Assembly: GCA_005889405.1 (NCBI GenBank) | Contig: VBFY01000057.1 | Span: 17,475-81,474 of the forward strand | Reading direction: 5' to 3' | Length of the DNA stretch: 64,000 bases | Source of the DNA: Chloroflexota bacterium | GTDB taxonomy: Bacteria > Chloroflexota > Limnocylindria > P2-11E | Part shown: positions 1 to 64,000 of the stretch, one piece after another | How positions within the stretch are numbered: the stretch's first letter is position 1 | How the letters are laid out: each line of letters opens with the position of its first letter | Position numbers and translations under genes: made by a program | Notes under the pieces: generated by a model | The model's input: only the letters and a program-made list of their open reading frames with translations | Databases searched by the model: none | What the model was told of the DNA's origin: nothing

Positions 1-670
1 CGGTAAGGAGATACACGTCCGCGTCGACCCGCGCAGCAGCGTTCTTGCCGGTGGCGAGGATGCGAAGCGGGACCCAGGGGTTCGCGGTCGGGATCGTGAT
101 ATGGACCGGCGTGCCGTCACCGATCTGCTGGCCCTTGGCCTTTGCCGCGTCCGCGTCGAAGATCGCCGCCATGAAGATCGGGCTGCGCGCCGCGTAGAAG
201 TCGAGGATCTCGGGGGCATCCGGTGGGAGACGGAAGCCGTGCTCGGTGGCCCAGCGTCCGACCGACTCGCCGCCGCCGCTGAGGACCGTGATGTCGAGCG
301 CGTCGATCTTCACCTGCATCAGGACCACCGCGTCCGCTGCAGGCGCCGCGAGCGGGATGGCGCCGCGGACCGAGAACTTCGCGATCTCCGTCTCGCGGAT
401 GAGGCGCTGGAGCGTCCAGTCGCCGCCCTTTTCCACGGAGGTGGGAACACCTGGCAGGGGAACGAGCGAGCCGAACTGCCCGCTTCCGCCCTGGAACTTG
501 AACGCCGTGACGTAGTGCTCGATGCCGTCGTGGTAGCCGGCGAAGGTCGTCGTCCGGAGCAGGTTGACCGCGCCGTTGGGGCCGATCAGGCCCGCGCAGG
601 CCGCCGCCGGCTGCGTACTCACGACGAGGGCTGCCACGATTGCTGCCGCGCCGGCGATGAACCGTCTCAT
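1..670 (-). CDS. hypothetical secreted protein (C-terminus lies outside window)
   Basis: Minus-strand ORF absent from track because its stop is beyond the window edge. ATG at 668-670 (plus 'cat') gives MRRFIAGAAAIVAALVVSTQPAAACAGLIGPNG... with a signal-peptide-like N-terminus. GGAAGGAGG RBS lies upstream; GC3 is high, matching neighbours. Confidence 0.5.
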   Translation of the reverse strand, partial: MRRFIAGAAAIVAALVVSTQPAAACAGLIGPNGAVNLLRTTTFAGYHDGIEHYVTAFKFQGGSGQFGSLVPLPGVPTSVEKGGDWTLQRLIRETEIAKFSVRGAIPLAAPAADAVVLMQVKIDALDITVLSGGGESVGRWATEHGFRLPPDAPEILDFYAARSPIFMAAIFDADAAKAKGQQIGDGTPVHITIPTANPWVPLRILATGKNAAARVDADVYLLT

Positions 671-789
671 ACCGTCGTCCTCCTTCCGGCAATGGCCGGA
701 TGGCGGTATGACGACGGCGCCGGTGGAAGGTTCCGGCACCCTGATCGCGTCGTACCCGCCACCTGCTGCCGGCTCGTCCCAAGCGGCCG

Positions 790-1515
790 CTAGGTGAAGC
801 TGAAGCTCGCGAAGAGCTGCTCGACCTTGGCGATCGTTGCGCCGGGCGGCGCGGTCGCGATATGGCAGAACTCGTACGCCAGCTCGTACATCCGGCCCTT
901 CCCGTCGGCGACGACGTACATGACGTTGTACTTTCCTGACGGCTGGATCTTGAGTGCCGGACGTCCACCGATGGTGACATCGGTCAGCGTCCCGGGCGAG
1001 CCGGGCGTGTTGCCTGCCTCGAACCATTGCCGCGGTGTCATCGATCCCGCGTCGGTGTAGATGAGAATGACCGCGGCCCCATTCAATGCGGAACACTGCA
1101 CCTCGCAGTCCTGGCCCTGCATCGCTGCGTCCTCCTCGGCCCGCGAGAGCACGGTGAACACATCACGTGCGGCTGGATGCGCGCCGCCAAACTCGCGCGT
1201 AAGCACCGGGGACACGTGGTATGGCTCGGGCAGCACGACGGTATAGCCGTACTTCGTGTTCGCCCACTGACCACGTGGTGTCGGTGACGAGGCGGCGGTC
1301 GCGACGGCCGAGGTCGGCGCCGCAGGTGATCCGGACAATGTGGGGAGAACCGCTGAGCCGTTCGTGCCAGGACTGATGGTAGCGCTCGAGGTCGTCGTCG
1401 ATGGTCGCGCCAATAACGACGCGGCGACGACTGCGACGACCGCGAGTACAACGATCGCGGCGAGCACGAAGCCACTCGCCACTCCGCGTGTGGGCCTGCG
1501 CGAGATCACTGGCAT
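790..1515 (-). CDS. hypothetical membrane-anchored / exported protein
   Basis: 241-aa ORF with one N-terminal TM helix (VLAAIVVLAVVAVVAASLL) and an S/T/P-rich linker. No recognisable catalytic motif. Confidence 0.55.
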   Translation of the reverse strand: MPVISRRPTRGVASGFVLAAIVVLAVVAVVAASLLARPSTTTSSATISPGTNGSAVLPTLSGSPAAPTSAVATAASSPTPRGQWANTKYGYTVVLPEPYHVSPVLTREFGGAHPAARDVFTVLSRAEEDAAMQGQDCEVQCSALNGAAVILIYTDAGSMTPRQWFEAGNTPGSPGTLTDVTIGGRPALKIQPSGKYNVMYVVADGKGRMYELAYEFCHIATAPPGATIAKVEQLFASFSFT

Positions 1516-1534
1516 CTCCTAACTGCGGTCCGCG

Positions 1535-2362
1535 TCAACCTCGCTTTCGATACGCCGCGCAGAGCATGCCGAAGTAGGTCGGCGCCTCGTACGAGAGGAA
1601 GTCGCCGTGCCAGGCGTCTCGCAGCGCGCCGTGGAGCATGAGCATCTGCCAGAAGCTGTCGGCCTTCGCCTCGCTGACGAAGGCCCGATCGAACCCGAGC
1701 AGCTCGCCCAGCGCATCGCGTTTCACGAGCTCGACGACGCGGTCGTCGAACTCCTTCGAGGCAGGACTGAAGCCATAGGGGCCTTTCGGATCGTGCGCGT
1801 GCCCGTGGTCGCACGACGCGATGAGCGCGACGCGTTTACCCGATGCCTCCGCGGCCTTCGCGATCGCGCGGCCGGCGACGACGTGCGCGTCCCACGGAAG
1901 ATCGCGCGCGGGCGCGACCATCACGATCGGCTTGGGCGGCTTGTCCCGGCCACCCATGAAGTGCAGAGGCACCTGCGTGCCCCAGTCCATCGGAAACACC
2001 GCAGCCGCGGTGTCGTTCGCGCCGTAGCTCACCGCCGCGATCGGAACGCCGGCTTCGCCGACGGCGGCCGCGATCGCGATCCCGAGCTCGCGCTCTACCG
2101 GCACCCGCATCGCGATCGGCATCGCGCCACTCTCGAGCGTGCCCGACATCGTGCCCGCGAGGACGACGGCCATGCCGCGCTCGACGTGGATGTTGTGCGG
2201 GGTGAGCACGATGGTGACGTCAGGCGACGCCGCCGCGAAACGGCGGCCGAGCTCCTCCATCGCCGCGCGCGTCCTAGCCGCGAGCTCGCGCTCCTCAGGC
2301 TTGCACCACTCCGCGATCGCCATGCTGCCGTGCGGCGCGATCGCCGCGAAGACGAGAGGCAC
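1535..2362 (-). CDS. LigB-type (class III extradiol dioxygenase / DODA-like) family protein
   Basis: 275 aa; N-terminal VFAAIAPHGS and later CDHGHAH His clusters resemble the LigB/YgiD fold. GTG start sits 3 nt after the upstream gene stop (TGACGGGTG). Confidence 0.55.
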   Translation of the reverse strand: MPLVFAAIAPHGSMAIAEWCKPEERELAARTRAAMEELGRRFAAASPDVTIVLTPHNIHVERGMAVVLAGTMSGTLESGAMPIAMRVPVERELGIAIAAAVGEAGVPIAAVSYGANDTAAAVFPMDWGTQVPLHFMGGRDKPPKPIVMVAPARDLPWDAHVVAGRAIAKAAEASGKRVALIASCDHGHAHDPKGPYGFSPASKEFDDRVVELVKRDALGELLGFDRAFVSEAKADSFWQMLMLHGALRDAWHGDFLSYEAPTYFGMLCAAYRKRG

Positions 2363-2365
2363 CCG

Positions 2366-2872
2366 TCAGCTGAGGCGCGCGGTGACCATCGCGAGGATGA
2401 TGAGGACGCCCAGAACGATCTGGACGCGGCCGATCACCTTGATCCGTTCGATGATCTGGCCCGCTTCGGCGGCGGCAGCGGCGTCGCCCGCGGCGGCTTT
2501 GGGACCGAGCGTGAGCATCCGCAGCGTCCAGGGGACGACCGTCGCGCGGATGAGGACGTAGAGGCCGATCGCGAGAAGGATGCCGAGGCCCAGGACGATG
2601 CTCCAGCGTGACCCCAGCGGGTCGGTGAGCTGCTGGGCGCGACCGCTCGCGAAGAGGTTGAGGACGCCCGTGACGATCGTGAGCTCCGCGACGCGGAGGA
2701 TGTAGAAGATCTGCCGGGGCGCCAGCTGCGCCGTGACCGGCCCGCGCGCGGCCGGCGGAGCGGCGAGCAGGGCCGGTAGCTGGACGATCAGCGTGTACAG
2801 CCCGCCGCCGATCCAGAGCACTCCGGAGAAGACGTGGAGGAACTGCGTCGTGATACGGAAGAGATCGGCCAC
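2366..2872 (-). CDS. hypothetical integral membrane protein (approx. 4 TM)
   Basis: This is the C-terminal part of the 677-aa track ORF. Only the last ~168 aa are hydrophobic and protein-like; the rest of that ORF is antisense to dnaJ/prmA. GTG at 2870-2872 is the first start not overlapping dnaJ. Confidence 0.45.
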   Translation of the reverse strand: MADLFRITTQFLHVFSGVLWIGGGLYTLIVQLPALLAAPPAARGPVTAQLAPRQIFYILRVAELTIVTGVLNLFASGRAQQLTDPLGSRWSIVLGLGILLAIGLYVLIRATVVPWTLRMLTLGPKAAAGDAAAAAEAGQIIERIKVIGRVQIVLGVLIILAMVTARLS

Positions 2873-2890
2873 CAGACCGGATAATGACAG

Positions 2891-3997
2891 GTGATGGCGA
2901 AGACCGCGGATTACTACCAGCTGCTCGGCGTGCCGCGCAACGCGACGCCGGATCAGATTCGCAGCGCGTACCGCAAGCTGGCGAAACAGCACCATCCGGA
3001 CGTCGGCGAGGCGCCCGATGGCGCCGAGCGCTTCAAGCAGATCTCCGAGGCGTACGAGGTCCTCTCGGACCCCGAGCGACGCCAGCGCTACGACATGTTC
3101 GGGAGCGGCCAGGGCCTCGGCGACTTCGGGATCGGCGATCTCTTCGAGACGTTCTTCGGCAGCGAGTTCCGCCGGCGCGAGCCGCGTGGGCCAATGCGCG
3201 GCGCCGATCTCCGAATGGAGATCGAGGTCGACCTGATCGACGCGGTGAAGGGCGGCGCGCGCACGATCCGCGTGCCGCGGCTCGAGACCTGCGAGCGCTG
3301 CGAGGGCAGCGGCGCGGAGCCGGGCTCGAAGATCTCGACCTGCGCGACCTGCAACGGTCGCGGCGAGGTGCGGCAGGTCCAACAATCGGTGTTCGGCCGC
3401 TTCGTGAACGTGTCGACGTGCCCGCGCTGCGGCGGCTCGGGCAAGACCGTCGACGCGCTCTGCACGCGCTGCCGCGGCGAAGGCCGCGAGCGCCGCGACC
3501 ACGAGCTTCCGCTCGACATCCCAGCCGGGATCGATGACGGGCAGCAGCTCCGCGTCGCGGGAGAAGGCGAGGCCGGTCTCCGCGGCGGCCCGTCGGGCGA
3601 TCTGTACGTCCTCATCCGATTGCGCGAGCACGCCTTCTTCCGACGCGAGGGGGACGATCTCGTGCACGTCCTCCGCATCTCGCCGGCGCAGGCCGCACTC
3701 GGCGCGGACCTCGAGGTTCCGACGATCGAAGGCGTGACCGCGCCGGTGAAAGTGCCCGGCGGGGCGCAGCACGGCCAGATGGTCCGGCTGCGCGGGAAGG
3801 GCGTCCCGCATCTCGGCTCGTCGGGCCGCGGCGACCAGCTCGTCTATCTCGATGTCGCGGTCCCGCGCACGCTCACCAAGGAACAGAGGGCGCTCTACAA
3901 GCAGCTGCACGACATCGAGGGCGCGCCCGAGCAGCATGACGAGGGCGATGCGCGGGGCGTCTTCGACCGCATCAAGGACGCCATGGGCGGCGAGTGA
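2891..3997 (+). CDS. dnaJ: chaperone DnaJ
   Basis: J-domain with HPD (KQHHPDV), a G/F region, and four CxxCxGxG zinc-finger repeats (CERCEGSG, CATCNGRG, CPRCGGSG, CTRCRGEG). True start may be the second ATG at 2894. Confidence 0.95.
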   Translation: MMAKTADYYQLLGVPRNATPDQIRSAYRKLAKQHHPDVGEAPDGAERFKQISEAYEVLSDPERRQRYDMFGSGQGLGDFGIGDLFETFFGSEFRRREPRGPMRGADLRMEIEVDLIDAVKGGARTIRVPRLETCERCEGSGAEPGSKISTCATCNGRGEVRQVQQSVFGRFVNVSTCPRCGGSGKTVDALCTRCRGEGRERRDHELPLDIPAGIDDGQQLRVAGEGEAGLRGGPSGDLYVLIRLREHAFFRREGDDLVHVLRISPAQAALGADLEVPTIEGVTAPVKVPGGAQHGQMVRLRGKGVPHLGSSGRGDQLVYLDVAVPRTLTKEQRALYKQLHDIEGAPEQHDEGDARGVFDRIKDAMGGE

Positions 3998-4866
3998 CGC
4001 CGCCCGTCGCCTGGCTCGAGATCGCCGTCCCCGCGCACGCTGAAGCCGTCGAAGCGGTGAGCGAGATCCTCTCGCGCGTCGGATACAACGGGATCGCGGT
4101 CGAGGTCCCACTCGAGCGTGGAGCGGGCGCCGACCACACCGTGAAGGCCTACGTCGTCGAAGACGCTGACGCCTTTGCCAAGGTATCCGATGTTCGCGAC
4201 GCGCTCGGGCACCTCCAGGCCTTCGGTCTCGGACCGATCGGCGAGCTCGTCGCGCGGCGCGTCGACGACAAGGACTGGCTCGAGAGCTGGAAGGCAGAGT
4301 TCGTCCCGATCCGCATCGGCGCATTCCTGGTGCGGCCGACGTGGTCCGAGTCGATCGTGGGTGAAGGCGTCGAGCTCGTGCTCGATCCGGGCATGGCATT
4401 CGGCACCGGGCTGCATCCGACGACCCAGCAGTGTCTCGAGGCGCTCTCGACGCTGCCGCTCGGGGGCAAGAGCGTGCTGGACGTCGGAACGGGCTCGGGC
4501 ATCCTCGCGATCGCCGCGGCGAAGCGTGGCGCGTCGCCCGTCGTCGCCGTCGACACTGACACGCTCGCCGTCGACGCCGCGCGTGAGAACGCGGTACGCA
4601 ACGGCGTCGCCATCCCGGTCGCCGCGGGGAGCGCCGCGGACGTGCCCGGCCGCTTCGACGTCGTCGTCGCGAACATCGTGTCTCCGGTCCTGCAGCAGAT
4701 CGCGTCGCACCTCGCGGCGCGGCTGGCGAGTGGCGGCACGCTCCTCGTCGCCGGTATCAGCGTGCCGGCCGAACGCGCGACGCGCGAGGCCCTGCGGTCC
4801 GCGCGCCTAGGGGTCCTCGACCGTACCGTGCGCGACGATTGGGTCGCGCTCGCGCTACGCCGCTAG
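3994..4866 (+). CDS. prmA: ribosomal protein L11 methyltransferase
   Basis: SAM-MTase motif VLDVGTGSGILAIAA; length and position after dnaJ are conserved. The start overlaps the dnaJ stop. Confidence 0.9.
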   Translation: MTPPVAWLEIAVPAHAEAVEAVSEILSRVGYNGIAVEVPLERGAGADHTVKAYVVEDADAFAKVSDVRDALGHLQAFGLGPIGELVARRVDDKDWLESWKAEFVPIRIGAFLVRPTWSESIVGEGVELVLDPGMAFGTGLHPTTQQCLEALSTLPLGGKSVLDVGTGSGILAIAAAKRGASPVVAVDTDTLAVDAARENAVRNGVAIPVAAGSAADVPGRFDVVVANIVSPVLQQIASHLAARLASGGTLLVAGISVPAERATREALRSARLGVLDRTVRDDWVALALRR

Positions 4867-5573
4867 TGCACCGTTTCTTCGTCGCGCCCGAGACGCTGCG
4901 CGCCGACCGCGTGACGCTCACCGGGGCGCAGGCGCGTCAGATCGCGATCGTGCTGCGGCTGCGCGCGGGCGACCAGATCGCGCTGGTGGCTGACGGATCG
5001 GAAGCCATCGTCTCACTCGCGACCGTGCGGCCCGCGTCGGTCACCGCGGTCGTGCGCGAGCGCGGCTTCACATCGGCAGAGCCGACGGTCGCGCTGACGC
5101 TCGCCCTTCCCGTCCTGCGCGGCGATCACGACGAGGAGGTCGTCGAGGCCGTCACGCAGCTCGGCGCGTCGCGCATCTTTCCGTTCACCAGCGCGCGCTC
5201 CGTCGTGCGAAGTCTCAGCGAGGCAAAGCGAACGCGCTGGGAGCGCATCGCGCGCGAGGCCGCCGAGACCGCGCGTCGTGGTCGCGTCCCGACGATCGAA
5301 CCGATGCGGGCCTGGAACGACCTGTTCGCAGTTCTGCCAGCGCCGGTCTACGTCGCATGGGAAGGTGAGCGGCACGCGCGGCTACGTGACGCGTTGCAGG
5401 AGACGGCGCGCGCGCTATCGGTGGTGATCGGTCCGGAGGGTGGGATCGCCGAGGATGAGGTCGCTCTCGCGCGCGAGCACGGCGCGACCACAGTCTCGCT
5501 CGGGGGTCGGAATCTTCGAAGCGAGACAGCGGCCATCGCCGCTGTCGCGCTGGTCATGGACCGCCTCAGCTAA
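4866..5573 (+). CDS. rsmE: 16S rRNA (uracil1498-N3)-methyltransferase
   Basis: RsmE/YqeU-like (HRFFV..., VVIGPEGGIAEDE, SLGGRNLRSETA). GTG at 4866 overlaps the prmA TAG (TAGTG). The track's upstream ATG lies inside prmA. Confidence 0.85.
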   Translation: MHRFFVAPETLRADRVTLTGAQARQIAIVLRLRAGDQIALVADGSEAIVSLATVRPASVTAVVRERGFTSAEPTVALTLALPVLRGDHDEEVVEAVTQLGASRIFPFTSARSVVRSLSEAKRTRWERIAREAAETARRGRVPTIEPMRAWNDLFAVLPAPVYVAWEGERHARLRDALQETARALSVVIGPEGGIAEDEVALAREHGATTVSLGGRNLRSETAAIAAVALVMDRLS

Positions 5574-5965
5574 GCGGCGGACCCGCCGTCGCCGTCATCG
5601 TCGCTGTCGCGCTGTCGCTTCGCGTCGATCCACGTCACGATCGACGGGTCGGCTGAATTGCGTGTCGAGCGTGAGGCACTGTCGGTCGGGTCGTGCCGTT
5701 TGGCATCGCTCGGCCGCGCGCCGGTCCGTGGGAAATTGATCAGGCTGCCCACGTATCCACCTTGCCGAGGTCGCGCGGCTCGCGCGGGAGCTCGTGGATT
5801 TGGGCCCTGCGCCTCGCGTATCCGCGCCAGGCAGCGTAAAAGCCGAAACAGCCGCCGGAGAGGAATGCCGCCAGCGACACCAGTGGATAGAAACCATCGA
5901 TCGGCGGCACACCCCGGGACAGAGCACACCTGATGCCGCGACGCCGGACCGCCGGGCGGAGGGCC

Positions 5966-6631
5966 CTAGATCGCGACGACGCCACGCTCCTGGAGCTCGC
6001 TGCGGTCGTACATCGCTCGGTTGGCCAGCACCCGCGCGAGCGGGGCACCGGTGGCGACGTCATCCCGGAGCCCGGCCGTCACCCGGCGCACGAGGATGAG
6101 CGCGAGCACGATCAGGCCCGCAATCACCGTCGGCGTCGCGCCTTCCTGTTCCCAGATGACAGCCGGGAAGATCGCGAAGGACAAGATGCTTGCGAGAGGA
6201 AGCAGCCGAGTCGGCCGCGGATGGACCATCCGTACGAGGAGAAGGCTGAGATACAGCGGGATGCCCATGATGAGCGCCGCGATGGGATCGGCCGCCAGCG
6301 CGAAGCCCCAGCCCGTCGCGTTCGCGCGCCCGCCGTCGAACTGGTGGAGGACCGGCCACATCTGACCGACGAGCGCCGCGATGCCACACGCGAGCTGCAC
6401 CTCGAGCTCGAGACCGAGTGAGCGCGCGACGAACACGGCGAGGAAACCCTTCGCGCCGTCGAGCGTCCCGCCGATGATCCCGTGCGCCATCCCGACGCTT
6501 TTGGCGAGATTTCCACCGCCGAGCTTGCGCTCTCCGACCGCGCGCAGCTCCACGCCATAGGCGCGCGCGATCCAGTAGGGGAACGAAATAGAGGCGAGGA
6601 GGTAGGTCACGATCACGGCGGCTACCGGCAC
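5966..6631 (-). CDS. plsY: glycerol-3-phosphate acyltransferase PlsY
   Basis: N-terminal YLLASISFPYWIAR and the GGGN(L) motif; polytopic, ~220 aa. Confidence 0.9.
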   Translation of the reverse strand: MPVAAVIVTYLLASISFPYWIARAYGVELRAVGERKLGGGNLAKSVGMAHGIIGGTLDGAKGFLAVFVARSLGLELEVQLACGIAALVGQMWPVLHQFDGGRANATGWGFALAADPIAALIMGIPLYLSLLLVRMVHPRPTRLLPLASILSFAIFPAVIWEQEGATPTVIAGLIVLALILVRRVTAGLRDDVATGAPLARVLANRAMYDRSELQERGVVAI

Positions 6632-6651
6632 GTGGCTATTCTCTTGGCTGC

Positions 6652-6987
6652 GTGGACGACTGCCTGTTCTGTCGCATCGTGGCGGGGAAGCTCCCCGCGA
6701 CGGTCGTCTACGAGGACGATGACGTGATGGCCATCAACGACGTCTTCCCTCGCGCGCCCTTCCACGTCCTGGTCGTGCCCCGGAAGCACGTCGAGCGGCT
6801 CTCCGACCTCGAGGACGAGCCTCTGGGTGGCCGGCTGCTGCAGGTGGTGCGCAAGGTCGCGCGGCAGGGCGGGGTCGGCGACAACTTCCGGCTGGTCGTG
6901 AACAACGGCGACAGCGCCGGCCAGAACGTCCTCCACCTGCACCTCCACGTCCTTGGCGGTCGTGATTTCGCCTGGCCGCCCGGATGA
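6652..6987 (+). CDS. HIT-family (histidine triad) nucleotide hydrolase
   Basis: CLFCRI..., HVLVVP, and the HLHLHVLGG histidine triad. Confidence 0.9.
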   Translation: MDDCLFCRIVAGKLPATVVYEDDDVMAINDVFPRAPFHVLVVPRKHVERLSDLEDEPLGGRLLQVVRKVARQGGVGDNFRLVVNNGDSAGQNVLHLHLHVLGGRDFAWPPG

Positions 6988-7053
6988 TACAAAAGCGCGT
7001 ACCTTTATCACCTTGCGCCGGAAGCACGGCTGGCCGAGGGCCAGAGGCCGAGG

Positions 7054-7092
7054 AGATGAGGGCAGCGGAGCCTGCCCGATTATCATGGCCCT
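7054..7092. repeat. copy A of a ~38-nt conserved stem-loop element
   Basis: AGATGAGGGCAGCGGAGCCTGCCCGATTATCATGGCCCT; near-identical to 25881..25917 apart from the loop (CGGAGC here, GAAGG there) and one indel. GGGCAG/CTGCCC forms the stem. Confidence 0.5.
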
Positions 7093-7096
7093 CGTC

Positions 7097-7128
7097 GGCC
7101 TCTGTGGGAGGCCGGCGTTCTGTTCTCT
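7097..7128 (+). terminator. putative intrinsic terminator after the HIT gene
   Basis: GGCCUC-UGUGG-GAGGCC hairpin followed by the U-rich GGCGUUCUGUUCUCU, just upstream of the rpsU start. Confidence 0.35.
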
Positions 7129-7158
7129 GGCGACCAGTCTCATAAGACCGAAGGGCGG

Positions 7159-7341
7159 GTGATCCATAGATCGTTGTCTGAAGTGATCGTCGGTGATGGC
7201 GAGTCATTCGAGGCCGCCCTTCGCCGTTTCAACAAGAAGATCCAACAAGCCGGGATCCTCGCAGAAGCCCGTCGACGGGAGTTCTACGAGCGCCCCGCCG
7301 CGCGCCGCAAGCGCAAGGAAGCCAAGCGGCGCAAGCGCTAG
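7159..7341 (+). CDS. rpsU: 30S ribosomal protein S21
   Basis: [32 protein letters not shown]... matches the S21 signature. GTG start; alternative GTG at 7183. Confidence 0.85.
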
Positions 7342-7357
7342 TTCGGAGAGCCCAGGC

Positions 7358-7900
7358 ATCACAGCCCCGCTGAAACAAAGGCTCGAGAGCGATCTTCGGG
7401 CCGCCATGAAATCGGGCGACACCTTCCGCCGCGACACGCTGCGCTTCGTGCTGGCCGCGATCCAGCGCGAGGGAGTCGACCGTCTTCAAGCGACCATCGA
7501 GCGTCTGGTCGCGGAGGGAAAGGACGAGGCGTCGCGTCAGGCGCATATCGCCGAGCACCGTCCGTCCGATCTCGATGACGTCGGGGTCCTCGACGTGCTT
7601 CAGAAACAAGCGAAGATGCGACGCGACTCGACCCTGGCCTTCCGCAAGGGTGACCGGCCCGAGCTCGCGGCGAAAGAAGAGCAGGAGCTCGCGATCATCC
7701 AGAGCTATCTGCCGACGCAGATGTCGGATGCGGAGCTGCGCTCGATCGTCGAGCGCGTCGTCGCCGAGACGGGCGCCGCGGGCCCGCGCGATATGGGCAA
7801 GGTCATGCCCAAGGTGCTCGCCCAGACGAAGGACCGCGCCGACGGGAAGAAGGTCGCGGGGCTCGTCGGCGCGATGCTGAAGGAGAAAGCATCGTCATGA
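7358..7900 (+). CDS. yqeY: GatB/YqeY domain protein
   Basis: PLKQRLESDLRAAMKSGD...IQSYLP...GKVMPKV is YqeY-like and follows rpsU as in Firmicutes. No ATG/GTG/TTG precedes the conserved N-terminus; ATC 7358 or CTG are the only in-frame options, and the first ATG (7406) would truncate the domain. Confidence 0.7.
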   Translation: MTAPLKQRLESDLRAAMKSGDTFRRDTLRFVLAAIQREGVDRLQATIERLVAEGKDEASRQAHIAEHRPSDLDDVGVLDVLQKQAKMRRDSTLAFRKGDRPELAAKEEQELAIIQSYLPTQMSDAELRSIVERVVAETGAAGPRDMGKVMPKVLAQTKDRADGKKVAGLVGAMLKEKASS

Positions 7901-9933
7901 GCGTGCCCGCGCAGATCACGATCCTGATCCCCGACCCGGACGAGATGATGTTCGTCACCGGCAACAACGACGCGAACATCGATCGCATCGAGCGGGAGTT
8001 CGCGGTGAAGATCGTGTCGCGCGGCGCGGAGCTGCGCATCATGGGCGACCCCGGGAATGTCGCGCGCGTCGGCGAGCTCGTCAGCGCGATGCGGACGCTC
8101 TCCGATCGCGACGAGAATCTGCGTAAGCCCGCGCTCGAGCGGCTCATCGATGAAGCGAAGGACGCGCCGGTCGCCGCACCCGAGCAACTGCGTGAGGTCG
8201 TCGCGACGACGGTGCGCGGGAAACGCATCACCCCGCAGTCCGCGAACCAGCGGAGTTATGTCGAGGCGATCCGCAGCCACGATCTTGTCTTCGCGACAGG
8301 TCCCGCCGGGACCGGAAAAAGCTATTTGGCGGTCGCGCTCGGTGTCGCCGCACTACGCGATCGCAAGGTCGCGCGTCTCATCCTCACGCGGCCCGCGGTG
8401 GAGGCGGGGGAGCGGCTCGGCTTCCTACCCGGCGATCTCACGGAAAAGATCGACCCGTACCTGCGCCCGCTCTACGACGCGCTCTACGAGCTCATGCCGC
8501 CGGAGCGCTTCACGCGCGCGATGGAACGCGGCGAGATCGAGGTGGCGCCGCTGGCGTTCATGCGCGGACGCGCGCAGCCGGTGTTCAGCAAGGTCCTCAC
8601 GCCGACCGGGTTCACCACCATCGGCGATCTCTCGGTCGGAGATCAGGTCATCGGCTCGGATGGACGGCCGACGACGGTGCTCGGTGTATACCCGCAGGGA
8701 CGTAGGCCGTTATTTCGCGTCGGGACTCAGGACGGAGCATCGACGCTCGCCTGCGGCGAGCACCTGTGGGTCGTGGCGACCGCAAGCGATAAGAGGCATG
8801 GCAAACCGTTCCGCATCGTGCAGACGCGGGACATGGTGGGACGCCTGCGCGTGGCGCATCAGCACCGCTACGAGCTGCCGCTCCTCACGCGTCCGGTGGA
8901 GTTCGATCGGTACCACATCCTCATGGACCCGTATGCTCTTGGTCTGCTGCTCGGCGACGGCTGCGTGACCACGTCGACGACCCCGTCATTCACAACCGCG
9001 GACCCGAGCCTCGTGACCGCCCTCGCGTCGCGCCTTCCGGACACCGAGATCTTTCGTAAGGGCGAGATCGAGTACGTCCTGCGCCGAAGGGGCGGCGCGC
9101 GAGGCGGACCGAGGATCGTGAACCCGGTGACCGATCTGCTGCGCAAGCTTCAGCTGGCTGGCAGGCACTCGGCAGATAAGTTCGTGCCCACGGAGTACCT
9201 TTGCAACATCTCCGAAGTACGGCTCGGAGTGATGCAGGGTCTGCTCGATGCGGACGGCGGCCCGGTCACGCAGGATGGACGAACGTGCCGCATCCAGTAC
9301 ACGACGACATCACCCCGACTCCGGGAGGACATGGTCTTCCTGGTGCGCTCGTTTGGCGGCGTTGCGTACTGGCGGACACGCCGTGCCGAAGGTCGCAAGC
9401 CCGGTCGTGCGCGCGGTCGCGGTCTTCACAACCGCGCGGACGCGTATCAGGTCGAGATTCGTCTGCCAGCCGGCATCGTGCCGTTCAGGCTCGCGCGCAA
9501 GCGCGATCTCTATGACACGCAAGGCGGTGGCCGGCCGATGCGCTTCATCGACAGCGTCGAGCCCGCGGGCGAGCACGAAACGGTCTGCATCAAGGTCGCG
9601 GCTCCCGATTCGCTCTACATCACCGACGACTTCCTGGTAACGCACAACACCCTCAACGAAGCGTTCATCATCCTCGACGAAGCGCAGAACGCGACGCCGG
9701 CGCAGATGAAGATGTTCCTCACGCGCCTCGGGTACGGTTCGCAAGCTGTTGTGAACGGCGACATCACGCAGATCGACCTCGATAAAGACCAGCGCTCCGG
9801 TCTGGTCGTCGGACGCGAGATCCTGCGCGGGGTCGAGGGCATCGCCTTCGTTGACTTCAACGAACGCGACGTCGTGCGCCACGAGCTCGTTGCGCGGATA
9901 GTCCGGGCGTACGATCGGTACGAAAAGAAGTGA
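7897..9933 (+). CDS. phoH: PhoH-family ATPase, interrupted by an intein
   Basis: Walker A GPAGTGKS. The conserved AFMRGR | TLNEAFIILDEAQN block is split by a 359-aa insertion. Exteins total ~319 aa, typical for PhoH. Confidence 0.9.
   Translation: MSVPAQITILIPDPDEMMFVTGNNDANIDRIEREFAVKIVSRGAELRIMGDPGNVARVGELVSAMRTLSDRDENLRKPALERLIDEAKDAPVAAPEQLREVVATTVRGKRITPQSANQRSYVEAIRSHDLVFATGPAGTGKSYLAVALGVAALRDRKVARLILTRPAVEAGERLGFLPGDLTEKIDPYLRPLYDALYELMPPERFTRAMERGEIEVAPLAFMRGRAQPVFSKVLTPTGFTTIGDLSVGDQVIGSDGRPTTVLGVYPQGRRPLFRVGTQDGASTLACGEHLWVVATASDKRHGKPFRIVQTRDMVGRLRVAHQHRYELPLLTRPVEFDRYHILMDPYALGLLLGDGCVTTSTTPSFTTADPSLVTALASRLPDTEIFRKGEIEYVLRRRGGARGGPRIVNPVTDLLRKLQLAGRHSADKFVPTEYLCNISEVRLGVMQGLLDADGGPVTQDGRTCRIQYTTTSPRLREDMVFLVRSFGGVAYWRTRRAEGRKPGRARGRGLHNRADAYQVEIRLPAGIVPFRLARKRDLYDTQGGGRPMRFIDSVEPAGEHETVCIKVAAPDSLYITDDFLVTHNTLNEAFIILDEAQNATPAQMKMFLTRLGYGSQAVVNGDITQIDLDKDQRSGLVVGREILRGVEGIAFVDFNERDVVRHELVARIVRAYDRYEKK
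8572..9648 (+). mobile_element. intein with LAGLIDADG homing endonuclease domain inside phoH
   Basis: Block A-like AQPVFSKVLTPTG. Two LAGLIDADG motifs (YALGLLLGDGCV and RLGVMQGLLDADGG). C-terminal block DDFLVTHN followed by +1 Thr. Host extein sequences are contiguous when the insertion is removed. Confidence 0.85.
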
Positions 9934-12044
9934 TCCGACTCCCGGCCGGACGCCGGCTGAACCAGATTCCGGCCGCGCTTCGCACGACGCTCGGCGCGAC
10001 GACGCTCCGGATGTACGTCTTCGTCATCGCGACCGGCGCCCTCACCGCTCTCGCGCTGCTCCTCTCGCCTCCTGCGACGGTGGGCTACGACGTTGGGACC
10101 CTCGCCGACCGCACGGTGAAGGCGCCACGCTCCGTGGCCTTCGTCTCCGAAACGCTCACTGAGGCGGAGCGCGAGCGCGCCGCGGCGGCGGTGGCGAAGG
10201 TGTACACGCGCGATCCGGCCGTCGTCGCGAGCTCGCGGGACCGGCTGGCGCAGGCCATCGCCGCGATCGGACGCGTCCGCGCCGACGCCGCGCAGACGCG
10301 AGACCAGCGCATCACGTCGATCACGCGTCTCACCGAAGTTGCGATCAGCCCGCAGCTCGCGCCGCTCGTCGTCGACATGACCGCCGCAGAGTGGGATGCG
10401 GTCTCCAAGGAAGTCGACAACGCGCTGCGCACGCTCTATCAGCCGGGCATCCGGCCCGAGCAGCTCGATACCGCGCGCGCCGCCGCGGCGACATCGTTGC
10501 CGCCGGCCTGGACCGACCGGCAGAAAGCCGTAGGGGCGGAGCTGGTGCGGCAGTTCCTCGAGGCGGACGTCGCGCTCGACGCGGTCCAGACGGCCAGCGC
10601 GCAGCAAGCCGCTCGAAACGGTGTGCTGCCGGTGACAGTGCAGGTCCTCGCGGGCGAGGTCGTCGTGCGCGAAAGCACGGTCGTGAACGCGCTCGACGTC
10701 GAGAAGCTCCGCGCGCTCGGTCTGGTGAACACCGGCATCGACTGGCCGGGCGCGGTCGGACTCACGATCTGGGCGGTCCTCATCGCGGCGGTGCTCGCGC
10801 TCTTCATGGAGCGCCACGCGACCGAGGCCTGGAACGACGACCGCAAGATGATCCTCGTCATCCTTTCGCTGCTCGCGGTCACCGTGACCGCCCGCGCACT
10901 CGTGCCGGGCCACACCCTTCTCGTGTACTTCATCCCGTTCGCCGCGGTCGCGATGATCATCACCGTGCTCGTCGGCGGCCGCACGGCGCTCGCGACGCAG
11001 ATCGCCGGCGCGCTGCACGTCGGCATCATGTCGGGACAGGTCGAGCTCGTCGCATACGTGCTCGTCCCAGCTCTTCTGGGGATGGCCGCGGTGCGGCGCG
11101 CCACGACCGCGCGCGAGTTCGCGACCGGAGCGGTGTCCGTTGCGGTCGGGAACCTCGGCGTCGTCGTCTCGTTCGCGCTCGTCGGTCAGTCCACCGATCC
11201 GCTCGGCGCCGCGCAGCTCGCGGTCGCGGCGCTTGTGAGCGGCGCGGGCTCGGGCCTGCTCGCGTTCGCCGGCATGGCGATCTTTGGCCACGTCTTCCGC
11301 ATCACGACGGTGTTCGAGCTGCGCGAGCTCGCGGACCCGAACCATCCGCTGCTGCGTCAGCTCCTGCTCCGCACGCCGGGCACCTATCACCACTCGCTGC
11401 TTGTCGCGAACCTGGCGGAACGCGCCGCGGAGGTGATCGGCGCGGATCCACTCGTCGCTCGCGTGGGCGCCTATTACCACGACATCGGCAAGATGCGGAA
11501 CCCATCCGCGTTCATCGAGAACCAGACCGGAACGAATCCGCACGACGAGCTCGACCCGATGGTCTCCGCCGGCATCGTCGCGGCGCACGTTCGCGACGGA
11601 CTGTCGCTCGCGGATCGGTACCACCTGCCGGCGATGATCCGCGAGATGATCCCAGCGCATCACGGCACCAGCGTGGTCAAGTACTTCTACCAGCTCGCCC
11701 AGCAGCGCGGTCAGAACCCTGACGACGCGTCCTTCCATTACCCGGGCCCGCGGCCGCGCACGAAGGAAGCCGGCATCGTCATGCTTGCTGACGGCACCGA
11801 GGCGTCGGTGCGATCGCTCGCGGAGAAGAAACCCGAGACGATCCGCGTGATGGTCGAGCGGATCGTCAGCGACCGCCTCGCGGAAGGTCAGCTCGACGAA
11901 TGCGACCTCACGCTGCGCGACCTGCAGCAGATCAAGGACGCGTTCTGCGAGCTCCTCCTCGGCGTCTACCACGAGCGGATCCCGTATCCGGAAGACCGCA
12001 TCGCACGCATCCCTCCCGCATCACAGGCGGCGTCCGACCGCTGA
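9930..12044 (+). CDS. pgpH: 7TM-HD membrane phosphodiesterase (PgpH/YqfF family)
   Basis: N-terminal extracellular region, 7 TM helices, then an HD domain (YYHDIGK, HH..., LADGTEA). GTG start overlaps the phoH stop; phoH-yqfF-ybeY order is conserved. Confidence 0.85.
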   Translation: MIRLPAGRRLNQIPAALRTTLGATTLRMYVFVIATGALTALALLLSPPATVGYDVGTLADRTVKAPRSVAFVSETLTEAERERAAAAVAKVYTRDPAVVASSRDRLAQAIAAIGRVRADAAQTRDQRITSITRLTEVAISPQLAPLVVDMTAAEWDAVSKEVDNALRTLYQPGIRPEQLDTARAAAATSLPPAWTDRQKAVGAELVRQFLEADVALDAVQTASAQQAARNGVLPVTVQVLAGEVVVRESTVVNALDVEKLRALGLVNTGIDWPGAVGLTIWAVLIAAVLALFMERHATEAWNDDRKMILVILSLLAVTVTARALVPGHTLLVYFIPFAAVAMIITVLVGGRTALATQIAGALHVGIMSGQVELVAYVLVPALLGMAAVRRATTAREFATGAVSVAVGNLGVVVSFALVGQSTDPLGAAQLAVAALVSGAGSGLLAFAGMAIFGHVFRITTVFELRELADPNHPLLRQLLLRTPGTYHHSLLVANLAERAAEVIGADPLVARVGAYYHDIGKMRNPSAFIENQTGTNPHDELDPMVSAGIVAAHVRDGLSLADRYHLPAMIREMIPAHHGTSVVKYFYQLAQQRGQNPDDASFHYPGPRPRTKEAGIVMLADGTEASVRSLAEKKPETIRVMVERIVSDRLAEGQLDECDLTLRDLQQIKDAFCELLLGVYHERIPYPEDRIARIPPASQAASDR

Positions 12045-12097
12045 AGATCGCGGTCCGTGGCGAGGCCCCGTGTGATCTCGCACCCGCGCGCCGCGCC

Positions 12098-12496
12098 GTG
12101 CGCGCCGCACTTCGCCCCTACGGCGTCACGCGGGATGCAGAGGTCGTGCTCGCCTTCGTCGACGATGCCGCGATGCGCGAGCTCAACCGCCGTTACCGCG
12201 GGAAGGATCGGACCACGGACGTGCTCTCGTTCGGGCAGTCGCTGGGCCGCGGCGCCAGAGGCCTACATGCGGCGGCGTTGCTGAAACGCGAGGCCGACGG
12301 CACGCTCGAGCTCGGGGATGTCGTCATCAGCGGCGCCCAGGCCGCGCGCCAGGCGATACGGCGCCGCCGGCCACTCGCCACCGAGGTCGCTTTCCTGGCG
12401 GCTCACGGGGCACTCCACCTGCTGGGATACGAGGACGACACCAGCGCGGGATACCGCGAGATGCTCCGGCTGGGCCGCGCGGCGCTGAAAGGTTAA
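12098..12496 (+). CDS. ybeY: rRNA maturation endoribonuclease YbeY
   Basis: TDVLSF and the HGALHLLGYEDD zinc-binding motif. Start is uncertain: GTG 12098 is the first canonical start after the pgpH stop, and the conserved region begins shortly after. Confidence 0.8.
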   Translation: MRAALRPYGVTRDAEVVLAFVDDAAMRELNRRYRGKDRTTDVLSFGQSLGRGARGLHAAALLKREADGTLELGDVVISGAQAARQAIRRRRPLATEVAFLAAHGALHLLGYEDDTSAGYREMLRLGRAALKG

Positions 12497-12539
12497 CGAA
12501 CAGAAAAGCGATGAAACACCGCCGCCGACCGCGCGTTAC

Positions 12540-14255
12540 TTGAGGGCGATGAGAGGGAGCGCCGTCCTCCTGGTGGTGGCCGTGGTCCTGACGGGCCTCC
12601 TGCCCGGCGCCCCGGCCGCCGCCAGCACCGCGGAGCTCGTGCAGCACCTCGACCAGCTCGTGAGCAGCTTCCCCGGCGGCGCGGGTCTATGGATCGCGGA
12701 TCCGAACGCCGCCAAGCCGCTCTACTCGCACGATGCCGACGAGCCCGTCATCACCGCCTCGCTCTACAAGCTCGCGGTGCTCGCCGAGGCCGAGCGGCGT
12801 GTCGACGCGGGGCAGCTCCACTACGGCGACGTCATCACGATCGAGAGCGAGGACATCACCGAGGATGGCTCGTTCGAGGTCGCGGGAACTGAGCTCACAC
12901 TCGACCAAGCGCTCGAAGCGATGATCACGATCTCCGATAACGGCGCGGCGCTCGCCCTTTGGCATGTGCTCGGCGCGGACAACATCAACGCAACTCTGCG
13001 CAACGTGGGCATCAACGACTTCCACGTATTCGTGGCGTGGGGCGAGGACGCCAATGTCGCGACCCCACGCGCGATCGGCACGCTGCTCACGCTCCTCGCG
13101 AAGCGCCAGCTGATCTCGGCCGCGGCGTCGGATCGGATGCTGGCACGGCTCGAGCGCCAGCAGATCAACGACCGGCTTCCCGCGGAGCTCCCGGAGGGCG
13201 TGGTCGTCGCGCACAAGACCGGAAACCTTCCGGGCCTCACGCATGACGCCGGCATCATCTACACCCCGTCGGGTCCACGGGTCGTCGTGGCGATGACCTG
13301 GGACGCGTATGACGCAGATGCATATGCGTTCATCGCCAATGTCGGGTCGATCGTGTACAGCGCTGTCCTCGAGCCACCGGCGAACGCGCGGTATGAAGTG
13401 CCGCGCACGACCCTCAGCGTGGACGTCGGTTCGTCGCCGCGCATCACGGTCCCGATCACCAACGCCGGGAGCGACCCGTGGAACGTCAGCGGCGCGGGTT
13501 CGTATCGCCTCATCTGGGAGATGCGCGACAGCAAGAACGCGCTCATCGCGACGTCGCCCGTGCCGATCGTGCTCCCCGGCCTCGCGCCGGGGAAGAGCGC
13601 GAACGTTGGCGTCGTGCTCGCGGTGCCGCAGACGCCTGGCGATTACAAGGTGACGCTCGGGCTCGCCGACGCGAACGGGAACGGACTCGCGAAGCTCGGT
13701 GCCGCGACGGCATCGTTCCAGGTGCGCGCGCATCAGCCCTACATCGCGAACGCCGCGACCAGCGTGCCGGCCATTCTCCACCGTGGAGAGGCGTCGTTGC
13801 TCGTTACGAAATACACCGCACTGCCCACGGCGGGCACGACCGCGCACGCGCTCACGCTCACGTGGCGGCTGATCGACACGAAGACGAGTCGCTCGGTCGC
13901 GCAGGGGTCCATCGCCCTCGGAACGCTCGAGCCCAACGCGACCGGCGACTTCTTCGCGCCGCTCGTCGCACCCGCCGTGATCGGCTCCTACCGTCTCGCG
14001 TACGAGGTCCGCGAGAAGAACATCGCTGTGACCGAGACGGTCACCACGAACGTGACGATCGTGGGACCGCGGACCTACCCGGACGATGAGGGTGGCCGAA
14101 CACCGCCGGCCATCACGATCACGCCGCCTTCCACGGCCACGCCCTCGCCCACGCGAATGCGCTTTGCGTCACCGACGCCTGGGATCGTGCCGAGTCCACA
14201 GTTGCCGACGTTGCCTGTGCCTCGCGGTCGCGCGACACCAACAGCGACTCCCTAA
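12540..14255 (+). CDS. secreted class-A beta-lactamase-like serine hydrolase fused to two Ig-like (CARDB-like) domains and a Pro/Thr-rich tail
   Basis: Signal peptide; SxxK (SLYKL), SDN (ISDNGA) and KTG (HKTGN) motifs in the first ~290 aa. Then two ~100-aa beta-rich repeats (ITNAGSDPW... and ALTLTWRL...), then PPSTATPSPT... Confidence 0.75.
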   Translation: MRAMRGSAVLLVVAVVLTGLLPGAPAAASTAELVQHLDQLVSSFPGGAGLWIADPNAAKPLYSHDADEPVITASLYKLAVLAEAERRVDAGQLHYGDVITIESEDITEDGSFEVAGTELTLDQALEAMITISDNGAALALWHVLGADNINATLRNVGINDFHVFVAWGEDANVATPRAIGTLLTLLAKRQLISAAASDRMLARLERQQINDRLPAELPEGVVVAHKTGNLPGLTHDAGIIYTPSGPRVVVAMTWDAYDADAYAFIANVGSIVYSAVLEPPANARYEVPRTTLSVDVGSSPRITVPITNAGSDPWNVSGAGSYRLIWEMRDSKNALIATSPVPIVLPGLAPGKSANVGVVLAVPQTPGDYKVTLGLADANGNGLAKLGAATASFQVRAHQPYIANAATSVPAILHRGEASLLVTKYTALPTAGTTAHALTLTWRLIDTKTSRSVAQGSIALGTLEPNATGDFFAPLVAPAVIGSYRLAYEVREKNIAVTETVTTNVTIVGPRTYPDDEGGRTPPAITITPPSTATPSPTRMRFASPTPGIVPSPQLPTLPVPRGRATPTATP

Positions 14256-14407
14256 GCGAAGAGGCGTCGACCGCGGACGCGGCGCTCCTCGAGCGAGCGT
14301 CTGCGCCCAGCCGGCCCGAGCGGCGCACGCGCGGTGAATGGGCGGGCCGGCGTAGCCAGCAGCGAGCGAGGGGAGTGCCGCGTCTGCTACAGAGGCCTAG
14401 ATGAGCG

Positions 14408-15226
14408 CTAGCGCCACCTCGCCAGGATGTTTTCCCGTTGAAATGCGAGTCGCGCGACGATGAAGACGGCGATGTCGACAGCGATGAGGATCACGGTGAA
14501 TTGCAGGAACGCGTCGTTGTCGAGGATGACGCGGCCGGTCACCTGCGCGATCCCGAGACCGACGACCGGCACGACGACGAGACCGCCGATCTGCTGCGCG
14601 ACGCGAACGTCGTTCACGCGCGTGGAGATCAGGATGCCGAGGTTCACCGAGAGCATCGTGAGGAGCGGGACCATCACGACGATCGCGAGGATCCACCGGG
14701 GCGCGGTCACGGCGCGCACCGCAGCCTGACTGCCGATCGCGGAGACCGATAGCAGGTAGATCGCGTACGCGATCCACGTCACGATCACCGAGGGGATCGT
14801 GGACGCGAGGCTCTTCGCGAGCAGCAGCTCACCGACGCCGACGGGGGTCGCGAGCAGCGGCTCGAGCGTGCGCGCCGCCTTCTCGCCGATGACCGAGAAG
14901 ATCGCCATGGTCAGCGGCACGACGGTCGGGATGAGCATGAACAGGATCAGGAAATACGTCGCGATGAAACCCTGGATCGCTTCCTTTGGATCGAGTCCGG
15001 CGACCGCCGGGGCGGCCGCGTACATCGCCTGTACGTCGCGGTCGCTGGGTGGATTTGCCGCCGCTGCGGCGACCGCGCCGATGCCGGCGGCGAGGATGAC
15101 GACCGGTGGCAGTAGCGTCATCGCAACGAGCAGCCGGTTGCCGAGCGCCTCGCGCCATTCGCGCACGCACACCGCGCGCACGAGCGTGCCGCGCTCCGGC
15201 GTTCGCGCGAGTGCGAGCGTCGTCAC
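14408..15226 (-). CDS. ABC-2 type exporter permease
   Basis: Six predicted TM helices, 272 aa; immediately downstream of and overlapping-coupled to the ATPase gene. Confidence 0.8.
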   Translation of the reverse strand: MTTLALARTPERGTLVRAVCVREWREALGNRLLVAMTLLPPVVILAAGIGAVAAAAANPPSDRDVQAMYAAAPAVAGLDPKEAIQGFIATYFLILFMLIPTVVPLTMAIFSVIGEKAARTLEPLLATPVGVGELLLAKSLASTIPSVIVTWIAYAIYLLSVSAIGSQAAVRAVTAPRWILAIVVMVPLLTMLSVNLGILISTRVNDVRVAQQIGGLVVVPVVGLGIAQVTGRVILDNDAFLQFTVILIAVDIAVFIVARLAFQRENILARWR

Positions 15227-15227
15227 G

Positions 15228-16196
15228 TCAAGGCACCTTGCCCGACGTCTCGAGGTCGGCGGGAAGTTTGGCTCGGCCTTCCACGATGCTCAGGTACACG
15301 TCCTCGAGATGCACCTTGCGCTCGATGACGTACGCGATCTGCGCGCCGCCGTCGACGAGCGCCCGCACGAGGAGTGGATTCGTCCGGAGCGGATCGGCCG
15401 CGGACACGATGATCGAGCCGTTCTCGAGGTGTGCCTCGCGCACGCCCACGACGCTCTGCACGCGGACGAGATCTTCGGCGCGCGGCGTCGGCATCAGGCG
15501 GATCTCGGTCGAGCGTCCGTAGAGCTCCGCGCGAAGGTGGTCAGGCGTATCGATGCGGATCACCGACTGACGGAAGAACGCGATGCGGTCGCAGAGGCGG
15601 TCCGCCTCGTCGAGGTTGTGCGTGCACAGGAACACCGTGCGTCCCTGCCCGCGCAGCGCGACGATGAACTCGCGCACCGTCTTGGCTGCGTCGGGATCGA
15701 GTCCGGTCGTCGGCTCGTCGAGGAAGAGGATGCGTGGCTCGTGCAGCGCTGCGCGCGCGATCGCCATCTTCTGCTTCATGCCGCGCGAGAACGTCGCGAC
15801 GGCCTCCAGGCGCCGATCCCAGAGTCCCATGAGCCGCAGGAAGTGCTCGGCCTGCCGCGCTGCCCTTGGTCCGTCGAGCCCGTAGAGCGTCGCGAAGAAC
15901 ACCAGGTTCTCCCACGCGGACTGGCGTTCGTACAGGCCGGGCTGTTCCGTGAGGATCCCGACCGCCGCGCGGATCTCGGAATCCTGCCGTCCGAGGCGGA
16001 ATCCGGCGACCTCCGCCGTGCCCGACGTCGCGCCGATCAGGGCGCAGAGCAGGCGCAGCGTGGTCGTCTTTCCGGCGCCGTTCGGTCCGAGAAACCCGAA
16101 CACTTCGCCCTCGCGCACCTCGAGGTCGAGTCCATCGACCGCGGCGAGCGAGCCGAAGCGCTTCGTCAGCTTCTCGGTGCGGATGACGGTGTTCAT
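15228..16196 (-). CDS. ABC transporter ATP-binding protein (ABC-2 exporter type)
   Basis: Walker A GPNGAGKTTT, signature FSRGMKQKM, Walker B ILFLDEPTTGLD. Confidence 0.9.
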   Translation of the reverse strand: MNTVIRTEKLTKRFGSLAAVDGLDLEVREGEVFGFLGPNGAGKTTTLRLLCALIGATSGTAEVAGFRLGRQDSEIRAAVGILTEQPGLYERQSAWENLVFFATLYGLDGPRAARQAEHFLRLMGLWDRRLEAVATFSRGMKQKMAIARAALHEPRILFLDEPTTGLDPDAAKTVREFIVALRGQGRTVFLCTHNLDEADRLCDRIAFFRQSVIRIDTPDHLRAELYGRSTEIRLMPTPRAEDLVRVQSVVGVREAHLENGSIIVSAADPLRTNPLLVRALVDGGAQIAYVIERKVHLEDVYLSIVEGRAKLPADLETSGKVP

Positions 16197-17877
16197 GTGG
16201 CGAGTCTATTGGCGCTCCGTCCCTATCCTTGACCGCGTGACCCCCATCGACGCCGAACGGAAACTGCGGGAGCTTTCCTTCTTGCACGAGGTGGCGCAGC
16301 TCGCGTCCTCCGCGCGCGACTGGGACGAGATGCTTCGCATCGTGATCGATCGAACCACCGATGCGATGCGCGCCGAGGTGTCGAGTCTGTATCTCCTCGA
16401 GAAGCGCGAAGGGCTGCTCCGTCTTGTCGCGACGAATGGCCTGAATCCACGTGCCGTTGGCCGCGCCACGCTGCGTTTCGGGGAGGGGATCACCGGGTGG
16501 GTCGCGAACGCGCGCGTGCCGCTTGCGGTGCGCGACGTGCGGAGCGAGCCGCGCTGGAAGAACGTCCCATCGGTCGACGTCGGCCGGTTCACCTCGATGC
16601 TGTCGGTGCCGCTGGTGTCGCGCGACGAAGTGATCGGGGTCATGAACGTGCAGACCGTCGAGCCGCGCGACTTCGACCGCACCGAGATCGATTTCCTTCA
16701 GACCATCGCGAACCAGGTCGCGGGCATCATCGAGAAGGGCCGGTTACAGCGCGAGTCGGAGCGCAAGCTGCGCGAGGTGTCGGCGCTCTTCGAGGTGTCG
16801 AACGTGCTGACGTCGACGCTCGACCTCGACGAGGTCCTCGCGCTCATCGTCGACCGGCTGGTGCGCGTCTACCCCGGCTCGGCGGGCGCGATCTACCTGC
16901 GCGAACGCGACGATGTGCGCGAGCGCGCTCGTTCGGGCGACATCGGAAAGTCGCTGCCCCCCGTGGCGCGACGCGCGATGGCGGAGACGCGGCCGATCGT
17001 CGAAGGCGACCATGTCGCGCTCCCGCTCCTCGCCGGCGATCGGCTCCTCGGTGCGGTCGCGCTGCGCGTGCCCGCGGGCATCGAGCTCGCCGACGAGGAA
17101 GTCGCGTTCGTTGGCGCGCTCGCGAACCAGGCGGCGCTCGCGATCGACAAGGCGGCGCTGTACGCGCTCGAGCGTCAGACCACGGAGCGCCTGCGGGAGC
17201 TCGAACGGGCGCGCACGGAGTTCGTGGCCGTGGTCACGCACGACCTGCGCACGCCGCTGTCGGTGATCCGGGGTTACCTCGATCTGCTCGCGGAGAAGAA
17301 CGGCAACCGCAAGATCCCGATCGACGAGGCCGTCGCGCAGGTGGTCCGCCTCGACCAGCTCGTGGACCGGATCCTCACCGGAGTCCGCGTGGAGCACCCG
17401 GACCTCACGCTGCGCCGCGCGAGGTTCGATCTGCGCGCGACCGCGATCGTCACGCTGAGGGAGCTCGCGCCGATCGCCCGGCGGCACCGGCTCGCCGGTC
17501 CGCGCGAGGGCGCGGCGATCTGGGTGCGCGGCGACCGGCGGCGCACTGCCGAGGTGCTCGCCGGCCTGGTGCACAACGCGACGAAGTACGCGCCAGAGGA
17601 CACAAGGATCAACGTGAGGGTCGAGCGCCGCCGCGACCGCGGCGTCGTGCGCGTGCTCGACGAGGGGCCGGGGGTCGCGTCGCAGGACCGCGCGCGGATC
17701 TTCGAGCCGTACGTCCGCGCTGCGGCGCATGCGGAGCTGCCCGGATCGGGCATCGGCCTCTTCGCGTCGCGCCGCGTCGTCGAGGCGCAGGGCGGAGACA
17801 TCTGGTACGAGGAGAACGCCGGCGGCGGTGGCGTGTTCGCGTTCAGCGTGCCACTGGCAACCGAGGCGCGCGCGTGA
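16195..17877 (+). CDS. sensor histidine kinase with tandem GAF domains
   Basis: Two GAF-like segments, HisKA (VVTHDLRTPLSVIRGYLDLL), and HATPase_c (LDEGPGV...GSGIGLFASRRVVEAQGG). ATG 16195 overlaps the divergent ABC start codon; GTG 16237 is an alternative. Confidence 0.85.
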   Translation: MWRVYWRSVPILDRVTPIDAERKLRELSFLHEVAQLASSARDWDEMLRIVIDRTTDAMRAEVSSLYLLEKREGLLRLVATNGLNPRAVGRATLRFGEGITGWVANARVPLAVRDVRSEPRWKNVPSVDVGRFTSMLSVPLVSRDEVIGVMNVQTVEPRDFDRTEIDFLQTIANQVAGIIEKGRLQRESERKLREVSALFEVSNVLTSTLDLDEVLALIVDRLVRVYPGSAGAIYLRERDDVRERARSGDIGKSLPPVARRAMAETRPIVEGDHVALPLLAGDRLLGAVALRVPAGIELADEEVAFVGALANQAALAIDKAALYALERQTTERLRELERARTEFVAVVTHDLRTPLSVIRGYLDLLAEKNGNRKIPIDEAVAQVVRLDQLVDRILTGVRVEHPDLTLRRARFDLRATAIVTLRELAPIARRHRLAGPREGAAIWVRGDRRRTAEVLAGLVHNATKYAPEDTRINVRVERRRDRGVVRVLDEGPGVASQDRARIFEPYVRAAAHAELPGSGIGLFASRRVVEAQGGDIWYEENAGGGGVFAFSVPLATEARA

Positions 17878-18542
17878 CGAGCGTCCTGGTCGTCGACGAC
17901 GAGCGCGCGATGGTCGGCATGGTGGCGGCGCTCCTCGGAGAGGATGGCTACGAGGTGGTCACCGCGTACGACGGCGAGGCGGCCCTGAGGCGGCACGCCG
18001 AAGAGTCACCTGACCTCGTCATCCTCGATCGCGGCCTGCCAAAGCTCTCCGGCGACGAGGTCTGCCGGCGCATTCGCGCCACGTCGTCGACGCCGATCCT
18101 CATGCTCACCGGCGAGAAAGGCAGCGACGAGCGCGCGCGGCTCCTTGACCTCGGCGCCGACGACTACCTCGAGAAGCCCTTCTCGAAGAAGGAGCTCTCC
18201 GCGCGCGTGCGCGCCCTGCTGCGTCGCGCCGTTCCCGCGGCGCGCTCGCGGCCCGCGGCCTCGATCGGAGAGCTCACGGTCGATGCGCGCGCGCATCAGG
18301 CGACCGTCGCGGGCGAGGCGCTCGATCTGACGCCGACCGAGTTCCGACTGCTCGCCGCGCTCGCGACCCGCCCGGGTGAGGTCGTGGATCGCCGCGCGCT
18401 GCTCCGCGCGGGCTGGCCGGAAGAGCGCGACCCCGACCCCGAGTGGCTCAAGGCGCACCTCGCGCGTCTTCGCTCGAAGCTCGACGGCGCGGGCGCGCCT
18501 GCGCTCTCCAACGTTCGCGGCGTCGGCTATCGCCTCGGCTAA
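17874..18542 (+). CDS. OmpR-family response regulator
   Basis: Receiver domain (VLVVDDE...ILDRGLP...) plus winged-helix C-terminus (LTPTEFRLLAALA...VRGVGYRL). GTG overlaps the kinase stop (GTGA). Confidence 0.9.
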   Translation: MTSVLVVDDERAMVGMVAALLGEDGYEVVTAYDGEAALRRHAEESPDLVILDRGLPKLSGDEVCRRIRATSSTPILMLTGEKGSDERARLLDLGADDYLEKPFSKKELSARVRALLRRAVPAARSRPAASIGELTVDARAHQATVAGEALDLTPTEFRLLAALATRPGEVVDRRALLRAGWPEERDPDPEWLKAHLARLRSKLDGAGAPALSNVRGVGYRLG

Positions 18543-18567
18543 CCCCGCGGGGATCGCCCCGCCGATC

Positions 18568-19119
18568 GTGTGCGCGGCGCTGAACTTCGCCGCCGCGTTC
18601 GCTTTGCTCTTCGTGCTCGCGCCGGCGACGCCGCTCGTCGCCGATCCGGTGCAGCGTCTTGTCTACGTGGGTACGCATCTGCTCGAGTGGCGCCTCGGCT
18701 GGCTGACGTGGATCGCCGCGGCGCTGTCGCTTCTCTGGTTCTACTGGTGGTGGCGTGCCCGCGTGAGCGCGTCATACGTCCCCCTGATCTTCGGCGGGCT
18801 CGGACTGCTCGCCGACGTGACCGCCGAGCTCATCCTCGTCGTGGGCGGCGTCGAGACGTACATCACGATGTCGCCATTCGCATTCGCGCTCACCGGCGGG
18901 GTGGCGAACGGCCTGTATACGATCTGCGGCATCGGCCTCACGCTCGCGACCCCGCTCACCAGACGCGCGCGCGCGGTCGCAGCCGTCATGTGGGCCGCGG
19001 GCGTCGCACTCAGCGTCGGCGCGTTTCTCGATATCCCCGTCCTCACCGCGGGCGCCAGCGCGCTGTTGTTCGCGCTCTTCTGCCCCTGGTGCCTGTATCT
19101 CGCGGTGAGGTTCCGCTGA
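18568..19119 (+). CDS. hypothetical integral membrane protein
   Basis: ~184 aa, 5-6 TM helices with Trp-rich loops (LLWFYWWWRAR); GTG start 26 nt after the regulator gene. Confidence 0.5.
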   Translation: MCAALNFAAAFALLFVLAPATPLVADPVQRLVYVGTHLLEWRLGWLTWIAAALSLLWFYWWWRARVSASYVPLIFGGLGLLADVTAELILVVGGVETYITMSPFAFALTGGVANGLYTICGIGLTLATPLTRRARAVAAVMWAAGVALSVGAFLDIPVLTAGASALLFALFCPWCLYLAVRFR

Positions 19120-20051
19120 GGCGCGTCGTCGTCATCGGCGCGGGCTTCTTCGGCCGCGTGATCGCGCGCCGCCTCGCGGCTGTCGGCATCACGCCGGTGG
19201 TCGCGTCGCGATCGCGCGGCGACGTGCGCGTCGACGTCGAGGACGACCGTGCGATCCGCGAGGTCCTGCGTCGGGCCGACATCGTGATCGACGCCGTTGG
19301 GCCGTTCCAGACGCGCTCGACCCGTCTGGTCGAAGCCGCGATCGGGATCGGCTGCGACGTGGTCGACCTGTCGGACTCACTGGCCTACGCGCGCGCCGTC
19401 CTCGCGCTCCACGATCGCGCCGCGTCCGCCGGTGTGCGGCTCTTCACGTCGTGCAGCGCGATCGCGACGGTGGCCGCCTCGGCGATCCGCGCGAGCGGCG
19501 GCGCCGCGCCGGAGACCTGCGATCTCTTCCTCGCGCCGGCGTCCGCCGAGACAGCCAACCCCGCGACGGTGCGTGCGTTCCTCGCGTCCGTCGATCGGTC
19601 GCGCTCGCGCGAGTTTCCTGCCGACCGTCGGCGCGGTTATCGGGTCGAGACGGCCGCTGCGGCGCTCCTCCCGCGTTCCTGGCCGAGCCTGCGCTTCGTC
19701 GACTTCTGGGTCGATCCGAACGCGCCGTTCGCCGCGAAGTCTCTCGCGCTCGCGTCGCGGTTCGGCCTCATGAGCCTGCTGTCGGCGGTCGCGCCGCTCT
19801 CCGCGCGTGTCCTCGGCCGGCGTGAAGGCTCCTTCTCTGTCGCGCTCAGCGCCGGCGGACGCTATTCGCTCGTGCGACTCGCCGCGCCGCGCGGCAGCTA
19901 TCTCATCGCCGCGGAGCCCGCCGTGCTTGCGGCCGAGTCGCTCGCCCGCGGCGCCACGGTCGCACCCGGTGTCGTCCCGAGCGACGCGCAGGTCGATCCA
20001 ACGGCGCTCTTCACGCGTCTACGGGAGCTCGGCGTGGACGTGCGCACCTAG
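19116..20051 (+). CDS. saccharopine dehydrogenase-like NAD(P)-binding protein
   Basis: Rossmann motif VVVIGAGFFGRVIARRL; only CTG 19116 or GTG 19088 are in-frame starts near the motif. Confidence 0.55.
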   Translation: MRRVVVIGAGFFGRVIARRLAAVGITPVVASRSRGDVRVDVEDDRAIREVLRRADIVIDAVGPFQTRSTRLVEAAIGIGCDVVDLSDSLAYARAVLALHDRAASAGVRLFTSCSAIATVAASAIRASGGAAPETCDLFLAPASAETANPATVRAFLASVDRSRSREFPADRRRGYRVETAAAALLPRSWPSLRFVDFWVDPNAPFAAKSLALASRFGLMSLLSAVAPLSARVLGRREGSFSVALSAGGRYSLVRLAAPRGSYLIAAEPAVLAAESLARGATVAPGVVPSDAQVDPTALFTRLRELGVDVRT

Positions 20052-20059
20052 AGTGATGC

Positions 20060-20250
20060 TCGTGCCACGCTCGCGGACGACGTCTTGCGCGACCTCTTCG
20101 TGCGCGCTGACGCCAGCGCGCTGGATCTGCTCGCTGGGTCGCGCATGACCTGGAACGCATGGGGGACCGCATCCAGAACATCTGCGAGCGGACGGTGTAC
20201 GAGGTCACGGGCGTGATGCGCGAATTCACCTCACACGGCCCGCGCCAACC
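20060..20250 (+). pseudogene. phoU-like C-terminal remnant (frameshifted)
   Basis: Frame 2 reads ...VLRDLFVRADASALDLLAGS. Shifting -1 gives DLERMGDRIQNICERTVYEVTGVMREFTSH, matching the PhoU repeat-2 signature (LERIGDHAtNIAE.VvY.VtG). No intact ORF; only ~65 codons remain. Confidence 0.35.
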
Positions 20251-20256
20251 GGAAGA

Positions 20257-20682
20257 ATGACCCCGCTTCGAGTCCTCTTCCTCTGCACGCACAACTCCGC
20301 GCGCTCGCAGATGGCCGAGGGATTCCTGCGCGATCTCGGCGGGGATCGCTTCGAGGTCGCGAGCGCGGGCACCGAGGCGCGCGGCCTGAACCCGCTCGCG
20401 GTGCAGGCGATGGCGGAGGAAGGCATCGACATCTCGCTGCAGGAGTCGAAGACGCTCGACCGCTACACCAGCGAGCCGTTCGATCTCGTCATCACCGTGT
20501 GCGACGAGGCGAATGAGGCGTGCCCGTACTTCCCGAACGCGAAAGAGCGCCGCCACTGGTCGTTCCCGGACCCCTCCGCCGTCCAGGGCGATGACGAGAC
20601 GCGCTTCGCCGCGTTCCGTGTCGTGCGCGACGCCGTCCGCGAACGCATCGAGCGCGAGCTGCTGGCGGTGCGCGCGGGCTGA
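20257..20682 (+). CDS. arsC: arsenate reductase (LMW-PTP / thioredoxin-coupled type)
   Basis: VLFLCTHNSARSQMAE P-loop (CX5R) plus the downstream Cys pair (CDEANEACP); 141 aa. Confidence 0.85.
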   Translation: MTPLRVLFLCTHNSARSQMAEGFLRDLGGDRFEVASAGTEARGLNPLAVQAMAEEGIDISLQESKTLDRYTSEPFDLVITVCDEANEACPYFPNAKERRHWSFPDPSAVQGDDETRFAAFRVVRDAVRERIERELLAVRAG

Positions 20683-20696
20683 GGCCGGAGGCGGCC

Positions 20697-21449
20697 TCAG
20701 AACGCGATCAGCGGTCGCCACGTCCCGAGCGCCACGCTGAGAGATGTCGCGCCGGCGGCGAGCAGCAGCGCGCCCGCGACGAGCCCACCGTCGGGCAGCG
20801 TGAGCGCGCGCGGTCGAGCGAGCGTCCGGCACTCGCGCGAGCCGAAACCGCGAGCGTCCATCGCGAGCGCGAGTCGCGTCGCGCGCCGGATCGCCGCGAC
20901 GAGCAGCCCGAGCGCCCGACCCGGGAAGGCGCGGAACCGGTCGACGATCGTACGGTCGGCCTCGATGCCACGCGCGCGCCGCGCGAGACCGAGCACGTCC
21001 CATTCACGCGAGAACAGCGGGAACAGGCGGAACGCCGCGAGCGCGCCGACGACGAAGCGCGAGGGTGCATGGGCGTGCTCGACCAGCGCATCGGCGAGAT
21101 CCGTCGGGTCGATCGTCGCGACCGCGAGCATGCCCGCGAGAGAGATGCCGATGATCCGGAGCGCGATCGCGGCGCCGGCCACCGCGCTGTGCGAGAGGAG
21201 CGCGTTGAAGACGCCGAGGCTGGCCGCGCCGATGAGGAGTGGCACGGCGCGCGCGGCGAGCGAGCGCGGCGGGAGCCCGCTGAAGCGCGCGGCGACGAGC
21301 AGCGCCGCGACCACGATGCCTGAAGTGACGAGGTCGACGGTGATGAACAGCGCGAGCATGAGGACGAGCGCGGCGACGATCTTGGCGATCGGATGCGGGC
21401 GCGCGAGCGGAGCGGCCGGATCGGCGATGAGCGGCTGGAGCAGCCTCAC
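20697..21449 (-). CDS. ykoC: ECF transporter T component (CbiQ/EcfT; YkoC-like)
   Basis: ~250 aa with 5-6 TM helices and the conserved ARG..(E) region. GTG start overlaps the ATPase stop (GTGA). The rest of the 484-aa track ORF upstream is non-coding-like. Confidence 0.75.
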   Translation of the reverse strand: MRLLQPLIADPAAPLARPHPIAKIVAALVLMLALFITVDLVTSGIVVAALLVAARFSGLPPRSLAARAVPLLIGAASLGVFNALLSHSAVAGAAIALRIIGISLAGMLAVATIDPTDLADALVEHAHAPSRFVVGALAAFRLFPLFSREWDVLGLARRARGIEADRTIVDRFRAFPGRALGLLVAAIRRATRLALAMDARGFGSRECRTLARPRALTLPDGGLVAGALLLAAGATSLSVALGTWRPLIAF

Positions 21450-22876
21450 GCGGCACGACCGCCTGCTAGGCGCAGTGTCCGGTCGGCGAGCGAGGTGACG
21501 AGGTCTTCGTCGTGCGTCGCGAAGAGCGCAGCGCCGCCGCCGTCGCAGTGCGCGGCGAGGAGCGCGACGAGCTCGGCGTAGGTGCGGCGGTCCTGGCCGA
21601 AGGTCGGCTCGTCGAGCACGAGCAGGGGAGGAGCCGTCGCGAGCGCGGTCGCGACCGAGAGGCGGCGCTGCTCTCCGCCTGAAAGCGTGAACGGATTCGC
21701 GGCCGCGAGGTGGGTGAGATGCAGCCGCTCGAGGAGATCCATCGCGATCCGCCGCGCGTCCGGCGCGTAACGGCCAGCGCGCAGCGGACCGACCATGAGC
21801 TCCTCGTCGACGCGACCGGTCACGAACTGATGCTCCGGATCCTGGAAGACGGTGCCGACATGCGCGACCAGTCGTCGCGCCGGCAGCGACCACGGCTCGG
21901 CGTCCTCGAGCGCCACGCGTCCGCGCGCTGGTCGCAGCAGCCCCGCGACGAGGAGCGCGAGCGTCGACTTGCCGGAGCCGTTCGGTCCGGTCACGGCGAG
22001 GGCCTCGCCCGCGCGTACCACGAGGTCGACGCCGGCGAGCGCCCAGGTCTCCGCGCCCGGATAACGGAACGCGATGTCGTCGGCGCGCGCGAGGTCCGCG
22101 CCGAACGCCGTGCGTCGCGTCGGCGCCGCGGGCGGCGGACCGGGCACCCACACGCCGAGCTCTGCGAGCCGCGCGCCGTAGCGCGCGAACACCTCCTGCG
22201 GAGCACCGTCCGCCACGACGCCGGCGCCCGCCTCGATCACGACGACGCGATCGACGAGCGGCAGCGACTGCGCGACGCGGTGCTCGACGAGCACGAGCGT
22301 CATGGCGCTCAGGTCGGCGAGCGTTTCCCTTACCAGCTCCGCGCCGACCGGATCGAGATTCGCCGTCGGTTCGTCGAGCAGCAGCAGGCGCGGGCGGAGC
22401 GCGAGCCCTCCGGCGATCGCCAGGCGCTGCTTCTCACCGCCGGAGAGCGCCGCCGTCGGCCGGTCCTCCGGATACGGGAAGTGCACCTGCGCGAGCGCGC
22501 GGTGCACCCGCGGCCAGATCGCCTCGGTGGGGACGCAGTGATTCTCGAGACCGAACGCCACGTCGTCGCCGGCGCGCGCCATCACGAGCTGCGTCTCGGG
22601 ATCCTGGAACACGATGCCCGTCGAGTCACGCGCGTCGTGGGGCGGGCGTCCGTCGACCCGGAGCTCGCCCTCGGACTCACCGCCCCCGCTCGTGTCGAGC
22701 AGGCCGGCGAGGGCCGCGAGCAGCGTGCTCTTGCCCGCGCCCGATGCCCCGAGCAGTAGCACGCGCTCGCCGGGACGGATGCGCAGATCGAGGCCGCGGA
22801 TCGCCCAGGCCCGGCGCCCCGCGTGGCGCCAGCCCCAGCCGCGCGCTTCGATCGCCGCCCCCTCGCCGCCCGTCAC
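21446..22876 (-). CDS. ykoD: ECF transporter duplicated ATPase (fused EcfA-EcfA'; YkoD-like)
   Basis: Two complete ABC cassettes: GASGAGKST/LSGGEKQR/LLLDEPTANLD and GPNGSGKST/LSGGEQRR/LVLDEPTFGQD. Confidence 0.9.
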   Translation of the reverse strand: MTGGEGAAIEARGWGWRHAGRRAWAIRGLDLRIRPGERVLLLGASGAGKSTLLAALAGLLDTSGGGESEGELRVDGRPPHDARDSTGIVFQDPETQLVMARAGDDVAFGLENHCVPTEAIWPRVHRALAQVHFPYPEDRPTAALSGGEKQRLAIAGGLALRPRLLLLDEPTANLDPVGAELVRETLADLSAMTLVLVEHRVAQSLPLVDRVVVIEAGAGVVADGAPQEVFARYGARLAELGVWVPGPPPAAPTRRTAFGADLARADDIAFRYPGAETWALAGVDLVVRAGEALAVTGPNGSGKSTLALLVAGLLRPARGRVALEDAEPWSLPARRLVAHVGTVFQDPEHQFVTGRVDEELMVGPLRAGRYAPDARRIAMDLLERLHLTHLAAANPFTLSGGEQRRLSVATALATAPPLLVLDEPTFGQDRRTYAELVALLAAHCDGGGAALFATHDEDLVTSLADRTLRLAGGRAA

Positions 22877-22886
22877 GCGGAGGACT

Positions 22887-23468
22887 CTAGATGCGCTGCT
22901 GCGTCCTGCCTGATGGGAACTGCGCGAGGACTCCCGTCTGCACCAGCGCGCGGACCAGCCAGGCCGAGCCGATGCCCGCGATGATCACGGCGGAGACGAG
23001 CATGAACGCGCCGATGACGAGCTGATCGACCAGGGCAAGCTCGGCGTAGTAGAGCGGCGTGTCGTGGATCCACGCGCCGACCGCCGCAAGCGCCGCCGCG
23101 AGCGCCGCCGCGAAGAGATCGAAGCGCCGGTAACGGAACAATGCGAAGCCGAGCTCCGCACCCGCCCCCTGGAACAGACCCGAGAGTGCGGCGTCGAGAC
23201 CCCACTGCGATCCGAGGACGAGCGACACGCTCGCCGCGACGAGCTCCGCGAACAGCGCGGCGCCGGGTTTCTGCACGACGAGGCCCGCGACGACACCGGC
23301 GGCGAGCCAGGTGCCGTACAGGATGTTCTGCGCCGGCGGGACTGCCGCGAATGCGGGACCGGTCGCGGCCCAGAGCGCGTTCCAGGCCCAGAACACGACG
23401 CCGAACGCGACCGCGATCGCCGCCGTGACCACGATGTCGACCGTACGCCAGGACATTGACCGATTCAC
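22887..23468 (-). CDS. ykoE: ECF transporter S component (YkoE-like; thiamine/HMP-related by context)
   Basis: ~190 aa, 5-6 TM helices; GTG start (GGAGG-6nt-GTG) overlaps the TPK stop by 4 nt. It is the first gene of the S-A-T trio behind the TPP riboswitch. Confidence 0.65.
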   Translation of the reverse strand: MNRSMSWRTVDIVVTAAIAVAFGVVFWAWNALWAATGPAFAAVPPAQNILYGTWLAAGVVAGLVVQKPGAALFAELVAASVSLVLGSQWGLDAALSGLFQGAGAELGFALFRYRRFDLFAAALAAALAAVGAWIHDTPLYYAELALVDQLVIGAFMLVSAVIIAGIGSAWLVRALVQTGVLAQFPSGRTQQRI

Positions 23469-24115
23469 GCGACACCTCCAGTTGCTATTTCGATGACGAG
23501 CAGCACGCCCCGGTCGCACGCGACCGAAGCGGGCCGAGACATCACGACGTTCGAGAGGCCGCGAGCCGCGCCGAAGGGCAGCGTCTCACCGGCCAGCGCG
23601 TAGCGAAGACCCTGCGTGCGTACGCCCTCGGCGTTGCCGCGCAGTGCGAGCAGGGTGACGACATCGCCGACGCTCCCAGCGAGCTCTAGGTGCTCGCCTC
23701 CATGCAGCGGCCGCGCGACGACGTTGCCGTGCACGGCACGCAGTCCGCGCCCGCGGTACGCGTCGTCGGCGAGGAGCAGCGTGTTCGCGAGCTCGTGGTC
23801 GAAGCGCTCTCCGCCGAAGATCCCGAGCAGCACGATGTCGTCTGGCTTCGTCTTCAGCACATGTGCGACAGCGAGCTCCAGATCGGACTCGTCCTTCTCA
23901 GGGGAGAACGGCAGCACCGTGACGCCTCGGGCGCTGAACTCTGCGGCGCGCTCGAGCCCCAGCGAGTCGAGATCGCCGACGATCGCGTGGGGAAGGACAT
24001 CCCACCGCTCGAGCGCGAGCGTGCCGCCGTTCGCCGCGACGATGAGGTCCGCGCCCTTCAGCTCGGCGCGGTCGCGCGGATCGACGTCGCCGTGAGCGAC
24101 CACGACGGCCTTCAA
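23465..24115 (-). CDS. thiN: thiamine pyrophosphokinase
   Basis: MKAVVVAHGD..., IVAANGG, DLDS and KDESDLELA motifs; TTG start right after the riboswitch terminator. Confidence 0.8.
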   Translation of the reverse strand: MKAVVVAHGDVDPRDRAELKGADLIVAANGGTLALERWDVLPHAIVGDLDSLGLERAAEFSARGVTVLPFSPEKDESDLELAVAHVLKTKPDDIVLLGIFGGERFDHELANTLLLADDAYRGRGLRAVHGNVVARPLHGGEHLELAGSVGDVVTLLALRGNAEGVRTQGLRYALAGETLPFGAARGLSNVVMSRPASVACDRGVLLVIEIATGGVA

Positions 24116-24120
24116 TGAAC

Positions 24121-24146
24121 AAAAAAGCGGCGCATCCGAGCGCCGC
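24121..24146 (-). terminator. riboswitch expression-platform intrinsic terminator
   Basis: Minus strand: GCGGCGC-UCGGAU-GCGCCGC followed by UUUUUU, 5 nt before the thiN TTG start. Confidence 0.6.
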
Positions 24147-24161
24147 AGCGAGGTCTCACGC

Positions 24162-24251
24162 GTTCCGACTCCCTACGCTGACATTACTCAGATCAGGTTC
24201 TGGGGTCTGCGGATCACCGCACTCTCAGCGCCCGTGGGCGCTCCCCCGTCG
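24162..24251 (-). promoter_or_regulatory. TPP (THI-box) riboswitch aptamer
   Basis: Minus strand: GGGGAGCGCC...CUGAGA...ACCCCAGAACCUGAUCUGAGUAAUGUCAGCGUAGGGAG. This matches GGGG.GCC / CUGAGA / ACCC / GAACCUGAUCUGGAUAAUGCCAGCGUAGGGA nearly base for base. Confidence 0.85.
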
Positions 24252-24349
24252 TATTCAGTTGTCGCCCTCAGTGTACGCGCGTAGCTCCTGACACGCGAAC
24301 GCGGACGCACGGCGACGATGCCGCACGTCCGCGATGCGACCGCGTGGTG

Positions 24350-24472
24350 TTAGGCGGCCTTCGCCTCAGCGACCTTCTTGACCGTCTTGATATGGACGAC
24401 CTCGGCCTTCGTGGGGGCGATGAGCCACGCCACCACCAGGACCGCGAACGACGCGAAGGCTGCGAGTTCCAT
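24350..24472 (-). CDS. 40-aa single-TM peptide immediately downstream of amt
   Basis: MELAAFASFAVLVVAWLIAPTKAEVVHIKTVKKVAEAKAA; AGGGAGG SD 5 nt before the ATG, 12 nt after the amt stop; below the track cutoff. Confidence 0.4.
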   Translation of the reverse strand: MELAAFASFAVLVVAWLIAPTKAEVVHIKTVKKVAEAKAA

Positions 24473-24484
24473 CTCGACCTCCCT

Positions 24485-25714
24485 TTAGATCGTGTACGCG
24501 GCTTCGCGGTGCTGCGACGCGTCGAGTCCGAGGACTTCCTCATCCTCCGGCACGCGCAGTCCGACGAAGACATCGATGAGCTTCAGGATCACGAAGGTCA
24601 TGACCGCGGAGTACGTCACCGAGGCGAGGACGGCGACCGCCTGCACTCCGAGCTGCGCCGGGTTGCCGAAGGCGAGGCCGTCGGCCGCGCCCGCGTTCAC
24701 CGCCACGGTGGCGAAGATGCCGGTCGCGAGCGCACCCCACATGCCGCCGATGCCGTGCACGCCGAAGACGTCGAGAGCGTCGTCGACCTTCAGTCGCTTC
24801 GTGAGCTGGATCCCGACGTAACAGAAGGTGCCGGCTCCGAGACCGATGAGGATCGCGGCGGACACGTCCACGTAGCCGGACGCCGGGGTGATCGCGACGA
24901 GTCCGGCAACCGCGCCGGCCGCGGCACCGAGCACGCTTGGCGCGCCCTTGTGCAGCCAGGACACGGTCATCCAGGTGAGCGCGGCCATGGCGGCCGCGGT
25001 GTTCGTGACGACGAACGCGTTGGCCGCGAGGCCACCGGCGTTGATCGCGCTGCCCGCGTTGAAGCCGAACCAGCCGAACCAGAGCAGCGACGCGCCGAGG
25101 ACGGTCATGGTCGCGTCGTGTGGCTCTATCGGCTCGAGGCCGAGACCCTTGCGCCGACCGAGCACGAGCGCGGCGACGAGCGCGGAGACCCCGCTGGTGA
25201 TGTGCACCACGGTGCCGCCGGCGAAGTCAAGCGTGCCGAGCATCTTGAGCCAGCCACCGGTGCCCCAGACCCAGTGCGCGACAGGGTCGTACACGAACGT
25301 CGCCCAGAGAAGCGTGAACACCACGAACGCCTTGAAGCGCTTGCGCTCGGCGAACGCGCCGGTGATGAGCGCGGGCGTGATGACGGCGAACATCATCTGG
25401 AAGACCATGAACCCGAGGTGGGGAACAGTCGGCGCGTAATCGGGGTTCGGCGTCTGTCCGACGCCCCGAAGCGATAGCCAATCGAGCCCCCCGATGAGAC
25501 CGCCGTGATCAGGACCGAACGCCAGCGAGTACCCCCACAGCACCCACTGCACGCTGATCAAGCACAGGATGAAGAAGCTGTGCATGATCGTCGCGAGGAC
25601 GTTCTTGCGGCGAACGAGCCCGCCGTAGAAGAAGCCGAGCGCGGGCGTCATGAGCATGACCAGGGCAGCGGACGCGAGGAGCCAGGCGGTGTCCCCGGCG
25701 TTGATGTTCTCCAT
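24485..25714 (-). CDS. amt: ammonium transporter
   Basis: Amt/MEP family: MENINAGDTAWLL..., 11 TM helices, FGFNAGSA and twin-His context. Start taken at the ATG of MENIN (track ORF extends upstream in frame). Confidence 0.9.
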   Translation of the reverse strand: MENINAGDTAWLLASAALVMLMTPALGFFYGGLVRRKNVLATIMHSFFILCLISVQWVLWGYSLAFGPDHGGLIGGLDWLSLRGVGQTPNPDYAPTVPHLGFMVFQMMFAVITPALITGAFAERKRFKAFVVFTLLWATFVYDPVAHWVWGTGGWLKMLGTLDFAGGTVVHITSGVSALVAALVLGRRKGLGLEPIEPHDATMTVLGASLLWFGWFGFNAGSAINAGGLAANAFVVTNTAAAMAALTWMTVSWLHKGAPSVLGAAAGAVAGLVAITPASGYVDVSAAILIGLGAGTFCYVGIQLTKRLKVDDALDVFGVHGIGGMWGALATGIFATVAVNAGAADGLAFGNPAQLGVQAVAVLASVTYSAVMTFVILKLIDVFVGLRVPEDEEVLGLDASQHREAAYTI

Positions 25715-25787
25715 GCCGCTAGCCTGCGCAGCCGGCGTAGGGCGGTCAGTAGCGCAACGGGAGCGGTCGGTTTCGGTTGGGTTGTGG

Positions 25788-25831
25788 GCGCCGCGCAAAG
25801 GCCGCGGGACTGGCAGACCTTTGCGCGGCGC
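25788..25831. promoter_or_regulatory. 14-bp perfect inverted repeat upstream of amt
   Basis: GCGCCGCGCAAAGG-(16 nt)-CCTTTGCGCGGCGC, ~75-115 nt upstream of the amt start. No U-tract on either strand, so not a simple terminator. Confidence 0.4.
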
Positions 25832-25880
25832 GGGAACTAGTGTCGGATCACTGCGGCGTGGGCGAAGCCACACGCCAAGC

Positions 25881-25917
25881 AGATGAGGGCAGCGAAGGCT
25901 GCCCGATTACATGCCCT
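25881..25917. repeat. copy B of the ~38-nt conserved stem-loop element
   Basis: AGATGAGGGCAGCGAAGGCTGCCCGATTACATGCCCT. Its 3' end overlaps the stop codon and last two codons of the downstream minus-strand gene; stem GGGCAGC/GCTGCCC with GAAG loop. Confidence 0.5.
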
Positions 25918-26254
25918 TGGCGAGACCGATGACGTTGCCCTCGGGGTCGGCGAACATCGCGAGCTCGACCGGACCGGCCTTCGTCGGCGGCATGACGGTC
26001 TTGCCGCCCAGCTTCTCGACCTTCGCGAGCGTGCCCTTCAGGTCCTCGGTCTCGATGTAGAAGGTCACGCTGCTGCGGCCATTCCGCGACGGGCCGATCC
26101 CGCCATTGATTCCGTGACCGTTGGCGCCGGTGTCGACCATCGCGTAGTCCTCCGGCGCGTCGGTGAGCTTCCAGTCGAAGGCCTTGGCGTAGAAGTCGCG
26201 GAGCTTCTTGTTGTCCTTCCCGATGACCTCGAAGTGCGTGACGGGATATGCCAT
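25907..26254 (-). CDS. VOC/glyoxalase-family protein
   Basis: 115 aa, MAYPVTHFEVIG...; paired beta-alpha-beta-beta-beta modules typical of glyoxalase/bleomycin-resistance fold. Confidence 0.65.
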   Translation of the reverse strand: MAYPVTHFEVIGKDNKKLRDFYAKAFDWKLTDAPEDYAMVDTGANGHGINGGIGPSRNGRSSVTFYIETEDLKGTLAKVEKLGGKTVMPPTKAGPVELAMFADPEGNVIGLAKGM

Positions 26255-26306
26255 GTCAGTTCCCCTTTCCTATCGCTGCGTCTTCGCAGTCGTGTGATGC
26301 GCTGAG

Positions 26307-26735
26307 TTAGAGCCCGGCGTCACGGCCCTCCGCAACGTTCGTCAGGCGGGACAGGAAGTAATCCCAGCCCTCGGTGTGCGACGCGAGCGCGCCCTCCGGG
26401 AGGCCGCGATGCACGAGCCGAAGGCGCGTGCCCTGGCCGTCGGGCTCGAGGTCGATCTCGACCGTGCTCGTGCCAGGCGGCACGACGGGACTGCCTTTCC
26501 ACCCCCAGGTGAAGACCACACGGCGTGACGGGATCACTTCGACGAACCGTCCGTCCACCGAACCCTTGTCGTCCTCGAAGTCGACATGGAACGTCCCGCC
26601 CGGCCGAGGCTCGAGCTGCGCGATCTTTCCCTTCCAGCGGACGTACTCGCTGGGGTCGGTCAGGAGCCGGAAAACGGTCTCCGGCCGTGCCGCGATGGTG
26701 ATGACCTTCTCAATTGCCTTTGTGTCTACGGTCAC
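26307..26735 (-). CDS. SRPBCC (AHSA1/START-like) domain protein
   Basis: 142 aa, IAARPETVFRLLTDP...W motif pattern of Aha1-like SRPBCC proteins. Commonly paired with ArsR regulators. Confidence 0.65.
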   Translation of the reverse strand: MTVDTKAIEKVITIAARPETVFRLLTDPSEYVRWKGKIAQLEPRPGGTFHVDFEDDKGSVDGRFVEVIPSRRVVFTWGWKGSPVVPPGTSTVEIDLEPDGQGTRLRLVHRGLPEGALASHTEGWDYFLSRLTNVAEGRDAGL

Positions 26736-27063
26736 GACGGGTCCCCCTTTGCTCTTCCTGCTCCGCTGCCTGCTTCAACAGGCGCAGGTTCTCGTCCCAA
26801 TAGGACTCAAGGTAGGCGCGCAGCTCCGCGATGCTCTCAGGCCGCGCCCGATACAGGCGCCTCGTGCCGTTCCGCCTCTCAGTCACCAGGCCCGCCTCCT
26901 TCAGCACGCGTAGGTGCTGCGAGATCGCCGGACGGGTCACGTCGAAGTGGCGGGCGATCTCGCCCGCGGCGAGCTCGGAGGTCCACACAAGACGCAGGAT
27001 CTCGCGTCGGCGCGGCTCGGCGATGGCGCGGATCGCGGCTTCCACCCGCACATGTGAGCACAC
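26710..27063 (-). CDS. ArsR/SmtB-family transcriptional regulator
   Basis: LAEPRRREILRLV...AGEIARHFDVTRPAISQHLRVLKEAGLV HTH; overlaps the downstream SRPBCC gene. Confidence 0.8.
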   Translation of the reverse strand: MCSHVRVEAAIRAIAEPRRREILRLVWTSELAAGEIARHFDVTRPAISQHLRVLKEAGLVTERRNGTRRLYRARPESIAELRAYLESYWDENLRLLKQAAEQEEQRGTRRDRRHKGN

Positions 27064-27081
27064 ACTTACGAAAGTGTCAAC

Positions 27082-27672
27082 TTACATAGAAGCCAACGTT
27101 CGCTCGATCTTTCGCCCGATCTTTCCGAAGGTCCAGCCGAGAGACAGACCCAGGATCGGTGTGAATTCCGCGACGAGGATTGCGTAATGCTCCATTTCGA
27201 GCGGGTCGTACTTGTTCTTCGTCGCGCTCAGGCAGGGCATCGTCCGTGTGCGGTAGACGCGCACCGTGTCGCCCACGCGCTCGGTGTCCGGGGAATTGCC
27301 GAGGATCGTCCGCCAACCGCTGAGAGGGGCCCGGCCCTCACAGGTGACGCCGTCGACCTCGTACCGGTACACGAAGTAGTCCATGCCGAAAACTCGGATC
27401 ACGCGGGCAGGCGTCTCGACGGCGTCGACCCAAAGCGTGCTCGGACGGGCGTTCCACGCCAAGATCGCGAACCCGCTCGCGAGCAGGACGAACCCCGCGG
27501 TCGCTGCTGGCATGGAGAGCTTCGCGAGGACGCCGCCGATCCGTGGCGCCGCCGCGAATCCCAAGAAACCCTGGACCCCGAAGATGGTCAGCAGCGGCCC
27601 GACCACCGCACCGTCCTCGATGGCGCCAAAGGCCGCGACACCGGCGCTGATGCCCATCAGAACCGTTCTCAT
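27082..27672 (-). CDS. hypothetical membrane protein (DUF3592-like topology)
   Basis: ATG at MRTVLMG; N-terminal TM helices, a beta-rich soluble segment (FVYRYEVDG...GDTVRVYRT), then a C-terminal TM. Confidence 0.45.
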
Positions 27673-27785
27673 GGGTCCGCCTGGACGATACCGTTCCACA
27701 ACCCAAGCGAAACCTAGCGGCCGTTTACCCGAACGTGGCCACGGCGGGATGCTTCGGTCGACAACACCTGTGGGGAGTTGAACCG

Positions 27786-29246
27786 ATGACGCTGACCATC
27801 GAGCGCGAGCGCCCCGCGACCGCCGCGCCACCCGCTCCCAAGACCTCGCCCAAAGATGTGCTTGCGATGGCGAAGAAGGAAGGGGTCCAGATCGTGGACC
27901 TCCGCTTCGTCGATCTGCCCGGGACCTGGCAGCACTTCTCGATCCCGGTCGAGGAGCTCTCGGAGGGCCTGTTCATCGACGGCATCGGCTTCGACGGTTC
28001 GTCGATCAGAGGGTTCCAGCACATCCACGAGAGCGACATGCTCCTGATGCCCGACGCGACTTCGACCTTCATCGACCCGGTGCTCGAGGTCAAGACGATG
28101 GACATCATCTGCGACGTCATCGACCCGATCACCCGCATGCCGTATTCGCGAGACCCGCGATACGTCGCGAAGAAGGCCGAGGCGTTCCTCCCCACCACCG
28201 GCATCGCGGACATCGCGTACTGGGGACCGGAGATCGAGTTCTACATCTTCAACTCGCTCCGCTTCGACCAGAGCGCGAACTTCGGCTTCTACTACATCGA
28301 CTCCGAGGAAGGCATCTGGAACTCGGGCAGCAACGGGACGCCGAACCTCGCGCATCGTCCGCGGTTCAAGGAGGGCTACTTCCCGGTCCCGCCGGCCGAC
28401 AAGCTTCAGGACCTCCGCTCGATGATGGTCCGCGCGATGATCGCGTCGGGCATCGCGGTCGAGGTGCATCACCACGAGGTCGGCACCGCCGGTCAGACCG
28501 AGATCGACATCCGCTTCGGCACGATGGTCGAGACCGCGGACAAGGTGCTGAAGTACAAGTACATCACCAAGAACGTCGCGGCGAAGAATGGCTACGTGGT
28601 GACATTCATGCCGAAGCCGCTGTTCGGTGACAACGGATCGGGCATGCACACCCATCAGAGCCTCTGGAAGGACGGCCGCAACCTCTTCTACGACAAGAAC
28701 GGCTACGCGCTCCTCTCGGAGACGGCGCGCCACTACATCGGCGGCCTGCTGAAGCACGCTCCCGCGATCCTCGCGTTCGCCGCGCCGACGACGAACTCGT
28801 ACCGCCGGCTCGTTCCGGGCTACGAGGCGCCGATCAACCTCGTCTACTCGCAGCGCAATCGCTCGGCGTGCGTGCGGATCCCGACTTACTTCGACAAGCC
28901 CGAGGCGCGCCGCCTCGAGTTCCGCGCGCCGGACCCCTCATGCAACCCGTACCTCTCGTTCTCGGCCTGCCTCATGGCCGGACTCGACGGCGTGATCAAC
29001 CAGATCGAGCCGCCGACACCGATCGACGAGGACCTGTACGAGGGCGAGCACCGCTCCGTGAAGCAGACGCCAGGCTCGCTCGAAGAGGTGCTCGACGCGC
29101 TCGACGCTGACCGCGAATTCCTCATGCGCGGCGGCGTTTTCACCGAGGACCTCGTTGAAGAGTGGCTCGGCTTCAAACGTGCAAGCGCCAAGCAGGTGGC
29201 GCTACGGCCTCACCCGTACGAGTTCTACCTGTACAGCGACGTTTAG
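27786..29246 (+). CDS. glnA: glutamine synthetase type I
   Basis: [11 protein letters not shown], Glu/Mn-binding regions, and the C-terminal catalytic domain. ATG 27786 with GGGGAG RBS; the track ORF starts further upstream in frame. Confidence 0.95.
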
Positions 29247-29261
29247 TCATAGGAGGGCGAT

Positions 29262-29447
29262 ATGACGGCAGTGACGCAGTGGCGTGAGGCAGGGAGCGGG
29301 AAGCACTGGGCACCGGCCGCTTTGCCCGAGCCGCCGCGGCACAGCCACGTCTCGAAGAGCGTCCCCGCGACGCGCGACGCCTTCGGTCGCACGCTCGAAG
29401 AGTGGATGCAAGACCTGACGGTGGTGAGCACGCACGACGGCGAATAG
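29262..29447 (+). CDS. hypothetical 61-aa protein
   Basis: AGGAGG SD 6 nt before the ATG, 15 nt after the glnA stop; GC3 consistent with neighbouring genes. Confidence 0.4.
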   Translation: MTAVTQWREAGSGKHWAPAALPEPPRHSHVSKSVPATRDAFGRTLEEWMQDLTVVSTHDGE

Positions 29448-29515
29448 CCGCTGACTAACCGCTCCCGAACAGGTCCGAGGCCGTCCCAGTAGGGGCGGCG
29501 TCGACAGTCTCCTGA

Positions 29516-30364
29516 TCACCTCGTATTCCAGCCGGTGATCAGCGTCTCGAGCCGGTGGGTGCCGTCAGCTTGCGTGAGTGGGTCGAACGTCACTCTGACG
29601 AGCGTGTCCCACCTCGGGCCAAGCTCATTCATCGTGACCACATTGCCGCCGGCGACTCCCGCTGACCAGGTGTATGCCGTGTTCTCGTCCGGACGCAGGC
29701 GCAGACGATCCGCCGAGCCGACCTCTTGGAACTCAACGACACCTGCGTTCACGCTCAGCACGCTGCCGATCTGTGTCCACGACCCAGGCGCGAGTGAGCG
29801 ATCTGGCAACGCGTCAAAACCATCGGGCCAGTACGCCGGGCCCTGTCCTGAAGCGAGCACAGCACCGGTGCGAGCGTCGAACCAGAACAGCGCCGAGTGG
29901 AGCGGCTGTGGCGGCGGAATAATGCAAAAGTCGCAGTTCACGTCGCCAGAGACCGCGACGACCCAGAACAGCCGTCCGCGCGGCGCCGAAAGAGTCGGCG
30001 GAACGTCTGTCGACGACACGAGCTTGGCCTCGAAACGCTGCGCTCGCGGAATGATCGCGCTCAGGCCACGGACATAGCCAAGCACGAATTGCCTTGAGGT
30101 GAGCGGAAGCGTTGGCACGCTTGTGGTCGCGGGTCTGGGTCGCACGGATGCCGACGATGTCCCGAGCACCTGGTCGCCGACATAGGCCAGGGCCGACCCC
30201 AGCGCGATCGCGAGCATCAGGACCAGGGTGCTGACGCCGACGCGCGTGACGACGGACATGAAGCTCGTCCTCGACGATCGTGCCCTCGGGACCCAACGCT
30301 CTTCCGGCAGGACTGGGAGTCGATTGAGATCGCGCTGGATGGTGAGCTCGATGTCGTCAGACAA
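29516..30364 (-). CDS. putative membrane-anchored anti-sigma factor
   Basis: Overlaps the ECF sigma gene by 8 nt; short cytoplasmic N-terminus, single TM (VGVSTLVLMLAIALGSALAYV), ~200-aa extracytoplasmic domain. Confidence 0.55.
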   Translation of the reverse strand: MSDDIELTIQRDLNRLPVLPEERWVPRARSSRTSFMSVVTRVGVSTLVLMLAIALGSALAYVGDQVLGTSSASVRPRPATTSVPTLPLTSRQFVLGYVRGLSAIIPRAQRFEAKLVSSTDVPPTLSAPRGRLFWVVAVSGDVNCDFCIIPPPQPLHSALFWFDARTGAVLASGQGPAYWPDGFDALPDRSLAPGSWTQIGSVLSVNAGVVEFQEVGSADRLRLRPDENTAYTWSAGVAGGNVVTMNELGPRWDTLVRVTFDPLTQADGTHRLETLITGWNTR

Positions 30365-30821
30365 CGCTTGTCCCCTTTCGCATACGGACGAGCGCCTTCG
30401 CGAGGGTGGCGCTCACGGTGCCTGGCCTGACACCGAACAGTTCCGCTGTCTCAGCGTGCGTGAAGCCCAGGTAGTAGTGCGCGATGACGATGGCTCGTTG
30501 CCGCTCGGTGAGCAGCGCCAGCAGACGCCCCGCTTCCATGCTGTCGAGCAGAGCTCCGATGTCGTCGGCTGGCGACACCGCGGCGCGCGCGTCGAGCAGA
30601 CTTAGAAAACGCCAGGGCCGACGGTGCGCGTGCCGCAGGGCGACCCGGTACAGCCAACCGGCCACGTTCTCGGATCGCGCAGGCGGCCGGCGCAGGCCCT
30701 CTTCGAACGCGTCGTGTAACGCATCCTCTGCCCTGGCCGCGTCACGCAGCGTCGCGAGCAGCGCCCGGTACACACGCGGGACGGCGGTTCGGTAGAGCGC
30801 TTCCCACTCTGCGCGGTCCAC
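30357..30821 (-). CDS. ECF (group IV) RNA polymerase sigma factor
   Basis: Region 2 (ALHDAFEEG...WLYRVALR) and region 4 HTH (LTERQRAIVIAHYYLGFTHAETAELFGVRPGTVSATLAKAL). Confidence 0.85.
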   Translation of the reverse strand: MDRAEWEALYRTAVPRVYRALLATLRDAARAEDALHDAFEEGLRRPPARSENVAGWLYRVALRHAHRRPWRFLSLLDARAAVSPADDIGALLDSMEAGRLLALLTERQRAIVIAHYYLGFTHAETAELFGVRPGTVSATLAKALVRMRKGTSVV

Positions 30822-30854
30822 TTACCTACTAATGCGTCGCGCGGCCTCGATTCG

Positions 30855-31556
30855 TTACTCGTCCACCAGGGCGACCGCACGGATCGGCGAACCGGTGGCG
30901 CCGTCCATCTTGAGCGGTAGGCCCGAGAAGCTGAACCGCTTGCCGCGCAGGCCTTTCAGGCCGACGAGGTTCTCGATGATCGGGACCTCGTGATCGGGAT
31001 GAAGGAAGAGCACGTGCCCGGGACAATCGGTGTTGCCGAGCTCGTCAGCGACGCGGCCCTCCAGATTCGGATGGTCGACGCCGACAGCCTTCACCTCGCG
31101 TTCGAGCAGCCATTCGCAGGCGTCTTTCGCGAGACCCCGCGCCGCGAGGAACGCGTCGCCGCCCCATGTGCCCGACCAGAACCGGACGAGCACGATGTCG
31201 TCCTTGCGTATCTCGACGTCCTGCTTCTCGACCGCCGCCGCGAGCATCTCCGCCGTCACCGGCTCGTCGGCGCGCTTCGCGCTCACGTCGACACACACGG
31301 CTTCGCCGTGGAGCTTCTCGAGCGGCAGCTCCGCGATCGACCTGCCCTTCGGCGTACGCCGGGCGCCATCGTAGAAATGGAGTGAGGCGTCCACGTGCGT
31401 GCCGGTGTGGTCCTCCATGACCAGCAGCTTGGTCGAGAAGCCGAGCTTGAACGTCGACGCGTTCATGTACGGCAGCAGCGTGAACGGCGGCTTGATGTCC
31501 CAGGTGCGCAGCCCGTCTTTGAGCGCCAGGGTGAGGTCGACGATGCGCGTGGGCAC
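30855..31556 (-). CDS. cyclase-family protein (kynurenine formamidase-like)
   Basis: HTGTHVDA and downstream His/Asp/Glu metal-ligand pattern of the putative cyclase family; 233 aa. Confidence 0.7.
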   Translation of the reverse strand: MPTRIVDLTLALKDGLRTWDIKPPFTLLPYMNASTFKLGFSTKLLVMEDHTGTHVDASLHFYDGARRTPKGRSIAELPLEKLHGEAVCVDVSAKRADEPVTAEMLAAAVEKQDVEIRKDDIVLVRFWSGTWGGDAFLAARGLAKDACEWLLEREVKAVGVDHPNLEGRVADELGNTDCPGHVLFLHPDHEVPIIENLVGLKGLRGKRFSFSGLPLKMDGATGSPIRAVALVDE

Positions 31557-31565
31557 GCGCGGATG

Positions 31566-32408
31566 CTAGGCGAGAACCTTTGCGCTCAGCGCCGTGAAGA
31601 GATCCGCGAGGAGCGGCGGGAGCTTTCGTTTTACGTCGAGCGTCGGGTCGTAGCCGCAGATCTCGAAGCCGCGCACGTCGGACACCGACGCGAGCGATGT
31701 GATCGCCTCGCCGAGACCCGCGAGCGACACGCCGCCGGCGGCCGGGAACACGACCGCGCCGACCTCGGCCGGATCGACGACGTCGATGTCGACGTGGAGC
31801 CAGATCTTCCGCTTGCGCGCGAAAGCGATGATGCCGGATAGATCGGCCTGCTCGGCGTCGAAGCGGATTCGCGTGAGCTTCGAGCGATCGAGGTTCGCGC
31901 GCTCGCCGGGATCGAGCGCGCGGCCTCCGACCAGGGCGACCCGGTCCTCCGCGATCTTGTGCGAGCCCGGCCAGAGGAGCGGCGCGACCGACCGGCCGCA
32001 GACGTGCGCGAGGCACATGCCGCCGACGTAGTGGGACGGCGTCGTCGCGAGCGTGTTGAAGTCGCCGTGCGCGTCGAAGTACACAAGGGCGAGGTCGGGC
32101 ACGAGCGCGATGGCCCCGGCGAGCGTCCCTGCGACAAGCGTGCATTCGCCGCCCAAGACCGCGCAGGTGGCGCCGGCGCGCAGCGACGACCCGATCGCGT
32201 CGCCGAGGGTGCGGCACGACTCGCGGGCCGCGGTCACCCAGCGGTCGCGCGGGTTGAACGGCACCCGAACGTGCTTCTCCGGCCCGAGTCGTGTAACGAA
32301 GTGCTCGGAGAGCGCGCCAGGTGCGGCCGCCATCCCCGCGAAGCGCGTCTCCGTGACCACACCGGCCTCGAAGAGATGCAGCGGACGAGCCGCCATTTGT
32401 GGACGCAT
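31566..32408 (-). CDS. arginase/agmatinase/formiminoglutamase-family ureohydrolase
   Basis: Binuclear-Mn motifs VYFDAHGDFNT, LHVDIDVVDP and SLAGL. Confidence 0.8.
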   Translation of the reverse strand: MRPQMAARPLHLFEAGVVTETRFAGMAAAPGALSEHFVTRLGPEKHVRVPFNPRDRWVTAARESCRTLGDAIGSSLRAGATCAVLGGECTLVAGTLAGAIALVPDLALVYFDAHGDFNTLATTPSHYVGGMCLAHVCGRSVAPLLWPGSHKIAEDRVALVGGRALDPGERANLDRSKLTRIRFDAEQADLSGIIAFARKRKIWLHVDIDVVDPAEVGAVVFPAAGGVSLAGLGEAITSLASVSDVRGFEICGYDPTLDVKRKLPPLLADLFTALSAKVLA

Positions 32409-32462
32409 CCTAGCCCGCTCGGTCGCTTGTCTGGAAGCCTCCCGGACGCACGGAAGGCGGTT

Positions 32463-32603
32463 CTACATCTTTATGAGACCGCTCTGGACCAAGGCCAGGC
32501 AGATCACGGCAATCGCCGCGAGCGGCCACTTGGACCAGCGACCCGAGATGAGCATGAGGACGCCACAGACGAGTGCGATGAGCGAGAGCAGAAGGCTGAC
32601 GGT
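32463..32603 (-). CDS. 46-aa two-TM membrane peptide
   Basis: TTG start 6 nt after a GGAGG SD: MTITVSLLLSLIALVCGVLMLISGRWSKWPLAAIAVICLALVQSGLIKM. The rest of the 121-aa track ORF upstream is low-complexity. Confidence 0.4.
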   Translation of the reverse strand, partial: TVSLLLSLIALVCGVLMLISGRWSKWPLAAIAVICLALVQSGLIKM

Positions 32604-32670
32604 GATGGTCAATGGACACCTCCGTGTGCTGCCCTGTTGGGCGAGCAAGAGTATGACCACCCCCGCGGTG

Positions 32671-33774
32671 TCAGTCCCCGAACGAAGCGAGCAGGCGGTC
32701 GACAGCTGCCAGGCCGGCGTGCAGGATCCGCGACTCCATCCCATAGCCGATGCGCAGGTGGCGCTCGGCGCGGAAGTGGATGCCGGGGACGACCATCGTC
32801 GAGTACTCGCGGATGAGGCGGTCGACAAGTGCCATCGACTCGATGGGAAACCGGTAGCTGAAGAAGCAGACCCCGCCGGCCTGTGGCGGCGTCCAGTGCA
32901 GCTCGCGCGAATGCGTCGCCGCCCAGTCCTCGAGCTTCGGCCAGCGCTCGCCGAGAATGAAGCGCGCCCGCTTCAGCAGCTCGGTGCGACGCTCGAGCGC
33001 GATCTCGGCGAGCGTCTCGGACATGGTCGCTGGCGCGATCGTCGTGTAGTCCTTGAGACGCAGCGCGGCCTGCGCCTCATCCTCCGGCGCGACGAGCCAG
33101 CCGATCCGAAGACCGGGCAGCCCGTACACCTTCGAAAGCCCACCGGTGACGACAATGCGCTCGCCGCGTCCGGAGAAGGATGCGCTCTCGACGCTGTCGA
33201 GCTCCGCGCCGCGGTACACCTCGTCGGAGAGGATCCACGCACCGTGTTTCGCGGCGATCGCGATGACGCGATCGATCTCCGCGCGCGACAGGACCTGCCC
33301 GGTCGGGTTGTTCGGCGTGCAGACGCAGATGAGCTTGGTCCGCGCGTTGACCGCGGATGCGAGCGCGTCGAGATCGATGTGCCAGCCACGCTCCTCACGC
33401 AGCCACACCTCGCGCACGCGGGCGCCGAGGCCCTGCGCGATGCCGTGCACCTGCATGTAGTTCGGCATCACGACGACGACCTCGTCGCCGGCGGACACGA
33501 GGGTCATCAGCGCGAGGAAGTTCGCCTCGCTCGTCCCGGTCGTGATGACCACGTTCTTCGCGTCCGTGCCCGAGTGGAATCCCGCGATGAGCGCGCGCGT
33601 CGGCTCGCGCCCGACGCCCTCCGCGTAGCCGAGCTTCGAGCGCATGAGCTCTCTCTGATCGCGCGTGATCTCTTCGAGCGTCAGCGCCTCGACCCCGGAC
33701 TCGGACAGGTCGTACTTCACCCGGTGCTCCCAGGTGGACTGCATGCGCTCCATGTCGAACGCGGGGAACTTCAT
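32671..33774 (-). CDS. PLP-dependent aminotransferase (class I/II fold)
   Basis: NPTGQV and the SKVYGLPGLRIGW PLP-lysine region; ATG at MKFPAFD chosen. Confidence 0.8.
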   Translation of the reverse strand: MKFPAFDMERMQSTWEHRVKYDLSESGVEALTLEEITRDQRELMRSKLGYAEGVGREPTRALIAGFHSGTDAKNVVITTGTSEANFLALMTLVSAGDEVVVVMPNYMQVHGIAQGLGARVREVWLREERGWHIDLDALASAVNARTKLICVCTPNNPTGQVLSRAEIDRVIAIAAKHGAWILSDEVYRGAELDSVESASFSGRGERIVVTGGLSKVYGLPGLRIGWLVAPEDEAQAALRLKDYTTIAPATMSETLAEIALERRTELLKRARFILGERWPKLEDWAATHSRELHWTPPQAGGVCFFSYRFPIESMALVDRLIREYSTMVVPGIHFRAERHLRIGYGMESRILHAGLAAVDRLLASFGD

Positions 33775-33796
33775 CGGTTCGCCGCTCAGTCTGGCA

Positions 33797-34396
33797 TCAG
33801 CGCTTCTCGGCGTCAGCGCGAAGCCGCTCCGCTTGCTTCCGGGCAAACTCGAGGACGTAGGTGCGTTCGAAGGAGCCGACTCGCCCGGTCACCTCGACAG
33901 CGTCGACGACATTCGCGTAGCGGAACAGCACCGTCAGCGTGAGGAGCACGCTGTCGGCGGTGGGTTGCTGGAACGTGAACGCGCGTGATTCGTCGCCAAT
34001 GACCTCGCCGAGGTCGATCTGGATCGATCCGAGGTCGATCGCCCTCATGCGGAAGTCGTTGGCCGTCGTGGTCGCCGCGGCTTCGTCGGCGGTCGTGATG
34101 AGTATCGAGTCGATCACGCAGCACACGAATGGATCGCCACCCTTGGTGAACGACCGGATGTAGCCGAACGCGAGCCGCTGCTTCAACACCGGCGGTGTGA
34201 TACCGAGGCCGTTCGCGAGGTCGTCCGGACTCATCTCGTCGTCCTTCTCGAGCACGTAGTCCGCTGGCACGTCGGTGGCTTGGAGGATCACGTTCCGCGC
34301 GGCGCCGCGTACCGCGCGAGCAGGCGGACCGCTCGGTGCCAGGGCGGGCGTCGAGCAGGCGAGGACCGCGAAGGCGAGCAGCGCGACGCCGCACCT
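33797..34396 (-). CDS. hypothetical lipoprotein
   Basis: Signal peptide with lipobox (LLAFAVLACSTP). GTG 34396 leaves a 50-nt gap to the divergent GDPD gene; ATG 34462 is possible but would overlap it. Confidence 0.5.
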   Translation of the reverse strand, partial: RCGVALLAFAVLACSTPALAPSGPPARAVRGAARNVILQATDVPADYVLEKDDEMSPDDLANGLGITPPVLKQRLAFGYIRSFTKGGDPFVCCVIDSILITTADEAAATTTANDFRMRAIDLGSIQIDLGEVIGDESRAFTFQQPTADSVLLTLTVLFRYANVVDAVEVTGRVGSFERTYVLEFARKQAERLRADAEKR

Positions 34397-34445
34397 CACG
34401 AGACCACAGTAGTGACGCGCCGACCGGCAAGGCAGAATCCACCGG

Positions 34446-35065
34446 TGCGTCGCATCGGACATCGCGGGGCGATGGGTCATGCCCCGGAGAACACGATCGC
34501 GTCTTTCCAGAAGGCGCTTGACCTCGCGTGCGATGAGGTCGAGACGGACGTCTGGCTGACGCAGGAGGGACGGCTGCTCATATCGCACGATCGGCCGACT
34601 GCCAAGACGACGCTCTCGCTGGACGAGGTCCTCGACTTCTGCCGTGGTCGCCTGGCCGTGAACGTCGAGCTCAAATGCGAGAAGGACGAGACACGCGCGC
34701 GGGAGACCGGAGCGAGCGTGGCCACGCGCCTCGCCGCGCGCGGGCGCGCCGACGTGTACGTCTCGAGCTTCTGGTGGTCCGCGCTCGAGGGCGCGCGCAC
34801 CGCCGCGCCGGCCGTCCGCCGCGCGTTCGTTTACAGCGATTCGCCCGACCGCGCGGCGCTGTTCGCGAGCGCAAAGGCGCTCGCACTGTGGGCGCTGCAC
34901 CCGAACCGCGCGTACGTCACACAGGAGCTCGTCCGTGCGGCGCACGCGGCGTCGCTGCGCGTGAACGCGTGGACCGTGAACGACGCGAAGGAGATCACGC
35001 AGTTCCGCAACTGGTCCGTCGACGGGATCATGTCGGACTTTCCGGAGCGCGTGCCGAAGGACTAA
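34446..35065 (+). CDS. glycerophosphodiester phosphodiesterase
   Basis: [12 protein letters not shown] catalytic motif at the very N-terminus (GTG 34446); the rest of the 261-aa track ORF upstream overlaps the lipoprotein gene. Confidence 0.7.
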
Positions 35066-36564
35066 GCCCCGGCCGGAGCGCTCGGGGCCCACCCGCGCGA
35101 ACGCTCGACGGCGAGATGCCACTGTGCATACAGCTTCTCGCGCTCGTCGCGAGACATCTTCGGCTCGTAGCGCGCCGCGATCGCCCGCCGTTTGCGCAGC
35201 TCGTCGGGTGTTTTCCAAACACCGACCGCAAGGCCAGCGAGGAACGCGGCGCCGAGGGCCGTGGTCTCACGGACCGCCGCGACCTCCACGGGAACACCGA
35301 GGAGATCGGACTGGAACTGCATCAGGAAGCGATTGACGGTGCCACCACCATCCGCGCGCAACACGTCGATGGGCTGACCGGCCGCGCGCATCGCCTCGAC
35401 GAGGTCGCGCGTCTGGTAGGCGATGCTCTCGAGCGTCGCGCGCGCCAGGTGCGCGCGCGTCGTGCCGCGCTCGATCCCGATGAGCAGACCGCGGGCGTAC
35501 ATGTCCCAGTGCGGCGCGCCGAGGCCGGTGAAGGCGGGAACGAAGTACACGCCGTCGTTACCGTCGAGACTCGTCGCGAGCGCCTCGGTCTCCTCGGCAC
35601 GCGCGATGACGCCGAGGCCGTCGCGCAGCCACTGCACCGCGGCGCCAGTGATGAACGCGCTTCCCTCGAGCGCGAACCGCGCACCGTCGCCGATGTCCCA
35701 GGCGATCGTCGTCAGCAGGCCGCGGCGCGCCGGCGCGGCGATCTCGCCGGTGTTCGCGAGCAGGAAGCAACCGGTGCCGTAGGTGTTCTTCGCTTCTCCA
35801 GGCGCGAAGCAGGCCTGGCCGAAGAGTGCGGCCTGCTGATCGCCCGCGATCCCGGCGATCGGCAGCGCCGCGCCGAACGGCGCGGGATCCGTCTCGCCGG
35901 AGACACCCATCGACGGCACCGGCTTCGCGAACATCACCCTCGGCAGATCGAGCGCGGCGAGGAGCTCATCATCCCAGCGCTGCCGGTGGATGTCGAAGAC
36001 CATCGTCCGCGAGGCGTTCGACACATCGGTGACATGCACGCGGCCGCCGGTGAGCTTCCACACCAGCCAGGTGTCGATCGTTCCGCAGAGCAGCTCGCCG
36101 GCTTTCGCGCGTGCTTGCGCGCCGGGAACTTGATCGAGGATCCAGCGCACCTTGGTCGCGGAGAAGTAGGCGTCGATCACCAGACCGGTGCGCTCGCGTA
36201 CCAGCGTCTCGAGCCCGCGCGCCCGCAGCTCCTCGCAGATCTGCGCGCTCGCGCGGCTCTGCCACACCACCGCGGGGTGGATCGGTCGGCCGGTCGCGCG
36301 TTCCCACACGACCGTGGTCTCTCGCTGGTTCGTGATGCCGATAGCGGCGATGTCGCGCGCGCGGACGCCGGCCGCCGCGAGCGCCTCGCGCCCGATGGCG
36401 ACAGTCGTCGCGAAGATCTCGTCCGGGTCGTGCTCGACGTGGCCCGACGCGGGATAACTCTGGGCGATCTCGCGGTCGGCGCTGCCGCGGACGGCTCCCG
36501 CTTCGTCGAAGACGAGCGCGGCCGAGCCGGTCGTTCCCTGGTCGAGGGCGAGGACGAACGTCAC
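35062..36564 (-). CDS. glpK: glycerol kinase
   Basis: [35 protein letters not shown]; 500 aa. GTG overlaps the glpD stop (GTGA). The 782-aa track ORF is an upstream in-frame extension into glpD. Confidence 0.95.
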
Positions 36565-38072
36565 TTCACGCTGAAGCGACGCATGGGTTCGACCTCGCGA
36601 CAGTAAGCGGCGATCTCTCTCGCTCGCCGCTCCGCGTCCCAACCGAGAAGACGGCCCATCAGCTCCGCGACCGCGTCGACGCAGTCGAGGCCCTGACACG
36701 GGGCCAGGCCGAGGGCGGTCCGTCGCAACAGCGCGTCGCCGATCGTGAGCGCCCACTCGTGGCGGACGGCGTGGACGATCTCGGCGGCGACGCCGTGGTG
36801 ATGTGGACAGAGCGGCGTGGCGAGGGACGGATCGCTGGCGGCGAGCGCGGCGATCGCGCGTGCGCGCGAGCCGTCGGCGCCGGGCAGCATCGCCTCCGCG
36901 GTCGACGCCCGTTGGTCGCGCCCGAGCTTTCGCGCCGCGAGGTCGGTGACCTCTTCGGCGATCGCGCGGTAGGCCGTGATCTTCCCGCCGACGACGGACA
37001 GCACGCCCGCGACGCCGTCGCGGCGCTGGTGGTCGTACAGCGCGTGCTTGCGCGATACCTCGCCCTCGCTGACACCCTCCTCGCGGACGAGTGCGCGCAC
37101 GCCGGCCCAGGTGAAGAAGATCTCGTCGAACGGCGCGTTCGGGAACGCTCGTCGCGCCTCCTCCCGCAGATAGCGCACGTCCTCCTCGGTTGCGGCGGCG
37201 GCCGCCGGATCGCCGTCGAAATCCGTGTCGGTCGTGCCGACGATCGAGGCGTCGAGCCACGGGACGACGAAAAAGAGCCGATCGTCGCGACGCGCGAACA
37301 GCACGTGGGCCTGCTGCGTGGCGCGCGGCGTGACGAGATGGATCCCCTTCGTCAGACGAAGCAGTGGCTTCGCGCCACTTCGCAGCGGCGCGATCGTGCG
37401 ATCGAGCCACGGACCGGTCGCGTTCACGGTCAGGCGGCCGCGCAGGGCGAGCTCGACACCGGCCATCCGGTCGAGCACCACCGCGCCGCCGACGCGGTCA
37501 CCATCGCGGAGGTAGGAATTCGCGCGCGCGTGGTTGAGCACGAGCGCGCCGTGAGTCGCGGCATCGACCACGTTCTCGATCACGAGGCGCTCCACCAGCG
37601 GAACCTGCGCGTCGTAGAAGCGCCAGGCACCTTGCAGTCCCTCCGGATCGAGCGCGGGCTCCGCCGCGAGCGTCTCCTCGCGACCCAACCACCTGCGCTT
37701 CGGGAGGCTCTTGTCGAGCGAGAGGATGTCGTAGAGCTGCATGCCGATCCGCAGCTTCGCCTGGTACCAGAGGCTCGGCCGATAGAGCGGCAGGAGGAAC
37801 GGAAGGGGGAAGACGAGGTGCGGCGCGATGCGGAGGAGGATCTCGCGCTCGCGCATGTCGCCGCGCACGAGCGCGAAGTCGAAGAGCTCGAGGTAGCGGA
37901 GGCCGCCGTGAATGAGCCGTGTCGGTCGCGAGGTGGTCCCGGAGGCGAAGTCCTCCTGCTCGACGAGCGCGACCGAGAGCCCACGGAGCGCCGCGTCACG
38001 CGCGATCCCCGCTCCGATGATGCCGCCGCCGATGATCAGGAGATCGACGGTGCGGCCGCTCAGCGACCGCAC
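36561..38072 (-). CDS. glpD: FAD-dependent glycerol-3-phosphate dehydrogenase
   Basis: [25 protein letters not shown]-binding fold and the GlpD C-terminal domain; 503 aa. Confidence 0.9.
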
Positions 38073-38089
38073 CGTCTCTTCTCGTGTGG

Positions 38090-39481
38090 TTATGGATTCG
38101 CCTTGTTGTACTTGTCGATCTGCGTGTTCATGTCCTCGACGGCGGCATCGAGCGCCGCCTGCGTCGTGGCCTGCCCGAGCAGGACCGACTCGATCATCTT
38201 CTGGGTGCGCTGGCGGGCCTGCGGCATGACGCCCAGCACCGCGCCGTTGGTCATTCGGTTCTGCGGCGAGTCACGGATCTCGGTGATCGCCGTGAGGAAC
38301 TGCGGGTACTTCGTCGACCAGTCCTTGCTCGGACCCTGGTCGTACGCTGCCTTCACGATCGGGTAGTAGCCCGTGTCCGATTGCCACTGCGCCTGCACGG
38401 CCGGTGTCATCGCGTACTTCACGAATTCCCATGCGGCCTGCTGCTCGGCTGGCGGCCGGCTCTTCATGATGTAGAGCGAAGCGCCGCCGATGATGTTGCC
38501 GCCGGTCGCCGGTTTGCTGTCCGGCCGTGGGTAGAGACCGGCGCCGAGCTCGAACTTGCCGGCGATGGTGGTGATGTGGCCGCGGAGCCGCGCAATGCTT
38601 TCGATGTACATCGCGGTCTTCTGCGCGTTGAACGCGTTGGCGGCACCGTCGTTGTCGATGCCCGGGTTGTAAAAGTAGCCGCCATCGACGCCGGCCTTCC
38701 ACCAGTCGAGGATCGCCTTGCCGGCGGCGCTGTTGTACACGACCTTCGTCGCGCGGTTGTCGCGACCGTTGCCGTTGTCGGCGTACAGCGCGCCGGACGT
38801 CGCCATGAGCTGCTCGAAGAGCCAGCCGTAGATCGACGGCCCGAAGCCGAACCGGACGGTCGCCCCGCTCGCGTCCTTCTTGGTCAGCTTCTTCGCGGCC
38901 TCGGTGATCTCGGTGAACGTCACCGGAGGCTTGGCTGGGTCGAGGCCGACCTCTTTGAACGCGTCCTTGTTGAAGTAGAGGATCGGCGCTGACGCGTTGA
39001 AGGGCATGCTCTGAAGCTTGTCCTGGTACTTGTAGTAGTTGATGACCGCGGGCTCGAAGTCCGAGGTGTTGAACTTGTCGCGGTCGATGAACGCCTGCAT
39101 CGGCACGACCTGGCCGCTGTCGTACATGTAGCGCTGACCGATGTCGTACACCTGCACGAGGGCCGGTGCCGCGTTCGACGCGATAGCTGTGTTGAGCTTC
39201 GCGAGCAGGTCGTCGTAGGTGCCCTGGAAGACCGCCTCGACCTTGATCTTGCTCTGGCTGCTGTTGAAGCCGGCGACGATCTTGTTGAGCGCGTCGCCGT
39301 TGACGCCCGACATCGCGTGCCACCAGGTGAGCGTCGCGGCCGGCGCGACGTCCTTCGCGGGCGCGAGCGCGCTCATGTCCGCGGGAGCGCCGCTCGGCGC
39401 GGTGCCACCGGTGGGCGTCGTGCCACCGCAGGCCGCGGCGGCCATCGTGAATGCGAGAGCGAGCGTTGTGAGTCTGCGCAT
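38090..39481 (-). CDS. ABC transporter substrate-binding lipoprotein (family 1, UgpB-like)
   Basis: Lipobox LALAFTMAAAACGG; SBP_bac_1-like length and composition. Confidence 0.85.
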   Translation of the reverse strand: MRRLTTLALAFTMAAAACGGTTPTGGTAPSGAPADMSALAPAKDVAPAATLTWWHAMSGVNGDALNKIVAGFNSSQSKIKVEAVFQGTYDDLLAKLNTAIASNAAPALVQVYDIGQRYMYDSGQVVPMQAFIDRDKFNTSDFEPAVINYYKYQDKLQSMPFNASAPILYFNKDAFKEVGLDPAKPPVTFTEITEAAKKLTKKDASGATVRFGFGPSIYGWLFEQLMATSGALYADNGNGRDNRATKVVYNSAAGKAILDWWKAGVDGGYFYNPGIDNDGAANAFNAQKTAMYIESIARLRGHITTIAGKFELGAGLYPRPDSKPATGGNIIGGASLYIMKSRPPAEQQAAWEFVKYAMTPAVQAQWQSDTGYYPIVKAAYDQGPSKDWSTKYPQFLTAITEIRDSPQNRMTNGAVLGVMPQARQRTQKMIESVLLGQATTQAALDAAVEDMNTQIDKYNKANP

Positions 39482-39497
39482 CTTTCCCTCCTGCGTC

Positions 39498-40376
39498 CTA
39501 GCCCTTGACCGCCCCGGCGGTGAGGCCTCGGATCAACTGACGCTGACCCAGCACGAGCAGGGCGAGCGTCGGTACGGCGACCATGATGACACCGGCCATG
39601 ACCAGGCCCCAGCGGAGCGTTTCCTCGAAGCGCAGCTGCGCGATCCCTACCTGCGTCGTGCGCATGAGTGTCTGGTTCGTGATGAGGAGCGGCCAGAAGT
39701 ACTGGTTGTACGTCGACAGGAAGCCATAGATCGCGACGGTGCCCAGTGCCGGCCGCGACAGCGGGATCACGGTCGAGATGAGGAAGCGGAATGTCGTCGC
39801 GCCGTCAATCCGCGCCGCATCCCAGAGCTCACGCGGGATCTGCATGAAAGCCTGCCGGAGGAGGAACGTGCCGAAGGCCGTGGCCATGAACGGGACGGCC
39901 AGTCCTTGGTATGTATCGAGCCATCCGATCGTCCTGATGGTGATGTAGTTCGGGATGATCGTGGCCTCCCACGGGATCATCAGCGTGCTGAGGAACAGGA
40001 AGAACAGCAGCTGCCGTCCGCGGAACACGAGGAACGAGAACGCGTAGGCCGCGAGGCTCGCGGTGAGAAGCTGGCCGACCACCACGGCCGATGACACGAC
40101 GAAGCTGTTCAGCAGGTAGCGGACGATCGGGATCGTCGCGAAGACCGTGCCGTAGTTGTCCAGGTTGGGCGCCGCCGGAAGGATCGGCGGCGGGAAGGTC
40201 GCGATCTCCGATTCGCTCATCAGTGAGTACGAGAGGGCGAGCAGCAGCGGGAACGCGACGATGATCGAACCGACAACGAGCAGTGCGTAGTTCGCGACCC
40301 TGCTTAGTCTCACTGGTACTCGCTCCGCTCGTCCAGTTCGCTCGTCTCTCCGCGTCGGCTGCGGCCGCCGCTCCAC
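39498..40376 (-). CDS. ABC transporter permease (UgpE/MalG-like)
   Basis: Six TM helices and the EAA loop (DAARIDGATTFRF). Confidence 0.85.
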   Translation of the reverse strand: MERRPQPTRRDERTGRAERVPVRLSRVANYALLVVGSIIVAFPLLLALSYSLMSESEIATFPPPILPAAPNLDNYGTVFATIPIVRYLLNSFVVSSAVVVGQLLTASLAAYAFSFLVFRGRQLLFFLFLSTLMIPWEATIIPNYITIRTIGWLDTYQGLAVPFMATAFGTFLLRQAFMQIPRELWDAARIDGATTFRFLISTVIPLSRPALGTVAIYGFLSTYNQYFWPLLITNQTLMRTTQVGIAQLRFEETLRWGLVMAGVIMVAVPTLALLVLGQRQLIRGLTAGAVKG

Positions 40377-40383
40377 TCCTCGC

Positions 40384-41274
40384 TCACTGGTAATGCACGA
40401 GGCGCTCGACGAAGCGGAACTGGATGAGCGTGAGACCCATCACCAGCACGAGCAGGATCACTGCCTGGCTGCTCGCGAAGCCGAACTGGAAGTTCTGGAA
40501 CGCGTCCTGGTAGATGCTGTAAACGAGCACCCGCGTCGCGTCCACCGGGCCACCGCGTGTCATGACGTGGATCTGCGTGAACGCCTGGAGCACCGCGACG
40601 GTGTCCACGACGAACAGGAAGAAGAGCGACGGCGAAACCATCGGGATCGTGATCCGCGTGAACATCCGCAGGCCACGTGCGCCGTCGAGGCGCGCGGCTT
40701 CGTAGATCTCCTCCGGCACGCCCTGGAGGCCAGACAGCAGCACGATGATGTTCGTCCCGAGCGTCAACCAGATCGTCGTGATCGAGACGGCGATGATCGC
40801 GGTCGTCGGCTGGATCAGCCATTCGGGTCCGTGGATCCCGACCCGTGACAGGACGTAGTTGAGGAGACCCAGGCTCGGGTTGAAGAGCAGGAGCCAGATG
40901 AGCGCGCCGACCGCCGCGGAGATGGCGATCGTACTCGACATCATCGTTCGGAAAACGTTGATCGCGCGGAGACGTTGGTTCAGAAGGACCGCGAGGACGA
41001 GGCCGAGCGCGATGCCGATCGGCACCGTGTAGAGCGCGAAGATCGCCGTCGCGAGCAGGCCGGTGCGGAACGCCGGCGACGTAAGCAGCTCGAGGTAGTG
41101 ATCGAGCCCGGCGAAGGTGCTGATCGCGCCGGTGGAACGCGTATTGAAGAAGCTCAGGTAGATGGTCTGCGCGAGCGGGACGAACACGAACGCCGCGAAC
41201 AGGACGAGCGACGGCGCGAGGTACGCGAGACCGATGCCGAGCGATCGCAGGTCGCGCGAGGTCCAGCGCATCAC
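40384..41274 (-). CDS. ABC transporter permease (UgpA/MalF-like)
   Basis: Six TM helices and EAA loop (YEAARLDGARGLRMF); start overlaps the stop of the upstream hom-like gene. Confidence 0.85.
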   Translation of the reverse strand: MMRWTSRDLRSLGIGLAYLAPSLVLFAAFVFVPLAQTIYLSFFNTRSTGAISTFAGLDHYLELLTSPAFRTGLLATAIFALYTVPIGIALGLVLAVLLNQRLRAINVFRTMMSSTIAISAAVGALIWLLLFNPSLGLLNYVLSRVGIHGPEWLIQPTTAIIAVSITTIWLTLGTNIIVLLSGLQGVPEEIYEAARLDGARGLRMFTRITIPMVSPSLFFLFVVDTVAVLQAFTQIHVMTRGGPVDATRVLVYSIYQDAFQNFQFGFASSQAVILLVLVMGLTLIQFRFVERLVHYQ

Positions 41275-42248
41275 GGTCGCGGCATCGTACCGCTGATCTC
41301 GAGCAGGTCGGTGAGGATCGCGTACGCGACCTGGTCGACGTGCGGGTCGTGAAGCTGGACCACGACGCGGCCGGCGAGGTCGGTCTCGAAAACGAGGCCC
41401 ATCGAGAAGTCGTCGACCGCGAAGAGCGGGTCCATCGGAGCGAGCCGCCGCGGACCGAATGAGGCGACGACCTTCCCGCCGCGGCGCGCGATCTCGATCA
41501 GCGGCCGGACGCGATCGCCGTTGTCGGCCGCGGCACGCGCTGCCGTTGCCGCGCGCTCGTCGATCGGCTCGCGCGCGATGTCTTCAGGCACAAGCTCCGC
41601 TCCCATGAGCACGTTCGCGAGGATCGTGGCCTTCGCCGCCGCGTCGTGGCCCTCGAGATCATTGCGTGGGTCGGCCTCGGCGATGCCGAGCCGCTGTGCG
41701 TCCGCGAGCGCGTCCTCAAAGGGGACGCCTGTCGCTGCCGCGCTCAGGATGTGGTTGTTCGTGCTCGAAACGATGCCGCGGATCGCGGTGATGGTCGCCA
41801 GCGGCAGCGCCGCGCGACGCAGCGTGAAGACCGGCAGGCAGTCGGCCAGCGTCGCCTCGAAGCGCAGCATCCGGCCCTGCTTCGTCGCGAGCGCCTCCAG
41901 CTCACGGTAGGCGCGCGCGATCGGCCCCTTGTTCGCGGTCACGACGTGCATGCCGGCGGTGAGGGCGTTGCGGACATAGCCGAGAGCTGGCTCGCCAGAC
42001 ACCGGATCGAGGGGCGTCATCTCGACCAGCACGTCCGCGGGGACGGATGCGATCGGCGGCAGTTCGCGGAGTGGCAGATCCGTGCCCGCGAGGATCGTGC
42101 CGAGATCGATGCCCGCCGCGTCCACGACGGCGCCGTGCCGCTTCGTCGCGAGCGCGGTGACGACAAAGGGTGCTTTCGTCTCCAGGAGGGTCCGGGCGAG
42201 CGCACGACCGACGTTACCGAAGCCGAACAGCGCGAGGCGCACCGGCAC
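41271..42248 (-). CDS. homoserine dehydrogenase-family oxidoreductase (no ACT domain)
   Basis: LALFGFGNVG NAD-binding motif, VVTANKGP, and the DLEGHDAAAKATILAN dimerisation/catalytic motif; 325 aa. Confidence 0.7.
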   Translation of the reverse strand: MPVRLALFGFGNVGRALARTLLETKAPFVVTALATKRHGAVVDAAGIDLGTILAGTDLPLRELPPIASVPADVLVEMTPLDPVSGEPALGYVRNALTAGMHVVTANKGPIARAYRELEALATKQGRMLRFEATLADCLPVFTLRRAALPLATITAIRGIVSSTNNHILSAAATGVPFEDALADAQRLGIAEADPRNDLEGHDAAAKATILANVLMGAELVPEDIAREPIDERAATAARAAADNGDRVRPLIEIARRGGKVVASFGPRRLAPMDPLFAVDDFSMGLVFETDLAGRVVVQLHDPHVDQVAYAILTDLLEISGTMPRP

Positions 42249-42349
42249 CGCGCGAACGGTATCCTTGTTATCGATACGCGTCCGCGGGGCCCCACCGGCG
42301 TTTTCGGTGGAGCCCCTTTTCGGCGTCCATATAGATAAGGAGAGAAGAC

Positions 42350-42964
42350 CTGGTCCGTCTGGCGAAACTCTTCCAGCGCCGCGCCCCGCCGCGCGTCGAT
42401 CGCCTCGTTGTCGGCCTCGGTAATCCGGGCGACGGGTATGCGAACACGCGCCACAACGTCGGTTTCCAGGTCGCGAACCGACTCGCGAAGCGGGCGCGGC
42501 TCGAGTTCGACACCAAGGCCGCGGAGTCGCGCATCGCAGAGGGCTCGCTCGGCGATCTCCGCATCGCGATCGCGCGCCCGCAGACGTTCATGAACGACAG
42601 CGGCCGCGCCGTCGGAAAGCTGCTCGACCGCTACCGGCTCACGCCGGACGCGCTCCTCGTCGTCTTCGACGAGGTCGACCTGCCTCTCGGCAAGGTGCGG
42701 CTACGGGAGCGTGGGGGTCCGGGGACGCACAACGGGATGCGCTCGATCACGAGCGAGATCGGCCAGGCCTTTCCGCGCCTGCGGATCGGCGTCGCCCCGG
42801 TGGATCCGACCGTCGAGATCGCCGACCTCGCGCAGTACGTGCTGTCGCCGTTCGCGCCCGATGAACGCGCCGAGGCGGACCAGGTGATCCTCCGCGGGGC
42901 GGAGGCGGCGGAGGTCGCGGTCCGCGATGGCATCAAGAAAGCCATGGAGAAGTTCAATGGCTAG
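42350..42964 (+). CDS. pth: peptidyl-tRNA hydrolase
   Basis: VVGLGNPG...NTRHNVGF and the C-terminal GTHNG motifs. Between the in-frame TAG upstream and the conserved N-terminus the only possible start is CTG 42350, which has an AAGGAGA SD 6 nt upstream. Confidence 0.85.
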   Translation: MVRLAKLFQRRAPPRVDRLVVGLGNPGDGYANTRHNVGFQVANRLAKRARLEFDTKAAESRIAEGSLGDLRIAIARPQTFMNDSGRAVGKLLDRYRLTPDALLVVFDEVDLPLGKVRLRERGGPGTHNGMRSITSEIGQAFPRLRIGVAPVDPTVEIADLAQYVLSPFAPDERAEADQVILRGAEAAEVAVRDGIKKAMEKFNG

Positions 42965-45900
42965 CACAGCGGCGCTCGCATCCGGCGCGCGGCTGGGCGG
43001 CATCCTCGCTCTCGCGGATCGGAGCGAGCGGTTCCGCGATCTCGCCGAACGCCTCGAGGACCGGCGCTCGACCAAGATCGCCGATGCGACCGCCGGCGCG
43101 CGCGCGTTCGCGTGGGCGTCGCTCGTGGAGGTTTCGCGGAGGACCGTCGTCGTGGTCGCACCGAGCGAGGACCGCGCGCGACGTTGGCGCGCGGAGCTCG
43201 CGGCCTGGCTGGGGGAGGAGCGCGTCCTCTCGTTCCCCGAGCGCGAGACGATGCCCTTCGAGATCGGAAGCGCGTCGGCCGGCGCGGTGCATCAGCGTTT
43301 GCTCACGCTGTGGCGAGCGCACACCGCACCGGAGCCGGTCGCGATCGTCGCGTCACTGCGCGCGCTCATGCAGCACACCATCGCGCCCGCCGACCTCCGC
43401 GAGCGCGGTCGGACGCTGCGCGCCGGCGATCACGTGTCGTGGAACGCGACGGCCGAGTGGCTCTTCGAGCTCGGGTATGAACCTGTCGCCGAGGTGAGCG
43501 AGCCCGGCAGCTTCTCGCGCCGCGGCGGGATCCTCGACGTGTATCCCGCGTCGGCCGACATGCCGGTGCGGATCGAGCTCTTCGGCGACGACATCGAGAC
43601 GCTCCGCAGATTCGATCCGGTGACGCAGCGCTCGCAGGACACCGCCGAATCGGTCGACATCCTGCCCGCGCGTGAGTACTCGCTCGAGGGCGCCGCCGCG
43701 CTCGCCGAGAGTCTCGCCGCCGCGCAGTGGGATCGACCGCGTGACGAGGAGGATGAGCTGCAGCCCTACGCGTCGCTGGTCGAGGCGCTGCGCGAAGGTC
43801 GCGTCGCGCCGGGCACCGACGCCTTCGCGCCAGCCCTGGGAGCGACCGCATCGCTTCTCGATCATCTCGGCGACCGCGCCACTGTCGTCTTCGAGGACTC
43901 GGTCGAGCTCGGCCTCACCCACGACGCGCACGAGGCACAGGCCGAGGAGCGACGGGAAGAGCTGCGCGAACAGGGGCTCGCGGTCGGTGTTTTCCCGTCG
44001 CCGTACGTGCCCCGCGACCGTCTCGACGCGTCGGCCGACGAGCACGGGGCGGTGCGCGTGCGTCCCGATGCCGACGCGCTGCGGCTCGGCTGGGGCGGCA
44101 TCACCTCGTACGCCGGCAGGCTCGACGCGTTCCTGCGAGAGGTCGCAGGTGCGGGACGCGATCTTCGCATCGTCGCGTCGCCGCAGGCCGCTCGGCTCGC
44201 GGAGCTGCTCGCCGATCGCGACGTGACCGCCACGCCCAGCGACACCGTGGCCGAGGTGCCGGCCGATGGCGCGCTGGTCCTCGCTCACGTCGGTCTCGCA
44301 GAAGGCTTCGCCGTACCGGAGCTCACCCTTCGCGTGTTCACCGACGCGGAGGTCTTCGGTTTCCGCAAACCGCGACATCCAGAGCGCCGGCCCCGTCGCG
44401 TCGCGGTCGGCTCGTTCCTCTCCGACCTGAAGCCGGGCGATCACGTCGTGCACGAGGACCATGGCATCGCGCGGTTCGAGCGCTTCATCACGCGCGAGAT
44501 CGCGGGCGTGGTGCGCGAATACCTCGAGCTGCGTTTCGCGGGCACCGACGTCGTCGCGCTTCCGACGGAACGCGTGGACCGCGTGACGCGCTACGTCGGC
44601 GGCACGCCGCCGGCCCTGTCGGCGCTCGGCGGCCGCGACTGGGCCGCGACGAAGCGCAAGGCCAAGAAGGCGGTGGAGGAGATCGCGCGCGAGCTGATCC
44701 GGCTGTACGCGGCGCGCGAGACGATCAGCGCGCACGCCTTCGGTCGCGACACGCCGTGGCAGATCGAGATGGAGAACGCCTTCCCGTTCACCGAGACGCC
44801 CGATCAGCTGCAGGCGATCGAGGACAGCAAGCGCGACATGGAGCGTCCACGTCCGATGGACCGTCTGGTCGTCGGCGACGTCGGCTATGGAAAGACCGAG
44901 GTCGCGCTGCGCGCCGCGTTCAAGGCGGTGCAGGACGGGAAGCAGGTCGCCGTGCTCGTGCCGACCACGGTCCTCGCGCAGCAGCACTTCGAGACGTTCT
45001 CCGAGCGCCTGGCGACGTTCCCGGTCCGCGTTGCGATGCTGTCGCGCTTCCGCACGCCGCCCGAGCAGCGCGAGGTCGTCGCGCAGCTCGCGACCGGCGA
45101 GGTCGACGTCGTCATCGGCACGCATCGCTTGCTGCAGAAGGACGTGCAGTTCCGCGATCTCGGTCTGCTCGTCATCGACGAAGAGCATCGCTTCGGCGTG
45201 AAGCACAAGGAGCGTATGAAGCAGATGCGCACCGAGGTTCACGTCCTGTCGATGACGGCGACGCCGATCCCGCGCACGCTGCACATGGCGCTGTCCGGCG
45301 TGCGCGACATCAGTGTCATCGAAACGCCGCCGGAGGATCGTCAGCCGATCGAGACCCACGTGGTCGAGCGCACCGACGACGTGCTGCGCGAGGCGATCCT
45401 GCGCGAGCTCGATCGGGGCGGCCAGGTCTTCTTCGTGCATAACCGCGTGCAGGGCATCGAACACGAGACGCAGCGCCTCCGCGCGCTCGTCCCGCAGGCG
45501 CGCTTCGTCGTCGGGCATGGTCAGATGGACGAACGGAAGCTCGAACGCGTGATGGTCGAGTTCGCGGACGCGGAGCACGATGTGCTCGTCTGCACGACGA
45601 TCATCGAGTCCGGCCTCGACATCCCGAACGTGAACACGATCGTGATCGATCGCGCCGGGCAGCTCGGGCTCGCGCAGCTCTACCAGCTGCGCGGTCGCGT
45701 CGGCCGCAGCGCCGCGAAGGCGTACGCGTACCTGCTGCACGAGAAGCAGGAGCGGCTCACCGACGACGCGCGCAAGCGGCTTCAGGCGGTGTTCGAGGCG
45801 AGCGAGCTCGGCGCCGGATTCAAGATCGCGATGCACGACCTCGAGATACGCGGCGCGGGCAACATCCTGGGGGCCGAGCAGCACGGGCATGTCGCCGCCG

Positions 45901-46400
45901 TCGGGTTCGAGCTGTACACGCAGCTCCTCGAGGACGCCGTGAACGAGCAGCGGGGCGCGCCCAAGGCCGAGGCGCTGCCCGAGGTCACCGTGGACCTGGC
46001 GCTCTCGACCGCGATCCCGGACGAGTACGTGCCGAGCCGCCAGCGCAAGCTCGAGCTCTATCGGCGCATCGCGGAGCTTCGCTCGCTCGACGATCTCGGT
46101 GCGTTGCGCGACGAGCTGCGCGACCGCTACGGGCCGCCGCCGGATCCGGTGCGCAATCTCCTCTACGGCGTCGAGGTGAAGCTGCGTGCGGTGAGCGCCG
46201 GCGCGACCGAGGTGCGAGCGCGCGGTCCCGAGCTGCGGCTCGTACTGGCGCGCGACATCACGGCTCAGCAGCGCGGGGCGGTCACGCGCGTATTCCCGAA
46301 GGCGCAGACCGGCCAGCGTCAGATCCGCCTCTCCGTGCTCGACACGCGCGGCGACTGGCGCGACGCGCTCACGCGGCTGCTCGATCTGGTGGCGGCGTGA
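42957..46400 (+). CDS. mfd: transcription-repair coupling factor
   Basis: UvrB-homology N-terminus, RID, DEAD/DEAH helicase motifs ([18 protein letters not shown]), and TRCF C-terminal domain. ATG overlaps the pth stop. Confidence 0.95.
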
Positions 46401-47056
46401 GGATCGGCATCGACCTCGACGACGTCATGGCGATCTGCGCCGTGCCGTACCTGCGGAAGTTCGCCGAGGAGTTCGGCGTCGTCCTTCCGGACGAGCAGGA
46501 GATCGGATGGCACCTGCTGTCGCGCATGCAGAAGGACACGCCGTACGACAAGCTCGTGCCCGGTCTCGAGCGCGTGACACCGGAACAGCGCGACCGCTTC
46601 CGCATGAAGCTGTACGACGGCAAGTTCTTCGGCGAGCTCGAGGTGTACGAGGATTGCCCGGCGGTCCTCGAGCAGCTCGTCGCCGCCGGGCACGAGCTGT
46701 ACTTCATCACCGCGCGCGCCGAGCGCCGGCGGATGATCACCGAGACATGGCTGCGGGAGAAGGGCCTGTTCGATTACGCGAAGGCCGTGCACCTGAAGCC
46801 GCTCGGCGAGTTCCGGCCCGATCAGCCGCGCGGGCGGTACGACCCGCAGGGCTCGGCCGCGTACAAGACACGGCTGGCGGCGGAGCTGCGCCTCGACGCG
46901 TTCTGCGAGGACGACGACCTCATCTCGCGCAGGCTTGCCGAGGCCGGCGTGCGCGTCTTCCTATTCGACCATCCCTGGAACCGCGAGGTCGAGCACCCAC
47001 TCGTCACGCGCGTGAGCGGCTGGTCCGAGGTCCCCGACCTGCTCGCGGCCGCATGA
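46397..47056 (+). CDS. HAD-superfamily 5'(3')-deoxyribonucleotidase-like protein
   Basis: IGIDLDDV motif I and the NT5C-type fold; GTG overlaps the mfd stop. Confidence 0.65.
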   Translation: MRIGIDLDDVMAICAVPYLRKFAEEFGVVLPDEQEIGWHLLSRMQKDTPYDKLVPGLERVTPEQRDRFRMKLYDGKFFGELEVYEDCPAVLEQLVAAGHELYFITARAERRRMITETWLREKGLFDYAKAVHLKPLGEFRPDQPRGRYDPQGSAAYKTRLAAELRLDAFCEDDDLISRRLAEAGVRVFLFDHPWNREVEHPLVTRVSGWSEVPDLLAAA

Positions 47057-47655
47057 TCGAGCCCGTCACCTTCTATTTCGTGCGCCACGGCGAGAGCGAG
47101 GCGAATGCCGCGCGCCTGTTCGCCGGGCGGACCGACAGTCCGCTCACCGAGCGCGGCCGGCAGCAGGCAGAGGCCGTCGCCGACACGCTCGCCGGCACGA
47201 AGTTCGATCGCATCGTCGCGACGCCGCTCCATCGCTCGCTCGACACGGCGAACGTCATTGCGAAGCGTCTGGGCTTGCCGGTCGAGATCGAGCCGGATCT
47301 CATCGAGATCGACGTCGGGGACAAGACCGGAGCCGCGTGGGACGAGATCGCCGCGCTGCCGAATTGGCGCGACGACGGCTTCGTCTCATGGCCCAACGGC
47401 GAGACGCTCGACGCGGTCCTGGCGCGCAGCCTGCGCGCGCTGCAGCGCATCGCGCGCGAGACGCCCGGAGGGACCGTCCTCGTCGTCGGCCACGGCGGCG
47501 TCACCCGGATCCTCGTCTCGCACTTCCTCGGGATCCTGCCGCGGCTCGACCGCTCGCCGGCACGCAACACCAACCTCACCGTGCTCGTCTTCGACGGCGT
47601 CACAGGACGCTTGGAAAAGGTCGCCGAAAGCTCCCATATCGGCGAGACGCATTAA
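47053..47655 (+). CDS. histidine phosphatase (phosphoglycerate mutase-like) family protein
   Basis: FVRHGESEAN catalytic RHG motif and the C-terminal H (VVGHGG); ATGA overlap with upstream gene. Confidence 0.75.
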   Translation: MIEPVTFYFVRHGESEANAARLFAGRTDSPLTERGRQQAEAVADTLAGTKFDRIVATPLHRSLDTANVIAKRLGLPVEIEPDLIEIDVGDKTGAAWDEIAALPNWRDDGFVSWPNGETLDAVLARSLRALQRIARETPGGTVLVVGHGGVTRILVSHFLGILPRLDRSPARNTNLTVLVFDGVTGRLEKVAESSHIGETH

Positions 47656-47664
47656 CCTTCCGGC

Positions 47665-48192
47665 GTGGCAATGACGACAAAGGACCTCGCCTCGAGGATC
47701 CGCGACATCCCGGACTTCCCCAAGCCGGGCATCCTTTTCAAGGACATCACGACGCTCCTCAAGGACGGTGAGTCGTTCAAGGCGGCCGTCGACGGCCTCC
47801 TCGAGCGCATCGGCAAACGCGACATCGACGTCGTCGTGGGCATGGAGTCGCGCGGCTTCATCTTCGGCGCACCGATCGCTTACAACCTCGGCGTGGGCTT
47901 CGTGCCGGTCCGAAAGCTCGGGAAGCTGCCAGCCGACGTGGTCAGCGTCGAATACGACCTCGAGTACGGCTCGGCGACACTCGAGATGCACAAGGACGCG
48001 ATCAAGCCCGGGGCGAAGGTGCTGATCGTGGACGACCTGCTCGCGACCGGCGGCACCGTCGCGGGCACGATCGAGCTGGTGAAGCAGCTCAAGGGAGAGA
48101 TCGTCGCGCTGGCGTTCCTCATCGAGCTCGCGGCCCTGAAGGGCCGCGACAAGCTGCAGGGCTACGAGGTCGTGACGCTCATACAGGCCTGA
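47665..48192 (+). CDS. apt: adenine phosphoribosyltransferase
   Basis: PRPP-binding VLIVDDLLATGGT and IPDFPKPGILFKDIT N-terminus; 175 aa. Confidence 0.9.
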   Translation: MAMTTKDLASRIRDIPDFPKPGILFKDITTLLKDGESFKAAVDGLLERIGKRDIDVVVGMESRGFIFGAPIAYNLGVGFVPVRKLGKLPADVVSVEYDLEYGSATLEMHKDAIKPGAKVLIVDDLLATGGTVAGTIELVKQLKGEIVALAFLIELAALKGRDKLQGYEVVTLIQA

Positions 48193-48269
48193 GCCGGCCC
48201 GCGCCTTAGACTGGTGGACGCGCGACCGGCGGAGGCCCGCTTGGTCCTTTCCACTAAGAAGGAGGACCG

Positions 48270-49097
48270 ATGACCGCGGCTCCGCTACTGCCCGAGATCC
48301 GCCTCGCAGACCAACCGTCCGCGGAGAGCGCGCGCGCCTTCTTCCAGCGTGACCGGCTCATGTCCGCCTACGCGCTCGCGGACATCGACGCGGCGGAGAT
48401 CGAGAAGGCGCGCTGGTGGACCGCGATGCGTGGCGACGTGGTGGTCGCGTGCGCGCTCGTCGTCGAGGCGCTCCCGTTCCGGCCGTGCTTCGCGAGCGGC
48501 GAGAGCGAGGCGCTCGTCTCGATCTTCCAGGGCGGCATCCGCGAACCGCGCATCGTCGTGGCGACGCCGCCGCCCGGCCGGCTCGCGGTGGAGAGCGTCT
48601 ACCGCTTCGAGCGCGTCGAGAAGATGCACCGCATGGCCGTGTCGGTCGCGGCGTTCCGACCGCGCCTCACCCACGGCGTCCGGCGTCTCGGGCCGGAGCA
48701 GCTCGACGACGTGATCGACCTGTACGGCCATGCCTCGCGCACCTACTTCACCGAGGCACGACTCGAGCGCGAGATCTACTTCGGCGTGTACATCGGGACG
48801 ACGCTCGTGTCCGCCGCCGGCACGCACGTCCGCTCGCGCCTTTCGAACATCGCAGCGGTCGGGAACGTTCTCACGCGCATCGCATACCGCGACCGCGGCA
48901 TGGCGACGTCGGTGACGTCCGCGGTGACCGAGGCCGCGCTCGAGCAGCACCGCGACGTCGTGCTCAACGTGCGGCAGGACAACACCCCGGCGATCGCGGT
49001 CTACGACCGCCTCGGCTACCACGTTCACGGACCGTTCATCGAAGGCCCGGCGGTGCGTCGCTCGGCCTGGGATCGGATCCTGGGGAGGATGAAATGA
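48270..49097 (+). CDS. GNAT-family N-acetyltransferase (C-terminal GNAT fold)
   Basis: C-terminal acetyl-CoA binding pattern (IAYRDRGMATSV...) ; AAGGAGG RBS. Confidence 0.6.
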   Translation: MTAAPLLPEIRLADQPSAESARAFFQRDRLMSAYALADIDAAEIEKARWWTAMRGDVVVACALVVEALPFRPCFASGESEALVSIFQGGIREPRIVVATPPPGRLAVESVYRFERVEKMHRMAVSVAAFRPRLTHGVRRLGPEQLDDVIDLYGHASRTYFTEARLEREIYFGVYIGTTLVSAAGTHVRSRLSNIAAVGNVLTRIAYRDRGMATSVTSAVTEAALEQHRDVVLNVRQDNTPAIAVYDRLGYHVHGPFIEGPAVRRSAWDRILGRMK

Positions 49098-50365
49098 CAA
49101 CGAGCACCGCACCACATCACGACGTCGTCGACATCGGGCTGGCTGACGTCGGGGCCCGACGGGTGGAGTGGGCCGGCCGCGAGATGCCGGTGCTCGCCGC
49201 CATCCGCACGCGGCTCGCGAAGGAGCGGCCGTTCGCGGGGCTGCGCATCGCCGCCTGCCTCCACGTCACGACTGAGACCGCGAACCTCGCCATCGCGTTA
49301 CGTGATGCGGGGGCGAGCGTCGCGCTCTGCGCGTCGAATCCACTCTCGACGCAGGACGACGCCGCGGCGGCGCTCGTCGCGATCGAGGGGATCGCGGTCT
49401 TCGCGCGAAAGGGAGAGGACCGCGACACCTACTACCGGCACATCAACGCGGTGCTCGAGACGAAGCCGCAGATCACCATGGACGACGGCGCCGACGTGGT
49501 CACGCTGCTGCACACCGACCGCAAGGATCTGCTTCCACACGTGAAGGGCGGGACGGAGGAGACCACGACCGGTGTCATCCGGCTGCGCGCCATGGCCTCG
49601 GAAGGCGTGCTCGCGTATCCCATCGTCGCGGTCAACGAGGCGCAGACCAAGCACATGTTCGACAACCAGTACGGCACCGGACAGTCGGCGGTCGACGGCA
49701 TCCTGCGCGCGACGAACATCCTGCTCGCCGGCAAGACGGTCGTCGTGGCCGGGTACGGCTGGGTCGGCCGCGGCGTCGCATCGCGTTTCCGCGGCATGGG
49801 CGCCATCGTCATCATCGTCGAGGTCGACCCGTTGCACGGGCTCGAGGCGGCGATGGACGGCTATCAGGTCATGCCGATGGCGGACGCCGCTCGCCGCGGC
49901 GACCTCTTCATCACCTGTACCGGCAACGTGAACGTGATCGCGGCAAAGCACTTCGAGACCATGAAAGACGGCGCGATCCTCGCGAACGCGGGGCACTTCA
50001 ACGACGAGATCGAGCTCGGCGCGCTGGCCAAGCGGGCGCGATCGATGCGCGAGATCCGCCGCTTCGTCGACGAGTACGACCTCGGCGATCGGAAGATCTT
50101 CGTGCTGGGTGAGGGCCGCCTGGTGAACCACGTCGCCGCTGAGGCGAACCCGGCGGCGGTCATGGACATGTCCTTCGCGAACCAGGCGCTGTCGATCGAG
50201 TACCTGATCAAGAACGCCGGTACGCTTGCGCCGCAGGTCTACCCTGTGCCGCGCGAGCTCGACGACCAGATCTCACGGGCGAAGCTCGAGGCCATGGGCA
50301 TGCACATCGACAAGATGACCGACGAGCAGGCGATCTACGCGAAGTCATGGAAGGCGGGAACGTAA
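49094..50365 (+). CDS. ahcY: adenosylhomocysteinase
   Basis: NAD-binding [11 protein letters not shown] and catalytic-domain motifs; ATGA overlap with the GNAT gene; 423 aa. Confidence 0.95.
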
Positions 50366-50382
50366 GAGTGGCGAGCTCGTTC

Positions 50383-51582
50383 ATGACGGCAGAACGCACC
50401 CTCTTCACCAGCGAGTCCGTGACCGAGGGTCACCCGGACAAGCTCTGCGATCAGATCTCGGACGGCATGCTGGACGAGTGCCTGCGCCAGGACCCGAACG
50501 CGCGTGTCGCATGCGAGACCGCGACGACGACGGGGACCATCCTCGTCTGCGGCGAGATCACGACCACCGCGTGGGTCGACGTGCCCGCTCTCGTACGCGC
50601 GATCGTGAAGGACATCGGTTACGTCAACGCGGACTACGGCTTCGATTACCAGAGCTGTGGCGTGCTGACCGCGATCAAGGAGCAATCGCGCGAGATCGCT
50701 CAGGGCGTGAACAAATCTCTCGAGGCGCGCGCGGGCACGGATCCGCAGGAGCTCGGCGCCGGTGATCAGGGGATGATGTTCGGCTTCGCGGTGCGCGAGA
50801 CGGATGAGCTCATGCCGCTGCCGATCACCCTCGCGCACGCGGTCGCGAAAGAGCTCGCCGCCGCTCGCAAGTCCACGCGACTGCCCTGGCTGCGGCCCGA
50901 CGGCAAGAGCCAGGTCACGGTCGAGTACTCGCGCGGTGTTCCGCAGCGCGTGCACACCGTCGTCGTCGCGGCACAGCACGATCCGGGCATCTCGCACGAC
51001 CGCATCGAGGCGGAGATCCGCGACGTCGTCGTGAAGGCCGCGATCCCGGCGCGCTGGCTCGACGCAAAAACGAAGTACCTCGTCAACGGCACCGGTGCGT
51101 TCACCATCGGCGGTCCGATGGGCGATGCCGGCCTCACCGGGCGCAAGATCATCGTCGACACGTACGGCGGCTACGCGCGGCACGGCGGCGGCGCGTTCAG
51201 CGGGAAGGATCCAACGAAGGTCGACCGTTCGGCCGCGTACGCCGCGCGCTATGTCGCGAAGAACGTCGTCCAGGCCGGTCTCGCGGATCGCTTCGAGGTG
51301 CAGCTCGCGTATGTCATCGGCGGCGCACAGCCGATCTCGTTGAACGTCGACACCTTCGGCACCGGCACCGTGGCGGACGAGACGATCCGGAACCTCATCG
51401 CGGAGCATTTCGACTTCCGACCCGGCGCGATCATCGAGCGCTTCCAACTCCGCCGCCCGATCTACCGGCAGACCGCCGCATACGGGCACTTCGGCCGGCC
51501 GGACCTCGAGCTGCCGTGGGAGCGCACCGACCTCGCGCCGAAGCTGGCGCGCGCGGCCGGGGCGAAGGCAGCGCTCGCCTAG
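50383..51582 (+). CDS. metK: S-adenosylmethionine synthetase
   Basis: [52 protein letters not shown] 50368 is an alternative start. Confidence 0.95.
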
Positions 51583-51684
51583 CAGCCTGCCCTCGGGCCG
51601 TGCGGCCCAAGATGTGCATGCCCTTTGAGAGGTTCGGAAGGGGGCGCAGGCTCTCCGCTCCGAACGCTTCAAAGGAGGTCTGTC

Positions 51685-52365
51685 ATGGCGAATTCGGATC
51701 TCGCTGTGCGTCCAGCCGCCACATCGTGGGGCGCTGTCCTCGGTGGCTGGGTCGCGACGATCGGCGCATCGGTCATCTTCGCGCCCATGGTCGCCGGTCT
51801 TCTCGTCGTCCCCGGTACGCCGGCCGGCGGCGACATCGCGGTCGCTGTTCCGGTCGTGCTCGGTCTCTTCCTGTCCTACATCGTGGGCGGCTACGTCGCC
51901 GGCCGCATGGCGGGGTATCGCACCAGCTGGCACGGCATGATGACGGCGTTCTTCACGCTCTTCGTCCTGCTCGTGCTCATGCTGCTCGGCATCGCCGCCG
52001 ACAACGGGCTCTTCGCAGCGTCGGGCATCCGCTCCGCAGCCGACATCATCCCCGGCGTTCGCGATCTCAACCTCTACGCGCTCGGCGACGCGCTCACCTT
52101 CGGCGCGATCCTTGGCTTCCTCGCCGCCATCTTCGGCGGCTGGCTCGGCGGCCTGCTCGCTCCTTCGCACGTCGCTTCCGTCGTCGCTCCTGCGCGGCCG
52201 GTCCCGGTCCGCACGCCGACGACGGTCTCGCGCACGACCGAGCGGCGCGAGGTCACCGAGCGTCCAAGGCGAATCCTCCCGGCCTTCGGTCGGAAGGGCG
52301 GCGATCGTGTTGAGACGGACGAGGTACGCACCACTCGCGAGGACCGGATCCAGGACCGGTCTTAA
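51685..52365 (+). CDS. hypothetical membrane protein
   Basis: AGGAGG SD 7 nt before the ATG at MANSDL; 4-5 TM helices, Gly-rich. Confidence 0.5.
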   Translation: MANSDLAVRPAATSWGAVLGGWVATIGASVIFAPMVAGLLVVPGTPAGGDIAVAVPVVLGLFLSYIVGGYVAGRMAGYRTSWHGMMTAFFTLFVLLVLMLLGIAADNGLFAASGIRSAADIIPGVRDLNLYALGDALTFGAILGFLAAIFGGWLGGLLAPSHVASVVAPARPVPVRTPTTVSRTTERREVTERPRRILPAFGRKGGDRVETDEVRTTREDRIQDRS

Positions 52366-52425
52366 GCCGCTGAACTGGTCGGACCAGTCGGACGTATCCT
52401 CCACGACGACCAAAGGTCGGGAGGG

Positions 52426-54027
52426 GTGTGCATGACACGTCTGCTCGCGATCCTGACGACACTGGCCCTGGTGCTCGCAGCCTGCGGGAGTACGCCCGTG
52501 TCCGGTACGACAGGAGGCGCAGCGAGCGGCACGCCGGCGGCAGGGAAGCCGATTTACGGCGGGACGATCACCTTCGGCCTCGAGAACGATGTCAGCAATC
52601 TCGACCCGATGCTGTCGGGTCTCTTCGTCGACCGGAACATCCACTACGCCATGTACGACTCGCTCGTGCGGGTCGACGTCAAGGGCAACATCATTCCCTG
52701 GCTCGCGCAGACGTGGACGACGTCGACCGACGGCAAGATGGTCACCTTCAACCTCCGCCAGGGAGTGAAGTACCACGACGGCACTGCGTTCGATGCCGCG
52801 TCGGTGAAGTGGAATATCGAGCGTTACATCAACACCAAGGGCTCATCGCGCACCGGTGACCTCAGCGCGGTGGCGAGCGTCGATGTCGTCGACGCGAACA
52901 CCGTGAAGTTCAACCTGAAGTCGGCCTTCGCGCCGCTCCTTGCGGCGCTCGTCGACCGCGCGGGCATGATGGTCTCGCAGAAGGTCGTTGACGCCATGGG
53001 TGCCGATTTCACCCTCAAGCCGTTCAAAGCGGGTACCGGACCGTTCATCCTCACCGAGGCGGTCAAGAACGATCACTACACGCTCGAGCGCAACCCGGAC
53101 TGGTGGGGCAAGGACGACAAGGGCAACAAGCTTCCGTTCCTCGACAAGATCATCGTGAAGCCGATCCTCGACGGCGACGTACGTCTGACGAACCTTCGCA
53201 CCGGCCAGGTGCAGGTGATCAATCTGCTCGCCGGCAAGGACGTCCCCCAGACCAAGTCGGACCCGACGCTCGCGTACCAGGAGGTCGGCTCGTTCGCGTG
53301 GAGCAGCATGATCCCGAACGAGGCGCAGGGTTTCATCTTCAACGAGAAGCGGTACGTGAAGGCGGTCGCGATGGCGATCGACCGTCAGGAGATCCTGGAC
53401 AAGGGGCCGACGCAGGGCAATCTGGGCCTCGTTGGCTGGGGTCCGATCGCCCCCGCGCATTTCGCGTACGACCCGAACTTCAAGCCGTTCCCGAAAGCGG
53501 ACCCCGAAGGTGCGAAGAAGCTCGTCGCCGATGTCGGCAAGGGCCCGCTGAAGTTCGAGCTTCTCGTGTCATCAGGTGACGCCGCGACACTGCAGCTCGC
53601 GCAGCTCATCCAGGCCGAGCTGGCGAAGGCGGATATCACCGCCGACATCAAGACGCAGCTCTTCAACGACATTGTCACGCTGCAGCAATCGCACAAACAC
53701 CTCGGAATGACGCTCATCGGTTGGAGTGGACGGCTCGACCCCGACGGCAACAGCTACGACTTCGTCGTGACGGGTAAGACGAACAACGACTCGTCGTACT
53801 CGAACGCAAAGGTCGATGACCTCATGAATCAGCAGCGCGCCGAGGCGGATCCGGCCAAGCGGAAGACACTGTTGCAGCAGGCGCAGCAGATCTTCGTGGT
53901 CGACGACCCGGCACGGGTCTGGTTCCAGTTCGGCATCTCACCCCTGGTCACGGCCAAGCAAGTGACCGGCATGCAGGTTTACGCGGACCGCATCCCGCGC
54001 TTCGACACCGCCCAGTTGAGCAAGTGA
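52426..54027 (+). CDS. ABC transporter substrate-binding lipoprotein (family 5, peptide/nickel type)
   Basis: Lipobox LALVLAACGS; SBP_bac_5 length and motifs. Confidence 0.85.
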   Translation: MCMTRLLAILTTLALVLAACGSTPVSGTTGGAASGTPAAGKPIYGGTITFGLENDVSNLDPMLSGLFVDRNIHYAMYDSLVRVDVKGNIIPWLAQTWTTSTDGKMVTFNLRQGVKYHDGTAFDAASVKWNIERYINTKGSSRTGDLSAVASVDVVDANTVKFNLKSAFAPLLAALVDRAGMMVSQKVVDAMGADFTLKPFKAGTGPFILTEAVKNDHYTLERNPDWWGKDDKGNKLPFLDKIIVKPILDGDVRLTNLRTGQVQVINLLAGKDVPQTKSDPTLAYQEVGSFAWSSMIPNEAQGFIFNEKRYVKAVAMAIDRQEILDKGPTQGNLGLVGWGPIAPAHFAYDPNFKPFPKADPEGAKKLVADVGKGPLKFELLVSSGDAATLQLAQLIQAELAKADITADIKTQLFNDIVTLQQSHKHLGMTLIGWSGRLDPDGNSYDFVVTGKTNNDSSYSNAKVDDLMNQQRAEADPAKRKTLLQQAQQIFVVDDPARVWFQFGISPLVTAKQVTGMQVYADRIPRFDTAQLSK

Positions 54028-54058
54028 CCGACTAGCAGTTGAGAGCGGAGGCGACGGA

Positions 54059-55021
54059 GTGATCAGATACATCCTCCGTCGCCTTGTGCTCATGGTCCCC
54101 GTCGCACTGCTCGTCACCGTCGGAGTCTTCGCTCTCGCGCGCCTGTCTCCCGTCGATCCGGTCCTCGTGTTCGCCGGCGAGGAGCGCGACCCTGCCATGC
54201 TCGACGCGATCCGCCATCAGCTCGGGCTCGATCAGCCGCTGCCGGTGCAATATGTCGCCTGGCTGTCGCACGCGGCACAGGGCGATCTCGGCCGCTCGTT
54301 CCAGAACAAACAGCGGGTCACCGAGGCGATCTTCGAGCGGCTGCCCGCGACGATCGAGCTCGGCCTGGCCGCGCTGCTCATCTCCATCACGTTCGCTCTC
54401 GTCATCGGGATCCTCTCGGCGGTCAAACGCAATTCGGCGGTCGATCTCCTGTCAACGAGCATCACGCTCATGGGCGTCTCGTTCCCGTCGTTCTTCCTCG
54501 GCGTCGTGCTCATTCTTCTCTTCGCGTACGTGATCCCCGGTCGGATCTTCCCGCCGGGCGGCTACGTGCCGATCACGCAGGACGTCGGCGAGAACCTCCG
54601 TCGCCTCGTGCTGCCGGCGGTCACGCTCGCGACTGCGAGCCTCGCACTGAACCTTCGACAGGTCCGCTCCAGCCTCCTCGAGGTCTTCGGGCACGACTAC
54701 ATGCGCACCGCCCGGGCGAAAGGTCTGCGAGAGGGCGCCGTGATCGTCCGGCATGCACTGAAGAACGCCCTCATCCCTGTGGTCACGCTTGTTGGGATCC
54801 AGATCGGCGCGATCATCGAGGGTGCGGTCATCACCGAGACGATCTTCTCGTGGCCCGGCGTGGGACGGCTGGCCGTGCAAGCCATCCCCTCGCACGACTA
54901 CCCCGTCGTGCAGGGCGTCGTTCTCGTCTCCGCGCTTTCGTTCATGCTCAGCACGCTGTTCGTCGACGTCCTCTACGGCTGGCTCGACCCGCGCATCTCA
55001 TATGAATCGGCGGCGGCGTAG
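54059..55021 (+). CDS. ABC transporter permease (DppB/OppB-like)
   Basis: Six TM helices, BPD_transp_1 EAA region. Confidence 0.85.
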   Translation: MIRYILRRLVLMVPVALLVTVGVFALARLSPVDPVLVFAGEERDPAMLDAIRHQLGLDQPLPVQYVAWLSHAAQGDLGRSFQNKQRVTEAIFERLPATIELGLAALLISITFALVIGILSAVKRNSAVDLLSTSITLMGVSFPSFFLGVVLILLFAYVIPGRIFPPGGYVPITQDVGENLRRLVLPAVTLATASLALNLRQVRSSLLEVFGHDYMRTARAKGLREGAVIVRHALKNALIPVVTLVGIQIGAIIEGAVITETIFSWPGVGRLAVQAIPSHDYPVVQGVVLVSALSFMLSTLFVDVLYGWLDPRISYESAAA

Positions 55022-55912
55022 GTGGCGGGAACGACGGTACCTATCTCGCTGGGTCGCGCGCGCAGCGACCGGCTGTCCTCCGCCGCATACTTCCTCCGTC
55101 GCAACCCCCGCATGATCATCGGCGGGCTGATCGTCATCGCGTGGCTGCTCGCCGCGCTGTTCGCACCCTTCGTCGCGCCCTATGACCCGATCAAGGTCAA
55201 CGTCGTCGATTCACTGCAGCCGCCGAACCCGCAGCATTGGCTTGGCACCGACGATCTCGGCCGCGACGTGCTCTCGCGCGTCATCTGGGGCTCGCGGGTT
55301 TCGCTTTCCGTCGGGCTGATCAGCGTGTCCATCGGCTTGCTGGTCGGAACGTCGGTCGGCCTCGCGGCCGGGTACCTCGGCGGGAAGTTCGACCTCTTCG
55401 TCATGCGTGGGATCGACGCGCTCCTCGCATTCCCCGCGCTCATCCTGGCGATCGGGATCACCTCCGCGCTCGGCCCGCAGATCCAGAACGCGATGATCGC
55501 GATCGGTATCGTCGCCATCCCCGCGTACGCGCGCTTGACACGCGGGCAGGTGCTGGCGGTGCGCGCGCGCGAATTCATCGTCGCCGCGCGCACGATCGGC
55601 GCGTCGCCGCTCCGCATCGTGGTGCGCCACATCTTCCCGAACGTCATGAACGCACTGATCGTCCAGGCGACCCTCTCGACGGCGTTCGCGATCCTGGCGG
55701 AGGCGGCGCTCTCGTTCCTCGGCCTGGGTCCTCAGCCGCCCTACCCGTCGTGGGGCCAAGACATCAACTACTCGCAACGTTATCTGCCGAACCTGAAGTG
55801 GTGGATGAGCGTCGGGCCAGGCGTCGCGATCTTCACCGCGGTCTTCGCCTTCAACTTCCTGGGCGACGCTCTCCGCGACGCGCTCGACCCGCGCCTTCGG
55901 CGGTCCGGCTAG
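55022..55912 (+). CDS. ABC transporter permease (DppC/OppC-like)
   Basis: Six TM helices, EAA region; starts 1 nt after the upstream permease gene. Confidence 0.85.
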   Translation: MAGTTVPISLGRARSDRLSSAAYFLRRNPRMIIGGLIVIAWLLAALFAPFVAPYDPIKVNVVDSLQPPNPQHWLGTDDLGRDVLSRVIWGSRVSLSVGLISVSIGLLVGTSVGLAAGYLGGKFDLFVMRGIDALLAFPALILAIGITSALGPQIQNAMIAIGIVAIPAYARLTRGQVLAVRAREFIVAARTIGASPLRIVVRHIFPNVMNALIVQATLSTAFAILAEAALSFLGLGPQPPYPSWGQDINYSQRYLPNLKWWMSVGPGVAIFTAVFAFNFLGDALRDALDPRLRRSG

Positions 55913-55987
55913 TACCGGAGTCCTAGGACCCACCGATACCCAACAGCGGCTGCTCGTTCAGCGGCTCGGTGCTACTCCTAGCTCGAC

Positions 55988-56437
55988 ATGCAGGTGAGCC
56001 AGGTCGCATATGACCGTTTCGTCGTGGTGCTCCCGCCGGCCGACGCGGACTACCGCCCGCTCGCCGACCCGGAGACCGTTGCCGAAACGGCCGCGTGGCT
56101 CTGGGAGTTCGGGCCGACGCCGCTGGTGGCGGTCGTCAGCTACGACGGTGCCACTCCGAGCTGGCTCTCCGCATGGTCACCGCGCAAGTTCGACACGACC
56201 CCCGAGGGCGCGAAGAAGGGGGCGGCGGTCGTCCTGAGCGAACGAGCGGACCTCGAACGCTTCCTCTCCGAGGGCGCGCCGCACGAGCACACCGAGCTCC
56301 TGTGGCCGAGCATTTCCGAGGCGAAGACGTTCGAGGCCCTGAGCGCGGGCGGAAACGCGTGGATGAAGACGATCGACGCTCACGCCAAGATCGCGAACAA
56401 GGGCGAGCGATTCGAAGTGGAGCAGATCGAGCCCTAG
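55988..56437 (+). CDS. hypothetical protein
   Basis: 149 aa, no recognised motif; sits where Dpp/Opp ATPase genes would be expected; GC3 consistent with coding. Confidence 0.45.
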   Translation: MQVSQVAYDRFVVVLPPADADYRPLADPETVAETAAWLWEFGPTPLVAVVSYDGATPSWLSAWSPRKFDTTPEGAKKGAAVVLSERADLERFLSEGAPHEHTELLWPSISEAKTFEALSAGGNAWMKTIDAHAKIANKGERFEVEQIEP

Positions 56438-56733
56438 CGGGCAGCGAGCAGTGTCCCTCGCCTCATCATCCCGCCCAGCCATGCGCCTATCGCCGCGATC
56501 CCAAGAACGACGGCTGCCACATCGAGATGTCCACCGAACAGGCTGGCGGCGACGATGGGTAGCGCGACTCCCAGCGCGACCGCGATCCACCGCCGCGGCG
56601 CGGCCAGCGCGAGCGCGAGCGAGAGCCCGAGGATGAGCCCGACCTCGACGCCGGTGTCATCGGTGCGCTGGTCGTAACCGAGAAGGAAGAAGCCGACCAG
56701 GACCGCGGCCAGAAGCACGAGCTGATCTCTCAC
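56434..56733 (-). CDS. hypothetical small membrane protein
   Basis: 99 aa, three TM helices, stop overlaps proC start region. Confidence 0.4.
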   Translation of the reverse strand: MRDQLVLLAAVLVGFFLLGYDQRTDDTGVEVGLILGLSLALALAAPRRWIAVALGVALPIVAASLFGGHLDVAAVVLGIAAIGAWLGGMMRRGTLLAAR

Positions 56734-57578
56734 TGCTTCGTTCGTTGCAGCTTCTGCTGCGCCTCAGCGCCGAGCTCGCGCGTGCGCACGAACGCGGCGT
56801 AGACCGCGCGCGAGAGCACGGTGCGCATCGTGCCCTTTTCCAGCTCGTAGATCGCCGCGGCGCTGGTGCCGCCGGGGGAGGTGACCATGTTCCGCAGCTC
56901 CGCGAGATGCCGCCCGCTGCGGCGCGCGAAAGCCGCGGAGCCCTCGACGGTGCGCAGCACGAGCTCCTCGGAGACGCGCCGCGAGAAGCCGAGATGGACC
57001 CCGGCGTCGACGAGCGCCTCCATCAACAGGAACACATACGTCGGCCCGGTGCCGGAGAGCGCGGTCGCCATGTCGACCTGGCCCTCTTCCTCGACCTCGA
57101 TCTCCTCGCCGAGCGCGCCGAGGATCGCCTTCGCGCGTTCGCGCTGATCGCGGTCGACGCTCGCGGTCGCGCACCACGCCGTGATGCCCATCCCGATCTG
57201 CGCGGGCGTGTTGGGCATCGCGCGCACGATCGTCGCGTGGTCCAGACCCTCGCGCAGGACGGTGAGCGGGGCGCCGGCGATGATCGAGAGCACGAGCTGA
57301 TCGGAGCGCAGCTTCCCGCGCAGCTCGCGGAGCACGGTCGGGAGCACCTGCGGCTTCACCGACAGCACGACGATGTGCGCGCTCTGCGCTGCTTCGGCGT
57401 TCGAGGCGAGCGCCTTCACGCCGAACTGTTTCGTGAGCTCGGCGCGACGCTCGCGGCGCGGCCCGGTGACGAAGACGTGCGACGGCGGCACGAGATGTTT
57501 GTCGAGGAGACCGCGGATCATCGCCTCCGCCATCGTGCCGCCGCCGATGAACGCGAGGCGCCTTCCTTGGAGAGGCAT
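56730..57578 (-). CDS. proC: pyrroline-5-carboxylate reductase
   Basis: LAFIGGGTMAEAMIRGLL NADP-binding motif and the conserved C-terminal dimerisation domain. Confidence 0.9.
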   Translation of the reverse strand: MPLQGRRLAFIGGGTMAEAMIRGLLDKHLVPPSHVFVTGPRRERRAELTKQFGVKALASNAEAAQSAHIVVLSVKPQVLPTVLRELRGKLRSDQLVLSIIAGAPLTVLREGLDHATIVRAMPNTPAQIGMGITAWCATASVDRDQRERAKAILGALGEEIEVEEEGQVDMATALSGTGPTYVFLLMEALVDAGVHLGFSRRVSEELVLRTVEGSAAFARRSGRHLAELRNMVTSPGGTSAAAIYELEKGTMRTVLSRAVYAAFVRTRELGAEAQQKLQRTKQ

Positions 57579-58336
57579 CAGCGGATGATACGGACGAGGT
57601 CGCCGCTTTCGAACAGGCCGCGCGTCTCGATCGTGAGACGGTCGAACGCCTGCGGCGGGATGCCGATGTCGGCGAGGAGCAGCTCACCGACGAGAGCGCG
57701 CGACCGTGTCGTGACCAGTCCGCGCTTCGGCAGGGCCAGCGTGACGGTGAGCGCGGCGCGGATCGTTACGCCGAGGGGCTCGCCGGTATCCGGATGCAGG
57801 CCCGAGGGAATGTCGACCGCGAGGATCGGCAGGTGCGACGCGTTCGCGGCGCGAATCAGGTCGGCGAGCGCGTCGCGCGGCGGGCCGCTGACGCTGTAGC
57901 CGAGCAAGCCGTCGATGACGAGGTCCGCGTCGTCGACGGCGATCGCTTCGTGCGGCAGTCCGAGCTTTGTGAGGATGTCGTGCTGGCGCCGCGCGAGCGG
58001 CCGCAGCCGCTCTGCGGGACCCGACAGGACGGCGCTGACGATCGCACCCCAGCCGCTCAGGTGACGGAGCGCGCCCAGCGCGTCGCCGCCGTTGTTCCCG
58101 CTCCCGACGAACGCCACGATGCGCTTGCCGGCGACACCACCGAGGAAGACGCGCGCCGCGACGGCGATCTGGTGCGACGCGTTCTCCATAAGCAGCTCCA
58201 GCGGGATGCCGAGCTCCTCAGACGCGATCCGATCCGCCTCGGCGATCTGCGCGGCGGTCGCGAAGGGGACCTCGCGCAGTGAGGGCAGGTTATCGAACGG
58301 CCCGGTGGGTCTGGTCTCGACGTGGCCGTCCATCAA
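57578..58336 (-). CDS. nnrE: NAD(P)H-hydrate epimerase (YjeF N-terminal domain only)
   Basis: VGSGNNGGDALGALRHL and the DIPSGL motif; no fused C-terminal dehydratase domain. Confidence 0.7.
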   Translation of the reverse strand: MMDGHVETRPTGPFDNLPSLREVPFATAAQIAEADRIASEELGIPLELLMENASHQIAVAARVFLGGVAGKRIVAFVGSGNNGGDALGALRHLSGWGAIVSAVLSGPAERLRPLARRQHDILTKLGLPHEAIAVDDADLVIDGLLGYSVSGPPRDALADLIRAANASHLPILAVDIPSGLHPDTGEPLGVTIRAALTVTLALPKRGLVTTRSRALVGELLLADIGIPPQAFDRLTIETRGLFESGDLVRIIR

Positions 58337-59073
58337 AGGCGACCCAGGAGGACCACCTTCGGCACGGCGAACGTCGTCTCCGTGATGCGGAACGTCGCGA
58401 CCGCGGCGGCCGGTGCTTCGCGCAGGCGGCGCCGCACCTCCGCGGCGCGGTGCGCCGGGGTCTGCGACCGCTCAAGCCAGCCTTCAGTCGTGATCTTCGT
58501 CGTCAGCAGGTCCGACTCGACGGCGGTGCGAAGGCCGGCATCCTCGAGCAGCGCCAGCCAGCCGGCGATGGTGTGGTTTCGCACGTGTGAAGCATCGCGC
58601 AGCTTTTCGAGCTCGTTGAGGAACGCATCGAGAGCCGGATCGTCCGGACCGTAGTTGTCGACCAGGACGAAACGTCCGCCCGGACGGAGCACGCGCGCGA
58701 CCTCGCGGAACGCGCCCGCGGCGTCCGTGAAGTGGTGAGCGGCGAGGCGGCACGTCACGAGGTCGAACGTCGCGTCTGGGAACGGGAGCGCGGCCGCGTC
58801 CGACTGCGCGAACGCGGCGTTCGAAGCGGTCACGACGCTCGCCCGCCCCGCTTGCATCATCTCGAGCGTCGCATCCGCACCGACCACGAACGCCACCAAA
58901 GGCGCGATGCGGCACAGCGTGTGGCCCACACCGCAGCCGAGGTCGAGCGCACGTTCGTGACTCCGGGGCGCCGCGACGGCGATGAGCCGCTCGAGATCCT
59001 CGCCCGACGCGTGCGTCGCGCTCGACACGTACGCGGCGGCCGTCTTGCCGAACTGCGCCCGTGCGTCTTTCAC
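58333..59073 (-). CDS. class I SAM-dependent methyltransferase
   Basis: ALDLGCGVGH motif I, Methyltransf_11-like; GTG at VKDARAQF overlaps the upstream GNAT stop. Confidence 0.75.
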   Translation of the reverse strand: MKDARAQFGKTAAAYVSSATHASGEDLERLIAVAAPRSHERALDLGCGVGHTLCRIAPLVAFVVGADATLEMMQAGRASVVTASNAAFAQSDAAALPFPDATFDLVTCRLAAHHFTDAAGAFREVARVLRPGGRFVLVDNYGPDDPALDAFLNELEKLRDASHVRNHTIAGWLALLEDAGLRTAVESDLLTTKITTEGWLERSQTPAHRAAEVRRRLREAPAAAVATFRITETTFAVPKVVLLGRL

Positions 59074-59546
59074 AGCTCTTTCTCGAACTCGACGGTCGTC
59101 GCGCGCGTGTATCCGTTCGCCTCCCAAAACTCCATCGCGGCGGCATTGTCGTTCCACACGATGAGATTCACCTTCGGGCAACCGCGTTCGCGAAGCCGCT
59201 GCTCGATGACGCGCACCAGGCGTGCCCCGAGTCCGTGCCGGCGCTCGTCCGCGCGCACCGCGACGTGATACAGCCAACCGCGACGACCGTCCCAGCCGCC
59301 GAGCGCGGTCGCGGCGAGACCCTGGTCGTCGAGCGCGAGCAGGAACAATCCGGGATTGCGTTCCGCGAACGCTGCGAGCGAGCGGTCATCGTCGCCTGGA
59401 CGGATGCGGATGCCCGAAGCCTCCCAGAACGCGCGGATCGCTGCGCCGTCGCCCGCGCGGAACTCCCGCACGTCCACTTCTCCATTCTTCGCGCTCGTCT
59501 CCGCCCGCTTCGCGGCGTTGCCTCGCCGCGTCGCTCCGCTCTTCAT
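59070..59546 (-). CDS. GNAT-family N-acetyltransferase
   Basis: HVAVRADERRHGLGARLV acetyl-CoA binding motif; GAGGAG SD 6 nt before the ATG. Confidence 0.75.
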   Translation of the reverse strand: MKSGATRRGNAAKRAETSAKNGEVDVREFRAGDGAAIRAFWEASGIRIRPGDDDRSLAAFAERNPGLFLLALDDQGLAATALGGWDGRRGWLYHVAVRADERRHGLGARLVRVIEQRLRERGCPKVNLIVWNDNAAAMEFWEANGYTRATTVEFEKEL

Positions 59547-59604
59547 GACTCGCTCCTCGCAGATGAACTGCTCGTCGCTCGACTCTCTCTCATACTGCCT
59601 TGTC

Positions 59605-60441
59605 GTGCGCGTCGGTCGTTTCCAGGTCGAGATCTTCAGCGACGGCATCCTCCGGCTCGATGGTGGCGCGATGTTCGGCATCGTTCCGAAGGCGCTGTGG
59701 GACAAGGAGAAGCCGGCGGACGACCGCAATCGCGTCGCGCTTGATATGAACTGTCTGCTCATCCGCGACGGAGCGGGGAACGTCGTCGTGGTCGAGACCG
59801 GTGCGGGACCGAAGCTCACCGCCCGCTCGCAGGAGATCTTCGGTATCGACGAGCCGCCGCGGCTCCTGGGCGAGCTGGCGCGGCGCGGCGTGCGACCGGA
59901 CGAAGTGACGCTCGTCGTGAACACCCATCTCCACTTCGATCACGCCGGCGGCAACACCTATCGCGACGGTGAGAAGCTCGTCGCCACATTCCCGCGTGCC
60001 TCGTACGTGTTCCAGCGCCTCGAGTGGGTCGATGCGAACGCGCCGAACGAGCGCACGCGCGGCTCGTACTTCGCCGAGGATTACGCGCCGCTCGAGGCCG
60101 CGGGCAAGCTCGAGCTCATCGACGAGAGCGTCGAGATCCTGCCCGGGATCCGGCTCGATCGGATCCAGGGCCACACCCGCGGCACGCAGACCGTGCGCGT
60201 CAGCGACGCGGGAGAGACGCTCTTCTTCTCGTCCGACTTCATGCCCGACCGCCACCATCTCCGCCTGCCGTGGATCCCGGCGTTCGACCTGTTCCCGCTC
60301 GAGACGCTCGCGGCGAAGAAGGCGATCCTGGCACGCGCGGTGAGCGAGAAATGGATCGTCGGCTTCACCCACGACCTCCCGCGCTTCGGACGGATCCTCG
60401 AGCGGGACGGCAAGCTCCGCTTCGAAGAGGTGGCGCCATAG
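59605..60441 (+). CDS. MBL-fold metallo-hydrolase
   Basis: NTHLHFDHAGG and the downstream His/Asp ligands; GTG 59605 chosen, ATG 59563 possible. Confidence 0.75.
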   Translation: MRVGRFQVEIFSDGILRLDGGAMFGIVPKALWDKEKPADDRNRVALDMNCLLIRDGAGNVVVVETGAGPKLTARSQEIFGIDEPPRLLGELARRGVRPDEVTLVVNTHLHFDHAGGNTYRDGEKLVATFPRASYVFQRLEWVDANAPNERTRGSYFAEDYAPLEAAGKLELIDESVEILPGIRLDRIQGHTRGTQTVRVSDAGETLFFSSDFMPDRHHLRLPWIPAFDLFPLETLAAKKAILARAVSEKWIVGFTHDLPRFGRILERDGKLRFEEVAP

Positions 60442-60455
60442 CGACCGCGTCGACG

Positions 60456-61631
60456 GTGATCGTCGGCGGAGGCGTCGTGGGTTGCGCCGCGGCGTTCTTC
60501 CTCGCGGAGCGCGGCCAGCGCGACGTCGTGCTTCTCGAGCGTGGCCAGCTGGGGCAGGGGACGAGCAAGGGCGGCCTCGGCGGCATCCGCCATCAGTTCG
60601 ACGACGAGCTCGACGTCCGTCTCTCGAAGCTCGCGGTCGCGTTCTGGCGCGCGTTCGAGGACCGCACCGGCGCGCGGCATGACTTCCAGCAGCGTGGCTA
60701 TCTCTTCATCGCGGAGACGCGGGAGGGCCTCGAGCAGCTCCGCGCACCGATCCCGCTCTACGAGCGCATCGGCGTGAACGTCGAGATGGTCGACCGTGAG
60801 GAGATCGAGCGGCTCGTGCCGGGAATCCGCACCGACGATCTCGTCGGTGGCCGCTTCGGCGCGGAGGATGGTTACGGCGATCCGGTCCAGGCGCTGGCGG
60901 GGTTCGCCGCGTTCGCGCACCTCGCCGGTGTGAAGATCCGCGAGGACGTCGCGGTGCTCGAGATCATGCGCGAGGGCGATCGCGTCACCGGCGTACGCAC
61001 ATCCGAGGGCCCGATCTCCTGCGACCGCGTGCTGCTCGCGACAGGCTGCTGGACCGCGTCGCTCGCCGCGACCGCCGGCGTCGCGGTCCCGATCTGGGCC
61101 TATGCCAGGTCGATCATGGAGTCACGCCCGTTCCCGGCGCTCTCACGCGTGCCGATGACGATCGAGCTGGAGTCCGGCTTCCATTTCCGTCCGAAGGGTG
61201 CGGCACAGCGCTTCGCGATGCCGAACCTCACCGGCGACGGACGCGTGGAGAAGGGTCCCGTCGCGCCGCCCACCGCGTTCGTGCCCGGCGACTTTGCCCC
61301 GCTCGTCGTTCCGTCCTCGCTCGAGCCGTGGGTCCGCGCCCGTGCCGCGTGGCGGCATCCGCTCTTCGCCGACCTGCGCATCACCGACTCCTGGTCCTGC
61401 TATTACGAGATGACGCCCGATGACCATCCCGTCGTCGGCGCGGTGCCCGGCGTCGCCGGCCTCTATGTCGCGGCGGGCTTTTCAGGCCACGGGTTCATGC
61501 ACGCCCCCGCGACGGCGCAGCTCGTGGTCGAGGAGATGCTCGACGGGCGCGCGCACACGCTCGACATCGGCGATCTCTCACTCGAGCGCTTCGCGAGCGG
61601 GCGCCGCCCATTCACGGCGACGGTGCTCTGA
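60456..61631 (+). CDS. FAD-dependent oxidoreductase (DAO family)
   Basis: VIVGGGVVGCAAAFFLAERG dinucleotide-binding motif and the C-terminal G-x-G-F-x-H region; GTG 15 nt after the upstream stop. Confidence 0.8.
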   Translation: MIVGGGVVGCAAAFFLAERGQRDVVLLERGQLGQGTSKGGLGGIRHQFDDELDVRLSKLAVAFWRAFEDRTGARHDFQQRGYLFIAETREGLEQLRAPIPLYERIGVNVEMVDREEIERLVPGIRTDDLVGGRFGAEDGYGDPVQALAGFAAFAHLAGVKIREDVAVLEIMREGDRVTGVRTSEGPISCDRVLLATGCWTASLAATAGVAVPIWAYARSIMESRPFPALSRVPMTIELESGFHFRPKGAAQRFAMPNLTGDGRVEKGPVAPPTAFVPGDFAPLVVPSSLEPWVRARAAWRHPLFADLRITDSWSCYYEMTPDDHPVVGAVPGVAGLYVAAGFSGHGFMHAPATAQLVVEEMLDGRAHTLDIGDLSLERFASGRRPFTATVL

Positions 61632-61642
61632 CCCCGTCGCAC

Positions 61643-62314
61643 ATGAATGTCCGCGTCACGCGCTTCATCGACGGTGCGCGGGAGGCGACGGGCCTTGCCG
61701 TGATCGTCGACGTGTTCCGCGCCTTCACGACCGCGGCGTTCTGCATCGCCGCCGGAGCGCGAGAGATCGTCCTTGTCGCCGATCACGAGCACGCGCTCGC
61801 CCTCAAACGCGACCATCCGTCGCTGTTCCTCACCGGTGAGATCGGTGGCCGTCCGATCGCGGGCTTCGACGTCGGTAACTCGCCGTCCGCGATCGAGCGC
61901 CTGGACCTCACCGGGCGTCGCGTCGTCCAGCGCACCAGCTCTGGAACGCAGGGCGTGGTGGCCGCGACCGCCGCGCGCGGCATCCTGCTCGGAAGCTTCG
62001 TGATCGCGCAAGCGACCGTCGATCATCTGCGCGGCATCGCGGACGAGGTCACGATCGTTGCCATGGGTCACAACGCGGTCGCCGAAGCCGACGAGGACGT
62101 GCAGTGCGCTCGATATCTCGAATCGCTCTTGCGTGGCGAGCGGCCAACACCGCCGACGGTATTCCTCGAGGGCGATCACTCCAGCGAGGGTTGGCCGGAC
62201 CACTTCCCGCGTCGCGACGCCGAGCTTGCGTGCCAAATCGATCGCTTCGACTTCGCGCTGCCGGTCGCGCGCGAGGATGGTCTTCTCGTCGCCCGGCCGA
62301 TGTGGTCACGGTGA
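61643..62314 (+). CDS. 2-phosphosulfolactate phosphatase (ComB) family protein
   Basis: IVDVFRAFTTA and GNSP motifs of the ComB family. Confidence 0.7.
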   Translation: MNVRVTRFIDGAREATGLAVIVDVFRAFTTAAFCIAAGAREIVLVADHEHALALKRDHPSLFLTGEIGGRPIAGFDVGNSPSAIERLDLTGRRVVQRTSSGTQGVVAATAARGILLGSFVIAQATVDHLRGIADEVTIVAMGHNAVAEADEDVQCARYLESLLRGERPTPPTVFLEGDHSSEGWPDHFPRRDAELACQIDRFDFALPVAREDGLLVARPMWSR

Positions 62315-62361
62315 TCGTCGCGCGCGCGGCGCGTCCCGCCGCGAACTAATACTCTTCCGAG

Positions 62362-63330
62362 GTGCCCCGCACCGTTCTGATCACCGGCATCACCGGCTTC
62401 GCGGGCAGCCATCTCGCCGAGCGCTTCCTGACGCAGGGTGTTGTCGTGCACGGCGTCGCCCATGAGGACCCGCCGCACCCGAACCTCGCGGCGATAGCCG
62501 ACCGGGTGCAGGTGCACCGTGGGAACATCCTCGATCTCGCATCGCTCACCGCCGCGCTCGGCGTCACGCGGCCCGACGCGGTCGTGCACCTCGCCGCGCA
62601 GGCTGTGCCGACGCTCGCGGCTCGCGACCCGGTCTCGGCGGTGCGCGTCAACGTGCTCGGCACGGCGACGCTGCTCGCGGCGCTCGACGCGCATCCCGAC
62701 GTCCGCCTCGTCATGGCGTCGAGCGCCGACGTGTACGGCGTGCCCGACGCGGGGCTCGTCGACGAGCGTGCGCCTCTACGGCCGGCGAACGTCTACGCCG
62801 CGACGAAGGTCGCGTCCGAGGCGCTGGTCCGCGAGTTCGCGGGTCGCCGGGATGCAGCGACCACGGTGCTCCGGCCCGCGAACCAGATCGGCCCGCGGCA
62901 GCATCCGGGGCTCGCGGCATCGGCGTTCGCGAAGCAGATCGCGGAAGCGGAGGCCGGGCTAGCCGAGCCCGTCGTGAAACACGGCGTTCTCGACGCGCGT
63001 CGCGATTTCCTGGATGTGCGCGACATGGCCGCGGCCTACGTCCTCGCGTCGGAGCTCGCCGGGCCGGGCGCGACGGTCTTCAACGTCGGCACCGGCCAGG
63101 CGGTGTCGGTGGCCGAGATCCTGGAGACGCTGATCGCCCTCGCGCGCGTACCGATGCGCGCCGAGCTCGATCCCGAGCGTGTCCGATCCGGCGCCTCCGC
63201 CTCCTTCGCGCTCGACAGCAGCCGCTTCCGCACTCGCACGGGCTGGGCGCCACGCATCGATCTGCGCACCTCGCTCGCGGACACCCTCGACTACTGGCGT
63301 GGCCAGGTCAGGGCCGAGGTCCGCGCGTGA
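62362..63330 (+). CDS. NAD-dependent epimerase/dehydratase family protein
   Basis: VLITGITGFAGSHL Rossmann motif and the YxxxK (YAATK) catalytic pair. Confidence 0.8.
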   Translation: MPRTVLITGITGFAGSHLAERFLTQGVVVHGVAHEDPPHPNLAAIADRVQVHRGNILDLASLTAALGVTRPDAVVHLAAQAVPTLAARDPVSAVRVNVLGTATLLAALDAHPDVRLVMASSADVYGVPDAGLVDERAPLRPANVYAATKVASEALVREFAGRRDAATTVLRPANQIGPRQHPGLAASAFAKQIAEAEAGLAEPVVKHGVLDARRDFLDVRDMAAAYVLASELAGPGATVFNVGTGQAVSVAEILETLIALARVPMRAELDPERVRSGASASFALDSSRFRTRTGWAPRIDLRTSLADTLDYWRGQVRAEVRA

Positions 63331-64000
63331 AGATCGTGTTCGGCACCGACGGGTGGCGCGCGCGCATCGCCGAGGAGTACACGTTCGACGCGGTGCGCGT
63401 GTGCGCGCAGGCTGTCGCGGAGTGGGTCCAGAAGAGCGGCGAGGCCGACCGCGGCGTCATCATCGGGTACGACCGCCGTTTCGCGTCGGAGCATTTCGCG
63501 GCCGCTGCCGCGGAGGTCGTCGCGGCGCACGGGATCCACGTATTTCTCTCGACGGCCGCCGCGCCGACGCAGTCGTTCTCGTACGCGACGATGCGAAAGA
63601 AGGCCAAGGCCGGCATCGTGATCACCGCCAGCCACAATCCATGGCCCGACAACGGCTTCAAGGTGAAGTCGGAGACCGGCGCCGCCGCGGCGCCGGACAT
63701 GTTGAAAGCGCTCGAGGCCGTCATCCATCCGCTCGCGTCGCGTCCGCAGGACGTGCACCGGATGCCGTACGAGGATGCGAAGGCGGCCGGTCGGATCGAG
63801 CTGTTCGATCCCGCGCCCGACTATCTCGCGCGCGTGGCGCAGCTTTTCGATCTCGACGCGTTCCGCGGCGCGGGGTATCGCATCGTGTGCGAGCCCCTCT
63901 ACGGCAGCGCCAGCGGATACTTCCCGCGCCTGCTCGGCGGCGGCAAGACGCAGCTTGTCGAGCTCCATGCCGAGCGCAACCCGTACTTCGGCGGACTCAA
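63327..64000 (+). CDS. phosphomannomutase/phosphoglucomutase (N-terminal part; continues past window)
   Basis: FGTDGWR and the active-site TASHNP motif; GTG overlaps the upstream stop. Confidence 0.8.
   Translation, partial: MKIVFGTDGWRARIAEEYTFDAVRVCAQAVAEWVQKSGEADRGVIIGYDRRFASEHFAAAAAEVVAAHGIHVFLSTAAAPTQSFSYATMRKKAKAGIVITASHNPWPDNGFKVKSETGAAAAPDMLKALEAVIHPLASRPQDVHRMPYEDAKAAGRIELFDPAPDYLARVAQLFDLDAFRGAGYRIVCEPLYGSASGYFPRLLGGGKTQLVELHAERNPYFGGL

Follow-up and report, generated by a model that had tools for sequence, protein, structure and literature searches.

A probably mobile, two-hairpin repeat of about 60 nt at gene ends in Limnocylindria-type Chloroflexota

The window, a 64-kb stretch of a Chloroflexota genome with a G+C content of 68.5%, contains two look-alike stem-loop motifs, AGATGAGGGCAGCGGAGCCTGCCCGATTATCATGGCCCT at 7054-7092 and AGATGAGGGCAGCGAAGGCTGCCCGATTACATGCCCT at 25881-25917, both on the + strand as initially annotated. 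Both motifs are probably copies of one small, non-autonomous, REP/MITE-like mobile repeat that belongs to a clade of Limnocylindria-type Chloroflexota. The family displays precise insertion, a target preference, a bias in phase relative to stop codons, tandem arrays and structural constraint. The unit seems to be an ordinary kind of genomic parasite, from soil Chloroflexota, and the family is apparently undescribed, as literature searches found no description of it.

Anatomy and distribution of the repeat unit

The initial annotation assigned the motif an extent of about 38 nt, which is too short: it is the 3' half of a unit of about 57-60 nt, and the portion then seen corresponds to hairpin 2 with its GATGA and GATTA flanks. 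On the + strand of the window, the unit reads YTA|CTGCGGCG-hairpin 1-AAGCAGATGA-hairpin 2-CCCGAT|TA, with the end CCCGATTA and with bars marking the junctions; the line-up of loci gives YTA|CTGCGGCGTGSGCGAAGCSCACACGCCAAGCAGATGAGGGCAGC-loop-GCTGCCCGAT|TA, and the consensus is TACTGCGGCGTGSGCGAAGCSCACACGCCAAGCAGATGAGGGCAGC-N3-4-GCTGCCCGATTA. Hairpin 1 (~22 nt) contains a 2-nt bulge and is extended by an outer CTGC/GCAG stem, and hairpin 2 (~18 nt) lies between GATGA and GATTA. The unit has neither terminal inverted repeats nor coding capacity. Copy A is flanked by a HIT gene (6652-6987, +) and rpsU (about 7159-7341, +), and copy B by a VOC/glyoxalase gene (25907-26254, -) and the ammonium transporter gene amtB (-). 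Of the proposal that both copies sit at gene 3' ends, the part concerning copy B stands, including the overlap with the stop codon of VOC (on the - strand, 25907-25909 reads TAA), but copy A lies in the HIT-rpsU spacer and not at a stop codon.

Table 1. Features of the two copies of the repeat in the 64-kb window.
Feature	Position	Strand	Basis
Copy B, complete unit, 59-nt insertion CTGCGGCG...CCCGATTA	25851-25909	+	covariance model, 83.4 bits; missing from relatives' VOC-amtB spacer
Copy B hairpin 1, GGCGTGGGC GAA GCC-ACACGCC, 2-nt bulge	25855-25876	+	sequence; family pairing 93.5%, compensatory changes
Copy B outer stem	CTGC 25851-25854 paired with GCAG 25879-25882	+	sequence
Copy B hairpin 2, GGGCAGC GAAG GCTGCCC, flanks GATGA / GATTA	25887-25904	+	sequence
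VOC TAA stop, donated by the unit's terminal TTA	25907-25909	-	comparison with relatives
VOC original TGA stop, now beyond the inserted unit	25848-25850	-	unit-less relatives: ATG TGA TC...
Copy A, full-length decayed unit, HIT-rpsU spacer	7025-7083	+	covariance model, 51.1 bits, model positions 1-62; intact orthologues L020, L033, L041
Copy A hairpin 1, diverged, GGCTGGCC GAG GGCCAGAGGCC	7028-7049	+	pairing kept by other bases; alignment and sequence
Copy A hairpin 2, GGGCAG CGGAGC CTGCCC	7060-7077	+	GATGA 7055-7059, GATTA 7078-7082

Searches of the window converge on the same pair. The pattern GATGAGGGCAGCNNNGNCTGCCCGATTA, with up to three mismatches allowed, matches twice, at the two annotated motifs (shuffle mean 0, n = 100); a covariance model applied without filters matches 25849-25910 and 7025-7083 (scores in Table 1), the runner-up scoring 13.5 bits; and a structural search for GATGA-stem-GA yields no further convincing case. 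Likewise, nhmmer and covariance-model searches for additional or diverged copies recover only these two in the window and none in 17 loci of relatives (L061-L077). The density is thus low, with 2 copies per 64 kb.

Alignment of 28 copies shows that 95% of cells pair, with 93.5% in hairpin 1 and 98% in hairpin 2, whereas slid controls pair at 28-39%. Three pairs in hairpin 1 and the outer stem exhibit compensatory changes (GC/CG/UA, GC/CG and CG/UA), and the compensatory cells number 17 versus 5.7 in shuffles, none of the 500 shuffles scoring as high. Hairpin 2 is invariant because the search pattern demanded it. The difference in loop sequence that had been taken for covariation between the two copies is plain variation in an unpaired loop; covariation analysis across copies, as then suggested, does reveal true compensatory changes, but these reside in hairpin 1. 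Counts of G.U versus A.C in the 28 copies comprise too few cases to indicate the folding strand, and the constraint on the hairpins fits recognition of single-stranded DNA as much as it fits RNA.

A wider search for copies, also suggested in the initial annotation, places the unit far beyond the window. An exact-pattern scan with one genome per species gave 12 loci, 7 of them in Chloroflexota/'Candidatus Limnocylindria' MAGs; L005-L008 and L011 were rejected as family members, being chance matches within coding sequence of unrelated phyla. The same scan of metagenomes gave 40 further loci, and nearly all scan loci carry the same 60-nt unit. Altogether the unit is found at about 30 different sites, with unrelated flanks, in Limnocylindria-type Chloroflexota MAGs and metagenomes, and with this the alternative of coincidence or local duplication falls. 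BLAST of the unit against plasmid and phage collections returned no match.

Units occur singly or in head-to-tail arrays with a period of 60 nt, such as the 2.1 copies in L027 and the 2.8 copies in L013, where the array runs into the contig end. Adjoining units share TTA(C), so that n units come with n+1 copies of TTA(C). One site holds a single unit in L042 and three in L013/L038; array-size differences of this kind are the only indication of recent activity, because copies persist at orthologous sites across species. Derivatives are also observed, including internally deleted micro-units CTGCGGCG(TG)CCCGATTA (L003, L022, L029 and L039), solo hairpin 2 (L001 and L047), and L046, which likewise has a solo hairpin 2 and corresponds to L049 without the 44 nt situated between two GATGA repeats. 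Separately, a weak covariance-model match of 20.6 bits in L025 (10819-10868, -; CTACTGCGCCGTCGCGAAGCAAGACGGCAAGCAG...) keeps the CTACTGC and AAGCAG flanks around another hairpin 1 stem (GCCGTC/GACGGC) and is devoid of hairpin 2; it may represent a subfamily that has diverged or else a copy that has decayed.

Insertion sites and stop-codon phase

As judged by alignment of filled with empty sites at two loci, insertion of the unit is precise. The first locus is that of copy B, where the neighbourhood glnA, ArsR, AHSA1, VOC, amtB is conserved among VOC homologues. Read along the gene, the window sequence is ...GCCAAGGGCATG[TAATCGGGCAGCCTTCGCTGCCCTCATCTGCTTGGCGTGTGGCTTCGCCCACGCCGCAG]TGATCCGAC...TTCCCGCGCCGCGCAAAGG, i.e., ...GGCATG[TAATCGG...CCGCAG]TGATCC, and the unit-less L061-63, whose VOC protein is 87% identical, read ...GCCAAGGGGATG|TGATTCCCGCGCCGCGCAAAGG, i.e., ...GGGATG|TGATTCC; L064 and L068/69 are likewise empty (ATG TGA TC...). 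Because the relatives read ATG|TGA, the 59 nt directly follow the last sense codon and directly precede the original TGA, with an ambiguity of 2 nt (GT). Homologues down to 61% identity retain the same VOC C-terminus, ...GLAKGM, and the unit is present at this site in 8/8 same-species contigs. At the second locus, L002, the unit occupies the space that separates the gene for a 2-oxoacid:ferredoxin oxidoreductase beta subunit from a gene convergent to it, and in L078 and L081-83 the same two stop codons lie 2-4 nt apart with no unit.

Several observations accompany these two loci. The VOC-amtB spacer harbours a 14-bp perfect inverted repeat, GCGCCGCGCAAAGG...CCTTTGCGCGGCGC (25788-25831), which is kept with or without the unit (L061 is unit-less) and could serve as a native terminator or, given its place upstream of amtB, as a nitrogen-regulatory site. 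Three VOC homologues (P0018, P0020 and P0022) have gene calls with altered C-termini, P0018 having a frameshift and a translation that runs across the insertion (...GQPSLPSSAWRVASPTPQ). The oxidoreductase beta gene of L002 (3939-4886) encodes 315 aa and has many close homologues of ~485 aa with Hint/intein domains; an intein is polymorphic in this gene across the clade. In the window itself, a PhoH-like ATPase gene (7897-9933, +; 678 aa) is interrupted by an intein, and by Pfam its relative in L070 is a 756-aa PhoH protein with Intein_splicing and LAGLIDADG_3 domains, that in L074 being intein-free with 303 aa.

The site of copy A has a more complex history. Orthologous HIT-rpsU spacers (L020/L025, L033 and L041/L048) hold intact units between conserved GCGTAACTTTAC and TATCATGAC, and L033 resembles a clean insertion, GGCGGCTA|unit|TCATGACC, when compared with GGCGGGTA|TCATGAC in L070, L072 and L076. 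However, the nominally unit-less L070-L077 contain unit-like fragments, such as 13/13 nt of CGGAGGCTGCCCG in L072 and CTGCGGG...GGAGGCTGCTCG in L074, and the HIT-rpsU spacer is therefore no simple empty-site test. We read it as an old insertion that probably decayed differently by lineage. A native hairpin at 7093-7117, followed by TTCTGTTCTC, is separate from copy A and is found in all relatives with or without the unit. It belongs to a stretch of ~110 nt (7081-7193, +) from TATCAT to the rpsU start that is very strongly conserved in 8 relatives and also includes the block CAGTCTCATAAGACCGAAGGGCGGGTGATCC; this stretch may combine the HIT terminator with an rpsU leader or autoregulatory element, and the start codon of S21 is likely TTG at ~7165 (M-S-E-V-I-V...).

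Reconstruction of 27 distinct sites yields the target YTA|Y, with Y at 26/27, T at 23/27, A at 26/27 and, after the bar, Y at 25/27 (C 17, T 8); on the opposite strand it reads R|TAR. The preference is not absolute, as the VOC insertion occurred in TCA|C. At both junctions 2-3 nt are identical (GT at VOC, TA or TAA elsewhere), which is equally well compatible with a target motif, a TA duplication or the crossover core of a recombinase. After insertion, both junctions again resemble YTA|Y.

The relation to stop codons that had been noted for copy B is real, and across the family it is far more systematic than was suspected. The triplet that lies past the unit, in the direction of the gene, is TAG at 13 sites, TAA at 12, TGA at 2 (one site counted twice) and another triplet at 3, and among the ORFs listed a long one terminates precisely with the unit's TAA at no fewer than 16 sites. 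Any open frame would end at a fixed TAA, and the coding frame was therefore checked by codon-position G+C: the converging gene is in frame with the unit's TAA in 16/21 cases, compared with an expected 1/3 (P about 7e-5). In the opposite orientation, a gene entering from YTA would, on reading of the sequence, gain 12 codons and stop at the TGA in GATGA. In L052 (unit ~2421-2482, -), a converging 2481-nt ORF is out of frame with the unit's TAA by codon-position G+C; it possibly continues through the whole unit and stops just past it, in which case the repeat would add a translated extension to the C-terminus.

Alternative explanations and known systems

Known RNAs and regulatory sites were also considered. 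Rfam 15 at its gathering threshold gives no match at either copy, and E-value scans of both sites give only sub-threshold matches to generic hairpins. The one family found elsewhere in the window is a TPP riboswitch (24153-24257, -; 67.7 bits, which exceeds the gathering threshold), with the gene for a thiamine pyrophosphokinase (23465-24115, -) downstream of it; in relatives, the gene that follows encodes an ABC_cobalt-type transporter. A K-turn, C/D-box or hammerhead-like reading of GATGA-stem-GA was rejected on account of misfitting core nucleotides, the lack of Rfam support and the dispersed-insertion behaviour, and an rpsU or amtB regulatory leader on account of relatives with the same gene order and no unit. 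The core motifs of integron attC sites, R''(RYYYAAC)...R'(GTTRRRY), are absent from the unit consensus, and the unit consists of two separate hairpins rather than one long imperfect hairpin.

A host-selected RNA element at 3' ends, acting as a terminator, an mRNA-stabilizing hairpin or a stop-proximal attenuator of translation, with mobility being incidental, is rather unlikely. It would account for the start of the unit exactly at the stop of the converging gene at most sites, for structure maintained by compensatory changes and for copies kept at orthologous sites across species (the rpsU site; L009/L034), and ribosome stalling is reported for REPs within 15 nt of a stop codon (PMC12306157). 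Intrinsic terminators, however, carry a U-tract, which the unit hairpin lacks: scans for a hairpin plus U-tract detected none at copy B (25650-26000), and near copy A only the separate native hairpin at 7093-7117. Close relatives without the unit keep their native downstream hairpin, copy A is oriented opposite to its neighbouring genes and lies upstream of rpsU, and the arrays, internal deletions and decay resemble neutral turnover. The earlier suggestion of a bidirectional terminator or 3'-end processing element is consequently not supported as the primary nature of the motif, given that there is no U-tract and that VOC keeps its own downstream hairpin. A double-stranded operator, i.e., a palindromic transcription-factor site regulating the neighbours, is highly improbable, even though GGGCAG-N4-6-CTGCCC is palindromic and copies B and A lie upstream of amtB and rpsU, respectively: the genes flanking the ~30 sites are unrelated to one another and most units occupy the space where two genes converge, no regulon-like set of functionally related downstream genes emerges, the unit is missing from relatives whose gene order is the same, and it has two different hairpins and forms tandem arrays. 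The protein-binding motif once envisaged survives only as probable recognition of the hairpins by a recombinase. Chance similarity or a local-duplication remnant within the window, to which the mere 2 copies in 64 kb might point, has a probability close to nil and is already refuted by an expectation of 0 chance matches and by dozens of differently flanked copies in other genomes. By contrast, the proposal of a small REP-like intergenic repeat is supported by the ~30 unrelated sites, the empty orthologous sites and the differences in array copy number.

Within the preferred reading of a mobile repeat, a close comparison is with REP, BIME and REPIN sequences. These are likewise short G+C-rich intergenic hairpin repeats that lie mostly between convergent or co-directional gene ends, often cluster in tandem and persist vertically, and their termini can supply the stop of the flanking ORF; GTAG REP termini often do so, and REPs are present in Chloroflexi (PMC3733652). 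The unit contains an imperfect, hairpin-forming palindrome in the range of 20-50 nt, as REPs do. The GTAG class is, however, defined by a conserved tetranucleotide, mostly GTAG, directly 5' of the palindrome (PMC8266576), and the unit carries no such tetranucleotide on either strand: its tag is 5'-YTAC-TGC-hairpin 1, or hairpin 1'-GCA-GTAR-3' on the other strand, and directly before hairpin 2 stands GATGA or TAATC. Moreover, the unit combines two unlike hairpins in direct order and forms only head-to-tail arrays, with no inverted pairs. Because the 5' tetranucleotide and inverted pairs are missing, it does not belong to the GTAG REP class. REPs reach hundreds of copies per genome; for the unit, 2 copies were counted in 64 kb and none in the 17 loci of relatives. 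RAYTs act on REP hairpins (PMC8266576). A RAYT gene flanked by the repeats would mark a REPtron, and none was seen with three Y1 baits in the window and 52 loci. The stop-proximal REPs of E. coli also have a stable hairpin within 15 nt of the stop, that of the unit beginning 2 nt after TAA, but any effect of the unit on expression would be a side effect that does not explain its spread. By analogy, the unit may work like REP/REPIN or PATE-type miniature elements.

IS608 inserts 3' of TTAC, and its left and right hairpins are nearly identical, with cleavage sites 19 and 10 nt away. Elements of the IS200/IS605 group (IS608) and PATE-like elements resemble the unit in having subterminal hairpin ends without terminal inverted repeats (the ends of the unit being CTGCGGCG and ATCGGGCAG) and in inserting beside a short motif, YTA|C in the unit; the right end of the unit, GATTAC, recreates this motif and could seed tandem copies. 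IS608 insertion uses hairpin ends (PMC3201880 and PMC5027513). As for targeting, the unit has YTA(C) as its left flank at 26/27 sites, two empty sites and 2-3 identical nt at the junctions. The hairpins of the unit differ from those of IS608 in being unlike each other and only 0-5 nt from the junctions, which speaks against an HUH enzyme, and around the unit neither tnpA/tnpB nor a full-length parent was found in the scanned loci. MITEs that target TA (Correia/NEMIS, Stowaway-type, or derived from IS630/Tc1-mariner) are also small non-coding insertions flanked by TA, often at gene ends, but they possess clear terminal inverted repeats, which are absent from the 28 aligned units, and one documented insertion of the unit is at TCA|C.

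A minor yet real possibility is that the repeat is mobilized by another enzyme with a TA-core crossover, namely a serine recombinase (IS607-like), a DEDD enzyme (IS110/IS1111-like) or a TA-duplicating DDE transposase. TA (or YTA) at both junctions, n units accompanied by n+1 TTA(C), the ambiguity of exactly 2 nt at VOC and the failure of three Y1 baits to detect a Y1 gene in the window and 52 loci agree with such an enzyme; the insertion into TCA|C rather than TA does not, the unit lacks the terminal inverted repeats of a DDE enzyme, conserved hairpins with compensatory changes are typical HUH substrates, and a recombinase of these kinds did not turn up next to any of the copies in searches that used Y1 baits only.

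Proposed mechanism and significance

The simplest account of the siting is that YTA|Y is preferred at the DNA level. YTA|Y sites that tolerate insertion in a genome of 68% G+C are mostly TAG or TAA stops on the other strand (R|TAR), and the unit lands directly after the last sense codon, ahead of the old stop. The unit's own end restores an in-frame TAA, and the protein is therefore unchanged; selection would then retain the orientation that gives an immediate stop, so that the biases in stop codon and orientation would both stem from selection against gene disruption. The two G+C-rich hairpins would be recognized on single-stranded DNA by an enzyme acting in trans, for which our guess, by analogy with IS200/IS605 and RAYT systems, is a Y1/HUH transposase. 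Arrays may arise because the right end, GATTAC, recreates the target. A tblastn search with three Y1 baits returned nothing below E = 1 in the window and 52 loci, these baits revealed no transposase near the copies, and in none of the scanned loci does a gene lie between hairpins 1 and 2, as it would in an autonomous parent. By analogy with what is reported for REPs, a hairpin 2 nt after the stop could possibly slow termination or stabilize the 3' end of the mRNA.

It is quite unlikely that the repeat is a "stop-codon-safe" element homing to R|TAR by a mechanism outside the known REP/RAYT, IS200/IS605 and MITE systems, or, alternatively, a co-opted, termination-coupled regulator. The former could have evolved harmless ends, with a TAA at one and, 12 codons inward of the other, a TGA in frame; the latter may follow from a hairpin that begins 2 nt past the stop.

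Collectively, the look-alike stem-loops are explained as one repeat family and call for no annotation as riboswitch-like or terminator RNA. The 60-nt consensus and the covariance model can be used to mask or annotate the repeat in Limnocylindria MAGs, where it breaks assemblies, with arrays at contig ends, and causes mis-called C-termini such as that of P0018. If the mobilizing enzyme is found, the YTA|Y target and the hairpin needs would inform how hairpin-recognizing transposases choose their sites. The family offers a natural example of how a small element may persist in a gene-dense, high-G+C genome by landing on stops and replacing the stop that it displaces.

Follow-up and report, generated by a model that had tools for sequence, protein, structure and literature searches.

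The class 3 mechanism of protein splicing, which proceeds through two branched intermediates, is established (PMC2807308, PMC5222942), and the roles of individual residues have been described in its prototype, the mycobacteriophage Bethlehem 'DnaB' intein (PMC2807308). Inteins of this class carry a triplet of Trp in block B, Cys in block F and Thr in block G (WCT); WCT inteins starting with Ser1 or Cys1 also exist (PMC2807308). The triplet alone is insufficient for class 3 splicing, as its grafting onto the gp41-1 intein resulted mostly in cleavage (PMC7664689).

Class 3 inteins within PhoH have been reported in Mycobacterium fortuitum and M. xenopi (Kelley et al. 2018; PMC6195587, Fig. 6a), and a PhoH intein of M. 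smegmatis has been noted (PMC7360933). PMC4760082 tabulates PhoH with 21 inteins and places PhoH inteins only in Actinobacteria and Deinococcus-Thermus; PhoH is also named among the common bacterial intein hosts in Novikova 2016. The phrase 'PhoH intein' had no match in our literature search, and no biochemical test of any PhoH intein was found in the literature.

Host gene and boundaries of the insert

The window analysed here, a stretch of 64,000 nucleotides from a soil Chloroflexota genome, contains an open reading frame at 7897-9933 (forward strand) encoding a 678-aa protein. Its match to Pfam PF02562 (E 1.2e-86, 289.9 bits) is broken into two stretches, the first of which covers residues 111-226, and both a Walker A and a Walker B motif (IILDEAQN) are found. 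By these features the host gene is a chromosomal phoH (ybeZ-type) encoding a P-loop ATPase. It lies in the conserved operon rpsU-yqeY-phoH-pgpH-ybeY, a housekeeping context that implies a need for splicing to regenerate PhoH. The precursor is divided as follows.

7897..8571, forward strand: PhoH N-extein, 225 aa, with a KH-like N-terminal region, Walker A GPAGTGKS and last residues AFMRGR
8572..9648, forward strand: predicted class 3 intein, 359 aa, Ala1 to Asn359, from translation and alignments
9649..9933, forward strand: PhoH C-extein, 94 aa plus stop, with Thr+1 (ACC, 9649-9651) followed by LNEAFIILDEAQN (Walker B)

The insert translates as AQPVFSKVLTPTG...DDFLVTHN, with Ala1 encoded by GCG (8572-8574) and Thr as the next residue, exactly as given in a preliminary description of this DNA, which had also placed the insertion correctly between AFMRGR and TLNEAFIILDEAQN, ahead of Walker B. 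The flanks read ...VAPLAFMRGR / intein / TLNEAFIILDEAQN (slashes mark splice sites), so that Walker A lies upstream and the Asp-Glu pair of Walker B 10-11 residues past the splice site, the insertion itself sitting 9 residues ahead of the Asp. Both boundaries are fixed to the codon because the intein-free alleles of close relatives run contiguously through AFMRGR/TLNEAF. The preliminary description had called for a search for such alleles in related genomes, and they are present: the insert is absent from five uninterrupted loci (L001-L005) as well as from 77 of 80 PhoH loci of representative genomes, and these loci share the pattern [FY]MRGR/[TS]L[ND]...DE. The N-extein aligns uninterrupted to the intein-free alleles L001 and L003, and excision of 8572-9648 in silico leaves a PhoH of 319 aa sharing 93% identity with each of them.

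Since relatives with 93% extein identity are uninterrupted and 77 of 80 loci do not have the segment, the insert is not a usual domain of PhoH, and that reading was rejected. On sequence grounds it is an intein: it is in frame, it is missing from orthologues and its removal restores the host motif. It has blocks A, B, F and G of a HINT domain, a C-terminal His-Asn and a nucleophilic Thr+1 (THN/T). An HMM search of the whole window found no intein of the same family besides 8572-9648. The GC content of the intein is 0.656, compared with 0.677 and 0.611 for the host gene, and its GC3 is 0.79, compared with 0.87 and 0.82; so slight a difference in composition gives no sign of recent acquisition.

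Splicing domain and class 3 signature

The splicing domain is formed by two segments on either side of an endonuclease domain.

8572..8886, forward strand: HINT N-terminal half, about residues 1-105, with block A from Ala1 (approximate limit)
8752-8769, forward strand: codons of block B CGEHLW, with Cys61 (B:7), His64 (B:10) and Trp66 (B:12)
9472..9648, forward strand: HINT C-terminal half, about residues 301-359, with blocks F and G
9586-9588, forward strand: codon of block F Cys339 (F:4), in ETVCIKV, aligned to the characterised class 3 Cys
9640-9648, forward strand: block G Thr357-His358-Asn359, aligned to Bethlehem Thr339-His340-Asn341

All the motifs named in the preliminary description (CGEHLW, ETVCIKV, VTHN/T and two LAGLIDADG motifs) were found, and the intein has a complete class 3 sequence signature: Ala1, Trp B:12, Cys F:4, Thr G:5, His-Asn and Thr+1. 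The class 3 assignment made there is backed by pairwise and profile comparisons, in which these positions align with those of characterised class 3 inteins. The Bethlehem prototype aligns over the full length (E 1e-20), pairing His64 and Trp66 with His65 and Trp67 (His64-Leu65-Trp66 opposite His65-Gly66-Trp67), Cys339 with Cys320, and Thr357-His358-Asn359/Thr+1 with Thr339-His340-Asn341/Thr+1. A sequence search of the PDB returned class 3 inteins at E 4e-10 to 3e-08, the best being MchDnaB1 (6RIX/6RIY) and Msm DnaBi1 (6BS8); the HLW of block B aligned to HQW of 6RIX/6BS8 and to HLW of 6RIZ. Cys339 falls opposite Cys118 of Msm DnaBi1 in a second aligned segment whose score taken by itself lacks significance, and opposite Cys107 of gp41-1_WCT (6RIZ) in a profile alignment. 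The family profile matched gp41-1_WCT (6RIZ, 7e-15) better than wild-type gp41-1 (6QAZ, 8e-12), and Trp and Cys fell in register. The full-length Bethlehem match and the PDB matches, like that to Pfam LAGLIDADG_3 given below, are far too strong to have arisen by chance.

Conservation among PhoH inteins follows the same positions. The block B His and Trp are present in 220/220, the block F Cys in 219/219, the block G Thr in 217/217 and Thr+1 in 213/213, and THN is invariant in about 217-219. Of the 196 in which residue 1 could be aligned, 174 start with Ala and 22 with Ser. The splicing domain is under purifying selection (dN/dS 0.12-0.27). An AlphaFold model of moderate quality (mean pLDDT 66.7) matched PI-SceI in Foldseek (E 2.5e-16, TM 0.64) and, at E about 1e-6, class 3 mini-inteins.

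Comparison with described inteins

The closest relatives are the mycobacterial and other actinobacterial PhoH inteins, which share the host protein and the class (WCT). An identical MRGR/...THN/TLN site is found in Mycobacterium sp. (WP_424051998.1, P0096), M. simulans, M. celatum, Nonomuraea, Actinomadura, Kutzneria and others; these inteins are also about 359 aa long and contain an endonuclease, and the 29 that were aligned are 62-87% identical to the Chloroflexota intein. Judged through other mycobacterial PhoH proteins, the published inteins from M. fortuitum (OBK00716) and M. xenopi (EID13626) probably represent the same allele. The differences are the host lineage, which here is Chloroflexota / Ca. 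Limnocylindria rather than the Actinobacteria and Deinococcus-Thermus named in PMC4760082, and position 7 of block B, which is Cys here and Ser in Mycobacterium-like PhoH inteins.

The Bethlehem intein shows full-length homology at 26% identity (E 1e-20) and the same architecture of splicing domain plus LAGLIDADG domain, in 341 aa as against 359 aa. His B:10, Trp B:12, Cys F:4, Thr-His-Asn and Thr+1 are common to both, whereas residue 1 is Pro in Bethlehem and Ala in the PhoH intein, and B:7 is Ser and Cys, respectively. The Bethlehem intein interrupts a phage gene rather than a chromosomal phoH and, of the two, is the only one tested biochemically. We located this prototype in gp11, which is annotated only as a hypothetical protein and which we read as the terminase large subunit. 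The gp62 'DnaB-like helicase' region (L081), considered as its location, gave no tblastn match, and the gp52 phosphoesterase intein is a different intein of class 1 type.

Among solved structures, the best sequence matches for the splicing domain are Msm DnaBi1 and MchDnaB1 (6BS8, 6RIX, 6RIY), at about 30% identity. Their WCT residues correspond, the catalytic Cys118/Cys124 being equivalent to Cys339. Both have been reduced to mini-inteins by loss of the endonuclease and are sited in the P-loop of DnaB, whereas the PhoH intein keeps its endonuclease domain; in DnaBi1, moreover, B:7 is Asp, and its redox partner Cys48 has no counterpart shown in the PhoH intein. For the two-domain architecture and the double-motif LAGLIDADG domain, the best structural and profile match is PI-SceI (the Sce VMA1 intein), which differs in being eukaryotic and class 1 (Cys1, Cys+1, no WCT) and is 15-16% identical.

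Endonuclease domain and homing site

The central part of the intein and the joined extein flanks hold the features expected to act in homing.

8887..9471, forward strand: LAGLIDADG homing endonuclease domain, about residues 106-300 (approximate limits)
8938-8961, forward strand: LAGLIDADG motif 1 LGLLLGDG, residues 123-130, with Asp129, from profile alignment
9232-9261, forward strand: LAGLIDADG motif 2 MQGLLDADGG, residues 221-230, with Asp228, from profile alignment
8542..8571, forward strand: presumed homing site, left half GTGGCGCCGCTGGCGTTCATGCGCGGACGC, contiguous with the right half in L001-L005
9649-9678, forward strand: presumed homing site, right half ACCCTCAACGAAGCGTTCATCATCCTCGAC, contiguous with the left half in L001-L005

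The domain matches Pfam LAGLIDADG_3 (E 1.3e-09, 38.7 bits against a cut-off of 22.5) and, in a profile comparison, the endonuclease domain of PI-SceI (E 1e-11), with the motif Asp pair matched (GLWIGDG, GLIDSDG). Asp129 and Asp228, which we take to be the metal-binding catalytic residues of the LAGLIDADG family, are retained in 215/220 and 217/220 PhoH-intein homologues, and dN/dS of the domain is 0.12-0.27. Together with the Foldseek match, these data agree with the preliminary description in pointing to an apparently intact LAGLIDADG endonuclease, here of the PI-SceI-like double-motif type, which may still be active. From the general workings of intein homing, its target would be formed by the joined flanks, which in L001 read GCCTTCATGCGCGGAAGA/ACCCTTAACGAAGCGTTCATC; in L003 the +1 codon is TCG (Ser).

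The distribution is patchy, with intein-bearing and intein-free alleles side by side in near relatives. Across phyla, the identity of the inteins does not follow that of the exteins, which points to mobility, as do the full-length relatives in 822 phage records. In the clade with 91-95% extein identity, synonymous divergence is similar for intein (dS 0.68-0.73) and extein (dS 0.52-0.74) and so gives no indication of recent homing. In L007, a close relative, 19 aa of the endonuclease domain are deleted and GDGC is replaced by GDGY; the deletion shows that endonuclease decay does occur in the clade.

Proposed pathway and alternatives

We consider it highly probable that the insert is a class 3, endonuclease-containing intein in phoH of a Limnocylindria-like Chloroflexota bacterium, predicted to splice through Cys339 and to be mobile by homing. 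The 678-aa PhoH precursor would be translated with the two Walker motifs of its ATPase core held apart by the intein. As Ala, residue 1 cannot start the splicing reaction; instead, the thiol of Cys339, aided by His64 and Trp66, would attack the Arg(-1)-Ala1 bond to form a branched thioester. The N-extein would then be transferred to the Thr+1 hydroxyl, giving the standard block G branched ester, and cyclisation of Asn359, with His358 assisting and Thr357 positioning, would release the intein. A final O-to-N acyl shift would restore ...AFMRGR-TLNEAF... and with it a normal 319-aa PhoH. The freed intein probably cleaves intein-free phoH at the conserved TTCATGCGCGG.../AC.CT.AACGA..., whereupon repair would copy the intein in.

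Class 3 splicing might work with an inactive LAGLIDADG nuclease, leaving the intein a fixed, vertically inherited passenger, retained solely because its imprecise loss would destroy PhoH. The decaying domain of L007 fits such a history, intein and extein have diverged at synonymous sites to about the same extent, as vertical descent plus loss would allow, and a GC3 close to that of the host (0.82-0.87) points away from recent arrival. A dead domain, however, would be expected to drift or shrink, down to a mini-intein as in Msm DnaBi1, whereas here dN/dS is about that of the splicing domain and the motif Asp pair is present, as in about 98% of homologues; intein-free and intein-bearing alleles among near relatives, and divergence decoupled between intein and extein across phyla, also speak for an active nuclease. 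We regard loss of nuclease activity as unlikely, albeit a reading of some weight.

In class 2 (KlbA-like) splicing the +1 residue would attack the N-terminal junction directly and the block F Cys would be dispensable. Ala1 is a feature that class 2 inteins share, and KlbA inteins have Cys+1. The PhoH intein has the WCT triplet, with Cys at F:4 and Thr at +1, and membership of the KlbA type was rejected; KlbA inteins are without WCT and have Asp at F:4 (PMC2807308). The nearest characterised relatives are all class 3, and these cannot splice without the F:4 Cys and must pass through the branched intermediates in a set order (PMC2807308, PMC5222942), which makes a class 2 route very improbable. 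It is likewise exceedingly improbable that the insert does not splice at all, with phoH inactivated or the 359 aa staying in place as an accessory domain of a PhoH variant. In its favour, the literature gave no splicing experiment on any PhoH intein, and a reading frame alone cannot tell the two cases apart; yet the splicing residues are invariant in about 220 homologues, the exteins show dN/dS of 0.05-0.19, indicative of strong purifying selection, the segment splits the ATPase core at an invariant MRGR/T between Walker A and Walker B and is missing from most PhoH proteins, and the gene sits within its conserved operon.

Within the class 3 reading we also considered a reversible disulfide between Cys61 (B:7) and Cys339 in the Cys-bearing PhoH inteins, modelled on the Cys48-Cys118 trap of Msm DnaBi1, which would make PhoH maturation conditional on redox state. 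PhoH/YbeZ is a partner of YbeY, and such a switch might affect YbeY-linked ribosome or RNA processing. The idea finds no support in conservation: among 220 PhoH inteins, B:7 is Cys in 127, Ser in 86 and Thr in 7, an alternation that suggests an ordinary polar role rather than a selected redox switch, and we hold the disulfide to be improbable.

Distribution and significance

The preliminary description had regarded class 3 inteins as rare and one in phoH as noteworthy, and neither view can be kept. Clusters at 50% identity that match this intein at E<=1e-30 number 4,651, nearly all of the best 150 being WCT, and 822 phage records hold full-length relatives, in terminases and helicases; class 3 inteins in phoH are on record (PMC6195587, Fig. 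6a), as are further PhoH inteins (PMC7360933; PMC4760082). The same allele occurs in more than 1,500 database PhoH proteins, at 63-87% identity. The intein is a member of a common, already published family of class 3 PhoH inteins; it is therefore ordinary and not novel.

Its importance is small beyond correct annotation, which should describe a PhoH precursor that carries an intein and matures to 319 aa. The locus provides a clean natural class 3 PhoH intein allele outside Actinobacteria, and Limnocylindria genomes hold intein-bearing, intein-free and one decaying-endonuclease allele side by side, a set that may be useful for work on the homing cycle or as the source of another full-length class 3 intein for protein engineering. 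A splicing assay of a PhoH intein would fill a small gap, with the established class 3 mechanism as the expected outcome. The identical protein was found on four public metagenome contigs.

An intein interrupts PhoH

The phoH gene encodes a 678-residue precursor whose match to the PhoH family (Pfam PF02562, 1.2e-86) is split in two stretches, with a LAGLIDADG_3 domain between them (6e-09, exceeding the curated cut-off). It belongs to a conserved cluster of housekeeping genes, rpsU-yqeY-phoH-7TM-HD (pgpH-type)-ybeY (7159-12496).

Features in and around the phoH cluster
7159-7341, rpsU
ends at 7900, yqeY
7897-9933, + strand, PhoH precursor, 678 aa (open reading frame; Pfam PF02562)
8572-9648, + strand, intein insert, 359 aa, AQPVF...FLVTHN (from translation)
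9930-12044, 7TM-HD gene of pgpH type
to 12496, ybeY (motif HGALHLLGYED)
42927-46400, + strand, Mfd (transcription-repair coupling factor), 1,157 aa, without an intein (UvrB_inter, CarD_TRCF_RID, DEAD, Helicase_C and TRCF domains)

Neighbouring start and stop codons overlap at 7897-7900 and 9930-9933, suggesting translational coupling. No further intein of this family was found elsewhere in the 64,000-nt window. The insert is flanked by ...AFMRGR and TLNEAFIILDEAQN and is located between Walker A and Walker B; once it is removed, a 319-residue PhoH is left. Translation gives exactly the sequence and coordinates of the preliminary description, and the motifs quoted there (CGEHLW, ETVCIKV, VTHN before Thr+1 and two LAGLIDADG motifs) are all as described, as is the Walker A/B placement.

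Were the segment a normal PhoH domain, homologues would usually contain it. Using the spliced 319-residue PhoH as query, we scanned one genome per species; the nearest relatives were Chloroflexota/Candidatus Limnocylindria MAGs. Among the 80 PhoH loci returned, 77 read [FY]MRGR followed without a break by [TS]L[DN]...DE, and only three contain the segment, identifying it as an intein. The intein-free allele, which the preliminary description had proposed to look for in related genomes, is present in five loci (L001-L005), which run uninterrupted from AFMRGR into (T/S)LNEAF; in two of these (L001 and L003) extein identity to the window PhoH is 93%. In the three interrupted loci (L006-L008), the codon boundary of the insertion is identical to that in the window phoH. 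In intein-free L003 (DASYUY010000043.1, around 3676), Ser (TCG) replaces Thr (ACC) at the would-be +1 position, which might represent a homing-site variant.

Class 3 assignment

Class 3 inteins have a non-nucleophilic first residue, a non-contiguous triplet (WCT) of Trp at B:12 (block B, position 12), Cys at F:4 (block F, position 4) and Thr at block G position 5, and Thr or Ser at +1 (Tori et al., PMC2807308). The class 3 prototype from mycobacteriophage Bethlehem aligns end to end with the PhoH intein (BLASTP, E = 1e-20), pairing His65/Trp67 with His64/Trp66, Cys320 with Cys339, and Thr339-His340-Asn341-Thr+1 with Thr357-His358-Asn359-Thr+1; these Bethlehem residues are exactly those studied by mutation in PMC2807308. 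The best single-sequence matches among solved structures are the class 3 mini-inteins MchDnaB1 (6RIX/6RIY, 4e-10) and Msm DnaBi1 (6BS8, 3e-08), the catalytic Cys118 of the latter pairing with Cys339 in the block F and G segment. When 13 PhoH inteins are combined into a profile, the engineered gp41-1_WCT (6RIZ, 7e-15), with grafted Trp and Cys (PMC7664689), ranks above wild-type gp41-1 (6QAZ, 8e-12). Within the aligned segments the grafted residues are the only visible differences between the two, and they align to Trp66 and Cys339. Trp and Cys thus occupy the WCT positions against Bethlehem, 6BS8 and 6RIZ; the feature is real, and the preliminary description and its interpretation are correct overall.

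This anatomy and its conservation are observed directly. Among about 220 PhoH inteins aligned by HMM, no sequence with the position aligned departs from His at B:10, Trp at B:12, Cys at F:4, Thr-His-Asn or Thr+1. The first residue is Ala in 174 sequences and Ser in 22. The Ser1 homologues (the database protein P0051 and 21 others, about 11%) keep the full WCT, in parallel with a small number of Ser1/Cys1 WCT inteins that Tori et al. 2010 (PMC2807308) had reported.

A two-branched-intermediate pathway has been demonstrated for class 3 inteins (PMC2807308; PMC5222942). By homology, we infer that the PhoH intein splices in the same way: Cys339 would attack the Arg(-1)-Ala1 bond and so form a branched thioester at block F; the N-extein would pass to Thr+1; and Asn359 would cyclise, an O-to-N shift finishing ligation. 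Once released, the intein would probably serve as a homing endonuclease with intein-free phoH as its target.

Position B:7, in inteins usually Thr, Ser or Asp, is Cys61 here (codon 8752-8754). It would adjoin the catalytic centre, and a disulfide with Cys339 could in principle form. The least ordinary reading would be a redox trap by analogy with Msm DnaBi1, made less likely by the alternation of Cys and Ser at B:7 in 220 PhoH inteins (Cys 127, Ser 86, Thr 7).

Endonuclease domain and probable mobility

Residues from about 106 to 300 align to the endonuclease domain of PI-SceI, the Sce VMA1 intein (profile E = 1e-11), the PhoH-intein motifs yalGlllGdG and lqGlldsdGG matching GLWIGDG and GLIDSDG. 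The motif residues Asp129 and Asp228 are present and are kept in 215 and 217 of 220 PhoH inteins, respectively, in agreement with the earlier call of an apparently intact double-motif LAGLIDADG endonuclease. For an AlphaFold model of only moderate confidence (pLDDT 66.7), the best structural matches are still PI-SceI and other inteins with an endonuclease (E = 2.5e-16, TM 0.64), and the splicing domain matches class 3 mini-inteins. Pairwise Nei-Gojobori dN/dS among four Limnocylindria-type copies is 0.12-0.27 in the endonuclease region, 0.12-0.20 in the splicing region and 0.05-0.19 in the exteins; therefore, both intein domains are under purifying selection. The L007 intein (DATKCP010000160.1, within 3001-4983), in a Limnocylindria PhoH with 93% extein identity, has intact splicing residues, a 19-residue deletion between the LAGLIDADG motifs and a GDGC-to-GDGY change. 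Endonuclease decay thus occurs in the clade, and this copy looks like one on its way to a mini-intein.

Intein-bearing and intein-free alleles are found side by side among genomes with PhoH exteins 91-95% identical. In Actinomycetota and other Chloroflexota, the inteins are a uniform 62-69% identical to the window copy, and extein identity runs from 46% to 86%; two database proteins with Limnocylindria-like exteins (P0038 and P0004, 81-86%) have inteins at 65-69%. Such decoupling of sequence identities is expected if the intein spreads horizontally by homing, which need not have been recent in this lineage. Terminases and helicases in 822 phage records, including 300 from mycobacteriophages, contain full-length relatives (35-40% identity), which fits the proposed phage association of class 3 inteins.

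Relation to known inteins

A published alignment of DnaB class 3 inteins already includes PhoH inteins of this class from M. fortuitum and M. xenopi (Kelley et al. 2018, PMC6195587); judging from other mycobacterial PhoH proteins, these two are probably the same allele as the window intein. A PhoH intein was noted in M. smegmatis (Woods et al. 2020, PMC7360933), and Novikova et al. 2016 (PMC4760082) count PhoH with the proteins that often host inteins in bacteria, its 21 examples coming from Actinobacteria and Deinococcus-Thermus. Over 1,500 proteins were returned by database searches. In each search the 120 best matches are all PhoH with a LAGLIDADG domain, and the insertion site is identical in all 29 database PhoH proteins that we aligned. 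Hosts include Mycobacterium sp., M. simulans, M. celatum, Nonomuraea, Actinomadura, Kutzneria, Gaiellaceae, Thermoleophilaceae and Limnocylindria, and the exact 678-residue protein is found on four public metagenome contigs. The wider family comprises 4,651 clusters at 50% identity (E<=1e-30), and WCT is present in almost all of the best 150. Given these counts and the published PhoH inteins, class 3 inteins are not rare, contrary to the preliminary description, and one located in phoH, which it had judged worth a closer look, is not new. The window intein is an ordinary representative of an allele already in the literature, its host phylum the only, modest extension.

The Bethlehem prototype, known as a 'DnaB intein', is found in gp11, outside the gene annotated as a DnaB-like helicase; gp11 is annotated only as a hypothetical protein in its record, and we read it as the terminase large subunit. 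Bethlehem gp52, a phosphoesterase (7578-9296 of L081, the phage genome, - strand), contains a second, different intein of class 1 type; its first residue, Cys, follows HEGNHD, and its end reads ...HLTGN before Ser. In several large database proteins (P0123-P0136 and other representatives, 900-2,200 aa), two to four separate stretches match the PhoH intein, and such host proteins therefore contain several related class 3 inteins each.

Follow-up and report, generated by a model that had tools for sequence, protein, structure and literature searches.

We identified, in a genome of the soil lineage 'Candidatus Limnocylindria' (Chloroflexota), a TPP OFF-riboswitch that precedes the four genes of a thiamine salvage operon. 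The element lies on the minus strand of the 64-kb stretch of DNA that was analysed as a whole (hereafter, the window), and we regard the identification of the aptamer and of the operon as practically certain. Taken as a whole, the observations are probably best explained by a TPP OFF-riboswitch whose expression platform combines a terminator with a uORF. The parts of this account differ in strength and are graded separately below.

The thiamine salvage operon

The operon consists of the following genes:

23465..24115, minus strand: thiamine pyrophosphokinase (TPK; 'thiN'/yloS type), 216 aa, TTG start, without a Shine-Dalgarno (SD) sequence; TIGR01378, PF04263, PF04265
22887..23468, minus strand: ECF S component, YkoE family, 193 aa, GTG start; PF09819, 136 bits
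21446..22876, minus strand: fused double ABC ATPase (YkoD-like), 476 aa; two PF00005 domains
20697..21449, minus strand: ECF T component (YkoC/CbiQ-like), 250 aa, GTG start; PF02361, 75 bits

A preliminary description of this DNA had named these genes as a thiamine pyrophosphokinase followed by a YkoEDC-type ECF transporter, and the family assignments listed above bear this out. The TPK scores 136.8 bits against the TIGR01378 equivalog (cutoff 76.4), and PF04263 and PF04265 represent its catalytic and B1-binding domains. The name 'thiN' is ambiguous, as it denotes the TPK of B. subtilis and also an archaeal thiamine-phosphate synthase domain. The fused ATPase matches TIGR01166 (cbiO) with 271 bits against a cutoff of 211.8. 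The S, ATPase and T components are encoded together in one operon, so that the transporter has its own ATPase and T component, as in the group I (dedicated) ECF transporters of the YkoEDC type.

The genes are tightly packed. The 4-nt overlaps described earlier are present at two junctions, where the GTG starts of the S and T components overlap the stops of the TPK and the ATPase, respectively, as GTGA; at the third junction there is instead a gap, the ATPase starting 10 nt past the S-component stop. The S component has an SD of its own, GGAGG, 6 nt upstream of its start. The T component is the last gene of the operon, the end of which is adjoined by a convergent ArsC-like gene (20257..20682, plus strand).

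The S component matches the thiamine-bound structure of B. subtilis YkoE (PDB 5EDL) over residues 6-188 with E = 4.1e-17. In YkoE, which binds thiamine with a Kd of ~4.5 nM, the ligand is coordinated by Tyr46, Trp49, Glu77, Gln95 and Asp131, and the E77A mutation lowers affinity only 2-5 fold (PMC5037267). Four of these residues (Tyr46, Trp49, Gln95 and Asp131) are kept in the S component of the window and Glu77 is replaced by Ser. A MAFFT alignment of 18 Chloroflexota S-component homologues revealed that Trp49, Gln95 and Asp131 are invariant, and that positions 46 and 77 vary. Because of the match to 5EDL, the nanomolar thiamine binding of YkoE and the three conserved pocket residues, the operon fits a pathway in which thiamine is taken up and then pyrophosphorylated, with feedback by TPP, which is the coupling that had been suggested for it. 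An earlier study describes Chloroflexi as auxotrophic for thiamin and as having transporters under TPP regulation (PMC3766115).

The TPP aptamer and the 5' region of the leader

Upstream of the TPK, the leader carries these features:

24153..24257, minus strand: TPP riboswitch aptamer (THI element), RF00059, with P1 strands CGAC (24251..24248) and GUCG (24169..24166)
24252..24262, minus strand: 5' tail ACAACUGAAUA, immediately upstream of P1, nearly invariant
24270..24275, minus strand: putative -10 promoter box TACACT, a TAnnnT hexamer found at one aligned position in 13 orthologous leaders

We ran cmscan on the 64-kb window against all 4227 Rfam families, and RF00059 was the sole match in the window. 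It extends over the full length of the model (1-105) from 24257 to 24153 on the minus strand, and scores 67.7 bits where the gathering score is 54.3, with E = 3.7e-11. The TPP riboswitch proposed earlier is thus confirmed by the Rfam comparison that had been suggested for it, and all of the motifs quoted then for a near-consensus THI-box on the minus strand are present. The 5' limit of the site was then set at 24251, and the RF00059 match reaches 6 nt further. Each of the 26 Chloroflexota genome loci with TPK-ykoEDC has an RF00059 aptamer (59-74 bits), and in the window as in all 26 loci the aptamer forms the same-strand 5' leader of these genes. These conclusions rest on Rfam, as a regex screen for THI-boxes overlooked 13 real aptamers that Rfam recovered. 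Both the aptamer and its regulon are of kinds already known.

The 5' tail ACAACUGAAUA is at least 90% conserved in an alignment of 100 sequences, even though it lies mostly outside the paired core of the aptamer. A promoter scan found no consensus sigma-70 -35/-10 pair. The TAnnnT hexamer is flanked by sequence that varies among the 13 orthologous leaders, and transcription may start approximately 7-8 nt downstream of TACACT. The MFE fold of the whole leader is uninformative (z = -1.26), as pairing of the flanks dominates it.

A terminator within a conserved open frame

Between the aptamer and the TPK we identified the following elements:

24169..24174, minus strand: AGGGAG, proposed SD of the uORF, spanning the 3' strand of aptamer P4, the junction and the first P1 nucleotide
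24112..24159, minus strand: uORF, GUG...UGA, 15 codons (MRPRCGARMRRFFVH*), spanning the whole terminator and U-tract
24127..24146, minus strand: terminator hairpin GCGGCGC-UCGGAU-GCGCCGC, 7 G-C pairs and a 6-nt loop
24121..24126, minus strand: U6 tract, directly after the hairpin

The hairpin and U-tract (24146..24121) are those of the terminator-type platform described earlier. They form the only terminator-like site between 19000 and 25500, a single match that proves little alone because the scan is expected to return 1.3 such sites by chance; the real support is conservation. To describe it we used 84 unique related leaders from about 100 relatives, gathered with a search pattern that fixes the aptamer strand. 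All 84 keep a hairpin (mean dG -14.8 kcal/mol), and in 81 of them the 8 nt past the stem include 6 or more T, in a lineage whose DNA is 68.5% GC; the window itself is 15.4% T. Leader L012 has a different hairpin and a poor U-tract.

The uORF begins 6 nt past P1 with GUG 24159, 9 nt downstream of AGGGAG, and in the window its stop UGA shares UUGA with the start of the TPK. All 14 genome leaders have an open +1 frame between the aptamer and the corresponding NUGA, and 81 of the 84 unique leaders have an intact frame, with no internal stops and with the NUGA overlap. In the three exceptions the uORF ends 4 nt before the TPK start or is fused in frame to the TPK, and all three would still deliver ribosomes to the TPK start. 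The uORF varies in length from 42 to 171 nt, and of the 19 distinct lengths that occur, 16 are divisible by 3 (binomial P = 7.3e-6), a value to be read with the reservation that the classes are not fully independent phylogenetically and that some spacer insertions are repeat-like and could be multiples of 3 by chance. Stop codons are depleted in the uORF frame, with 2 in 1554 codons, but one other frame, with 8 in 1551, comes only modestly behind.

The start codon of the uORF is GUG in 74 leaders and AUG in 10, and this post-aptamer codon is the universal uORF start. We also considered the AUG in the hairpin loop (24135) as the start; it is in frame in the clade of the window and missing from the whole clade with loop UCAG, and was rejected. 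The two main clades read the hairpin in different frames (..MRRFF.. and ..APLLF..), which means that conservation of the RNA hairpin and that of the open frame do not depend on each other. The uORFs encode 70 distinct peptides, which are conserved only where the RNA hairpin dictates their sequence. A functional leader peptide was rejected for this reason, and the 70 peptides contain neither conserved regulatory codons nor a peptide that could sense tRNA or nucleotide supply. Conservation of the frame, together with the homologous start sites described below, suggests that the uORF is translated.

The TTG start of the TPK (24115..24113), 5 nt past the U-tract as described earlier, is real, since ATG (51 leaders), GTG (21) and TTG (12) alternate at this position in the orthologues. 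An internal GTG at 24103, preceded by the SD-like GAAGG, was rejected as the TPK start; it is GTC or GTT in leaders L009, L011 and L005, and conservation of the protein begins at codon 1. No SD-like motif is found 4-17 nt upstream of the TPK in 82 of 84 leaders, which extends to the relatives the earlier observation of a TTG without SD, and the conserved overlapping uORF is the likely reason for this absence. The preliminary description had also suggested translational control from the closeness of the start to the U-tract. The suggestion was a good one, but this basis for it does not hold: the closeness is not conserved, and in relatives the TPK starts 34 to 160 nt past the end of the aptamer.

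Relatives with other architectures

The presence of AGGGAG is not by itself evidence for an SD, because the motif is a universal part of TPP aptamers. In ten relatives, however, a gene itself begins at the post-aptamer codon: in L110, L116 and L120 this gene is the TPK, in seven loci it is the S component, and AGGGAG lies 8-9 nt before the codon. Seven of these ten direct-start loci were checked, and all seven have full RF00059 matches. In the window, AGGGAG would by the same spacing act as the SD of the uORF.

Loci of the related architectures B and C, like the distant Chloroflexota loci, have either such a direct start or SD-sequestering hairpins; they lack a U-tract and are purely translational. 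For example, in the Chloroflexota TPK-ykoEDC loci L017-L059 a hairpin (CCUCUGUCC/GGACGGAGG) masks the canonical GGAGG SD of the TPK itself, and both uORF and U-tract are missing. These loci carry the same cargo as the lineage of the window, with a separate hairpin in place of the aptamer's AGGGAG, the uORF and the terminator.

Proposed mechanism

We propose that a single initiation event, gated by TPP, underlies regulation of the operon. With TPP bound, the aptamer would close, AGGGAG would be buried in P4/P1 and the GUG would lie 6 nt from a stable P1. Initiation at the uORF would be prevented by blocked ribosome loading, the terminator would fold by default and transcription would stop in the U-tract; any read-through mRNA would remain untranslated for the TPK. 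Without TPP, a ribosome would initiate at GUG 24159 and block or melt the terminator stem, allowing RNA polymerase to read through. On reaching UUGA it would terminate and reinitiate on the TPK, and the S component would be served by its own SD.

We are fairly confident in one part of this scheme, the relay by which a translated uORF passes ribosomes to the TPK, where the missing SD and the overlapping frame point to termination-reinitiation. Suppression of the terminator by uORF translation involves a further step. In the window the start-to-stem distance is 13 nt, so that the stem begins at +14 when the first base of the GUG is counted as +1; this is the leading edge of an initiating ribosome, and for this reason the ribosome would be expected to block or melt it. 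The spacing from the uORF start to the stem is 13 nt in 56 leaders, 16 nt in 26 and 82 nt in two. That 82 of 84 leaders keep one of the two short distances speaks for a physical coupling between ribosome and terminator, and the steric argument is loosened by the 66-nt insertion that two leaders carry between the uORF start and the terminator. We put forward only tentatively, at somewhat under an even chance, the idea that the ribosome itself is the antiterminator. The same degree of caution applies to its corollary, that there may be no RNA antiterminator and that one TPP-gated initiation, with its SD inside the aptamer core, could set both read-through and downstream translation. As part of this reading, the direct starts and SD-sequestering hairpins of related lineages might be simpler ancestral forms, a suggestion we hold just as loosely.

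Alternative explanations

The strongest competitor separates the two functions. Here an RNA antiterminator would govern the terminator, and the uORF would act only as a TPP-gated reinitiation relay to the SD-less TPK on full-length mRNAs, with no interplay between ribosome and terminator. All of the evidence for the uORF applies equally to this arrangement, as do the predicted pairings between the aptamer and the 5' arm of the terminator that are described below. The variants with the 66-nt insertion, whose start lies 82 nt from the stem, retain both elements, and the ppe2 precedent in Mycobacterium tuberculosis is purely translational (PMC11260477). On the other hand, the statistical support for an RNA antiterminator is weak, and the 13- or 16-nt spacing noted above suggests that the ribosome and the stem are physically coupled. 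We judge two independent layers to be rather unlikely, although an explanation to be taken seriously. It overlaps largely with the scheme proposed above, from which it differs in one inferred step.

A transcriptional TPP riboswitch made of RNA only might also be considered, as many TPP switches of the B. subtilis type use RNA antiterminator/terminator switching. Without TPP, the aptamer would pair with the 5' arm and loop of the terminator, and with TPP the terminator would form; the open frame would be a by-product, and the TPK would be translated independently of an SD on a U-rich leader. Folding the leader without the 3' arm of the terminator indeed pairs AUCUGAGU..CAGCG..AGG of aptamer P4/P5 with CCU..CGCUG..GCUCGGAU, and in nearly all of 60 platform types the predicted partner of the 5' arm lies in the aptamer and is never local. 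This partner of the 5' arm and loop is the P4/P5 strand in most platform types and the 5' strand of P2 in some; of the two candidate antiterminators, one joins the P4/P5 strand to linker, 5' arm and loop, and the other pairs GAGCGCC of P2 with GGCGCUC. The 5' arm and loop are highly conserved in sequence, and a G to A change in the loop of L014 and L011 converts a U.G pair of the antiterminator helix to U-A. Were the predicted antiterminator to form, it would also take up the AGG of the proposed uORF SD.

Against these pairings, 25% of shuffled linkers give a gain as large as that of the antiterminator (-4.2 kcal/mol), and in the ligand-free ensemble it is the terminator that is predicted to dominate (P = 0.92). 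A mechanism of RNA only also leaves unexplained the keeping of the frame in 16 of 19 spacer length classes, the constant post-aptamer GUG or AUG, the end of the frame at or within 4 nt of the TPK start, the missing SD in 82 of 84 leaders, and the real genes that start at the same post-aptamer codon in ten relatives. A classical RNA antiterminator might act alone, as far as the folding models go, but we consider this improbable.

Least plausible of all, and in our view very improbable, is that the hairpin and U-run are a translational element only, which for instance masks the loop AUG or slows ribosomes in a purely translational regulation: the hairpin does lie within a probably translated frame, and the platforms of architectures B and C and of the distant Chloroflexota loci act on translation only, but a GC stem with at least 6 T in 8 nt in 81 of 84 leaders, in a lineage so rich in GC and with the RNA kept across two registers, is the signature of an intrinsic terminator, and the loop AUG is missing from a whole clade.

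Discussion

TPP control of thiamine transport in Chloroflexi is already known, as is the transporter family, and the new part of the system described here is its expression platform. TPP riboswitches of the B. subtilis type were reportedly described by Rodionov and colleagues in 2002 with intrinsic terminators, among them the THI-box upstream of ykoFEDC. The leader in the window resembles that element in its aptamer family, in the TPP feedback on transport of thiamine or its precursors, in the hairpin with U-tract and in the YkoE/D/C-type ECF cargo. It differs in that the TPK comes first, there is no ykoF, and the terminator lies inside a conserved uORF; moreover, an RNA-only antiterminator is without statistical support here. 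In the translational TPP riboswitch of E. coli thiM, TPP binding hides the ribosome-binding site, as is proposed here for the uORF.

The terminator enclosed by the uORF (24159..24112), with its hairpin and U6, recalls E. coli pyrBI, where a leader ORF overlaps an intrinsic terminator and a ribosome close behind RNA polymerase can prevent the hairpin from forming. Unlike in pyrBI, what conveys the signal would be the start of translation of the leader ORF, under control of the ligand, and not the speed of ribosome or polymerase, and there are no regulatory codons.

An experimental precedent for the relay is the B12 riboswitch of M. tuberculosis ppe2, which gates the uORF uPPE2; this overlaps the main ORF by NUGA, and the main ORF, lacking an SD, needs termination-reinitiation (Kipkorir et al. 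2024, PMC11260477). A riboswitch, a short uORF, a 4-nt NUGA overlap and an SD-less main ORF are common to both leaders, the uORF of the window being a predicted one. The two differ in ligand, TPP instead of B12, and in phylum, and in the window a terminator is embedded in the uORF and the proposed SD lies in the aptamer core. The ppe2 uORF is without an intrinsic terminator, and mycobacterial intrinsic terminators have been described as rare (PMC11260477). In the literature searched, no bacterial TPP riboswitch combined with a uORF or leader peptide turned up as a direct precedent, which does not prove that none exists.

A related design is found among synthetic devices. Folliard et al. (2017, PMC5496857) describe 'ribo-attenuators' in which a riboswitch drives a short ORF translationally coupled to a gene of interest. 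These are engineered, while the element in the window is natural and conserved and includes a terminator in addition.

The platform described here thus comprises a uORF that runs from the edge of the aptamer, encloses the terminator and overlaps an SD-less first gene, and about 100 natural variants of it are in hand. If the proposed scheme is true, the relay recently described for M. tuberculosis, from riboswitch to uORF, would have a counterpart with a different ligand and in a different phylum, and would be linked to intrinsic termination. The leader would also provide a compact natural test case for riboswitches read out by transcription-translation coupling, and engineered 'ribo-attenuators' could be modelled on it. 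For the organism, the operon offers a picture of thiamine salvage, by import and direct pyrophosphorylation, in an abundant, uncultured soil lineage.

The riboswitch, its terminator and the operon

We identified a full-length TPP riboswitch (RF00059) at 24257..24153 on the minus strand (cmscan, 67.7 bits against a gathering threshold of 54.3, E = 3.7e-11), the sole match above gathering in the whole window among all 4227 Rfam families. The sequence quoted for a THI-box in the preliminary description is present on this strand (23900..24500 read), and the hairpin with six U residues that it placed 5 nt before a TTG codon was also recovered. The same scans that identified the downstream genes (Pfam and NCBIfam) returned all four predicted members of the operon, beginning with thiamine pyrophosphokinase (TPK).

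Features of the terminator and operon
24146..24127 (-): terminator hairpin GCGGCGC-UCGGAU-GCGCCGC (consensus terminator scan)
24126..24121 (-): UUUUUU tract directly 3' of the terminator hairpin
24115..23465 (-): TPK; TIGR01378 equivalog, 136.8 bits (cutoff 76.4); PF04263 and PF04265
23468..22887 (-): ECF S component; PF09819, YkoE family, 136 bits
22876..21446 (-): ATPase of 476 aa with two ABC domains; TIGR01166
21449..20697 (-): CbiQ-type T component; PF02361

The hairpin and its U-tract are the one terminator-like site found by the consensus scan in 19000..25500. About 1.3 sites are expected there by chance and the single site alone is not significant, so support for the terminator comes from its conservation in relatives. 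Among 84 unique aptamer-to-TPK leaders, obtained from metagenome contigs scanned with an aptamer 3' pattern, the hairpin is present in all 84 (mean dG -14.8 kcal/mol), and at least six of the 8 nt that follow it are T in 81; the window is 68.5% GC and 15% T. This conserved hairpin with its T-rich tail is the sequence signature of an intrinsic terminator.

The operon comprises four genes, as the next gene, an ArsC-like ORF, is convergent. GTGA overlaps occur at the TPK/S and ATPase/T junctions, where the 4-nt overlaps previously claimed are correct; the S and ATPase genes are separated by a 10-nt gap. A 7-bp GC hairpin (GAGGCCG-CCUC-CGGCCUC, 20681..20698) lies between the stop codon of the T-component gene (TGA 20699..20697) and the ArsC-like gene, which ends at 20682. 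The hairpin has a U-tract on neither strand and may be a bidirectional operon-end structure.

Upstream of the riboswitch, a small ORF (24350..24472, minus strand, 40 aa) with a strong Shine-Dalgarno (SD) sequence, GGGAGG, lies 12 nt beyond amt (25873..24485), which encodes an ammonium transporter. Its hydrophobic product (MELAAFASFAVLVVAWLIAPTKAEVVHIKTVKKVAEAKAA) is conserved in 10 related loci, suggesting an amt-linked small membrane protein that has escaped annotation. It is followed by a GC-rich hairpin, GCGGACGUGCGGC-AUCGUC-GCCGUGCGUCCGC (~24301..24333, minus strand, ~13 pairs including G.U), which as read by eye has no U-tract; the amt transcript probably ends at this structure, shortly before the riboswitch promoter. 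A 5' tail, ACAACUGAAUA (24252..24262, minus strand), adjoins aptamer helix P1 upstream. Across 100 leaders its conservation is at least 90%, even though most of it falls beyond the paired core of the aptamer; we found neither a pairing partner nor a function for it.

Distribution and predicted substrate

The window belongs to the soil lineage ‘Candidatus Limnocylindria’ (Chloroflexota). A TPK protein query of the genome collection yielded 60 loci. RF00059 lies directly upstream of TPK in 13 of the 14 close loci, and the one without it (L013) also lacks the transporter. The aptamer is likewise present in 13/13 more distant Chloroflexota loci with the TPK-S-ATPase-T order, and thus in all 26 genome loci with this arrangement. 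The regulon is not new, as earlier work had already described TPP control of thiamin transporters in auxotrophic Chloroflexi (PMC3766115). In four Bacillota loci (L020, L038, L039 and L040) a TPP riboswitch precedes a ThiXYZ-like ABC transporter (permease, NMT1/THI5-like binding protein and ATPase) with TPK as the last gene; TPK and a transporter thus come together again under a THI-box, here with a transporter of an unrelated class.

The S component matches one solved structure only, Bacillus subtilis YkoE (5EDL, E = 4e-17), whose crystal structure contains thiamine and which has a Kd of ~4.5 nM for it; Trp49, Glu77 and Gln95 contact the pyrimidine ring, and Tyr46 and Asp131 the thiazole (PMC5037267). 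Alignment to 18 Chloroflexota homologues shows no variation at Trp49, Gln95 and Asp131; the window protein retains Tyr46 and has Ser in place of Glu77. Given this match and the retained thiamine-contacting residues, the most economical reading is that the operon imports thiamine and pyrophosphorylates it directly to TPP, in agreement with the coupling of TPP sensing to uptake originally proposed. The residues at the positions equivalent to Tyr46 and Glu77 apparently change together: L010 and L014 combine Asp with Glu, and the other sequences combine Tyr/Ser with Ser/Ala. This may reflect alternative ligand contacts or a shifted substrate preference.

A conserved upstream frame overlapping the TPK start

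TTG 24115..24113 opens a TPK ORF of 216 aa. In orthologues this codon alternates between ATG, GTG and TTG at one position (51, 21 and 12 of the 84 leaders), protein conservation begins there, and an internal GTG (24103), rejected as the start, is not conserved as such; the TTG start is therefore real. As the preliminary description noted, it lacks an SD: no SD-like motif occurs 4-17 nt upstream of TPK in 82/84 leaders. The next gene in the window, for the S component, has GGAGG. The closeness of the U-tract to the start codon, noticed in the preliminary description, is not the conserved feature, as the distance from the aptamer end to TPK varies from 34 to 160 nt across relatives.

What is conserved is an open frame. 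In 14/14 genome leaders, the frame at +1 to TPK stays open from within the aptamer until it reaches a UGA overlapping the TPK start (NUGA). Every one of the 84 leaders has a start codon (GUG 74, AUG 10) 8-11 nt after the aptamer motif AGGGAG (24169..24174 in the window), and in 81 it is in frame with the NUGA stop with no internal stop. In the window this upstream ORF (uORF) is:

GUG 24159 to UGA 24112 (-): uORF crossing the terminator, encoding MRPRCGARMRRFFVH and a stop

The start-to-NUGA distance takes 19 distinct values from 42 to 171 nt, of which 16 are multiples of 3 (binomial P = 7.3e-6); in leaders whose overall length does not divide by 3, the indel falls before the GUG. Two of the three exceptional uORFs stop 4 nt short of the TPK start, and the third is an in-frame fusion with TPK. 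The encoded peptides, 14-57 aa long and with 70 variants, show conservation only in the part imposed by the hairpin. This hairpin is read in a different register in each of the two main clades (..MRRFF.. vs ..APLLF..), so hairpin and open frame are conserved independently. Between U-tract and TPK start, several relatives (L009, L096, L118 and others) have inserted GC-rich palindromes that resemble repeats (for example GCAGGGGGAGAACCCCCUGC, at times duplicated); they look like small mobile or REP-like elements, and the uORF frame is kept in almost all.

Initiation after the aptamer and alternative platforms

Ten relatives with this aptamer lineage have one of two simpler architectures, in which a gene begins directly at the post-aptamer position. 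In L110, L116 and L120 this gene is TPK, whose ORF starts at a GUG or UUG located 5-6 nt beyond GGGAGUCG, and both the hairpin and the uORF are absent. In another seven loci it is the S-component gene, which starts there at AUG and is followed by the ATPase and T genes. Full RF00059 matches were obtained in the 7/7 tested, and the expected downstream genes at 10/10 (tblastn). As real genes begin there, ribosomes initiate at the post-aptamer codon, with aptamer-internal sequence, most plausibly AGGGAG, as the putative SD. L116 (contig Ga0207684_10000024) retains the amt, small ORF, riboswitch and TPK order, but ykoEDC does not follow TPK; the opposite strand instead carries a distinct ECF-like T/ATPase pair. 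The arrangement resembles a clean deletion of uORF and terminator together with loss of the transporter.

A third platform occurs in distant Chloroflexota with TPK-ykoEDC (L017, L018, L021, L025-L028, L032, L034, L042, L043, L057 and L059), where the canonical GGAGG SD and the GUG start codon of TPK are masked by a hairpin, CCUCUGUCC/GGACGGAGG, whose 5' arm complements the P1 5' strand GGACAGGGG and which is not followed by a U-tract. The aptamer and cargo are the same and the platform differs, so the expression platform has turned over.

Proposed mechanism

We propose that at high TPP the closed aptamer would occlude AGGGAG and GUG and prevent ribosome loading; the terminator would fold by default and stop transcription, and any read-through mRNA would be silent for TPK. 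At low TPP, a ribosome loading at GUG would prevent or unwind the terminator, read through the uORF, terminate at UUGA and reinitiate on TPK. The S component would be translated from its own SD. Strong comparative evidence supports the aptamer and operon layer as well as the uORF, both its existence and its predicted role as a relay; that the ribosome suppresses the terminator is our inference.

The terminator stem starts 13 nt downstream of the first base of the uORF start codon in 56 leaders and 16 nt downstream in 26. Initiating ribosomes give a toeprint at +15/+16, so that stem onset would coincide with their leading edge. Two metagenomic leaders of 119 nt carry a 66-nt in-frame insertion between uORF start and terminator, making this distance 82 nt, and L075 has a similar insertion. 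These variants could separate steric from translational effects on the terminator.

Alternatively, an antiterminator made of RNA alone is possible: when nascent RNA is folded without the 3' arm, the terminator 5' arm and loop pair with the aptamer, the partner being the P4/P5 strand for the majority of platform types and the 5' strand of P2 for some others (in our leader alignment, gathered by the aptamer 3' pattern, the aptamer strand is fixed by the search). However, the energy gain of -4.2 kcal/mol is equalled by 25% of dinucleotide-shuffled linkers, and the terminator forms with probability 0.92 in the ligand-free full leader; the pairing is thus not supported beyond chance.

The closest experimental precedent for the ribosome-mediated relay is the Mycobacterium tuberculosis ppe2 B12 riboswitch, where a uORF with an AUGA overlap is required for SD-less PPE2 expression by termination-reinitiation (PMC11260477). 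Both systems share a riboswitch-controlled uORF, an NUGA-type overlap and an SD-less main ORF, but ppe2 lacks the intrinsic terminator. Synthetic ‘ribo-attenuators’ share the coupling idea (PMC5496857). No bacterial TPP riboswitch with such a uORF was described in the literature searched.

Overall, the preliminary observation and its main interpretation are correct, and its suspicion of translational control is consistent with the uORF overlapping the TPK start. The aptamer and regulon are ordinary. What is new, and well supported by sequence comparison, is a variation on a known type of expression platform, with an aptamer-embedded putative SD, a terminator-spanning uORF and a predicted NUGA relay to an SD-less gene.
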